DNA of 64,000 nucleotides from Salpingoeca rosetta (Eukaryota; Protista; Choanoflagellata), in the NCBI GenBank assembly GCA_033442325.1, contig JAWQFM010000011.1, forward strand, positions 717,957-781,956, written 5' to 3'. The notes beneath the pieces were generated by a model. That model searched no databases. It had not been told where the DNA came from and worked only from the letters and a program-made list of their open reading frames with translations. Made by a program: the position numbers and the translations under genes. Shown piece by piece: positions 1 through 64,000 of this stretch (positions within the stretch are counted from its first letter, which is position 1; every line of letters begins with the position of its first letter).

Positions 1-20
1 CACCACCACGTGTTGGTCAG

Positions 21-1335
21 CTTGGGCGGGAGGTGCTGGATGCGTGCGGCGCCGCCATCCGGCCCGGCATCACCACCGACGAAATCGACCGCGTCTGCCA
101 CGAGGTCCCCTTGATATGTGTGTATGTGTGTGTATGTGTGTGTGTGTGTTTGTGTGTTTGTGTGTATGTGTGTATGTTTGTGTGTATATGTGTGTGTATG
201 TGTGTGTGTGCGTTTTTGTGTGTTTGTGTGAATCACGTTGTTTATGTGCTTTTGATCTGTGCGTTGCTTGCAAGCCTTCACCGTTTTAAGCTCATGCACT
301 GTATCTCGTCTCGGTTTTGCACCGTGCTTGCAGGCATCGATTGAGCGGGACTGCTACCCGTCCCCACTCAACTACTTTCAGTTTCCAAAGTCTTGCTGCA
401 CGTGAGTGTTCTCCCTTTTCACATGGATGAATGGATGGATGGATGGATGGTGGCGTGTTCGTGGCTGCTGCTGCTGTCCACGCTCACGTTGCGGTGTGAC
501 GTACACTCACTTTGCTCTGTCACTCCATCATTCTCTCGTGTGCGTTTGAGTCTTCAGGTCGGTGAACGAGGTGATCTGTCACGGCATCCCTGATGGCTAC
601 GTCCTGCAGGATGGTGACATTGTCAACGGTGCGCACAACCGCGTGGTGTTGTGCTGTGTTGTAGTGTTTGTGCTGTGTTTGTGTGGGGTGTGATTCACAC
701 ATTTGAAGCACGACGTGCCCACATTTCCTGCCTCCTGGTCCTCATCTCAATCCCCTTCACACATACACACACACACCGCGTGCTGCTGCGTGTTGTGCAG
801 TTGACATCTCTGTGTTCCACAAGGGCTACCACGCTGATTTGAACGAGACGTTCCTGGTTGGCGAGGTCGATGAGAAGACCCTCCACCTCGTCAAGACCAC
901 CTACGAGTGCTTGGACATGGCCATCAAGTCTTGTGCGTTTCTTTTGTGTGTGTGCGTGTGTGTCTGTGTTTGTTCCGTTTGTTTGTTTGTTTGTCTGTTT
1001 GTTTGTTTGTTTGTTTGTTTGTTTGTTTGTTTGTTTGTTTGTTTGTTTGTTTGTTTGTTTGTTTGTTTGTTTGTTTGTTTGTTTGTTTGTTTGTGCATGC
1101 TTTCAATGTGCACTCACAATCATGTTGTCTTTGCCCTCCCCCCCCCAATGGCCATTCATCAACCAGGCAAGCCGGGCATGCGTTACCGCGATCTCGGCAA
1201 CATCATCAGCAAGGTGTGTGGGGCCGATACATTCGCTTGTTGGCGTGCTTGGTTTGTTGGTGTGATTGGTTTGTTTGTGAGGTTGCTCGCGCGTTGGTTA
1301 CGTCCTCCCTTGTCACCCTCATGGTATGTTGACCG

Positions 1336-1415
<80 letters not shown>

Positions 1416-2158
1416 NNNNNNNNNNNNNNNNNNNNNNNNNNNNNNNNNNNNNNNNNNNNNNNNNNNNNNNNNNNNNNNNNNNNNNNNNNNNNNNNNNNNN
1501 NNNNNNNNNNNNNNNCGTGCATGCATTGTGTGTGTGCGCGCGTGTGTGTGTGTGTGTTCATTGGCATCAACCCACCCTGCATGTTATCCTTCCTTCTTTC
1601 TCTTGTGATTGTCCATCTTTGCCCCCCCCCCCTTTTCTTCTTCCTCTGCTAATACTTTGCCTGTGCATGTGTTTATTGTGTTTCATCACTGCAGAGAACA
1701 AGGCAGTTGGCATTATGAAGCCCGGGCACGTGTTTACCATTGAGCCCATGATCAACTTGGGTAAGAGAAAGAGTGCGTGTGCATGGGTGTGAATATGCGT
1801 GAAAGCACGCAGCTGATGGGCGAGCAGGCATTGCCAGTCACGGTCGGCTTGAGCCTTCCCCACGAATACACATGCCCGACTCACCATACATATATCCTCC
1901 TCCTCCTCCCCTCCAACTGCACACACGCACTTCGTGCGCACCATCGCAGGGACGTGGCAGGATCAGACGTGGCCGGACAAGTGGACGTCGACGACGATTG
2001 ACGGCAAGCGGTCGGCGCAGTTTGAGCACACGCTGCTCATTACAGAGACTGGGGTGGAGGTGCTCACCGCACGCACCAAGGACTCGCCCGTTGGGCCGCA
2101 GTGGTTCCAGACTGTGCTGGAGAAGAAGGCCGCCGAGAAGAAAAGTGGGAGTGATTGA
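21..2158 (+). CDS. METAP1: Methionine aminopeptidase 1 (3' part, spliced; 5' end outside window, one part in gap)
   Basis: Spliced exons give [101 protein letters not shown]; stop at 2158. Confidence 0.95.
1416..1515. other. Assembly gap (N run)
   Basis: N run following a (GT)n tract. Confidence 1.
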
Positions 2159-2404
2159 AAGGGGCTGTGATGTGATGTGATGTGATGTGATGCGGCCACG
2201 CTCATTGTATTGTGTCTTGTGGTCGTGCTCGTTTGTTGTCGTTTGTGGTGGTGGTCGCGGTCGTTCGTGGTGTTGTTCGCCCACACAAAAAAAAAAAAAC
2301 CGAAGAATTAAAAAAATTGATGTCACATTTTTTATTTGTCGAAACCCACAAGTGTGCAAACTGGATGAATTTTCTGATATGCCGGAAGGACATTAAATGC
2401 AGGC

Positions 2405-2568
2405 ATACTTACCTGCACGTCTCGCATGCTGGATCACGCAGCAGCTGCGGGGTTGGCGAGAGTTGGGCATTGCACGCGGCCCAGCTTGACCTGACTGAAC
2501 ATCACGAATGTGGTGTCTCAACGTGGCAATTTTTGCCCAGGCAGGTGTGGCGTTCGCGCCCTCCTGCT
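2405..2568 (+). ncRNA. U1: U1 snRNA
   Basis: 5' ATACTTACCTG, SL1 loop GATCACG (U1-70K site), SL2 loop ATTGCAC (U1A site), Sm site AATTTTTG at ~2528, terminal GC stem capped by TTCG; ~164 nt. Confidence 0.95.
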
Positions 2569-2995
2569 GTCAAACTCAATCTTGAGTATCAACAACCACA
2601 CTAAAAGAAATGTAAACCAATGTTTGATCCTGCGAGAGAATGGTGAGCTGCGGTATGTCTTCTGTACGCATAATCATCCGTGTGTGTTTGTACGCAGAAG
2701 CATTCATGTCGGTTCAATCGCGTGTTACCCACGTTGTGACACTCGCACATTGCCCTTTCTATCATCGTTCATCACACTCCACACAACAACACCCTTTTCT
2801 TTCCAACATCAGATCCCATCATCAGAGGTTATGGTTAAGCTTTGGCTGTACTGGGGAGGCGTACGCGAAAGCATTTGACAAAGGGGGGAGCAGCAGACAA
2901 CCATGCGAGGAGACAGACAGGGCACCAGAGGTGTAAAGAAAAGAAGAGAGTAGAAACAAACAAGACGAGCGAGCACAAGCTGGCGTTTGTTGCGT

Positions 2996-4365
2996 TTACT
3001 TCTTCTTCTTCATGGCAGCCTCTGCCGCAGCCTCGGCAGCAACCTTGAGACGGATACCAGCGAGCTTGGCGTCGGCGCGCATGTGGCGCATCTCCGCGAA
3101 CACATTGCGTTTCCTCTCCTTCTGCAAAAAGGGGGGATGCGCAAACAACAACAACAACACCACACACACCGAGCACGCGCACAACCGTGAGACAAACAAA
3201 AACAGTGGTGGTGGTGGTGGTGGACCCAGGAACAGGAGTGCATTCCCAACACACAAATGCACACGCACAAGCACACACGACGCCACCCATGTACACAGAC
3301 AGACCACACCCACGACACACGCAACGCCTCACCATCTCACATCCATAACCACGACAAGAACACAACCAGCAAGACAGAGCAAGAGCAATGTGGGGAAAAT
3401 AGTTGACTGACCTCTGTGATGGCGCGGACCTGGATCTTGTGCTTGGGCTGCACAATAGGCATGACAACACCCTTGAGCTGCTCCACGGCATGCTGGTCCT
3501 TGCCGCCCTTGCGGATGACAACGAGCTTGCTCTTGTACTCCTTGAGGCGGGCAACGTTGGCCTGGAAAGCCTCAACAGAGCGGTTCTTGCGGCGCTTGTC
3601 CACCGAGATGCCCACAGTCTGCGCATAGCGGGTGCTCAGACCAGCCTCCTGTTGACGCCCCAACAACAACAAAGAAAGACACGGAACGCGTTGACCATCC
3701 TCATTGTGAGGGAATGCACGACACAAGCAGCACACCCAGAACCGAACACAACACGAAACGCACACACCCCACACAAACAGCTACCACAACACATGTCAAC
3801 AAGACAGAGTGGATAATAACACAAGTACCACGCAGCCCAATAACAACCCACATGTACCACAACACACACCGCCTACCACATCAATGACCGGCACACACCT
3901 TAAGCTCGAGGGGGGTGAAGCCACGGCCGGCACGGAGACGCATGTTGTACTTGAACGTCTGGCAGCGGGCGATGGGGCGCAGAGCACCACCGGTGGGGCG
4001 GGGTGCAACCTGCTTGGCCTTCTACACTCACAAAACGAATAGCAACGCACACACGAGCCACCGTACCGTGAGCGCTTGTCACGCAGGCACGGCACATAAA
4101 CTGCAAGGCAAATACGTGCACACACACACAGGACTCGAACACACGACAACACAGACAACACTCGACCCATCCACTCACACACACACACACGCGCATAAAA
4201 GTTGTGGTGAAGGGAACGTACGGACTGGCGCTTGAGAGAGCGACGGCGCTTCTTGCCAGCCTGGTTGAAGTGGCACTTGACAACACCACGGTAGGTCCAG
4301 ACGGAGTTGTGCCAGTGCTTGTGCAGATGCACGTTTGGCAGCATGTTGTTGTGTGCCTTCGTCAT
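2996..4365 (-). CDS. RPL13: 60S ribosomal protein L13 (eL13), 4 exons
   Basis: [91 protein letters not shown]. Confidence 0.95.
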
Positions 4366-4843
4366 GGTGCCGGTTTAGAGTCCTCTGGCAAAACTGTGAA
4401 AGAGAACAAACGAAGGGAGAAAGGACGAGAGCGAGGCAAAAAGGGAACGAGAGCCACCGCATGCACGTGAGTCGGTGAGTCGGATGTCTGCGCGAGTGTG
4501 CATGACACAATCGAATTGGTGAATGAAATGTGGAAGAGCGCATGTGCGCGGTGCGTTGCTGCACGTGTTGGGATGGTTGTTGTGGCTTGAAGCTGCTGAA
4601 ATGTGCGCCTCCCCTCTGCAATGCTGCTGTTGCTGTTGCTGTTGCTGAACCATCGACAGCCGCACACCTGCTGTGTATGTGCGGCACACGCCCGGCTGTT
4701 GCTGACACAGGATATGCTGGCACGTGGCAGGCCCACCAACAATCAATCCTCGTGTGTGGTTATCACGGTCGTCGGTGTCCATCACGGCAAACAAGGCGCA
4801 CACCGTGTCCGTCACAGCACATCCAGCATCAACCAAGCGATGG

Positions 4844-4902
<59 letters not shown>

Positions 4903-5736
4903 AGCAGCCACCATCATCATCGTCTGTCATGCCATCGTTCATCTCGCGTGCGTTGTGGTGGCTGTTGTGGATGTGCCGCGCCGCTCATGTACGATGCATA
5001 TATGTGTGTGCGTCTGTGCTCTTGTGTTGCACACATCACCATCACACACAGAGACACACGCACAGACAGACAGAGACACACACAGAGACACACACAGAGA
5101 CACACACAGAGACACACACAGACACCCTCGTGCACCGACCACCCTCCCATATCCACCCCATCTCCGCTCGCGGTGTTCACTCACATGGGTGGCCGCTGTG
5201 GAGAAAAAGGCAGCTGCACGCGAGCGCAGGCGAATTTTGCGTGAAGAAAGCCACACACAATTCTTCCAATGGAAAAATAGCTGAAGATACCGCAGGGCGG
5301 TGTGCGCAATATATGTTTCGCACACAATCGTCAACAAAAAGTGCGCATTGGGGAATCCATGACAACCCAGGATATCGGACACAGATCAAGGCAGGCGAGC
5401 ACAAAGCAAACCAAACAACAGCGAGCACGACAGCGGTGACTTGACTGAGAGCAAGCAGCGAGTCGCTGAGTGACTGAGAGCGACAGTGTGTGCGAGTGAG
5501 TGTGTGCGAGTGAGTGTGTGTGTGTGTGTGTGCGCGTGTGTGTGTGTGTGAGTGTGTGTGTGTGAGTGTGTGTGTGTGTTATGCTCTGGGCCGGCCAATC
5601 CCAGCACGCAGAAAGCAAAAAGCCAACAGCGGCATCGGCGCAACACATCAGCAGTTGCCGAGAACGGTGTCAGCAGTGGTGACACGCAACACTCGCCCAG
5701 AGACACACCAGAAGCAGTACAAACGGCACCTTCGCC

Positions 5737-8595
<2,859 letters not shown>

Positions 8596-9101
8596 CGATG
8601 ATGATCAAGGAGGGTGGTGGTGATGACCGATGGATGGATGGATGGATGGATGGCGTGTGAGGTGTGTACGTGTTCGGTTTCTCAACCCTGCACGCAGGTA
8701 AATGTTCACATGTGCACGTTATTTTCCGTGTCTGCGTGTGCGTTTGTGATGTGAGCGCCTTTTGTGTTTGCTTTGGCATGTTAGCGCTCTGTCAGTTTGG
8801 CCGACGGCTGGCATCGTCGTGCTTCCATTGTGTGTATCCCCCTCTGACCCACTGCGTCCGTGTTTCCACAGCACCCCGTCTGTCATTTATGTGTGGTTAC
8901 CTCCTGTGTCCTCTGGTTATTCTCGCTGCTAGCGCGCCGTGCGTGTTGTGTCGCAGCAACCTCCCTTCCCTCGCTCTTTCTTTCTTATCCCTCACCATCT
9001 CTCCTGTTGTGCGCAACTTTCATTTATTTGTGTGTTGGTTGTAAGGGGATGTGCGTGCATGTGTGCTCGTGTGTTTCCGGTTGTGTGCGTGTTTGTTATG
9101 A

Positions 9102-9158
<57 letters not shown>

Positions 9159-9392
9159 TCATGCAATATAACTGATGACATGTCAAAACAATGCAGTGTG
9201 TGCAGAGAGAAAAAGGGAAAGCATCGAAAGAAAGATTGAGGCAGGCAACAGACCGGTAAGGGGAACAACAATGGGGTGCATAAGAGATTGGGGAGGGGTG
9301 TGAACCAAGAAACGACGTGCCAACATTTACGCACGAGGCGCAAGCGTGCGCACAGCACTTTGAATGCACATGACGTGCTTGCGCGAATGCAC

Positions 9393-11060
9393 TTAGCTGA
9401 AGTCGCGGTTTGGCAGACAGAGGGGCGCAATCAGCGTCCAGATGTACAGGAGCTGGCAACACGTGCAGTGCAATGCAGTGGTGGTGGCGGCGATGGCATG
9501 AGGAGATGGTGACAATGGCATGAGGAGAACGAACAAGACACATGCAGCGCGGAACGTGATTGGAGAACACAAAGACAACAGCGCATAGATTGGTCCAAGC
9601 AAACCGAGGCACGCACGCCATTGAGGTAGAACGAGACAACAAGACAGTGCCAAGAGACAGAGAGGCAGAGGCACGACAGAGAGACAGAGACACAGGTCAT
9701 GCCATGCACTCACCGCAACGACCCAGGATGAGGCAATCTGGATCCAGACTGATGCAAGGCCGTTGCCAACCTTCTCGTTGGCGGTGTGCCCGTCCCTACG
9801 ATGCACGTGCAAATGGCAAAGGGGAGGGGGCGTAAGGGAGGGGGGGGGGAGGAGGCAGCGAAAAAGCAGGGCCGGCATAGATGGAAGGGGATACAGTATA
9901 AAGCAGAAAAAGAGTGGAACCTCAATTGCACCGGACAATTAAGCAATTGAAGGCGCAGCTGAAACACAAGACGAAACAGCAGCCGCAGAGACGCACACCC
10001 TTATCCCAACGCACGCCACAACGCACACACACACACACACACCTGATGTTTGCCCAGTCTGTGATGACCATCATGAGATAGAAGGCGGCCATCATGAAGG
10101 TGAGGTGGAAGAACGACCAGCTGTACTTGACACCGTCAGCCTCGTCATCGCCGCCAGCACAGCCGCCACCGCTGCTGTCGTCATCATCGCCGCCACCGCT
10201 CTCCACGTCGGAGAGGATCAGGCTCTCGCGCTCGCTCGCGTCCTGCTGCATGCCCAGCTTGCCCAGCTGCGACGCAGAGGACGTGCGCATGCTGCTGTAC
10301 GCGACAGCAAGAAAGGTGAGGATGGCGCCAACGACCGTTGCCGTCGTATCGGGCTTCACACCCATACCGCACGGCTCTGGTTGGTGGTGGTGGCGATGGA
10401 CGTTGTGGTGGTTGTAGTGGTGGTTGTAGTGGTGAGGAGATTGGAGGTATGGAGGACGAGTGCCAGGCCAAACACACACAAACACACACACCAGCAACGC
10501 ACCATCGACGTTTGAGACGGCAGACCAGACGAGGTACGTGGTGTAGAAGGACATGATGCCGGCCTGCAGCAGGCCAGACGTCGGTTGTGCTGTCGTTGTG
10601 TGTGCGTGCGTGCGTGCGTACGTGCGTGTGTGTGTGTGTGTGTGTGATAGAGAGAGAGAGATGAAGAGGTGAGATGGTCAGAAAGTGGAGGATAACATGG
10701 TGGTGGTGGTGGTCGTCGTCGTCATCGTCGTCGTTGTGGTGGTGGTCGTTGGACGAAACAGAGGGCTGCTACACGGCAAACGTCAGGGACCACGAAGCAA
10801 GCATGCCCCACCTTCTTGGACGCGGGGGTGTAGGGCGAAGAACGTCATGATGAGGGAAAGGCCAATGTTGACACCAAGCGCTGTCTTGCTGAGCGTGCAC
10901 GGGTTGTTGTCAGCCTGTGCACGCACAACAAGCGAGCATTTCAACAACGGTGTGGAAGTGGAAGTTAGACATGTGAGAGGAACGGCACACATGGAAGATG
11001 ATGTCTGGTGCACTCAGTCAGATAAATCGCACGTGCACACAAGAGACGACGACGACGACC

Positions 11061-11109
<49 letters not shown>

Positions 11110-11111
11110 GC

Positions 11112-11154
<43 letters not shown>

Positions 11155-11324
11155 GCAACACCGTGGTGACCGGACCTGGGTGTAGAAGACGAAGCAGCAG
11201 ACGGTGATGGCGATGGCGATGGCGTATGCGCCAAACGAGCACGTGATGAGGCCTAGATAACAAGACCCGGGGAGAATGGGTGACGTGGTGATCACGACAA
11301 TGGCGTGAGGAGGGAGCACGCGTT

Positions 11325-11393
<69 letters not shown>

Positions 11394-11701
11394 GCGTTCA
11401 GTCCAAGGTGACTAAAGGTTACTGGCAGCCTATATCCTCCTTCGGCAGCCTCGCGTAGTAGGACGTTTTGTAATGTTGGAGGGGATATTATATACGTCTT
11501 CACCTTATTACTCGGCTTTGAGTAATGATTCTACATATCTGGCTGGCATATTCTCATTGTGTGACACAATCGTGCCGCCTGTCCTGCTATACCCGATGGC
11601 TGACTAAGGCGAAGTTCCGTCGGCCACCGTAGGAAACGACATAACCACATATACTTCCATAACCGCATCAATCGATCAAAGGTATGGCAAGGCTCTTTGC
11701 G

Positions 11702-11767
<66 letters not shown>

Positions 11768-12031
11768 CACCGCCGCCACACACATCAGTGTCAACGCACC
11801 CCACTTGTAGCACGAGCTTCCGTCCTCCATGCGGCCGAGCCAGGCCTCGTTCCAGGAGTAGGCAAAGTCCACAAGCAGCACCATCTGCACAATGATGAAC
11901 AGGAACCCGCACACAAGCGCAACCCAGCCAAGGTCTGACAGTCGGGAGAAGGGATGACGGTGGATGTGTGCACACGGATACATTTGTGCATTGGAAGTAG
12001 CGTGAGCGCCATGCGTTGCAAACACAACGAA

Positions 12032-12086
<55 letters not shown>

Positions 12087-12091
12087 GCACG

Positions 12092-12122
<31 letters not shown>

Positions 12123-12426
12123 AGCAAACAAACGCACGCACGAAAACAGAGCAAACACACGCACGCACGAAAACAGAGCAAACAAACAAAGCAACCAAAC
12201 AAAGCAAGAAAGCATAAACAAAGCACGCGGCGCACCCATGAAGACGCCGTTGGGGATAAAGAAGGCGCCAGTGGCGAGTGCAATCAGCAGCAGGAGCTTC
12301 ACAGGCCAGAAGCTGTTGATGCATGGGAATGGGGACAAAGAGAAGATACGCGCGTTTAAGCGACCACGCAAACCGCAATCAAAGCAATGAGGTGGAGGAG
12401 AAGGAGACAAAAGGCCGAACAGCACC

Positions 12427-12521
<95 letters not shown>

Positions 12522-13414
12522 ACACATACATACGAAAAGAGAAAACACGCACCCCTTGTGGATTGCGGCGCGTGGATCGCGGCTCGACTTGACGCCAATG
12601 AGGATGAGGGCCATGAGGGCATGGAAGACGGCGGTGGCCGTGAGGACACGATACACGCCAAGCTCACCCCAGCGGCGATCTGCATTATCATTCATGGAGT
12701 CGACAAAACACGTGGCGTGAGCCTTCAACAGCACCTGTGGCGGCGGTCAGCAACAAGGAGCAACAGGCAACCAGCAACAAACGACAACAAGAACCACAAT
12801 GCAACGGCGCTCACGACTTATGATCATCAGCTCTGTGCTTTCCAAAGTACAACCACAGAATCAAAAACTCACCGCAGTTTTCGTTGCCCTTGCAGATGTG
12901 ACCAACATACTTGTCCATCTATTGGCAGAGGATGGCGAGTAAGGTGAGCACTCTGTTGAGCCACAACATTAAGTGCACGCACCGCCGCACACCTGTCACA
13001 CGCACACACACACACGCACACACACGCACACACACACGCACACACACACACACACCTTCTGGAGGTCGGAGGAGACTTTTGGGTTGAGGAAGATCCAACC
13101 ACAAACAGCGGAGAGCAACAAGAGGAGAGCGTAGCCGACACGCGTCATGGTTGCAGACCCGCATCGTCCACACGACGACGAGCACAGGCAGCACGCCGCC
13201 TATGCCAGCCCAACACGTCATACACAAAACAAAGACAAGAAGAACAATGTCAGCCAACCCAACATGTTGTTGTTTGTGTCGTTGACATGATGTCGCGTGA
13301 TGCACGATGCGTGAGCGTGAGCTGGGTGAAATGTACAGACACGCCCACCACCCCACCATAGAACCCCTCTACACCACAACGCACCGATGAGAGGCAGCTC
13401 GTGATGGAGCACAT
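9393..13414 (-). CDS. SERINC: Serine incorporator (SERINC/TMS1/TDE) membrane protein, spliced
   Basis: Cys-rich N-terminus then TRVGYALLL; GVKSSRDPRAAIHKGFWPVK; FIIVQMVLLVDFAYSWNE; YSWSFFHLTFMMAAFYLMMVITDW; LLYIWTLIAPLCLPNRDFS*. Confidence 0.95.
11392..11703. other. ~310 bp high-complexity island inside an intronic (CA)n tract
   Basis: Abrupt boundaries within pure CA repeat; TA-rich, unlike the surrounding DNA. Confidence 0.7.
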
Positions 13415-14341
13415 CGCTGTCTGGGGTGCGCCGTTTGCTTCAAGCTTGCTTCTTCTGGGGTGTCAGGGAAGGTCGTTCGTATGCGCTGCTTGTCGTTGCT
13501 TTGCGTGGTGGTGGAGAGTGCAAATCAAAATCAGATCAGCAGGCAACCAGCCAGCAGAAATGCACCGACGGTGACTCATCAGCTGTGAGCATTCAATAAA
13601 GATATAACTAATAATCGCCATCACAACAAAGAGACAAAAGAAAAACAAAAAAAAAAACAGCAACACCACAAAAAGCAAAGAGGAGCGGAAGCAAAACAGG
13701 CAACCAGCCAGGCAGCGGAACGAACGTTGGTGGGTGTTGTGGAACCTTGTCTCGGCTTGCCTTCGTGTTGCCTTGCCCCATCGTCGTGTCTTGTCTTGTG
13801 GTGACTTGCTTGCTCGTGGTGTGGTGTGGTGTGGTTGTTGGGTTTGATTGGGTTGGCTGTTTTTTGCCCTTCACCACTTCAACTCTTTCCATGTCAATTT
13901 GCCCTGTCTGCTTTGTTCCTTTCCAACAACATCTGGTCCTGGTGGTGTTCAGCGACCTGTTGTGCATGCCTGCCTTGAATACTTTGACCACCACGTTTTG
14001 AGAACAACTACGACTCACACCCCCCGTGCACCACTGCTGTTCGTACACGCTCCTGCAGACCGGTGTCACTTGTTTCCACTGCTTGCTTGCTCGCTCGCGA
14101 CGTCACTTCACGTCAGCACAGCCCGTGCTTCACAACGCTCCAATAGCGCTGCTACAGATTCGCAGGTTCGCAGGTTCGCTTCCCCGCCGTCGCCACGCCA
14201 TCATACGTGACCACGTTGCGCATCGCGTTGGAGCTGCGTCACCTCTCTCCTCCCCCCTCTCTCCGTCTCTGTTTCTTTCCCGGCCACGGCAACATAGTTT
14301 GACGTGCACGCGATTGAGCACCAAGCACAGTAACGGCGAGC

Positions 14342-16895
<2,554 letters not shown>

Positions 16896-17389
16896 CCGCC
16901 ACCGTCGCCACCACTTGCTGTGTTGTTGTTGTAGCTGTTGTCGCGCCTTGTATCGCTGCTCCTCCTTGTGGAACCGTTGTTGTGTGCATAGCTGGTGTTT
17001 GCGCGTGTACGTGCATGTGTACATGTGTGTTGTCAAGTGTGTGTGTGTCTGTGTGTGTCTGTGTGTGTCTGTGTGTGTTGTCGTCTGTGTGTGTTGTCGT
17101 GTGTGTGTGTGTTTTGTCAAGTGTTGTCTGTTGCCCCCTCCCCCTCCCCCCGCCTGCCTCTTCCCCCCACAGTGTCTCCCTTTGTCGCTCGTGCACACAT
17201 TGTGATACAAGACTGCGATAAGTTCACGTGACGTCATTGACCTACTTGCCGACGCTGTCTAGTCCTCCGCAAGAAGTGACATGACAGTGACAGGTGTGAC
17301 ATGGTGATGTGGCATTTCATTCATCGTCACCAAGCAAGCAAGCCAACAAGCAAGCAAGAAGCGAACAAGCAACAAGCAATCAACCATCA

Positions 17390-17499
<110 letters not shown>

Positions 17500-17665
17500 A
17501 CAGACAAACATGTCTTCTGAGGCGAGCGCGCGCAGTCTTGCCGCGCTGGTGGTCGGTTCTTGTTAGTGCGGCACGCGTGCCATCGACGTCAGTGTATGTC
17601 CGCAGGGCCGTATGTGTTCTGAGAAAAAAAGAGGCTCTGTTGGTTTGTCTTGGGGTGAGGAGAAT

Positions 17666-18108
17666 NNNNNNNNNNNNNNNNNNNNNNNNNNNNNNNNNNN
17701 NNNNNNNNNNNNNNNNNNNNNNNNNNNNNNNNNNNNNNNNNNNNNNNNNNNNNNNNNNNNNNNNNNNNNNNNNNNNNNNNNNNNNNNNNNNNNNNNNNNN
17801 NNNNNNNNNNNNNNNNNNNNNNNNNNNNNNNNNNNNNNNNNNNNNNNNNNNNNNNNNNNNNNNNNNNNNNNNNNNNNNNNNNNNNNNNNNNNNNNNNNNN
17901 NNNNNNNNNNNNNNNNNNNNNNNNNNNNNNNNNNNNNNNNNNNNNNNNNNNNNNNNNNNNNNNNNNNNNNNNNNNNNNNNNNNNNNNNNNNNNNNNNNNN
18001 NNNNNNNNNNNNNNNNNNNNNNNNNNNNNNNNNNNNNNNNNNNNNNNNNNNNNNNNNNNNNNNNNNNNNNNNNNNNNNNNNNNNNNNNNNNNNNNNNNNN
18101 NNNNNNNN
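17666..18108. other. Assembly gap (N run)
   Basis: N run. Confidence 1.
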
Positions 18109-18149
<41 letters not shown>

Positions 18150-18271
18150 TCACACACACACACACACACTCACAGACACTCACAGACACAGACACACTCA
18201 CCTCCCTGTCCCCCCTCCCTCCCTCCCTCTCTCTGCCTCCTCCCTCCCTCTCTCTGCCTCTACTCTCGTAG

Positions 18272-19074
18272 TCTGCCAGCAAGGACGACAAGTCGCCCGT
18301 GACCGTGGCAGACTTTGCTGCTCAGGTATCGCAGACTGTATGTGTTTGCTGCCCTGCGCCAGACGCACTCCGATCCTTCCATCCAAACAACTTGGCGACG
18401 TGCTGTTCATCTGTGCCCGCTTGACGTGAAAGCTTACCTACCAACGGCGTCATCGCGCGTTGCTCTCCTTCTAGGCCATCGTGAACAGCGAGCTGACGGC
18501 TGCCTTCCCTGATCTGCCCATCGTGGGAGAGGAGGTAAGGTTGGCCGCGTTTGTTGGGCAGGGTACCGGGACTGTGGGCAAGGCAGTCGGGTTGTGACCA
18601 TGGCATATTGCATCCAACGCCATACCCAGAACACGGCGGCATTCACTCAACCGCCGTGTGTACATGAACCGCTTTGACATGATGTGACATGATGTGACAT
18701 GATGTGACGGCAGGACGCAGGCGCACTGCGTGGCGACGACGAGACGTCGGCATCCCTCCGCGCCAAAGTGGTCGATGCAGTGCATCACGTCAACAGCGCC
18801 GCTTCCCAAGATGCCATCCTCGCGGCCATCGATCGAGGTACTGTAGTGCCTGTGTGTCTCTGTGTGTGTGTGTCTGTGTCTGCCTGAACTTGCGTTTGTA
18901 CCCGTGTCTTTGTCTCTCTCTTCCCCTCTCTCCGTGCGTGTGTGCTGACAATGCATCCTGTTCACGCCCATGTTTGTTCGTGTGCATTTGCGTGGCGTCA
19001 GGCAACCACACGGGCGGACCCAGCGGCCGCTTCTGGGTACTCGCAATGAACACAGCAGCTGCAGTACAGAGTGC

Positions 19075-19155
<81 letters not shown>

Positions 19156-19715
19156 CACGCGTAGCACACGAGAACAAGGGGCTCATGCAACTGGCATTGC
19201 TTGTCACTGCCTCACCCCATGCAAACCATTCCTCCTTCCCACCGCCATCACCAATGGCACCACTTCCCCCACAAAACATATACACATCAGGCCAAGTACG
19301 CTGCGCTGTCGCGTGGTGATGCCGACATCTACCTTCGCCTCCCTCGGCCGAGCAAGCGGTACGAGGAGAAGATCTGGGACCACGCTGCCGGCGTCGTTGT
19401 TGTGGAGGAGGCAGGTGGTCGTGTCACGGATGTGTTTGGCAAGGATCTCGACTTCTCCCGTGGACGCACGCTCAAGGACAACACAGGTTAGAGCGACGTT
19501 CTGCATGTATGTGTATGCATGTGTATGTGCGTGTATGTGCGTGTGCATACGTTCGAGTGCCGCATGATGTGTCTCTCGCCTGCCAACCTCATTACCACGT
19601 TGCTCCTCTTTCCCCTCCTGTGCTTGCTGCAGGTGTGGTTGCGTCCAATGGCGCCCTGCACGACGCAACCATCGCCCAACTTGCACAGCACATGCAGCAG
19701 CCGGCAGCCGAGTAG
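18272..19715 (+). CDS. 3'(2'),5'-bisphosphate nucleotidase, HAL2/MET22/SAL1 type (partial; possible start at 17510 before the gap)
   Basis: KDDKSPVTVADFAAQ, FPDLPIVGEED, IDRGNHTGGPSGRFW, AKYAALSRGDADIYLRLP..YEEKIWDHAAG, GKDLDFSRGRTL..GVVASNG. Confidence 0.9.
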
Positions 19716-20133
19716 ACCCAGGCACATGCCCGCCAGACACACAGTTGACCTGCTCCGTTGATGGGTTGATTTGTTTGTGTGTGTTGCGACTTGGTTCGTG
19801 TTGTTCCACAATTTCGTTTGTGGATGTTTGCTCGTGTTGCGCTTTACTTGTACACCATCCAATACAACAGTCGGAGGGAAATCAACACAACAGCAGGCGA
19901 GACCCGACGCCAGCGTGCTGTGACGTGAGCGCTGGCATCGCTGATCAGCAAGGGGGTTATTGGGGTCCATACACATCACATGAAATCATCACCATACAAC
20001 ACAACACACGCCCTCACCTGGCAACAGCAACAACAACGAAGGGGGGGGGGGCAAGTCAGCAGTGACAGCGACACCAGAAGCAGCGCGTGAAGTGCAGAGC
20101 AGAATCAAAGGGGGAACGAATGGTCGGTCCTCT

Positions 20134-23301
<3,168 letters not shown>

Positions 23302-23462
23302 CGTGCGAGGTGGTGGTGTGTTGCTGGCTGGTTGCTGGCACTGTGCAAAAGTGTGGGTGGTGGGGGTGTTGGCCTTTCGTGAACTGCACCTGCAATTTTC
23401 CATCAACAATCTGCATCGAATCAAAAGCCGATGAAAAGATAGTTGCTTTGCTGGCTGGTGCG

Positions 23463-23596
<134 letters not shown>

Positions 23597-24015
23597 GTGT
23601 GTGTGTGTGTGTGTGTCTGTGTGTGCGTGTGTGTCTGTGTGTGTCTGTGTGTGTGTGTCTGTGTGTCTGTGTGTGTGTGTCTGTGTGTCTCATTCTCGAT
23701 CCCTGTCTCCATCTCTCGAACCCCCGCCCCTCCTTTCTGTTCCCGTTCAAGAGACAACGAGAACTCGCCAGGTGTAAGGGGTCAGCAAACGATTAACAAC
23801 GCTACAGATGAACAAAGCAAGCCAGGAAAACAAGGCAGAAAAAGCAAGAAAGAAAGAAAAGAACGTAATGCAATCAACAGGAAACGAAGCAGCAGGTGTC
23901 AGCAACAACCAACCATACATGGATGGCAATGGCAAGCAGGCAAGACGGCACAAACCACAAAGTGCCGTGGCATTGCCGCGGTGTCGGGTCTGTGTTCCGT
24001 TGCCTCAACCGCCAA

Positions 24016-33590
<9,575 letters not shown>

Positions 33591-34133
33591 CACGACTGCT
33601 GGCCTTTGTCCAAGTGGTGGGGGAAAATAAGTCGTCACATCACAATGATCTGTGATTCCATGCATGATTATAAAAGTTGGTCATCTTCCAATTTATGCTG
33701 TCGCAAACGACACTCGCTGGCATCATCTGTTGGTTGGTCCTTGCTTGCTTGCTTGTTGCTGTGGTTGGTGCTGGCTGGTGGTTGGTGTTGGCGGGAAAAC
33801 CAAGCTTGTGCACTGGCCTGCGTGAATGTGCACATGTGTGTGTGTGTGTGTGCGTGTGTGTGCGCGTGTGTGCGCGTGTGTGATTGTACACGCACGAGCT
33901 CACTGCTTCTTCTTTCTTTTCGCTCTTCTTTCTCTCTCTGTCTCTCTCTGTCTCTCTCTCCCTCTCTCCCTCGCTCTTTTTGCTTGGTTGTTACTTTCTC
34001 TTTGCTATCGTCTGTTTCACTGTTCCCATCCATCGCAGCAGTAGGGACAAAACTGTGAGAGTCAGGCGGCCGTGGGCTTGCTGGCATTCACCTGGTGCCC
34101 TTAGCACTGAAAACCCACCGTGAGCCCGCCAAG
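33591..34133. promoter_or_regulatory. Putative bidirectional promoter
   Basis: ~540 bp between divergent inferred start codons (33590 minus, 34134 plus). Confidence 0.4.
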
Positions 34134-37100
34134 ATGGCACACCCTACAAGGTCAGCACACACAACACACACAACACACACACACAACACCACAAGCGCCC
34201 TCCCTTGATCCACCCTTCCCCTCGTACGCCTCCTCCCCCCCCCCGCTCGTACCAGCTGCCATCGCTTGGGGTTTCCCGCCACCTCACCCATACGCTTTGC
34301 TCCCTCCACAAACCCGCACTCCGCACACTCCGCACACTCCGCGCACTCCTCGGCTTTGGCTTGCAGCTTCATCCACGAAATTTGCACACAGAACATGCGC
34401 CCGTTCCCCTCCCATTCGTTCTCGATGGCCAGCGAAGGCGGCTTCGTATGCAAGGTATGCATTCGCCCCCCTCCCCTTTTCCCGCCCTGTTTTGGCACCC
34501 ACTCGCGCACCCACCGCTATATTCGGCCGGGCACTTGCTTGCATGCATTTTCGCAGCGATTCCTCTGTGGCCGTGCTTTCGTTCCCTGACTGCTTGTTTT
34601 CACACAATATGCCCTTGTGTATGTGTATGTATGTCTATATGTGTGTATGTATGTGTGCATGTGTGTGTCTGTGTGTATGTATGTGTGCATGTGTGTGTAT
34701 GCATGTGTCTGTGTGTCTGTGTGCACTGTCGTATTCACCGCCACCACCACCAACTGCTGCCACCACCAACTGCTGCCACCACCAACTGCTGCCACCACCA
34801 CCGCCAACTGCCAGTGTGTCTTGTTTGATGAGTTTGAGTTTGTGGGGCACGCGCGCAACAAAAAGGCCGCCAAAGCTGAGGCCTTCTTCAAGGCCTGGAA
34901 AGCCATCACCAACCGCGACCAGTTTGTGCAGGACCTGCCAAAGCCTCCATTTCACATTGTGATTCAGCGCCTCCGCGACGCAGTTGCAGGCGGTCAGCAC
35001 CAGCAACGCCAGCAGCACCAGCGCCCGCAGGGCGAACACGAGGCAGCAGCATCCCATCACCACCTACCCCACGGCCCACAACAGCACCATCCTCAACACC
35101 AACAACAGCAGCACATGCAGCACGACCCGCCTTTGCATCACGGCCACCAGCCTGTTCATCACTACCACCGCCAACAACAACCAGCCCACGAACGATCCGC
35201 GCAGCCATACGCCAGCCATAACAGCAGCAGCACCACCACCACCGGCACTGGCAGCAACAGCAGCAACGTCATAAACCAGGCACTACCCTCTTCTTCCACC
35301 CATTCACACCACTCTGGTGGCTACTTCAACCCAGCAGTGTCGTCAGCGTCAGCATCAGTACCGCCACCAACGTTACCGCAACAACTGACCGTGCCAGTCA
35401 GCTCCCCATCCTCATCCTCGTTCACAACTACCCCGCCCACTGCCCCACCTGCCCCAGCAACCACGCCAGCGTCGGCTGCAACAAGTACGGTCTCAGAACT
35501 GGCCACGCCCTCGCCGCCCAGCGTCCGCCCACCTGTTCCCTTGTCACATGAACCAGGCAGTGTTGCCCATCTCGTGACGCAGACCAACCCCGTATCTGTC
35601 CTCAACCAAACCTGCAGCCAGTTTGCGCTCCCCCTCCCCGTGTTCAGCGCAGACAACAGCGAGGTCACCCTGTATGACGGGTACACGGTGCGCCTCTCCA
35701 TCATCCAGAACAAGAAGACCACCAAGCGCTACACCGCTCTGGTTGCCCTGGAATACCTGCACGAGAAGCTGGGCCTGGGCCTCGTCCCAACCTCCGCATA
35801 CGCATGGGTTGCCACGTCGTACCTGCCCGGCGCCACCTCCGACGCGCGCGCCGCCCTGCCAACAAGCAGCTCCACCTCGGAGACGTGGCCGCGCGTGCCC
35901 ACCAGCACTGCCACATCAGCTGCCACGACCGGCCCCGTCACCAGCATGGCCAGCAGCGGCAGCACCACCAGCGCCTTCTCTGGCAGCGCCTTTACGGGCA
36001 GCACCTACAGCATGGGCATGGCCCCACAGCCGTTTGTGTCTGCTGCCTGCGGGTCCTTCCGCAACCCGGACGTGTACGACGTCACCGCAGACTCTGCGCA
36101 GTTCTCTGTGGCGGTGCAGCCGCTGCAGCCCACCACGCTCGCCAGCGCCAGCGCTGCCGTGGCATCCTGGGCACGCGATGTGCCGGGCTTGCTTGCGCGC
36201 CACCGGTTCTCACGCTTCAACCATGCCACCTACGCCTCCTCCGACAGCAGCTACCTCAACGCCATCCTCACCTCTATCAAGAGCGACAACTTCCTCGTCT
36301 TTGTTGAGTCGTTCTCCATGCGCGTGCATGTGGCCGGCCGGCTTCTCCGCCACCTCATCTCCACGGTTCGTCTGGCTGTGGGGCTGGAGCTGCGTGCTCG
36401 CTGGTCTCGCGTGCGATTGTTTGGGTCGTGGTTGATTGGGCTTTGATTGATCGGGCTCTGCTTGGTTGGTTGGCAAGCTAGTTGGGCAAGTAACTGCTGC
36501 TGTTTTGGTTCTATTGGACAACATCACGTTTGCGTGCCACACGCCCACACCGCATCGCGCGCGCACACACACACACATACACACACATACACACATACTC
36601 ACGCATGCACACACAAATTGTGTGTGTGTGTGTTGTTCTGCCTCCGTCATTGATGCAGGCCGGGCCAGAGCGGATGTACCGCCACCCCACGGATCCCAAA
36701 GACGATGCCACGTCCCATCAACCGTTCTCAAAACGAGCACGATTCCGTTAGTGTGTGCGTGTGTCTGTGTCCGTGTGTCTCTGTGTCTCTGTGTACATGT
36801 CTGTGCATATGTGTGCAATACTGTCAGTTTGCAGCAAATGTTACGTATGTCGACATCAGACCCGCATCTGCACTCATTTTTGCTCACAACGCACACGCAC
36901 ATACGCACAACCCCGAACCCTCCACCACGAAACAACACAAACTATTTTGAAGAATCCATTGGGTGGACTTCCCGGTTCACCTCGGATGATGACCGCAGGG
37001 ACCAGCAACAGACACACGCGCGCATCCCGGAACCCGTTTCAAGCGACCAAGTAGCGCTTTATGTGGTGTCGTCGGAGGCGTATGCACTGAAGGTGGCGAG

Positions 37101-40100
37101 CGTGCTTGGTGCCGTGGAAGGTCTCGGCTGCTGCGTTCCAGACAGCGCCCAGGTGTACGACGCGCAGGTGGATGTCAATGCCTGGCGGCGCCGACTGCAG
37201 CGTGCAGACGTGCTCATCTGCACGCCGACCACGCTCGTGCTGCTGCTCAAGGCACCGCACCTGCTTGCGTTTTGGCCCACGCCGGACCCCACCACAACCA
37301 GCGGCCACGGGGGGCAAGGCGTCGCGATGCCGCATGCACAGGCGCCGCCAGCACCTGCGATGCCAAAACCAATGACCATCCAGGCGCTCATCTTCGACTT
37401 TGATGCGCAGCTGGCAGAGGACCCCCACCTGGGCGAGGTCCTGGACATGTACAGGAAGCCGGACCGAGACAACCCGATTGCCGTGTGTGGCATCACGTCT
37501 GCGCCCTTGCACCCTGGCGCACGCAACCTGTTCTCCAGCTTGGACGACCTGACCGTGCGCACCAACAGCTACCCGCTGCGCGCCTTTGTCGCGCCGCCCA
37601 TGCCGGGCCCGCTCTTCCACGAGCAGCTGTGCAGCTGCGTGCCGTGCACGTACGACGACCGCCCTGCGGCTCTCAACGACCTCTTGCGCAATGCCGTCGG
37701 CGCCGCGGCGGCCGCACACAGCGGCTGGCAGGCCAAGCTGGAGCTGCAGGTGCAACGACTCCGCACGCTGTTCCCGCACGCAGACAGCGCCCACGCCTTG
37801 ATTATCCACCGCCGCTTGCAACGCGCCGCGCTGCGCATTCGCCTGTGCGAGATGATCGAACTTGTGGGCACAGAGTACGGCTTGTTCTGCACCCGCATGT
37901 TGTGGCGCCAAGCAGAGCGCCTTCTCGACGAGTTATCCTGCGATGACGCAGAGGAGCCCCTCTACTCCTCGTTTCTCAGCAGCTTCCACCCGCCTTCCTC
38001 AACCTCCTCAGTAACAACGGCGGCGGCTACAGCAGCAACAGCAGCCTCGCGACAACCCCACCATGGACAACAACAACTCCACCCTGCCCTGCGCAACCAG
38101 GGCAGAAGAGCACCTGCAGTGCAGGACCCGCGGCTGGCCCTGATGAAACGCCTGGGTCGGCAGCAGCAGCAGCAACAGCAACAGCAGCCCAACAGCGTGG
38201 AAGAAGAGGCCAAAGTAGAGGACGAAGGGTCGCTCTGGCCGCCCATCCCCCACTTGTCGTCTTCCGCATCATCTGCAGCAGCAGTACCACCGCATGGCAG
38301 GTCGTTTGATGCGCCAGCAATGACTGCGCCACCAGCAAACGAAGCGCAGCGCACGCAGTGGCTCAACCAGCACTTTCCGTGGCTGGATTCCATGCCACTG
38401 CTGTACGATGACGAGGAGCTGTATGCGCAGCTGTGGTATGCTGACGGCAGCGGCCAGCACGGTGTCATTTCCGAGGACTTTGAGATGGATGAACCCGCGT
38501 CCACGGACACCAAGCCATCGGCAGGCAGCCCCGTTTCCCCCAGGCTGACCGTGGCGCTGAAACTGCTGCAGGCTGCGCGTACCGAGCACACGCGCGTGAC
38601 GCTCGTCCTGCCGAACCAGTTTGGGGTCAACACCATCGCAGCCCTCTTGCAGCAGCGGCTCGCCACCACGGCAACGGCAGCTGAAGAAGACGCCCGCCCC
38701 GCCATCATCGCCGTGCCCACAGCCGCCAGCGCAAGGGTGCTGGTCCACTCCACCGCCGCCGCCGTGGCCACACCCTCCATCGGTGGCCACGGCAGCCGCG
38801 CAGCCCTTGCACCGCCGCTCACACCGCTCACGCGCCGCGTTCACCAGGCCAACCGGTGCTTTGCGGCCATGGCACGCGACGTGGAGCGCAGCGTGAAGAA
38901 GGCGTGGGAGGCCGACGACTTTATCATTGTCACCACCATCGATGCCCTGCCCACGGTGCCGCAGGCCACACTTGTGATCAGCCTCGCCGATGTGACCTCG
39001 GTGGACGCGTATGCAGCGGTTGCTGCGGCGTGTGTGCCCATGGCTGGCGCTGTTGTTCACGTGGTGCCGGACGACGCGCACACGCAGCAGCTCTTCAACA
39101 GCACACGCACCACGTACCTTGAGCTCCGCCACTACTTCAACCTCTTTGCAGGGGTGCCGGCGGAAATGGCCGCTGACGCAGCGTCCACGGGCAAGCCCTC
39201 GTCTTCCAGCACGGCTGATGGCACAGGCGCAGTTGGTGCTTCGTCGACATCACAAGCAGCGTCGTCGTCGTCACCACAGGCAGCGTCGGCAGCAACGGGA
39301 ACCTCGACAACGTTGGCTGTTGCCAACCCCAACCACATTGCCTTGGATGAGCAAGAGTTGACGGGCCTGGAGCAGCTCAACCAGCTGTGTCTGCGCCTTG
39401 ACTTTGGCTCTGGTGCGCGGCGTTCCCAGCTGCCCTTCTACACGGTGCAGGGACACACGTCGAAGCAGTTTGTTGCCGCGGCACACCTTCCACCGGCGCT
39501 GTCCGCCTTTGACAACCAGGACCTTGGGTACGAGCCCACGAATGCCTTGGAGAAGGTAGCCACGCGCTGCGTGCGCGCTCTCGAAGGTCACGGCTACTTT
39601 GACGCCATTGGCACACCGCAGATTGGCCTGAGTGCCCACCACCCCGCTGGGCTGCTGGCATATGCGCGCATGGCAGATGTGGCGCGTGGCCGGCGGGCGC
39701 TGCTCACCAGCCGCTACGACGCCACACGGGACTCGCCGTTCCCATCCACGGTCCTCATCAAGCAGGATGCTTCAGAAGAGTGCAAAGCCTTGGCACCACA
39801 GGCGACGGACAGGGCTGAGGAGCGCTGTGCGCGTGGAATGCCAAGGTGCCTGTCGGCGTCGCCCCACTCGTTTACAGTGGGCGACGGCCACAACGGCAAC
39901 AAATCCAGCACTGCTGGCCAAGCAGACAACGATGCCATGATCAACGGTGGCGATTCCGAGAGCACAGAGGACGCGGTCGTGCTGCACCTGCACAGCTTCC
40001 GAATTCGGCCCGTGGAGAAGTTCAACCGAGACCCGTTGAACAACTTTGACAACTTCCATGCGAACCGCGTGCTGCAATCGCTGGTGTACAGCGGGCCCTT

Positions 40101-42881
40101 GCCGCGGCTTGAGGAGCACGGCTACGAGGCGCTGGCGCCGTCGAGCGACGCTGAGGTCACGCAGGTGCCCGACATGACCGAGTTCACTTGTGGGCTGCTT
40201 GCCCCGCGCCCAATCTTGCGGAAACGCGCCAATCAGCAACCTGGGCGGCAGCACAAGCAGCAGGCCCAGGATGACTTCAGGGTGTTGCTCAACGCCGGCC
40301 TTTGCGGCAGCTTGAGGTACGTGGATCAGGTGGAGGTGTCACCGCAGCAGCTGGCCAAGTTTGCGTCATATCACCGTGAGTGCATGCGCACGGTGGCCCC
40401 TGCCGCCAGCACGGCAGCGCCGTCAGCGGCAACGCCAGCGTACATGTACTGCCCCCTGACCACGCACGGAGAGCAGTCCGTGGTGGCGTGGGGCCAGCTG
40501 CTGTCGAGCAGCAGCAGCAACCCGACATCGCTGCTTGAGGTGTCCATTGAGCACACAACGGGCCGGCTTGTTGCCTTCAAGGACAATGCCAGATCGCCTT
40601 CGTTTATTCTGCTTGGCAAAGACACGACGACGGAAGACGTCGGGGGGAGCCGTCACAAGGGCACGGAAGTTGGTGGCGGTGATGGTGGCGACAGTGAGGA
40701 TGGGAGCAGCCGTGCAGCGAAAGACTTTGCCGTGCTTGTTGTGCGCAGCCAGGACTATATCGCACACCGTGAAGCGGCGCCACGGTTCTCCATTTCGGCG
40801 TCGAAGCTGGTGTTCCTGCCCTACTCGCGAGAGGCGTGCATGTTCCCTGTCTTCGCCAGCAGCCTGGAGTGTGCACTGCTGCACAGGGAGGGCGTGCGCG
40901 TTGTGATGGAGGGGTCCCCACTGCAGTTTTCCGGGTCCGTGTCCCCGTTTGCTTGGAGCCGCCACCACAAGCACCTCAACCCGATTGCCTCCATGCTGAC
41001 GTCGTCCACACTCGGCTGCATTGGTGCAGAGCACCTAGCCATGCTTGGGGATGCGTATCTTCAGTTTGCTGCCGCTGTGCACCTCTACCTCAAGTACCCA
41101 TCGCGTGCTGTTGGCCCGATGTGCGCCCAAATCGCCTGGCTGCGCTCTGATGGATACCTCTCCAAGCGCTCTCAGGAGCTCGGTTTTCCCTTTCTCAAGT
41201 GCGTTTATGGGGGGAGGGGGAGGAGGAGTGACATTTGTTCGTGTGTGTGTGTGTGTGTTTGTGTGTGTGTTGTGTGTCTGTGTGTGTCTGTGTGTTGTGT
41301 GTGTCTGTGTGTGTGTTGTGTGTGTGTGTGTGTTTGTGTGTGTGTGTCTGTGTGTGTGTGTCTGTGTTTGTGTGTCTGTGTTTGTGTGTGTGTGTGTGTG
41401 TAGAGGGGGGTGTCGCGCATCAGTCAATTTGACATGCGTGTCTGTGCTGCTGCTTGTGTTGCTGCTCACACATTGCGTCTACGTGTGTTGGGAGAAGGTA
41501 TTTTGTGCCGTCCGTGCCCAAGTTCGAGGAGTGGGTGCCACCAGGATGGAAGCGGGCGCCTGATGTGGATGCGGTCGCGGCGCGAGCCCTGCTGGTGCGC
41601 GCATGGCTCGGCCTGCTGCATGTGGGCATGGCCAACCCGCACGGCAAAGGCCAGCGCTTTCACAGCAAGCTACACCAGGTGCTGCATGACTTCCTTCATG
41701 GCCTTGGCATTGCTTCTCGTCTCCCAGACAACGTCGGGCCACACGCGGTACGTCACACGTGTGTGTGTTGGCAAATCCATCACAACCAACAGGGCATTGC
41801 GTTGTTGTTGTTGTTGTTTAAGTTGTTGTTTAAGTTGTTGTTTAAGTTGTTGTTGTTGTTTAAGTTGTTGTTGTTGTTGTTGTTGTTTAAGTTGTTGTTG
41901 TTGCTGTTGTTTAAGTTGTTGTTGTTGTTGTTGTTGTTTAAGTTGTTGTTGTTGCTGTTGTTTAAGTTGTTGTTGTTGCTGTTGTTTAAGTTGTTGTTGT
42001 TGTTGTGATGTACAATCGTGGCGCTTTGTGTCTTCCTGCACGCCGCACAATGTGGGGTATAATGAGATGTGCTCTGTGTTTGGTGTGCAGATGCAATACG
42101 ACATGGCGCATCGCCGCTCCCGCGAAAAGATGCAGACCACGGTCCAGCATTACTGGCCAGTGATTGCGCCGCTTGCAGTAAGCTCCCTTGATGGTGTTGG
42201 AACTGCTGCTATTGCCGCCATGCGTGGCACATGTTACCCGCGCAACCAATTGTGCATCAGTTACAGCCTCATAACACCAACCACGCTGCTTGCCTGTTTG
42301 ACATTTTGGGGTTGCAGGAACATCTTGGGTTTACTGGCCCATCGTGCAACCGCGCCCTTCTTCTCGAGGCGCTGACCCACCGCTCTTTCTTGGTTCGTCG
42401 CTGTTGTACTTCGTCTGTCTGTCTGGCTGATTGGTTGGTTGGTTGTGTGTGTGTGTGTGTGGTTGTGTGTGTGTGTGTGTTTGGGTTTGTTTGTTCGCGC
42501 GTATGTGTGTGTTTGTGTGTGCGTGCGTGTGCGCGTGCGTGTGCGCGTGCGTGTGCGCGTGCGTGTGCGTGTGTGTCCTTTTTTTTTCTTTGGCAATCAA
42601 GAGGATTGCGCATGCCCACGTCACCCGCATGACACCAACCATTCTCCACCACACGCTATGCAGAACAACCAGCTCGGCAACAACGAGAAGCTGGCGTTGA
42701 TTGGGCGGCTATGCGTTCGCCTACTGTGCATTGACAAGTTTGTGCAAACCCAGGACAACGCCCCTTCCGTCTCCTCATGGGACGATATCTGGTTGGAAAT
42801 GAACACCTTGCCGTATGCCTGTGTGTGTGTGTGTGTGTGTGTGCGTGCGTGTGTGGTTGGAAATGAACACCTTGCCGTATG

Positions 42882-42915
<34 letters not shown>

Positions 42916-44586
42916 GGGGATGCTGGTTTACACGCTTTTTGCTTGGACCACACAAGCACACGCGCTTGCATCGCTGAGCCCTCACAAACACACACGCACA
43001 CACTGACTTGATGCCCGCTGTTTGTTTGTGTGCGCAGCGATGAGGTTGTCTCGACAGAGCTGCTGGTGCAGAAGGCGGTGGACATGTTTGGGATGCTGCC
43101 ATACATTCTGCACGACAGCGGAGAGTTTGCGGAGCTGGCTGCTAGCTGCGCACACGCTGTTCGCCACCGCTTGCCCCTGCCGGCCGGCGCAGAGGTTGGT
43201 CATGTGTGCTGCTGCTGTTCCTTGCTCCAAACTTGTTTGTGAGCCATGTTCTGCCTACACCGCTCCTGTCACTCACGCACGCACGCACTCACTCACTCAC
43301 TCACTCACTCACTCACTCACTCACTCACTCACTCACTCACTCACTCACTCACTCACCCACTCACTCACCCACTCACGCACGCTCACTCACTCACTCACGC
43401 ACGCACGCTCACTCACTCACTCACTCACTCACTCACGTATGCACGCACATTTCAATGCAATGCCTGCTTTTGGCAGGAGGTGGCGTCGTTTACGCTGTCG
43501 GTGTTTGGCGCCGTGTTTATGCACTATGGTCTTGATGGGCTTGCTGAGCGATGGAGGTTTGAGGGCTTGCCCACAGTGCAAGAGACTGCGAGCAAGAAAG
43601 CCAACATGGTCGCGGCAGTGCGAGACGCTACGCTCGACACGAAGCTGCACTGCATCTTCCACGCGGAGCCGCGTCCAGACGGGCGGGTGGATGGCGTGTG
43701 CATCCTGATTCACAAGAAGACCCTGCGACGCAGCGAGATTGTGCGCGCAACAGCGGACACGCGCGAGGACGCAATTGTTGCCGCTGCTAGGATGCTCAAC
43801 GCGAACCAAACCTTGCTCTGGTCGACGCTGAGCGAGCTTGGCAAGTACTTGCCGCCGCTGAAGAAGAGGAAGCCAAAAACGGCACCTTCGAGCGTTGGTG
43901 GGCATTACAACTCTGCCGCTGCCAACACCGGAGCAGCAGCCGTCACGGTCATGGATACTCAAGGCGATGGTGACGTGAGTACACCCAATGCAGGTCCGCC
44001 TCAGCGGCGGCAGCAGAGTGATGATGAAGAGAGGAACAGGGGAGGGGAGAGGGAAGTAGGGCAGCCACAACAGCAACAGCAACAACAACAGGTGCAGTCA
44101 CAACAGCAAGATATCGAGATGAAGACAGAGGATGATGATGATGGTGCCTGTTATGACCTTGTGCGAGGGAGCGTGCCCTCGCCACAACCCAGCGGCACCA
44201 CTTCCCAGCCGTTCGCATCGTTTTGGGCTCCCATGTCACCCCTGCCGCCGCAACAGCAGGTTCCGGCCATACCAACAGTGGCACAGTACCAGGAGCACGC
44301 GAGCACGCCGTTTCCCCCTTCTCCGCCACCGCCGCCGCCGCCACCATCAAAGGCACACGAGAGAGCGCAAGAACAAGTGGGGCCGGGTGCCAGCGGCAAT
44401 GGCCGTACTGACGATGCTGACGATGAGGAAGAGGAGGCCATTGCAGAGGACGATCATGATGAACCGCGGCGCACGGCAGGGCAGCAGGTGGTTGGCTCCG
44501 GCCGCACAGACCGCGGTGCCGTTCAGCAGCAGGAACAAGGTGCTGCTGATTCCGAAGAGGAGGCTGTTGCCGACGACGAGAATGAT

Positions 44587-44626
<40 letters not shown>

Positions 44627-44898
44627 CAGAGGTGCGTGAGACTACTATTGGTGAAGATGAGGATGAGGAAGAACCGGTTGCAGATGAGGAGGATGAGGAG
44701 GAGGCAGAGGTAATTGCTGATGCCGGTGATGATGAGAGCCATGTCACCGACACACACACGCAGCCGCCACAACCTGCGGGACAAGAGACCGTTCTGGTTC
44801 AGCAACCCACAGCCATGCCTCCACCACCCTTGACAACCCCGCCAGCTGCTGCCGCTGTAAACACAGAGGACGAAGAAGAGGAAGTTGCAGAAGACTAG
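34134..44898 (+). CDS. Highly divergent Dicer-like protein: dsRBD-dsRBD-degenerate helicase-DUF283-(platform/PAZ?)-RNase IIIa-RNase IIIb-dsRBD?-acidic tail
   Basis: Spliced dsRBD1 HPTSFIHEICTQ..FVCKCVL..GHARNKKAAKAEA; dsRBD2 NPVSVLNQTCSQ..NKKTTKRYTALVAL; helicase DVLICTP, LIFDFDA, VCGITSAP; DUF283 LNQLCLRL..PFY..FVAAAHLP; RIIIa EHLAMLGDAYLQFAAAVHLYLKYP; RIIIb LLLEALTHRSF..NNEKLALIG..SVFGAVFMHYG. Confidence 0.8.
41801..42006 (+). repeat. Intronic (TTG)nTTTAAG minisatellite
   Basis: Direct observation. Confidence 0.9.
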
Positions 44899-44914
44899 CT
44901 GCGTGCGTGCGTGC

Positions 44915-45031
<117 letters not shown>

Positions 45032-45262
45032 CTAAGGGCATGGCGCCAAAAGGTATAATACACTTGCTGCATCCATTCAAATGTATTGGTAACAGTTACA
45101 AACAAAACAAACAGGCAAACTTCATGGGCGAGGTGGCATCTCATACACACAGGGGCAAGCATGCACACACACACACACAGGCAAGCATGCACACACACAC
45201 ACACACACACACACATGCTTAGCGGAGGCACAAGAGAGAAGTGAAAGCAACAACTAGCATCG

Positions 45263-46453
45263 TCACGCTTTGCAGCATGATGAAGGGAGACAGAACAAGC
45301 AGCCACCCTTCTTGAAGTAACAAACGGCAGCGGCAGCGCCGACAACAAATGCAAGGGGCCCAAGCACGGCGGGGCAGGCAAGTGAGGCAAACAGGCCCTT
45401 GCTGGGCATGGTAACGAAGCTGCTCTTGGAGGCGCCGACAAAGTTTGGCGGCGGCTGCATCTGCGCCTTGTCGCCGTCGGTGAGGGCAAGCCAGCTCTGT
45501 GGTTTGAGAAAGTGGTCATAGAGGTAGCTCTCCTTGCTGCCCGCGGGCGGCTTGTACTCGTAGACCCAGTGCACGGTGGCGGGAAGGGAGACGAGGATGG
45601 ACTCTGCGCGGCCATTGGACATGAGGCCAAACTTGGTGCCGCGATCGTAGGCGAGGTTGAACTCGACGTAGCGGCCGCGGCGGTACAGCTGGAACTCGCG
45701 TTGGGCAATGGTGAAGGAGATGTTGCCGTTGGGCAGGAAGATGGAGTAGAGCTCGTTGAAGGTGCGGCCGAGAGCCATGGTGAAGTTTTTGGCGTGCTCG
45801 AAGCTGTCGCCCTGGAAGTGGTCGTAGAAGATGCCGCCGATGCCGCGCGTCTCATTTCGGTGCGGGAGGAAGAAGTACTTGTCGCACCACTCCTTCCACT
45901 CGCCATAGGGCACGTGGTGGGCGTCGCAGAGCTGCTTGAGGTCGGCGTGGAAGGCGATGGCCTGCTCCAGGATCGGGTAGGTTGGCGTGACATCGATGCC
46001 GCCACCAAACCACCACTTCTCGCCGCAGATGAAGAAGCGCACGTTCATGTGGATGGTGGGCACGTACGGGTTGGAGGGGTGGAAGATGAGGGAGACGCCC
46101 GTGGCGCGGTAGGGCGTGTTCTCCGGGATGTTGAGGGCGCTGGTGGCCGACTTTGGCATGTTGTCGCCGTGGATGCCGGAGAAGTTGCAGGCGCCCTTCT
46201 CGAAGAAGGAGCGAGGGGTGCGCTCCGGGCGCAGCTCCCAGGGGCTGGCGTTGCCGCCTTGCGACTGGAGGTAGTGGCGGCGGTCCACCTCAAGCACGCG
46301 CGTGCGGCCGCCACCCTTGCCTTTCGTGTAGGGCCACTCCGTCTCCTCAAACACTTGTCCAGAGAAGGATGACAGAAACGAGGTGATGTGGTCTTGCACA
46401 GCACGGAACTCCTGCTCCAGTGCATCCACTTGCTGCATCGATGGCGTCGTCAT
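45263..46453 (-). CDS. hemF: Oxygen-dependent coproporphyrinogen III oxidase, intronless, with a C-terminal hydrophobic tail
   Basis: GGGRTRVL, FEKGACNFS, ATGVSLIFHPSNPYVPTIHMNVRFF, WWFGGG, WCDKYFFLPHRNETRGIGGIFYD, RRGRYVEFNLAYDRGTKFGL. Confidence 0.97.
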   Translation of the reverse strand: MTTPSMQQVDALEQEFRAVQDHITSFLSSFSGQVFEETEWPYTKGKGGGRTRVLEVDRRHYLQSQGGNASPWELRPERTPRSFFEKGACNFSGIHGDNMPKSATSALNIPENTPYRATGVSLIFHPSNPYVPTIHMNVRFFICGEKWWFGGGIDVTPTYPILEQAIAFHADLKQLCDAHHVPYGEWKEWCDKYFFLPHRNETRGIGGIFYDHFQGDSFEHAKNFTMALGRTFNELYSIFLPNGNISFTIAQREFQLYRRGRYVEFNLAYDRGTKFGLMSNGRAESILVSLPATVHWVYEYKPPAGSKESYLYDHFLKPQSWLALTDGDKAQMQPPPNFVGASKSSFVTMPSKGLFASLACPAVLGPLAFVVGAAAAVCYFKKGGCLFCLPSSCCKA

Positions 46454-46803
46454 CTTGGGATGTGTGTGTGTGTGGGGGGGGGGGGGAAGGTGTTGTCGCG
46501 TGGTGGGGAGTGTTCGGTTTCTGGTGTTGTGAGTGGTGTTCGGTGGTGTGTGTGAATGGTGTGTGCGAGCTGCAGCCAGGTAGGTAGGTCAGGAGAGGTT
46601 TCAGGGTGTTGTAGGAAGGGGGAGTGAGGCTTGAGGAGAAGCAGAAGTGAAGAAGGCGTGCGTGAAAGCTTGCTCTGTCACGCAAGCGTGTGCGATATTG
46701 GGTGGAGGTGTGCAGTGGTTGGCGTGGCGGTTGTGATGGTGATGCAAGATGTGTGTGCGGGGGATTTGCTGCTGCGGGAAATCTCCAAGGCAAATAACCA
46801 CAA

Positions 46804-46931
46804 GCGCCCGTGGTCCAATGGTTAGGATTCATCCCTTCCATGTGCCCATATGCAGAGGACATCGGTTCGATGCCCCCCTACATGAAGCCACGGCCAGTAG
46901 AGAGGATGAGGTTCGATTCCCGGCGGGCGTA
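46804..46931 (+). pseudogene. tRNA-Gly(TCC)-like pseudogene with expanded intron
   Basis: Acceptor GCGCCCG/CGGGCGT, D arm, anticodon stem CATCC/GGATG with CTTCCA, ~60 nt insert after base 37; 5' strand of T stem deleted; followed by a T run. Confidence 0.75.
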
Positions 46932-47440
46932 TATCTTTTTTTTTTCGCCCGGCAGGGCATGGCTATGCCCAACGTGTCCCCTTGTAGCGCACTCTCTGCT
47001 GCATCTGTCAGCCAAGTTTCACCTTCATACCTCCATCTGAACCACCCCTACCACCCATTCTTTCACACAGTGTGCAGCGAACAACGAACGCACAGTTCTC
47101 CTTGTCTCTTCGATTCCCGGCGGGCGTATATCTTTTTTTTTCGCCCGGCATGGCTATGCCCAACGTGTAGTAACCTTGTAGCGCACTCTCTGCTGCATCT
47201 GTCAGCCAAGTTTCACCTTCATACCTCCATCTGAACCACCCCTACCACCCATTCTTTCACACAGTGTGCAGTGAACAATGAACGCACAGTTCTCCTTGTC
47301 TCTTCGATTCCCGGCGGGCGTATATCTTTTTTTTTTCGCCCGGCATGGCTATGCCCAACGTGTCCCCTTGTAGCGCACTCTCTGCTGCATCTAGGCATCT
47401 GTCAGCCGAGTCTCACCTTCATAGCTCCATCTGAACCACC
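46912..47440 (+). repeat. ~195 bp tandem repeat (about 2.7 units) starting with the tRNA 3' end and poly-T
   Basis: TTCGATTCCCGGCGGGCGTATATCT(n) recurs at 46912, 47109 and 47303. Confidence 0.9.
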
Positions 47441-47783
47441 ACTACGACTCGTACTCGTTGTTCAAAGAAGGAACGCTGCATTTCTCTCCTTCACTCTTCC
47501 ACTGCCTCTTCTTCGCTTCGTCGCTTCTTCGCTTCTTGCTTCTTGCTCTTGCTTGCTTCTTGCGGGCTTTTTTTGTGCTTGTTGTTGTTCACCTTTGTGA
47601 CTGTTGTGTTGGCCCTCTTGTCAACCCCCACTGACCTACTGACTGCTGCTGTGAACAACACACCACAGCACACCACAGCACACCAAGAGAAGAAGAGAGT
47701 CTAACGCTGTCTTCTTGGATTATCCACGCCTGCAGCACGCCAGCACGCAAGCGCTTACTTCTCAAAAGCACACACACACACAC

Positions 47784-47870
<87 letters not shown>

Positions 47871-47872
<2 letters not shown>

Positions 47873-49343
47873 GTCGCTGGGAGACATGGCCAAGACCCGC
47901 GAGGTGCTGGTCGATTTGGGGGACGACTCTGGTGGTGAAGACGGCAAGGACAATCACCGCACATTGGGGGTGGGGCTTGTCGGAGCAACAAACCTCGATA
48001 TCGGCGACCAGCCCGGCGTCTACGTGTCGCGCGTGGACGACGACTGCACCGCGGCCTTGCACGTCGGTGACCAGATCCTGTCAGTGGCAACCACGGACTG
48101 GCGCATCGACACCACAGCCTCCACCTTGCCCGTGCGTTGCTGGCACAGCGTGCACTGCTTTTACCCTCCTTCATCATGGCCGTTGCATTGTCGTTGCATT
48201 GTCGTTGCGGTGGTCTCGCTGTGGCGGTGGTGGTGGTGAACTGATGGTTACAGCCCAGGCTCCCTGCATGTGCCACAGCGACGCCTTTGCTTGCTTGTGG
48301 CTGCACACTGTGATCCCCACTTGTCTCACGTATTCACACGCACACACGTTAACCACTACACGCATTCGCACCCGATTGTAGGAGGTACTGGACCATTTGA
48401 AGGACGCCATGCAGGCGGCTTCTGTCATCAAGCTGGTCGTTCGTCAAAACCAAGAAGGTGAGCGTTCATGTGCATGCGTGTGGCTGCCAACTATGCAGCT
48501 GCATGTGCCCTTGTTCTTGGGCCTTGCCACATACCCTGCCTGGCCTGTATCCTTCCGACATGGGCTGTGTACCCGTACTTACCTGACACGTACGGTTGCG
48601 TTCACCTTTCCTCCCGTGTGCACGTGCTGCATTTCACCGACACGGCCTCTTCATCACCCTCGATCCCATGTATCGCTCTGCGCTCAGGGTTTGCCGCGTT
48701 TCGAAAAGTTGTGGAGCACAACCACGGCACCACGACAAACACAGCGGAAGAGGACGGGCACGCTTCTCCAGCGAATCAGCACGCCAAGGGGCCAGCGTCC
48801 TCGTCGCTGTCAGCTTCACGGGCCCCCGGCAGTGCGCAGCAGAGCGCCACCACGCGGCACCAAACGGTCACGACAGATGCGTCCAACGAGGACCGCCACG
48901 TGTGGCTCGGTATCGATGCACTCGTCCACCACAAGCCCGAGGAAGCAGAAGCACACTTTGCTGCTGCACTACAGGTCACCCTCGACGACGCGCTGGAACA
49001 GAGGTGTGGTGCCGGTGGTGTCTACTTATGGTGGTAGCGTCGTTTGTTGCTGCCAGTGACTCCTGCGAATGATTGTCACGAGACAACGGCCTGTGCACGT
49101 TGACGACCCAGACCCACCTGTCACACGCGTGCGCTTGCTCGTCCCCCCCCCCCCCCAACTTCCTCACTGTTAACACTTGCTCCCAGGATTGCTGCATTGG
49201 CTGCTACATCCGATCCTGCGTTTGCGCAAAAAGCGTGGCAGAAGGACTTGGAGGAGCTGAAACGACACAAGGGCTACATCCACTACCTTCACGGCGTCGC
49301 ATTCACCCACGCCCAGCGCCCAAGGTGGTTTGTACGCCCGCGT

Positions 49344-49374
<31 letters not shown>

Positions 49375-50816
49375 ACGTGTGTATGTATGTATGTATGTAT
49401 GTATGTACGTGTATATGTATGTATGTATGTACGTGTGTGCGTATGTATGTATGTATGTATGTATGTATGTATGTATGTATGTATGTATGTATGTGTATGT
49501 ATGTATGTGTGTGTATGTGAAGGTCTCTCCGCCCATCCGCTGCTGTCTCCCCCTCCCCTCTCTCCACATTACTCTTCTCACGTCACCACGTGTCACAACT
49601 GTATTGCCGTGCGTGCTTGTGTGCACAGGGATGCGCAGCACAGCATGCTTGAAGCGACGCGCGTGGTATGCTTGTGAACTGGGAGGAGACGTGGGTGGAC
49701 ACGCACACCTGTGGGGCAACACCGTGCACGCACGCACGCACGCACGCACATACGCACGCACACACACACACTTCCTCTTCGTCTCTTTGCCACAGCTAAC
49801 ACCAGTCGCCTACTCGCTAATCACACATACACACACATACACACACATATATACACACACTCTCTCACACTCTCACACACTCTCACACATACATACATAC
49901 ATTCTCTCTTTCTTACACCAGCTGCTGCCGTGGTATTACCACCCAAGTTTGCTCATCAACTTGAGCGATGCAGACTTCCACCACACCGTCAGCCGCGTGC
50001 TCATCAACAAAGGACTGGTCAGTTGTACCCCAAACGCACGTGTGCAATGTCCCGCAAGCGTCCATGCTTTGTGCTTGCGTGCGCGAGCGAGCGACTGTGT
50101 CTTCGCTTCACTCATCATTCATCGGCGCTGGCGTGCTCGTTTCGGTCTTGCATGTCCACCCACCAACCGCGACAGTACCGCTCTGCCATCATTGCCATCA
50201 GCGAGGCGCGCAGGATACGCGGGGAGGACGTGAGTACGGTCGCCGTGTGCTCTGCGCCTGTCACACACCTTTGTTTGCACACACACACACATACATACGC
50301 ACATACGCACACACACACACATACGCACATACGCACATATACTCACTCACTCTCTCACTCTCTCTCACATACGCACATACTCACTCACTCACTCACACAC
50401 ACTCTCTCTCTCACACACACTTACGCATATACTCACTCACTCACACACACACACGTTAGGATTATCTTGCTGATGAGCTGTCGTTTGCGCGGCATTTGCT
50501 CGCACAGCAGCAGCAGTATTGGCACCAGCAGCAGCAGCAGCAACGGAGCGACGGCGACTCTGATGATGACGAGGAGGATGAGAGTGATGAAGATGACGGG
50601 GGTGATGAGGAAGGTAGTGCCGATGTCGGTGAAGGTGAAGGTGGTGGTGGTATGGTCGACGGTGACGGCAGCAGCAGCGTGGAGGCCGTGCCTGATCAAG
50701 AAGCCAACCACAACACCAGTCATGGTGACAACGGCGTTGACGACGTTGACGAAGATGACGACGACGACGAAGTTGATGATGATGTCGACGATGATGATGA
50801 CGATGATGAGCAGTGA
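47871..50816 (+). CDS. PDZ-domain protein with a helical (TPR-like?) region and acidic tail, spliced
   Basis: RTLGVGLVG..PGVYVSRV..ALHVGDQILSV..EVLDHLK..IKLVVR; D/E-rich last exon. Confidence 0.75.
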
Positions 50817-50941
50817 GCAGTGAGCATGGAAGCAAGAAAGGAATCGGGTCAAACAGTAAACGCGATCATGTCACAGTGTATTGACATACAAGACAGCGTC
50901 AGAAGAGAACTTTCCCTCCACACACTCACCACACAACAGCA

Positions 50942-50979
<38 letters not shown>

Positions 50980-51103
50980 TCACACACACACACGTTCGAC
51001 TCGCTGCCTCAACTTGAAGTCGTGCCAATCCACGCAAAGAGCGTTCTTCCCAACTCTTCTCTGTTGTCTTGACACTTTTGTTGCCAGCTCATCGCCACGC
51101 AAG

Positions 51104-53382
51104 ATGATGGTGGTGGGAAGGACAGCAGTAGCCGCGCCTGCACTTGTCAGTGGAGCAGTGGTGGTGGGGCTGTGGCTCGCTGCGGGGCTGGTGGGTGTGG
51201 CGGTTGCACAGCAGACATGCGAGCCCCAGTACGATGGCTTCCCCTTCGCGAGATGCAGCCCAACAGAGACGCAGTGCGAGGTGCAGTGTCTGCTCAGCTC
51301 CCAGACCATCGCGTGCAGCGACTTTGGTGACACAGAGGCGTGCACCCCAGACATCTGCACGGTGTGCACGTGCGAGCGCCGCGATTCCGACAGGTCCATC
51401 CAGAAGGTCCTGTGTGAGGACGCCGTGCAAGCGTGGCCGCAGGGCCTTCCCCTCCGCACGAACCAGTTCACCTGGCGTGTGGACCAGGGCGCCACCGCCA
51501 ACATTGGCGAGCTGCGCTCATCCTTGTTTCGTCCAGGCACCTCGCTGAGCGTCCTCAAGCTCCTTGGTGTGGGGCTGACATCCGTTGCCCCAGACACGTT
51601 CCAGCACCTGACAGACTTCATGCTGCTCAACATCGCCGGCACAGACCTCGTGGACCTGCCATGGGAGAGCCTGCGCGCCATCCCCACCCTCAAGTACATC
51701 GAGGTGTTTGGCAACAAGCTCACGGCCGTTGACTTCAACCTCCTGCCAAACAACAACGGCATCTTCAAGGCGTTCGAGGCCCAAAGCAACATGATCACCA
51801 GCGTCACGCCTCTCCAGCCCGGGCTTGTTCACTCGTCCATCCTCACCCTCAAGCTTGACGACAACCTCATCTCAAAGCCAGAGAACCTCACGCGCGGCAT
51901 GCCCAACCTGGACATGCTCGCCGTGGGCGGCAACCGCTTCACCTACCTGCCGCGCTCGCTGTTCGACCCCAACGCACACTCCATCACGCGCCTGTTTCTC
52001 TCCAACTCTGCGATTGTGCACGTTCCCTTTGGCGTCATCACGGACGTCATGGCGGTGCCGGCGGTGGGTGACGCGCACATGCTCGTCATGACCGGCAGCC
52101 CATCGTACTGCGAGTCCACCGTGAGGCAGGGCACGCAGCGGCCAACCTACCTTGACCTCACGTGCACCTGTCGCCAGCACTTCCGTGATGACGGCATCAT
52201 CGCCAACATAGTCAATGCCACCCACTGCCCTCTCGCGCGCAAATTCCAGTGCCCCGTGCAGCGGGATGGCAACCTGCCCATCCGCGTTGACCAGTTCTGT
52301 GATGGCAAGCAGGACTGTATCGACGGCTCTGATGAAGGCTTTGGGAATGGTGGGTGTAGACAGTCGGGCCAGCTTCGGTCCCAGGACCCACCCAACTGCT
52401 TGTACACGCTGCTCGGCCTGAATGCAACCCACAACCTGCGCTTTCTCGTCCAAATACGCAGTGGCAGCGTGCTGGGGCGCCTACTCATTGACAACCTGAA
52501 CGACAAGGAGGCTGCCAAGATGAAAGGGGTTCTGTATGATGTGCGGCAAACCCCTGAGGATCTTGGCGCGCGTGTTACCGGATACTTGCTGGATATTCCA
52601 GCATCTTACGCTCCCCTCCCCTTCAGGTGTGTTTGTTTGCGAGAGTGCGTGTGTGTGTGTGTGTGTGTATGTGTCTGTGTGTGTGCGTACGTGTGTGTGT
52701 GTGTGTGTGTGCGTACGTGTGTGTGTCTGTGTGTGTGTCTGTGTGTGTCTGTGTGTGTGCGTGTGTGCGTGTCTTTGTGCCTGTGTGTATGTACGCGTGT
52801 GGACACTTTGTATGCGCGGGTCTATCCTCTCGTGCGCGTGTGACCATTCCATGCTATGTGCGTGCTCACACTTCGTCTTGCTAGCATTATCACCGTTGCC
52901 TTTGTTACTTATTCCCAAACTACACCCGCATGCGCACACGCACGCCCACACACCAGGGCCGTGTCGTTCTTCAACACGGTGACGGACCTGCGGATCTACG
53001 CGGCGGGCGATTCAAACGATGAAATCTGCAGAACACAGTTCTCGTTTGACAATCGCACCAGGAACACGCAGGGCGAGTGGTTCCGCTTTCCGGAAACGGT
53101 TGAAGACAACCCTTCACTTTTGTCCACGCTCCCAAACTACCGTGAGGCGGTGGAGGGCGTGGCGCGGATCGACACAACCCCCACACCAGGGGTCTCAACA
53201 AGTGCTGCTGTATCCACGACGAGTGGCGGCTCCATTGATCGCTCGCGTGGCGGCAGTGACGCTGGCGCCATTGTTGGCGGTGTTGTAGGCGTTCTCATCG
53301 CCATCTCCATCCTTGCAGCCGTCTTCTACACGTATGCGCGACAGATTGTGTGTGCGTCTGTCTGCCTGTGCGTGTGTGTCTG

Positions 53383-53413
<31 letters not shown>

Positions 53414-53482
53414 GTGTGTGTGTGTTTGTGTGTGTTTGTGTGTATCTTGTATATGTGTGTGTGGTTGTGTGTATCTTGTATA

Positions 53483-53515
<33 letters not shown>

Positions 53516-53884
53516 CTGTGTGTCTGTGTGTCTGTGTGTGTGTGTGTGTGTGTGTGTCCTGCTTGCGTAGCAGTCTGCCCTGCGTACCCACCCTGCCTCC
53601 TTGTCTGTGTGCGCGTGCTTTGCCGTGTCACGTGCAAGCTCATGTCACGACACACTGGAGCTCATCTTCACGTCGACCATCCACTCTGCCAGGCGTCGTG
53701 CCCGCACCAAGACGGGCCCTGCAGGGGTGCATGCACTCGCTGCTGCGGACATTGAGGCCTTGGATCTGCAGCAGCAGCGCATTCAGCGCGAACTTGAGCG
53801 GTGCAATGTCCTCATTAAGGACCTTGCTGCCCCCGACACCGCAGACTCAAAGCTGCCACAGGCACAGAGGTTGGCGTGCGTCTG

Positions 53885-53929
<45 letters not shown>

Positions 53930-53932
53930 CTG

Positions 53933-53981
<49 letters not shown>

Positions 53982-54485
53982 AAATGTGTGCAAATGTGTG
54001 CAAATGTGTGTATGTTCCTGTGCCCTTGCACTCGTTCCTTCAGCCGCGCCTCGCTGTGATGCACTCACAAATCACTACGCCATGTGCAGGTCGAGCGTAG
54101 TTTTGCACGAGCAGCTTGGGCGCGGCGCCTTTGGTGTTGTGTTCAGAGCAACCTGGCGAAGGCGTGGCCAGCCACGGTCAGCACTTGAGCATGTGTGTGC
54201 GGAGGTGTGCGTGTGCGGAGGTGTGTTTGTGTGTGTGTGAGTGAGTGAATGAGTGAGTGAGTGAGTGAGTGAGTGAGTGTGAGTGTGAGTGTGTGTGTGG
54301 GAGCAAGAAACCCGCACACACGCACGCCACACTCACTCACTCACTCACTCACACACACACACACACACACTCACTCATTCACTCACTCGCACTCACACAC
54401 ACTCACTCACACACACACACACACTCACTCACTCACTCACTCACACACTCACTCACTCACTCACACACACACACACACACACACA

Positions 54486-54552
<67 letters not shown>

Positions 54553-55268
54553 AATCACTCACTCACGTGTTCCACCCCATTGGCCACGGCCACATGCAGG
54601 GAGGTGGCTGTAAAGACGTTTCCGGAGGGCCCGGTGCCGCTGGACGACCAGGCCGCGTTCCTCGTCGAGGCGCAGCTCATGGGCGTGCTGAGGTGCGATG
54701 GCAGAAGACCGAGTCGTGCCACTTGCTTGTGTTTGCGCCTGTGCTTTGTGCTTGTGGTTTTTCTTTGTTTTCTGTTTGTGCGTTGGCACGTACGTCTTAT
54801 GTTTGTTGGTGTCTGTGTGTGTGTGTGTGTGTGTGTGCGCGCACTGATTTTCACTTGTGCTCGTGCGTGTGCTCAAACCACCATTGCATAACATCGTGCG
54901 TGCACGTTTATTCCGGCTCAACTCGTTGCGCACGTACGCACGCACGCACCAGACATCCGTGCTTGGTTGCTGCTTTGGCGCTGTGCAGTGGGGACTCTGA
55001 GCCGCCTCTTCTCATCATGGAGTTTCTGCAAGGCGGAAACCTGAGAGAGTGCGTACACACAAACACGCGCTGTCGCACGAACACACAAACACCGACACAA
55101 ACACAAATGCACAGCGCGATCTACCATGTCAACTCGTATTTCTCACTTGCCTGACACTTCTTCCGTTTGCATGCTCTGACTGCAGTTATCTTCGCACGGC
55201 CACGGCCACGCCTCAACTTCTTCCAACATGGGGACAGGTGTGCATGTGCGTGTGTGGGGAGGGGGTGC

Positions 55269-55319
<51 letters not shown>

Positions 55320-55953
55320 TGCGGGGTTAGCACCTGTTGTTACAACTGCTGCTGCTGCTGCTACTGCTGCTGCTGCTGCTGCTGTTGTTGTTGTAACTTC
55401 TTTGGTGCTTTGTACATTTGTTCTTGTTTTCCTCTTGGCTCACGTTTGATGTGATTTGGCTTGCTTGTCGGTCGCGCAGCTGCTGCATGCCTGCATCTGC
55501 ATCGCTGACGGCATGGCCTACCTCGCCAGTCGAAAGTGAGACAGCATTTACGGAACCGCACTCATAAGCAGACGCAAGGCACACCACGCACATGTGAAAC
55601 AAGCACCAATCATATGCTACTTGTTTCTTGGTTCATGCCCTCATGTCCTCTTACGATGCACACACACACCCTACACACACATACACGCGCATGTGTGCAT
55701 GCAAATGTGCTCTCTGTGTTTTGTTGCTCATCCTCTCCTCTCCTCTCCTCTCCCCACCCTGGTCGCTTTGCCCAGTGTTGTGCACCGTGATCTGGCGTGT
55801 CGCAACGTGCTCGTTGGCGCGTCCCTGCAGGAAGACGTTAAGATCAGCGATTACGGCATGGCCCGCTACCTCAACCAATCAGATTACTACCGCCAGGTTG
55901 GGCTTGGCTCTGTGTGTGTGTGTGTGTTTGTATGTGTTTGTGTGTGTGTGTGT

Positions 55954-56002
<49 letters not shown>

Positions 56003-56575
56003 TATGTGTGTGTTCGTGTGTGTTCGTGTGTGTTCGTGTGTGTTCGTGTGTGTGTGCGTGCAATGACACTACGTGTTCGTGTGCGCGTGATCCAAATGTA
56101 CTCATGCTCTCCTCCTCTACACCCCCTCCCGCCACTTCTTATTCAGTCCTTTGATCGCGCACTGCCGATCCGCTGGATGGCGCCGGAGACGCTCGAGGAT
56201 GAAATCTGGACAACACAGAGTGACGTCTGGTGCGGCACTCACGGCTTATTTTGTTTGATTTGTTTATTTATTTATTTGTGGAGAGTATCGAATGAGAGTG
56301 TGTACATGCGTGGCTGTGGACTTGCGCTTGTTCGCGTGCATGCACTGTGGGATGTGTTCTCGTTGTCGCGTCTTGCCTTTCCTGCGGCTTCTCGCTGTGA
56401 TTGCAATCCTCCCACGTTGCGCGATGCCTTTAACGCAGGTCCTGCGGAGTCACGTTTTGGGAGGTGTTGACATGCGGACAGGTTGCTTCGATGCTGTGGT
56501 GTCTTCCTCAACGCGCCACGCTCGAACTGACCTGGCTCTTTGTGCTGGGCACACACACACACAGTGACTCACTCA

Positions 56576-56609
<34 letters not shown>

Positions 56610-57519
56610 CACTCTGACAAATACTCACTCACTCAACTCAATCAATCACACAACCCACTCACTCGCACGCGCGCGCTTTTTTTCACAGACACCATATCCC
56701 AAATTGCGGACCCAGGAGGTGTCGCGTGCGCATCACACAATGACGACGCACATGCCGCTGCCGCCAGCGTGCCCCATGCCCCTGTATGAGCCATGTCATG
56801 CGTTTGCAAACAAGCTCCCTGCTACCACGTTCATCGCATGCAGGCATTAACGCGCGCGCACGTGCACACTTCACACGCTAAACGCTTACACTCAATGCAC
56901 GGTTTTCGGTTCGCTGTCTCTTGCGCCTGGGCAGATATCAAGCCGTGATTGAGTGCTGGAAGGTGGATCCACACGCCCGTCCATCCTTTGACATCGTTCT
57001 TCGCCATCTCACACAAGTGGTGGGTTTCCGGTGGCTCCAGGTTGTTTTCGCTTGATTCTCGCTCGTAACTGTAGATGGGCGCAACTGCTGCTCTCGCGCA
57101 CGACCTTGATCCTCACTCACTCACTCACTCACTCACTCACTCACTCACTCACTCACTCACTCACTCACTCACTCACTCACTCACTCACTCACTCACTCAC
57201 TCACTCACTCACTCACTCACTCACTCACCACGCACCACCTGTGGTGCAGCGCGAGTCACTGCAGGCGTCTGGCGTGCTGAATCAGCAGTGCCCGCCGCCG
57301 CAAGCGCCAGTGAAATTGCCCGAGCCAGGATCGAGTGCCGCAACAACGACGACGACAACGACGACGATCGCATCAGCGTCATCACCATATGACTCGGCAG
57401 GAACAGCAAGGCTCATCCTGCAGCGGAGCGTGGATGCGACGGCCACCCCTCACCAGCGTTCTCCCGATCATCATGCGGATGGTGGGGACGATGAAGATGA
57501 TGGCGAGACTCGACTGTAA
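51104..57519 (+). CDS. Receptor tyrosine kinase: signal peptide, Cys-rich cap, LRRs, LDLa, TM, Tyr kinase
   Basis: Hydrophobic leader; LxxLxLxxN repeats; [17 protein letters not shown]; [23 protein letters not shown]; [36 protein letters not shown]; ends ETRL. Confidence 0.93.
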
Positions 57520-57802
57520 CTGGACTCTTTTGGGTTGTGTCGCTAGTTGACCTGATTTCATAGCCGTGTTGCATGACTTTCGTTCTTTGGCTGGCCTGTG
57601 TGGTGTGAGCGTGGTGTGGGTGCGGTTTCGTTCACTCGTTTGTGATGTGTGTTACTTGCTTGCTGTGCTCGTTTCCTTCTTCTCTTTGTTCTTCTTTTGT
57701 TTGTGTGCCTGGTAATGTTGGCTCGGATGGAGGTATGAACGGCTGACAGATGCAGTAGAGAGTCCGCTCCAAGACTACGGTACGGGCAAAAAAAAAAAGA
57801 AA

Positions 57803-57894
57803 TACGCCCGCCGGGAATCGAACCCGATCCTCAACCTTTCTACTGGCAACAAGCACTTGGAAGGGTTGAATCCTAGCCATTAGACCACAGGCGC
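57803..57894 (-). tRNA. tRNA-Gly(TCC) with a 20-nt canonical intron (57838-57857)
   Basis: Cloverleaf: acceptor GCGCCTG/CGGGCGT+A73, D arm, CAACC/GGTTG stem with CT-TCC-A, T loop TTCGATT; poly-T terminator. Confidence 0.9.
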
Positions 57895-58257
57895 TTAAGA
57901 AATTGAGAAAGTCAATCTTTATGAATTTCACAAGCGCTGTTGATTGCTCACGCCGCAGCCTGACAAATTTTTGTGTTTCATGTGTCTCATCATGTCACAT
58001 CTCACATCATGTCATGTCACCACAACAACACAGCGGTTTGCACTGAGCAGGCACAACAACAACAACAACAACAGGAGAGGAATCTAGGAATGCAACCACC
58101 CTCGCAGGGCCACGAAAATGCACGTCTCGCCATGAAGTGCAGCCTCTTGACCAGTTGACGGGCTGGCTCCATTCCTTGATTGTGTTTGTGCTGACAACAG
58201 AACTGCACGACAACACCGACCTTGAGCCTTTGAGTCGACGCCCTCAAGTGCCGAGCG

Positions 58258-59464
58258 ATGTCAACCGCACAAGCCAGTACGCCAAAGCACAAGGATTCTA
58301 AGGATTGGAGCATGTCACAGCAGCTGCTCCTTCTTGGTCTCCGTGAGATTCAAGCCGATGGTGAAGCCAATGGTTTTGGCAACAAGGCCAACAGCGACGA
58401 CGCCTCCATGCGACAGCGGGTGCTGAACATGCTGCAGGGCCAACGCACAGAGACTCAGACTCAGATTCACGTCGGACAAAATGACGACGACAACCACGAT
58501 GAAGATGGTGATGATAACGTCGAGGAGGAAGAGGAGGAGGAGGAGGAGGAGAATGAGTGCGATGGTCAGTACGATGATGAGGATGAGGAGGAGGAGTACG
58601 ATGACTACCCTGATGAGGATGAGGAGGAGGAGGAGGAGGACTACCCTGATGAGGATGGGGAGGAGGAGTACGATGACTACCCTGATGAGGATGAGGAGGA
58701 GGAGGAGGAGGAGTACGATGACTACCCTGATGAGGATGAGGAGGAGGAGGAGTACCATGACTACGATGATGAGGATGAGGAGGAGGAGTACAATGACTAC
58801 CCTGATGGGATGGGGAGGAGGAGTACGATGACTACCCTGATGAGGAGTGGGGAGGAGGAGTACGATGACTACCCTCATGCTTTCCTTTACGAGTTGTGTC
58901 GGGTCGACCGTAGGCTCATGCCGTCCGAACCGAACCGCTTAGTGAACGAAACGGATAGTAACGACTCTAAGAGCGTCACCACGGTGCTCCTCGCCTAGGC
59001 TACCCAAGACTAGCTGTACACCCTGGGTCAAAACCCCGTCTGGGTCATCCTTGCGCTCAACAAGCGTTATATCGCCTCACTTACAGGATGACGCTATGTT
59101 CTGTGAACCAGATGGACAAATACCCACATATAAGTGGTTTTGATAGTCGTGCTTTCAACTCCTCTTTCGGAGAACCGAGCTAGGACGAGGAGGAGGAGGA
59201 GGACGGAAACGATTTCTGCCAGCCGCTGCTTTCACCAAGCGCAACACCCAGAAGGCGAAAGACAGTGGGTTTCGCCGAGCCACTTGATCGACCTTTCCAG
59301 GCAGATCCGGTTTTCAATTGAACCCCTGGACGTGCTTGCAACTCGGTTGCCAAACAACGTGTCCGCCACCAGCCATGAAAGGCTCGTGGTCAACCACGTC
59401 CTCAACCACCCATTACTGAACACCGACCACACTCTTCATCGGGTCCGTCACGGCTGTTCAGCCT

Positions 59465-59502
<38 letters not shown>

Positions 59503-60039
59503 CGTGTGCGTGTGCGTGTGCGTGTGCGTGTGCGTGTGCGTGTGCGTGTGTGGGTGTGCGTGTGCGTGTGTGGGTGTGCGTGTGTGAGTGTGCGTGTGTA
59601 CTGCATTGGCCTGGTTTCAAACCTGTTGTAGCACTCACATGCTGGCAACACTACGTTGTCACCACACAGGTCCTTCACAGACTGGAGAGTATACCCATGG
59701 CGATCATCGCGCTGCTCCGAAATGTCCCACCCTTCAGAGAACTGGCAGTGCGCGCAATCAAAGGCCAGATTGGCGCTTTGTCTTCAGCGCACAAGAAGCG
59801 CTTCTTATTGAGGTTTGCCATCAAAGATGAGGCCACAATCAGACACCTGCCCCATGGACAGTGGATCTACGCCGCAATTAGAAAGCAGGACCAAGCCGTG
59901 AAGATTGGCTTAACTGCACAGCCATATCGCAGACACGGGGAATATCGGTGTGTGTCCTCGTTTGTTGCTTGTATGTGTGTGTGTGTGTGTGTGCCCGCGC
60001 GTGTGTATGTGTGTACGTGTGTATGTGTATATATGTGCT

Positions 60040-60070
<31 letters not shown>

Positions 60071-60154
60071 CCTCGTTTGTTGCTTGTGTGTGTGTGCGTG
60101 TGTATGTGTGCGTGTGCGTGTGCGTGTGTGTGTGCGTGTGCGTGTGTGTGCGTG

Positions 60155-60186
<32 letters not shown>

Positions 60187-62186
60187 CGTGTGTGTGCATT
60201 TGAAGTGTGCGTGGAGTACGCAACGTAGAGCACTGATCCTTCCTTGCTGTCATCATCCACATCATGCTTTTCGCTTACGCAGGCGCATGACAGCGAGCGG
60301 TGTCCTCTACCCACTCTTCAAGCTGCCGGATGCATGTGCTGCCCCACACATGTCAGTTGCGTAGCAGTGTGATGCAGTGCGCGGTGGAACTGTTACCTGT
60401 GGTTATTCATCAATTCATTCTTCTGATTTCCTGACCTCCCTGCGCTGGTTTAGTGACACTTGTCTGTGCCGACGCATCGGCGTCGTCTGCGAGGCGTTGA
60501 CAACCCTGCTCATGTTTCATGGTTCAGCCCCGCTGGGCCACCAGACGAACGGGTACTCCTGCTCGTTTGGGGACGCATCATCGTTTTTCAAGGTCGATAG
60601 GAGCAAAGGTACACTGCATTCGCTGGCTACCCTGGTTGTCCCCCTGTTCTTGCAGGAGACCCTCTGCTCCCTTGCTTATGTGGCCAACCGTCGTCTCAAA
60701 CCAGAACTCCTTTACGTGTACCTCGTGTCGAACAGTGCAATCTTGGATGTTGCAGTTAACGCCAGAGGAGCTGAAACGTCAGCGGAAAAAGATGGCAGAC
60801 GGATACCGTGCTTGGAGGGAGCGCATCGGACAAGAAGCAGCGACTGAAGTGCATCGTCGTATTGGTCGGATGGGGGCGATGAAGGTGAAGGAAAACTTCA
60901 GACGAAAGGGCGGGGAGGAAGCACTTCATCAGCACCACGTTACTAGCGGCAGAAAAGGCGGCCTTGCCGCCGGTGCACGAAGGAGGGAACGTGAGCAGAA
61001 ACGCCTCGAGCAAGAGACACCGGAGCAGCGGGAACAGCGGGAACGTGAGCTGCAAGAGAAGAAGGAACAGCGTGAACAACGCCAGCGTGAGTTGCAAGAG
61101 AAGAGGGAACAGCGCGAACGCGAACGACAGGAGAAGAAGGAGCAGCGTGAACAACGCCAGCGTGAGTTGCAAGAGAAGAGGGAGCAGCGCGAACGCGAAC
61201 GACAGGCGAAGAAGGAGCAGCGCGAACGCGAACGACAGGAGAAGAAGGAGCAGCGCGAACGCGAACGCCAGCGTGAGTTGCAAGAGAAGAGGGAGCAGCG
61301 CGAACGCGAACGACAGGAGAAGAAGGAGCAGCGCGAACGCGAACGACAGGAGAAGAAGGAGCAGCGCGAACGCGAACGACAGGAGAAGAGGGAACAGCGC
61401 GAACGCGAACGACAGGAGAAGAAGGAGCAGCGCGAACGCGAACGCCAGCGTGAGTTGCAAGAGAAGAGGGAGCAGCGCGAACGCGAACGACAGGAGAAGA
61501 AGGAGCAGCGCGAACGCGAACGCCAGCGTGAGTTGCAAGAGAAAAGGGAACAGCGCGAACGCAAACGACAGGAGAAGAAGGAGCAGCGCGAACGCGAACG
61601 CCAGGAGAAGAAGGAGCAGCGCGAACGCGAACGCCAGGAGAAGAAGGAACAGCGTGAACAACGCCAGCGTGAGTTGCAAGAGAAGAGGGAGCAGCAACTG
61701 CGGAAGCGATGTGCACGAGCACGCGCGAAGCGTGAGAGACAGGAGGCTCGCGAACGATCAAAGCGGCACAAACAAGAAGAGCGGGAAAATCGACGTATTG
61801 AGTTGGTAGCCTTACGTCGGATACAGCGCCGAGTTCGCACCCAGGACGGAGACACAGGAACTGTTGTCTGGTTCACGCGCGCACGCGCAACTGTGTTGCT
61901 TGACACCGGCGAAGTCAAGGTACTCCTTTTGCCCAACTCTTCTGCACGCCGCCATGCTTCCACCACCACTCGTGAGTCCGTGGCGAACAACGCTCATCTC
62001 ACCAATCCCTTGTTCGCTGCGTATTGCATGATTACGATGGCAGGCCTTCCCCTTTTCCCAGTTGTTTCGTGGGACAATCGCTGTTGGTGCTTTGTATCCC
62101 ATCTTTGCTCCGCACGTCAACTTGCGCAATCCCATTTTCCCACCGCAGTACAACGTGCACCGAGTCCTCGAAGGACCGGACGCTGA
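58258..62186 (+). CDS. Possibly disrupted gene: acidic repeats + GIY-YIG/T5orf172-like domain + E/R/K/Q helical repeats + KOW/SH3-like end
   Basis: (EEEEYDDYPDED)n with frame slips; WIYAAIRKQDQAVKIGLTAQPYRRHGEYR at ~59861-59947; later CEAL and TNGY; (QEKKEQRERER)n; RVRTQDGDTGTVV. Boundaries uncertain. Confidence 0.5.
58876..59181. other. ~306 bp high-complexity island interrupting the acidic tandem repeat
   Basis: Repeat stops at ..GACTACCCT and resumes at AGGACGAGGAGG. Confidence 0.7.
61020..61700 (+). repeat. Coding minisatellite (~33-48 bp units) encoding an ERK-rich helix
   Basis: CAGGAGAAGAAGGAGCAGCGCGAACGCGAACGA repeats. Confidence 0.9.
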
Positions 62187-62397
62187 AGGATATTGGCAGT
62201 TGAGTGCATGAGCGAACGAGTGGCCATGCTTGCGTGTTCGTTCCCTTGCCTTCATGGTGTTGGGTAATTCAGCACTCAGGTTTCAAGCTTCCGCGTCCGC
62301 CTGTCACATACATACAACGTTGGTGGTCGTTTGTTCTTCTTTCGTTCCTTCTGCCACTCCTGCACTGCATTCCTCTCTTCAGCCTCCCTTCTCCTCT

Positions 62398-63310
62398 AAC
62401 GTGTCCCCTTGTAGCGCACTCTCTGCTGCATCTGTCAGCCAAGTTTCACATTCATACCTCCATTCTGACCACCCCTACCACCCGTTCTTTCACACAGTGT
62501 GCAGTGAACAACGAACTCACAGTTCTCCTTGTCTCTTCGATTCCCGGCGGGCGTATATCTTTTTTTTTCGCCCGGCATGGCTATGCCCAACGTGTCCCCT
62601 TGTAGCGCACTCTCTGCTGCATCTGTCAGCCAAGTTTCACATTCATACCTCCATTCTGACCACCCCTACCACCCATTCTTTCACACAGTGTGCAGTGAGA
62701 GTGAACAATGAACGCACAGACGCGGCGGGCGTATATTTTTTTTTGTTTTCGCCCGGCATGGAGGGCTATGCCCAACGTGTAGCCTTGTAGCGCACTCTCT
62801 GCTGCATCTAGGCATCTGTCAGCCGAGTCTCACCTTCATATCTCCATCCGAACCACCACTACGACTCGTACTCGTTGTTCAAAGAAGGAACGCTGCATTT
62901 CTCTCCTTCACTCTTCCACTGCCTCTTCTTCGCTTCGTCGCTTCTTCGCTTCTTGCTTCTTGCTCGCTTGCTTCTTGCTTGCGGGTTTTTTTTTGTGCTT
63001 GTTGTTGTTCACCGTTGGCCCTCTTGTCAACCCCCACTGACCTACTGACTGCTGCTGTGAACAACACACCACAGCACACCACAGCACACCAAGAGAAGAA
63101 GAGAGTCTAACGCTGTCTTCTTGGATTATCCACGCCTGCAGCACGCCAGCACGCAAGCACGCAAGCGCTTACTTCTCAAAAGCACACACACACACACTTC
63201 ACACACACACACACACATCACACACACACGCACACACATCACACACACACCTCACACACACACACCGCACACACACACACACCGCACACACACACACACA
63301 CACACACACA

Positions 63311-63347
<37 letters not shown>

Positions 63348-63562
63348 GTCGCTGGGAGACATGGCCAAGACCCGCGAGGTGCTGGTCGATTTGGGGGACG
63401 ACTCTGGTGGTGAAGACGGCAAGGACAATCACCGCACATTGGGGGTGGGGCTTGTCGGAGCAACAAACCTCGATATCGGCGACCAGCCCGGCGTCTACGT
63501 GTCGCGCGTGGACGACGACTGCACCGCGGCCTTGCACATCGGTGACCAGAGAGATCCTGTCA
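62398..63562 (+). repeat. Direct segmental duplicate of ~46971-48083 (tRNA-derived repeats, promoter and 5' part of the PDZ exon)
   Basis: Near-identical sequence including ATGTCGCTGGGAGACATGGCC..; identity ends at GATCCTGTCA. Confidence 0.93.
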
Positions 63563-63948
63563 AATCCCACAGCGCTGGCACACAACAGCACTTTGCCACC
63601 ACCACCACAACTGCTGCCCTCCGACGAGGCCGCCTCTACCTCTTTGATGATGCTTCTTCGGGTGCTCTCTTCCGTTCATTGTGCACCACGCAAATCACGC
63701 GTGCAGTCTTAACAACATGGTCTTCACATTCACATCAAATCAACTGCCTCGATTTCACCAAAAGAAGAAGGAAGGAAGCAAGCAGAAGCTCACAAACACC
63801 AGGAGGCCACACCCACATCGTTCCCACCACCGCCATGCTATCTCGAACGAGCAGCAGTGAGGGCGCCGCCTCGTCTGCCTCCGCGTCCTCCTCCTCTTCT
63901 TCATCACCGTCACCAGGCTTGCGGCCTAACATCACCGATACAGCCAAG
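63346..63948 (+). CDS. Truncated PDZ copy read through in frame into a Ser-rich probable first exon (ATG 63835); continues beyond the window
   Basis: Single open frame from 63346; ACCGCCATG context at 63835; GTGCGT donor near 63948. Confidence 0.4.
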
Positions 63949-64000
63949 TGCGTGCGTTTGAGAGAGACAAAGTGCGTCTGCGTGTGCATGCTGCAGTGAC

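Follow-up and report, generated by a model that had tools for sequence, protein, structure and literature searches.

The window analysed here is a 64,000-nt stretch of Salpingoeca rosetta DNA, to whose positions all coordinates refer. It carries on the plus strand a gene at 34134..44898 that was modelled as 11 exons, with a CDS of 8,109 nt encoding 2,702 aa. A search of the S. rosetta genome found this Dicer-like gene in a single copy. The spliced CDS contains no internal stop across ten canonical introns; six of these, in the 3' part, are supported by reads, and the four in the 5' part are predicted from sequence together with the start codon. Transcription is from the plus strand and of low depth, all stranded RNA-seq signal being sense to the gene. 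The six introns with read support (41199-41497, 41748-42090, 42178-42317, 42393-42663, 42792-43037 and 43195-43476) are each crossed by 5 to 26 junction reads from three RNA-seq runs, the acceptor of exon 11 being the best supported (26 reads), and through them the stop codon at 44896-44898 is reached in one frame. GT-AG joins had already been proposed in an earlier reading of this DNA made from the sequence alone (hereafter the sequence-only reading); stranded reads now confirm these six, with the frame kept.

The first four exons are predicted. Exon 1 (34134..34150) supplies the ATG and the first 5.7 codons, and its donor GTCAGC gives an in-frame join to exon 2 that completes a dsRBD. Exon 2 (34367..34454; acceptor TTGCAG, donor GTATGC) encodes the N-terminal half of this domain. 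Exon 3 (34815..36365) continues from the C-terminal half through a linker into the start of the helicase-like region, the dsRBD motif and the motif-I region being joined by one continuous open frame. Exon 4 is a mini-exon of 88 nt (36659..36746; acceptor ATGCAG, donor GTTAGT) and represents the sole frame-consistent join found between exons 3 and 5. The sequence-only reading had correctly proposed an exon of about 4.2 kb ending at 41198, and lacked this mini-exon, which is needed for the frame. The large exon 5 (36953..41198; 4,246 nt, 1,414 aa) has a read-confirmed donor at 41198 and a predicted acceptor at 36952|36953; it runs from the helicase-like region through DUF283-like and platform/PAZ-like/connector parts to the first half of RNase IIIa (RIIIa). 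The second half of RIIIa lies in exon 6 (41498..41747, with the Dicer-like WVPPGW at 41532), which has junction reads at both ends. Junction reads also support exon 7 (42091..42177), the linker between RIIIa and RNase IIIb (RIIIb), which is the next exon in the orthologous contig too; exon 8 (42318..42392), where RIIIb starts with LLLEALTHRSFL, aligned to the bacterial LLeqALTHrSy motif; exon 9 (42664..42791), with the RIIIb signature; and exon 10 (43038..43194), the middle of RIIIb. Exon 11 (43477..44898) encodes the end of RIIIb, a dsRBD-like segment, a basic patch and an acidic/Q-rich tail up to the stop. Every motif that the sequence-only reading had quoted was located where it had placed it.

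Among 1.84 billion representatives, the only homolog found was P0001 (4.7e-78), which shares 30% identity with the S. rosetta protein along some 1,300 aligned aa, with 45-52% around RIIIa, and spans the whole of exon 5. The ortholog contig L007 (SRR14727191) has the same exon boundaries and intron positions as the S. rosetta gene. Querying a word-indexed protein collection with the large exon or the two-species alignment brought up nothing beyond P0001, and no additional ortholog emerged from two scans of metagenomes.

The spliced C-terminus matched a bacterial RNase III profile with two domains (hmmsearch, 29.5 bits, p 2.4e-11), and the best score of 1000 shuffled controls was 4.6 bits. The profile was built locally from 105 bacterial proteins. 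Because a search started from the E. coli rnc protein yielded only close enterobacterial sequences, unsuited to a diverse profile, its place was taken by 104 diverse rnc ORFs from stretches matching a DNA pattern scan for ERLEFLGD. In profile-profile comparison by hhalign, RIIIa was aligned to RNase III with a probability of 94.2% (E 1.2e-7), and RIIIb with the C-terminal region with 96.8% (E 2.8e-10, 209 columns). The surroundings of RIIIa also carry F.P....W.PPG, which we take to be a Dicer-type motif. The Pfam model Ribonuclease_3 (PF00636) reached 18.9 bits (E 0.0027) on the first half of RIIIa in exon 5, below its cut-off of 27, and its half-domain match in the ortholog has an E-value of 0.004. 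The C-terminal part of RIIIa, RIIIb and the dsRBD-like pieces gave zero Pfam matches in an exon-by-exon scan of the unspliced exons. The protein thus possesses two tandem RNase III domains, as is required for the intramolecular pair of a Dicer.

Both putative active sites are heavily altered. The positions corresponding to E41, D45, D114 and E117 of E. coli RNase III read A, D, L and R in RIIIa, and A, R, S and L in RIIIb. Only one of the eight catalytic carboxylates is therefore kept, the D of LGD in RIIIa, in agreement with the estimate of about seven losses in the sequence-only reading. The equivalents of E41 and D45 were placed in each domain by profile alignment (in RIIIb, E to A and D to R), and those of D114 and E117 by inspection of the xADxxEAxxGA helix, where neither hmmalign nor hhalign gave a confident placement. 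The RIIIa signature is EHLAMLGD at 41029, and ALLVRA at 41586 stands in place of ADxxEA. In RIIIb, NEKLALIGR replaces NERLEFLGD (EKLALIGR at 42685), and ASFTLSVFGA at 43483 replaces ADxxEAxxGA. The upstream glutamates of the signatures are kept in both domains (AEHL, NEKL). In the ortholog, none of the four catalytic carboxylates of RIIIa is retained. Since seven of the eight metal-binding carboxylates are replaced, the predicted protein, judged by these residues, is incapable of cleaving dsRNA through the two-metal mechanism of RNase III.

A similar replacement is seen in the helicase-like region. The Walker A position reads VESFSMRV (36303-36326, exon 3), and DFDA at 37396 stands for DECH, where the ortholog has DLDI. 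Because both Walker A and the glutamate of DExH are replaced, ATP hydrolysis by this putative helicase region is unlikely. At motif level, exon 5 contains a candidate motif Ic (DVLICT, 37207), a motif III-like ITSAPL (37492) and a Hel2-like IIVTT (38917), all on the plus strand, followed by the DUF283-like segment (~39337-39660) and the platform, PAZ-like and connector region (~39960-40990). The latter includes ...AC.FP.FAS.., which resembles ELC..P.PASLW at motif level. In the ortholog, the Pfam model Dicer_dimer (DUF283, PF03368) matched P0001:735-860, which follows the helicase-like part and precedes the RNase III part, with 17.8 bits (E 0.0035; cut-off 23.7). The S. rosetta segment 39325-39702 gave no match to PF03368, though it can be aligned to P0001:735-860. 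Pfam helicase, PAZ and dsrm models were silent on every piece scanned, and PF02170 (PAZ) had no match in the protein or in the whole genome, the genome search being run without a positive control. Helicase-only and DUF283-only profile searches of the S. rosetta sequence returned nothing, and PDB searches for which the helicase alignment, the internal dsRBD-like segment or the last exon served as query matched nothing but polyQ artefacts. AlphaFold2 models from the two-sequence alignment had pLDDT values of 27.7 (DUF283 to RIIIa) and 32.2 (Hel2 to DUF283), too low for either model to be usable. Of the Dicer-order domain remnants claimed in the sequence-only reading, both RNase III domains stand; the SF2 helicase and PAZ folds, suggested by motifs and by collinear matches below threshold, are putative.

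The putative N-terminal dsRBD, encoded by exons 1-3 (to ~34920), is absent from the earlier gene model, and its presence in a Dicer-like gene is a new prediction of this analysis. The first 70 aa of the spliced model scored 14.2 bits against a dsRBD profile, a value that depends on two predicted introns; by hhalign, the probability was 84% and the score 28.9, and the best of 100 shuffled sequences reached 15.5. Taken alone, the dsRBD-like segments at the C-terminus and in the interior scored 10.8 and 10.2, which is not significant; the former lies at ~43594-43820 in exon 11, and the latter (35586-35780), suspected by eye, was unsupported by the profile test and was rejected. The first 218 aa of exon 11 were linked to RNase III and dsrm clusters by the Atlas of protein-language-model features (0.86), which serves as a lead. 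The linker in exon 3 is long, of low complexity and rich in Q, H, P, S and T.

The assignment of the gene to the Dicer family draws on several weaker lines: Atlas features, PDB profile matches and the Dicer_dimer match in the ortholog. The 1,414 aa of exon 5 fell into Dicer clusters only (0.94, 193 of 256 features shared), and the ortholog into Dicer or Dicer-like clusters only (0.95, 186 of 256). In these searches, a method independent of profile HMMs, every named match listed (ranks 1 to 19) was a Dicer cluster. With the two-species profile, the best two among 177,635 PDB sequences were Arabidopsis DCL1 (E 0.087) and DCL3 (E 0.12). The DCL1 match is below threshold and consists of four collinear pieces, namely helicase motif Ic, motifs II-III, the platform and RIIIa. 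The gene could instead encode some other tandem-RNase III protein, Drosha-like or specific to the lineage, with the resemblances to helicase, DUF283 and PAZ arising by chance. We consider this unlikely. The RNase III domains are the only statistically secure parts, the Pfam models named above stay silent, and an N-terminal dsRBD is no Dicer feature. However, exon 5 includes no more than one half of an RNase III domain, and still its listed Atlas matches are all Dicer, in clusters carrying Dicer_dimer and Helicase_C and with none from Drosha; moreover, the DCL1 pieces follow one order through helicase motifs and platform, and the ortholog Dicer_dimer match sits at the expected position. A real, expressed and conserved gene of the Dicer family is supported. 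No Pfam family reached its curated cut-off for this protein, and domain-architecture screens therefore missed the gene. The sequence-only reading had ascribed this oversight to divergence, and the Ribonuclease_3 score below cut-off together with the unmatched helicase, PAZ and dsrm models bears it out.

Searches of the S. rosetta genome were extended to possible partners. No Piwi match passed the cut-off (best E 0.17), and PAZ and RdRP domains had no match. A weak Piwi match on contig C2 had raised the possibility of a cryptic Argonaute, which was dismissed because the match runs antisense to an Rpb1-like gene (RNA polymerase Rpb1 domain 5). When the genome was scanned in six frames with PF00636 and PF14622, no further RNase III gene with its signature intact turned up; the one additional candidate, C16:1213968, reads NGRLSLLG and is degenerate as well. 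These scans bear on a further alternative, in which the protein would still act as a nuclease, through a non-canonical site or as a non-catalytic partner positioning a separate active RNase III. One carboxylate and the upstream glutamates AEHL and NEKL remain, and there are precedents in which an RNase III domain devoid of catalytic activity partners an active one (PMC5648035, PMC6800513). This alternative is very improbable, as the scans revealed no such partner with an intact signature and neither member of the intramolecular pair is active, so that no composite two-metal site can form.

It is likewise very improbable that the gene is a relic on its way to loss, still transcribed but a pseudogene, whose catalytic replacements reflect neutral decay and not repurposing. 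In favour of this view are the missing motifs for catalysis and ATP binding, the long low-complexity inserts, the low expression and the failure to detect any RNAi pathway partner. Against it, the 8.1-kb CDS is intact across its 10 canonical introns, splicing is accurate, and the second species, whose G+C content is 40%, keeps a 1,330-codon open frame at 30-52% identity with shared exon boundaries. At the former RIIIa active site, the two species also have their non-catalytic residues in common (EHLA.LG in both; ALLVRS in L007 for the ALLVR replacement). Alignment, common intron positions and identical replacement together argue against a pseudogene.

We therefore favour, with a probability of roughly 0.7, a single-copy and expressed Dicer descendant that is catalytically dead and probably a non-cleaving RNA binder. 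The sequence-only reading had proposed a Dicer repurposed as a dsRNA binder or sensor; the divergent Dicer-family gene with replaced active sites is upheld, and with both cutting sites and the ATP-binding motifs replaced the protein probably binds dsRNA instead of cleaving it, a binder or sensor role being inferred. The protein would keep the Dicer order of helicase-like, DUF283-like, platform/PAZ-like/connector, RIIIa, RIIIb and dsRBD-like parts, to which an N-terminal dsRBD and long low-complexity inserts would have been added. It may still fold as a Dicer-like clamp in which the dsRBDs and the surface of the inactive RNase III domains hold dsRNA or structured RNA, and would then serve, without Argonaute, as a scaffold or sensor that binds RNA and leaves it uncut. 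A more specific version is only tentative: Argonaute and dicing may have been discarded, the Dicer scaffold kept and a dsRBD fused to it, giving a dsRNA sensor or RNP scaffold that neither cleaves nor depends on RNAi. The fused dsRBD would resemble the partner proteins of canonical Dicers.

Canonical Dicers, such as Arabidopsis DCL1 (7ELD) and DCL3 (7VG2), have the order of parts that is predicted for the S. rosetta protein and are nearest to it by protein-language-model features and PDB profile matches. Unlike them, the S. rosetta protein has seven of eight carboxylates, Walker A and the DExH glutamate replaced, remains below the Pfam thresholds, and has an extra predicted N-terminal dsRBD, low-complexity inserts of about 600 aa in total and an acidic/Q-rich tail of about 330 aa; its setting also differs in that no Argonaute was detected in the genome. 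Loss of catalytic residues with retention of the RNase III fold is known from KREPB4-B10 of the trypanosome editosome and from the mitochondrial ribosomal protein mL44, where the domain binds RNA or protein instead of cleaving (PMC5648035, PMC6800513). KREPB proteins position KREN endonucleases in editosomes and are the model for the partner role considered above. However, KREPB4-B10 and mL44 are short, single-domain proteins with an active partner or a ribosome, whereas in S. rosetta both domains of a full-length, Dicer-type intramolecular pair are dead. DRH-1/3, RIG-I and MDA5, of Dicer's helicase lineage, sense dsRNA without dicing and provide the functional analogy behind the sensor idea. 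They combine an active ATPase with no RNase III, whereas the S. rosetta protein has lost the ATPase motifs and kept a dead RNase III.

S. rosetta is reported to be genetically tractable, so that the predicted role is open to experiment. As a natural separation-of-function allele, the gene could reveal Dicer roles other than cutting. Three published surveys report no Dicer in S. rosetta and/or Monosiga brevicollis, in line with the sequence-only reading, and this absence was used to infer repeated RNAi loss near the origin of animals (PMC6040629, PMC3563456, PMC3991619). For the S. rosetta lineage, the account would change from loss of Dicer to loss of catalysis with the Dicer scaffold retained, and relics like a dead Dicer can escape domain-architecture screens. 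Finally, the basic patch KKRKPK at 43855 on the plus strand, in exon 11 between the dsRBD-like segment and the acidic tail, hints that the protein may be located in the nucleus.

The Dicer-like gene (34134-44898, + strand) had been singled out from the sequence because its catalytic sites appeared to be replaced, and all of the quoted motifs were recovered on the + strand when the sequence was rechecked: VESFSMRV (36303), DFDA (37396), EHLAMLGD (41029), ALLVRA (41586), EKLALIGR (42685) and ASFTLS (43483). Each RNase III domain has four catalytic positions, which correspond to E41, D45, D114 and E117 of the E. coli enzyme. The first RNase III domain, RIIIa, carries A and D in AEHLAMLGD and L and R in ALLVRAWLG, and the second, RIIIb, carries A and R in NEKLALIGR and S and L in ASFTLSVFGA. 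Profiles positioned the first catalytic helix, and the second was set by eye on the conserved A-x-x-h-x-A-h-h-G pattern; so placed, only one of the eight carboxylates is kept, in agreement with the loss of about seven that had been proposed. The gapped alternative offered by hhalign for the second helix of RIIIb still has no acidic residue at either position. The observation of a Dicer-like gene with replaced catalytic residues is confirmed.

On the large exon (36953-41198), Pfam recognized only the first half of RIIIa (E 0.0027), whose 18.9 bits stay below the cut-off of 27, and no match was obtained when the remaining exons were scanned singly. Because of this partial match, a local RNase III profile was built from E. 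coli rnc and 104 diverse bacterial RNase III ORFs, which were collected by a genome scan for DNA encoding ERLEFLGD. The spliced C-terminus matched this profile in two domains with 29.5 bits (p 2.4e-11), whereas 1000 shuffles reached a maximum of 4.6 bits. In hhalign comparisons, RIIIa from S. rosetta and its ortholog gave a probability of 94.2% (E 1.2e-7), and RIIIb with the region following it gave 96.8% (E 2.8e-10) over 209 of the 236 columns of full-length bacterial RNase III. The typical LLLEALTHRSFL lead-in is also present in RIIIb. Unlike this gene product, the KREPB proteins and mL44, which are known to have non-catalytic RNase III domains, are short, single-domain proteins.

Four independent lines back the Dicer identity of the gene, none of them strong individually. 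A protein-language-model feature search over protein clusters (Atlas) with the 1,414-aa large exon, which contains just half of one RNase III domain, gave Dicer and Dicer-like clusters for all named matches listed, the top one sharing 193 of 256 features (score 0.94); with the ortholog the score was 0.95. Arabidopsis DCL1 (E 0.087) and DCL3 (E 0.12) were the top two matches of a two-species profile among all PDB sequences, and DCL1 matched in four collinear pieces, namely helicase motif Ic, motifs II-III (including ITSAP, which is TASP-like), the platform and RIIIa. Dicer_dimer of Pfam was matched on the ortholog at the expected position (E 0.0035), and the parts of the gene follow the order of Dicer. 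Motifs which we take to be of Dicer type are DVL..T, F.P....W.PPG and AC.FP.FAS, the last compared with ELC..P.PASLW. Neither PAZ nor helicase was matched by Pfam in the gene, and two AlphaFold runs on two-sequence alignments yielded pLDDT of 27.7 and 32.2. For the RNase III half, the sequence-only reading of a Dicer-family gene that is cryptic and catalytically dead has good support; for the protein as a whole the support is reasonable, the PAZ and helicase folds being putative. A putative role in binding or sensing dsRNA without cleaving it is plausible.

Long open frames with TG/CA-rich stretches between them occupy the + strand at 34134-44898, the longest being 1,645 codons (36466-41403). 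Three stranded RNA-seq runs from the same organism were mapped on 40000-45900, and across the gene the first mate lies nearly exclusively on the minus strand, which indicates plus-sense RNA. Exons are covered at a low depth of about 2-30, introns at about 1 or below. Six GT..AG joints, with 5 to 26 reads each over the three runs, confirm splice joins in the 3' part and the large-exon end at 41198 that had been read from the sequence; after cut shifts, the introns are 41199-41497, 41748-42090, 42178-42317, 42393-42663, 42792-43037 and 43195-43476 (all +). Their removal downstream of the large exon leaves a single frame whose sole stop is terminal (44896-44898). Another joint at 44435-44683 (247 nt, 23 reads) was rejected as an intron, since it has GG..CA ends and a short side of at most 20 letters in the repetitive acidic tail, and is probably a repeat artefact. 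Intron 41748-42090 holds a (GTT)n repeat (41800-41970) with length variation and very high depth from reads originating elsewhere, and this peak is not expression of the gene. A C>G change at 41690, converting GAC (D2061) to GAG (E), was seen in four of eight reads in one RNA run and one of nine in another, and probably reflects a strain or allelic difference.

The 5' exon joins are predicted, being picked on frame and splice consensus alone. They put the start ATG at 34134, followed by donor GTCAGC; the second exon spans 34367-34454, and the third opens after acceptor 34814|34815 (all +). Donor ACG|GTTCGT (36365) and acceptor 36952|36953 are out of phase, and the frame is regained by a predicted 88-nt mini-exon at 36659-36746 (acceptor ATGCAG, donor GTTAGT). 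The resulting model has 11 exons, a CDS of 8,109 nt encoding 2,702 aa, and ten introns that are all GT-AG. Joins chosen without regard to domains assemble a complete candidate dsRBD at the N-terminus (34134-34920, spliced exons 1-3), which supports the predicted model. With a dsRBD profile taken from the bacterial RNase III set, this domain scored 14.2 bits, and hhalign gave a probability of 84% and a score of 28.9, where the best of 100 shuffles reached 15.5. An unbroken open frame (34815-36365) connects it to the motif-I region. A dsRBD at the extreme N-terminus would be unusual for a Dicer-type protein and resembles a fused dsRBP partner; its presence depends on two predicted introns. A second, internal dsRBD-like stretch seen by eye at 35586-35780 (NPVSVLNQTCSQF...NKKTTKRYTALVALEYLHEKLG) was discarded, its profile comparison (10.2) being at shuffle level. 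Directly after the C-terminal dsRBD-like segment, the basic patch PLKKRKPK (43855-43878) resembles a classical nuclear localisation signal.

A single relative, the ortholog P0001 (4.7e-78), emerged when 1.84 billion representatives were searched exhaustively with phmmer. It is encoded on L007, a 4,916-bp genomic contig with 40% G+C from a different organism (SRR14727191), which ends within the gene, so that its coverage excludes RIIIb and the 5' exons. About 1,300 aa align with 30% identity, rising to 45-52% near the connector and RIIIa, and the two genes have exon boundaries in common after ..LTK/..FLK and ..PHA. The same replacements occur in the ortholog (EHLAHLGH, ALLVRS, and DLDI instead of DECH). 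A frame of 1,330 codons that stays intact in AT-rich DNA and non-catalytic residues common to both species point to a functional protein rather than decay.

Six-frame scans of the assembly (55.4 Mb, 68 contigs) gave the Dicer-like locus as the only PF00636 candidate, and the gene is single copy. A second RNase III-like locus at G000:C16:1213968-1214090 (+), FKDEKLLLQALTHRTY...NGRLSLLG, reached 24 bits with the bacterial profile; given its degenerate signature, it probably encodes mL44 of the mitochondrial ribosome. These scans detected neither an RNase III gene whose signature is intact nor any Piwi match above the cut-off, and PAZ and RdRP, scanned without a positive control, gave no match. 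The sole weak Piwi-like match (G000:C2:101456-101617) is spurious, lying antisense to a gene of RNA polymerase Rpb1 domain 5 (E 1.5e-11). Absence of Piwi, PAZ and RdRP is provisional, as exon-by-exon scanning is insensitive and missed RIIIb of the Dicer-like gene itself. An HMMER search for tandem RNase III domains had given no candidate in either S. rosetta or M. brevicollis (PMC3563456), and none was found in M. brevicollis (PMC3991619), which matches the absence of Dicer stated beforehand for both species. Our literature search found no published description of this gene.

Upstream of the gene, the - strand ORFs at 25910-32363, searched one by one, had no Pfam match at E <= 0.01. Downstream lies a convergent gene (44925-46450, - strand), expressed about 5-10 times more than the Dicer-like gene; the first mate switches to the opposite strand from 44925 on, with a depth of 50-130, and the reads of this neighbour start at 45114.

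Follow-up and report, generated by a model that had tools for sequence, protein, structure and literature searches.

We analysed a 64,000-nucleotide window of the Salpingoeca rosetta genome that holds, on its + strand, a series of exons encoding, from 5' to 3', a first dsRBD (dsRBD1), a linker (linker 1), a second dsRBD with an extra helix behind it (dsRBD2), a further linker (linker 2), a helicase-like region and an RNase III match. All features described below lie on that strand, and coordinates are those of the window. We consider it probable that the first ~740 codons are an integral tandem-dsRBD module of a multi-exon, very divergent Dicer-like gene, with a helicase whose ATP site is dead lying behind them. 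As proposed here, the chain would run from dsRBD1, which has a conserved intron inside it, through a flexible linker of ~200 residues to dsRBD2 and its extra helix, and from there through a linker of ~105 residues into a helicase of the Dicer/RIG-I type.

The relatives with which this locus was compared are an environmental locus (L007) and the sequences P0001, P0002 and P0003. On a single strand, L007 has the two exons of dsRBD1, then dsRBD2, the start of the helicase and the helicase exon behind it, and its intron positions and phases are identical to those of the window while the intron sequences differ. A phmmer search with exon 3 against 1.84 billion representatives returned only two clusters, both aligned over dsRBD2 and/or the helicase start; the dsRBD1 exons were compared with one relative, L007. 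Between the window and L007, the dsRBDs show pN values of 0.25-0.31 versus pS values of 0.51-0.93, and linker 2 is near neutral. Judging from these sequence comparisons, the N-terminal module is under purifying selection and was already present before at least three choanoflagellate-like species diverged.

Exons and folds of the two dsRBDs

The original prediction had spliced a dsRBD with a KKAAK motif from three exons. The second and third of these are upheld by their splice sites and by L007; the first stays putative, since the L007 sequence stops 107 bases ahead of exon 2. This putative first coding exon (34134..34150) consists of an ATG (context GCCAAGATGG) and 5 2/3 codons, ends at the donor AAG/GTCAGC at 34150/34151, and would supply the P-x-S at the start of dsRBD1 helix 1. 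By eye, H-P-T-S followed across the junction by FIHEIC in dsRBD1 parallels N-P-V-S followed by VLNQTC in dsRBD2.

Exon 2 (34367..34454) encodes helix 1, strand 1 and strand 2 of dsRBD1 and is 59% identical to L007:110-196 (pN 0.25, pS 0.93). Its splice sites are canonical (TTGCAG/C at 34366/34367 and AAG/GTATGC at 34454/34455) and occupy the same positions in L007. The intron that follows, 360 bases long in the window versus 141 in L007 but with the same position and phase, ends at the canonical acceptor of exon 3 (GCCAG/TG at 34814/34815). The start of exon 3 (34815..34985) encodes strand 3, helix 2 and a conserved tail (PKPP...VIQRL), with 61% identity to L007:338-508 over 57 residues and a dN/dS of about 0.15; within the dsRBD part of this exon, 22 of 31 residues are identical by hand count. 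For the dsRBD1 exons overall, the comparison with L007 gives a pN of 0.25 and a pS of 0.70-0.93, the protein being 59-71% identical and the synonymous sites saturated.

When profiles of the two halves were compared with the PDB, exon 2 had a sole, weak match (E 0.56) to residues 12-37 of R2D2 dsRBD1, its first half, and the sole matches of the exon 3 start, likewise weak (E 1.3), were to strand 3-helix 2 of ADAR2 dsRBD2. Both halves match only dsRBDs, each in the correct half, and each aligns in register with dsRBD2, exon 2 pairing with helix 1-strand 1 of that domain in hhalign (E 0.021). Once joined, the two halves would be expected to adopt a single dsRBD fold.

Linker 1 (34986..35585) appears in the translation as a low-complexity stretch of about 200 residues in which Q, H, S, T and P abound, in agreement with the Q/H/S/P-rich linker that had been described ahead of the second dsRBD. 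It is barely conserved (26% identity), and its counterpart in L007 is shorter and gives no tblastn match.

The second dsRBD itself, originally placed at ~35585-35765, is borne out at 35586..35774 by an AF2 fold, by VIA and by conservation. The AF2 model, built on an alignment that is very shallow because only three relatives exist, has the alpha-beta-beta-beta-alpha order with pLDDT values of 77-90, its helices spanning model residues 9-19 and 50-69 with the strands between them. Dozens of solved dsRBDs superpose on this model in VIA with Z-scores of 6-8.7 and rmsd values of 1.5-2.3 A, for example 1di2_B with an rmsd of 1.5 A over 58 of 60 residues, and almost all Foldseek and VIA matches are dsRBDs. 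The domain is 51% identical to L007 and is conserved in P0001 and P0003 too, and its best profile match in the PDB is the ILF3 dsRBD, which aligns over the full length and in register (E 1.5). Directly behind the core lies a conserved extra helix (LGLGxVP....AWV, 35775..35819; model residues 76-85 in AF2), in which L, G, V, P, A, W and V are invariant in three species. With this helix included, the best VIA match is the dsRBD-like domain of DHX29 (Z 8.7, 82 aligned). Linker 2 (35820..36134) follows with about 105 S/T/A-rich residues, 26% identity to L007, a pN of 0.56 versus a pS of 0.69, and a pLDDT of about 30.

Scanned exon by exon with E values up to 10, neither exon 2, exon 3 nor dsRBD2 alone matched Pfam dsrm; the only weak Pfam match was DND1_DSRM on helix 1 of dsRBD2 (E 0.013), and the sequence-level dsRBD matches of both domains are all above E 0.01. 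A dsrm match had been set beforehand as a test of the original prediction, and we consider that the evidence from fold and conservation outweighs its absence on single exons. A six-frame search of the genome with PF00035 gave five places, none of them inside the Dicer-like gene, and two of the five belong to a DHX9-like gene on contig 15 (dsrm, DEAD, Helicase_C, HA2). The possibility that the two domains are a recent copy from this DHX9-like gene was rejected because its dsRBDs show no similarity to them.

Helicase-like region and RNase III match

The second half of dsRBD1, dsRBD2 and a helicase-start block occupy one uninterrupted frame (34815-36365, 517 codons), with counterparts at 338-1669 in L007, so the second dsRBD does share an exon with the start of the helicase, as had been predicted. 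The helicase-start block (36135..36365) is 46% identical to L007, is matched by P0002 (5.9e-13), and contains a degenerate Walker A (..DNFLVFVESFSMR..). The position of the G-x-G-K-T motif, assigned by reading, is taken by FSMRV, PPLRA and FAQRV in three species; by this reading, none of the three has a working Walker A in its helicase. Exon 3 ends at the donor ACG/GTTCGT, at the same codon as in L007.

The main exon (36835..41199), inside an open frame at 36466-41403, encodes the body of the helicase, followed by a long middle region and by the first half of RNase IIIa. Its start at 36835 is a phase-compatible candidate acceptor, and the junction between exons 3 and 4 (36366-36834) is modelled. 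In tblastn, the main exon matches L007 downstream of the exon 3 of that locus and on the same strand (E 3e-8 and 9e-27); the dsRBDs and the helicase-like region are collinear in the two. Identity to L007 is 51-71% for the dsRBDs versus 33-46% for the helicase parts available, in which Walker A is dead, and to that extent the dsRBDs are indeed the better preserved part, as first proposed.

The RNase IIIa signature (EHLAMLGDAY, 41029..41187) scores 20.8-22.4 bits with PF00636, below the cut-off of 27, and is the sole RNase III match in the 55.4 Mb genome; in the PDB it matches Arabidopsis DCL3 (E 0.06) and Drosha best. From the helicase-like region, an open frame of 1,645 codons continues into this match. 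Across all exon pieces, Pfam gave an RNase III match and no match to helicase (DEAD, Helicase_C, HA2), Dicer_dimer or PAZ models. In the ESM Atlas, residues 160-560 of the main frame score 0.95 against a ResIII/DEAD/Dicer_PBD cluster, and for residues 640-1585 the best named look-alikes among the matches listed are Dicer clusters (best 0.89), both results being leads. An AF2 model of the helicase from a two-fragment alignment was unusable (mean pLDDT 38.5), and a word-based protein search with the 1,645-residue frame returned nothing, which says little because the search was probably swamped by low-complexity words. Further downstream, a putative RNase IIIb (..ALLLEALTHRSF.. and ..NNEKLALIGRL..) and a putative C-terminal dsRBD were seen by eye; phmmer searches of the PDB with each of these two parts found nothing relevant. 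The order of domains in Dicer is helicase, DUF283, PAZ, RNase IIIa, RNase IIIb and dsRBD. The sub-threshold RNase III match and the language-model look-alikes are leads towards a Dicer identity for the downstream part.

It is very unlikely that the dsRBD part and the RNase III part belong to separate genes or transcripts, a small dsRBD protein being followed by an unrelated gene. The junction at 36366-36834, being a modelled one, leaves some room for such a division, as does the seemingly different layout of small exons at this junction in L007. Against it, the exon that holds both dsRBDs also holds the conserved helicase-start block, and in two species the remainder of this helicase lobe is found, with order and strand unchanged, in the exon that follows, whose frame stays open as far as the RNase III match; that a single helicase lobe should be shared out over two genes is implausible. 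We infer that the transcript is continuous up to the RNase III part.

Decay could also be invoked, with the locus as a functionless pseudogene left over from a lost RNAi pathway. In its favour are the degenerate look of the catalytic and ATP-binding motifs, the failure to find a Piwi domain in the genome, and published surveys in which neither S. rosetta nor M. brevicollis is reported to have a Dicer (PMC3563456, PMC3991619, PMC6040629). Yet the two open frames, of 517 and 1,645 codons, are unbroken, the splice sites are conserved as well as intact, non-synonymous change lies well below the saturated synonymous change, and the same "dead" Walker A has been retained in three species, all of which make a pseudogene extremely improbable. 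If the gene is Dicer-like, a relative of Dicer would lie hidden in a sister lineage of animals that is genetically tractable.

Possible role of the tandem dsRBDs

In what we see as the most likely mechanism, the two dsRBDs would capture dsRNA and position it for the protein body in cis, the job that TRBP, PACT, Loquacious, R2D2 and the plant DRB proteins do in trans for canonical Dicers. The stand-alone proteins TRBP and PACT dock on Dicer Hel2i in trans through a third dsRBD, which is of the non-RNA-binding type B. No such third domain is present here, where only the poorly conserved linker of ~105 residues separates dsRBD2 from the helicase start, and the covalent tether would stand in for its docking on the Hel2i lobe. 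Because the helicase lacks the usual ATP binding, the dsRBDs may be the main route of substrate engagement.

Like TRBP, PACT, Loquacious, R2D2, RDE-4 and DRB/HYL1, in which a pair of dsRBDs with a flexible linker between them serves the helicase of a Dicer, the module has two dsRBDs, a flexible linker and the KKxxK of helix 2; unlike in these partner proteins, the pair lies at the N-terminus of the Dicer-like chain itself and the loop 2 His is missing. Among the partners, dsRBD2 superposes in VIA on TRBP in its complex with Dicer (7zpk_C, Z 7.5), on Loqs-PD (8yig_B, Z 7.3) and on R2D2 (7v6c_B, Z 7.1; 8kfp, Z 6.9, rmsd 1.5 A). With two dsRBDs inside its own chain, this Dicer-like gene has in one protein what ordinary Dicers borrow (TRBP, Loquacious), and as a functional analogy the term "built-in cofactor" is a fair one.

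The original prediction had gone further, proposing an evolutionary fusion, in which a stand-alone partner gene of the TRBP/Loquacious/R2D2 type would have joined the 5' end of a Dicer. The layout of dsRBD, linker and dsRBD does equal the RNA-binding half of TRBP/PACT (PMC8138440), the single PDB match of the exon 2 profile is to R2D2 dsRBD1, and the genome has few six-frame dsrm places, two of the five being in the DHX9-like gene. No specific kinship to TRBP or Loquacious is detectable in sequence, however, as the best matches scatter without significance over R2D2, ADAR2 and ILF3 (E 0.56-1.5), and the structural Z-scores tie TRBP, Loqs, R2D2, DRB4, DCL4, DGCR8, Staufen, DUS2 and DHX29. The third docking dsRBD is absent, and the two domains are weakly alike, tails included (tblastn E 0.08), which an internal duplication fits equally well. 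The fusion claim is thus not sustained, and we rate such an origin as quite unlikely.

The residues at the RNA-contact positions bear on whether the two domains would bind RNA. RNA-binding dsRBDs contact phosphates mainly through K-K/R-x-x-K, the contact region 3 at the start of helix 2. This motif reads KKAAK in dsRBD1 of the window (34860-34874) and KKACK in that of L007, KKTTK in dsRBD2 of the window (35712-35726) and KRITK in that of the relatives, and every species keeps K-K/R-x-x-K in both domains. In region 1, dsRBD1 has an invariant Glu in helix 1 (FIHE), and dsRBD2 has Q or T at this position. Region 2 is loop 2, between strands 1 and 2; as read from the alignment, it is EGGF/YGGF in dsRBD1 and short (DNSE) in dsRBD2, in both cases without the His of G-P-x-H. 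With the canonical G-P-x-H missing from loop 2 of both domains, and the helix 1 Glu missing from dsRBD2, the affinity for RNA may be low, or else protein contacts may be their function.

These features lend some weight to a different role, in which the domains would be mainly type B modules for protein contact or intramolecular docking that fix the dead helicase or recruit a partner instead of binding dsRNA. Examples of type B domains are TRBP dsRBD3 and DHX9 dsRBD2, the latter packing on its own helicase. In keeping with this role, Pfam dsrm fails on single exons, the hydrophobic extension behind dsRBD2 is invariant, and the best structural match is a domain that stands ahead of the DHX29 helicase core. 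On the other hand, the retention of K-K/R-x-x-K in both domains and all species, with an RNKKxAKA in dsRBD1 that is nearly identical to that of ADAR2 dsRBD2, speaks for RNA contact, and the long flexible linkers suit a role in search and capture. Beside dsRNA capture in cis, we regard a mainly docking role as unlikely.

A more speculative extension of dsRNA capture, which we put forward only tentatively and hold to be rather doubtful, is that in choanoflagellates that lost Argonaute, and classical RNAi with it, a Dicer descendant took in its dsRNA-binding partner, had its ATPase and at least one nuclease centre switched off, and now acts as an Argonaute-independent dsRNA binder or sensor. If true, this could imply antiviral sensing or RNA quality control, and, among the closest relatives of animals, the gene would represent a natural intermediate form between Dicer and the RIG-I-like receptors.

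Other proteins that combine dsRBDs with a helicase or RNase III

In the literature searched, we found no Dicer with a tandem dsRBD pair ahead of the helicase. Such a layout would provide a natural "cis" version of the Dicer-partner complex, would help to separate the contribution of the partner's RNA-binding half from that of docking, and would show what role a Dicer scaffold plays after the loss of ATP hydrolysis, part of its nuclease activity and Argonaute.

The Dicer-family RNase III proteins DrnA and DrnB of Dictyostelium have an N-terminal dsRBD instead of or besides a C-terminal one (PMC5056781). DrnB has one dsRBD, which is dispensable for miRNA maturation, and no helicase, whereas in the gene described here, which belongs to a holozoan lineage, two dsRBDs precede a helicase-like region. 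DHX9 (RNA helicase A/MLE; PMC3597700) has its domains in the order dsRBD1, linker, dsRBD2 and helicase, and the locus resembles DHX9 and DHX29 in this respect; both, however, belong to the DEAH/RHA helicases, carry HA2-OB modules, are active ATPases and have no RNase III, while the present gene gives no HA2 match. Plant DCL1, DCL3 and DCL4 likewise have more than one dsRBD built into a Dicer, but in these catalytically intact enzymes the tandem dsRBDs are C-terminal, after RNase IIIb. The second dsRBD of DCL4 is among the best structural matches of dsRBD2 (9k9p_A, Z 8.4).

Exon structure and probable continuity with the helicase and RNase III regions

In the intron-rich S. rosetta genome (55.4 Mb, 68 contigs), a multi-exon gene on the plus strand has the dsRBD module at its 5′ end. 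Putative exon 1 (34134-34150), read directly from the sequence, comprises an ATG plus 14 bases in a good start context, ends at a canonical donor (AAG, then GTCAGC) and provides the P-x-S at the start of helix 1, paralleling dsRBD2. Exon 2 (34367-34454) is preceded by TTGCAG and followed by GTATGC, and exon 3 starts at 34815 after GCCAG. The splicing of these exons into a dsRBD with KKAAK, as noted originally, was borne out: the phases fit (exon 1 leaves two bases over, exon 2 ends at a codon boundary), positions 34368-34454 read as helix 1-strand 1-strand 2, and exon 3 opens with strand 3 followed by RNKKAAKAEAFFKAWKAI, KKAAK lying at 34860-34874. A single open frame on the plus strand holds this second half of dsRBD1, a Q/H/S/T/P-rich linker of ~200 residues (linker 1), and a conserved block ending at 36365. 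The second dsRBD, expected at ~35585-35765 behind such a linker, is present in this frame at 35586-35774 and begins NPVSVLNQ.

The block at 36135-36365, by reading, has the form of a Dicer-type helicase start (DNFLVFVE-S-F-S-M-R). It is 46% identical to its counterpart in L007 (MDTD01040199.1), a 3,453-base metagenome contig of a relative, and the two species share the codon position of its end donor. Where the Walker A motif G-S-G-K-T is expected, the window has FSMRV and the relatives have PPLRA and FAQRV; judged from these residues, the helicase Walker A is dead in all three species. An open frame of 1,645 codons (36466-41403) lies downstream of exon 3 and has same-strand tblastn matches in L007 beyond exon 3 of that contig (3e-8 and 9e-27). 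A phase-compatible GT-AG intron at 36366-36834 would link exon 3 to the next exon. In L007, exon 3 appears to be followed by an extra small exon (~1919-1998, within 1640-2147) before the helicase exon, and the acceptor phase seems to differ from that of this candidate; as the small-exon layout thus seems different there, the intron is only a candidate junction.

In this gene, Pfam found no helicase, Dicer_dimer or PAZ domain, and AlphaFold2 (AF2) yielded no usable model of the helicase part (pLDDT 38). In the ESM Atlas, residues 160-560 adjoin a ResIII/DEAD/Dicer_PBD cluster at 0.95, and for residues 640-1585 every named look-alike among the matches listed is a Dicer cluster (best score 0.89); these neighbours are leads to a Dicer/helicase identity, not proof. 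Near the end of the long frame is an RNase IIIa signature (EHLAMLGDAY, 41029-41187; 20.8-22.4 bits versus a cut-off of 27), the sole RNase III match in a six-frame search of the genome, which small-exon genes could escape; its best PDB matches are DCL3 and Drosha. Further 3′, RNase IIIb and a C-terminal dsRBD-like stretch can be made out by eye alone. The same type of search, with the same limit for small-exon genes, gave no Piwi above the cut-off (best 16.1 bits).

Identity of the two dsRBDs

Searched exon by exon, neither domain matched Pfam dsrm, the check proposed originally. For dsRBD2 the only match was DND1_DSRM on helix 1 (E 0.013), and none of the five places found by a six-frame dsrm search of the genome lies in this gene. 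We read the miss on dsRBD2 as reflecting divergence (loop 2 is short and lacks G-P-x-H). An AF2 model of dsRBD2, built on a three-sequence alignment, has a pLDDT of 77-90 over residues 10-80 and consists of a helix (9-19), three short strands, a second helix (50-69) and an extra helix (76-85). With this model, Foldseek matches were nearly all dsRBDs, with weak E-values (at least 0.07), and VIA-align gave Z of 6-8.7 against dozens of dsRBDs at near-complete coverage. These include Xlrbpa (1di2_B; Z 7.5, rmsd 1.5 A over 58/60 residues), R2D2 dsRBD1 (8kfp; Z 6.9, rmsd 1.5 A), TRBP in the Dicer complex (7zpk_C; Z 7.5), Loqs-PD (8yig_B; Z 7.3), DCL4 dsRBD2 (Z 8.4) and DHX29 (Z 8.7, extra helix included). 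The top PDB match of the sequence profile was an ILF3 dsRBD, aligned over its full length with an E (1.5) short of significance. The dsRBD fold of dsRBD2 is established at the level of a confident predicted model.

Since dsRBD1 spans an intron, its two exons were searched separately. The exon 2 profile matched just one PDB sequence, R2D2 dsRBD1 residues 12-37 (E 0.56), and the only matches of the exon 3 start are to strand 3-helix 2 of ADAR2 dsRBD2, with RNKKxAKA in common (E 1.3). Each is insignificant alone; among 177,635 PDB sequences, both halves single out the corresponding half of a dsRBD. By hhalign, exon 2 is in register with helix 1-strand 1 of dsRBD2 (E 0.021), and the exon 3 start with its helix 2 and tail (E 0.3). 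Together with 59-71% conservation in a relative, these sequence matches argue for a dsRBD as by far the best reading of domain 1.

Conservation among relatives

Among 1.84 billion representative proteins, a phmmer search with exon 3 matched only P0001 (1.1e-29; Logan assemblies) and P0002 (5.9e-13; ENA). All relatives, including P0003 (ENA), a cluster mate of P0001 spanning the same stretch, cover dsRBD2 and/or the following block, and P0001 and P0003 cover both. P0001 represents a third, more AT-rich species. The relative represented by P0002, a helicase-start fragment, is fairly common in environmental assemblies, as the fragment occurs on 16 ENA contigs.

L007 was recovered in a single scan of JGI metagenome contigs, and the protein it encodes is almost the same as P0003. 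The contig also has counterparts of exon 2 (110-196, 59% identical) and of the exon 3 start (338-508; 61% identity across 57 residues, and 22/31 within the dsRBD part, counted manually from the alignment), located upstream of dsRBD2 and in the same orientation. The exon 2 acceptor and donor and the exon 3 acceptor fall at exactly the same codon positions, and the intron between the exons, 141 bases in L007 versus 360 in the window, is not alignable. Non-synonymous differences (Nei-Gojobori) of 0.25 per site in both dsRBD1 exons, against saturated synonymous values of 0.93 and 0.70, indicate that these exons are real and under purifying selection.

Identity to L007 is 59-71% for dsRBD1, 51% for dsRBD2, 26% for the linker between dsRBD2 and the helicase-start block, 46% for the helicase start, and 33-34% and 40% for the next two helicase pieces. 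By this comparison the dsRBDs are the best-kept of these segments, in line with the helicase part of the claim that they are better preserved than the enzymatic sites (51-71% vs 33-46%).

Origin and possible role of the dsRBD pair

The original observation was confirmed and its interpretation supported in part. No specific similarity backs an origin by fusion of a TRBP/Loquacious-type gene. As dsRBD1 and dsRBD2 weakly resemble each other, internal duplication is as likely as such a fusion. Conserved tails follow both domains (34908-34985 and 35775-35819), each with proline and a hydrophobic V/I/W-V stretch (PKPPFHIVIQR and VPTSAYAWV). Their alignment to each other by hhalign hints that the pair may be an old tandem duplicate with a common extension.

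A tandem dsRBD pair preceding a Dicer helicase was not described in the literature searched; in plant DCLs the tandem dsRBDs are C-terminal. Dictyostelium DrnB is a Dicer-like protein with an N-terminal dsRBD (PMC5056781), but has only one and no helicase. DHX9 has two N-terminal dsRBDs ahead of its helicase (PMC3597700), which belongs to a different family, and S. rosetta has its own copy. This DHX9/RNA-helicase-A-like gene (contig C15, 767439-773400; loci L005, L001 and L008) encodes dsrm, DEAD, Helicase_C and HA2 in a 1,624-codon frame, with a second weak dsrm match 3.3 kb upstream; it has no similarity to the dsRBDs studied here.

In TRBP/PACT, two N-terminal dsRBDs bind RNA and a third docks on the Hel2i lobe of Dicer (PMC8138440), whereas here the RNA-binding pair would be covalently tethered to the helicase, with the third domain absent. 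The basic K-K/R-x-x-K is kept in both dsRBDs in every species and the helix 1 Glu in dsRBD1; the loop 2 His is absent from both. The main alternative, that one or both dsRBDs are docking modules like the third domain of TRBP/PACT, seems unlikely to us. The covalent pair lacking that domain, the kept basic motif and the dsRBDs' place as best-kept segments favour dsRNA capture in cis: with the layout dsRBD, long flexible linker, dsRBD, linker, helicase, it is somewhat probable that the pair captures dsRNA for a Dicer scaffold whose helicase works independently of ATP.

Further 3′, introns of the gene (41200-43250) abound in CA/GT microsatellites and in short peptide-like repeats, such as THSL repeats at ~43250-43430, which cause long spurious open frames on both strands. 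Its last open frame (43900-44898) encodes a very acidic, Q/P-rich C-terminal tail of ~330 residues with E/D and Q runs. An N run (assembly gap) at ~30830-30930 lies between an upstream STAND-type gene and the region upstream of the Dicer-like gene. Converging on its 3′ end is an intact single-exon ORF of 396 codons (45263-46453, minus strand), presumably a coproporphyrinogen III oxidase.
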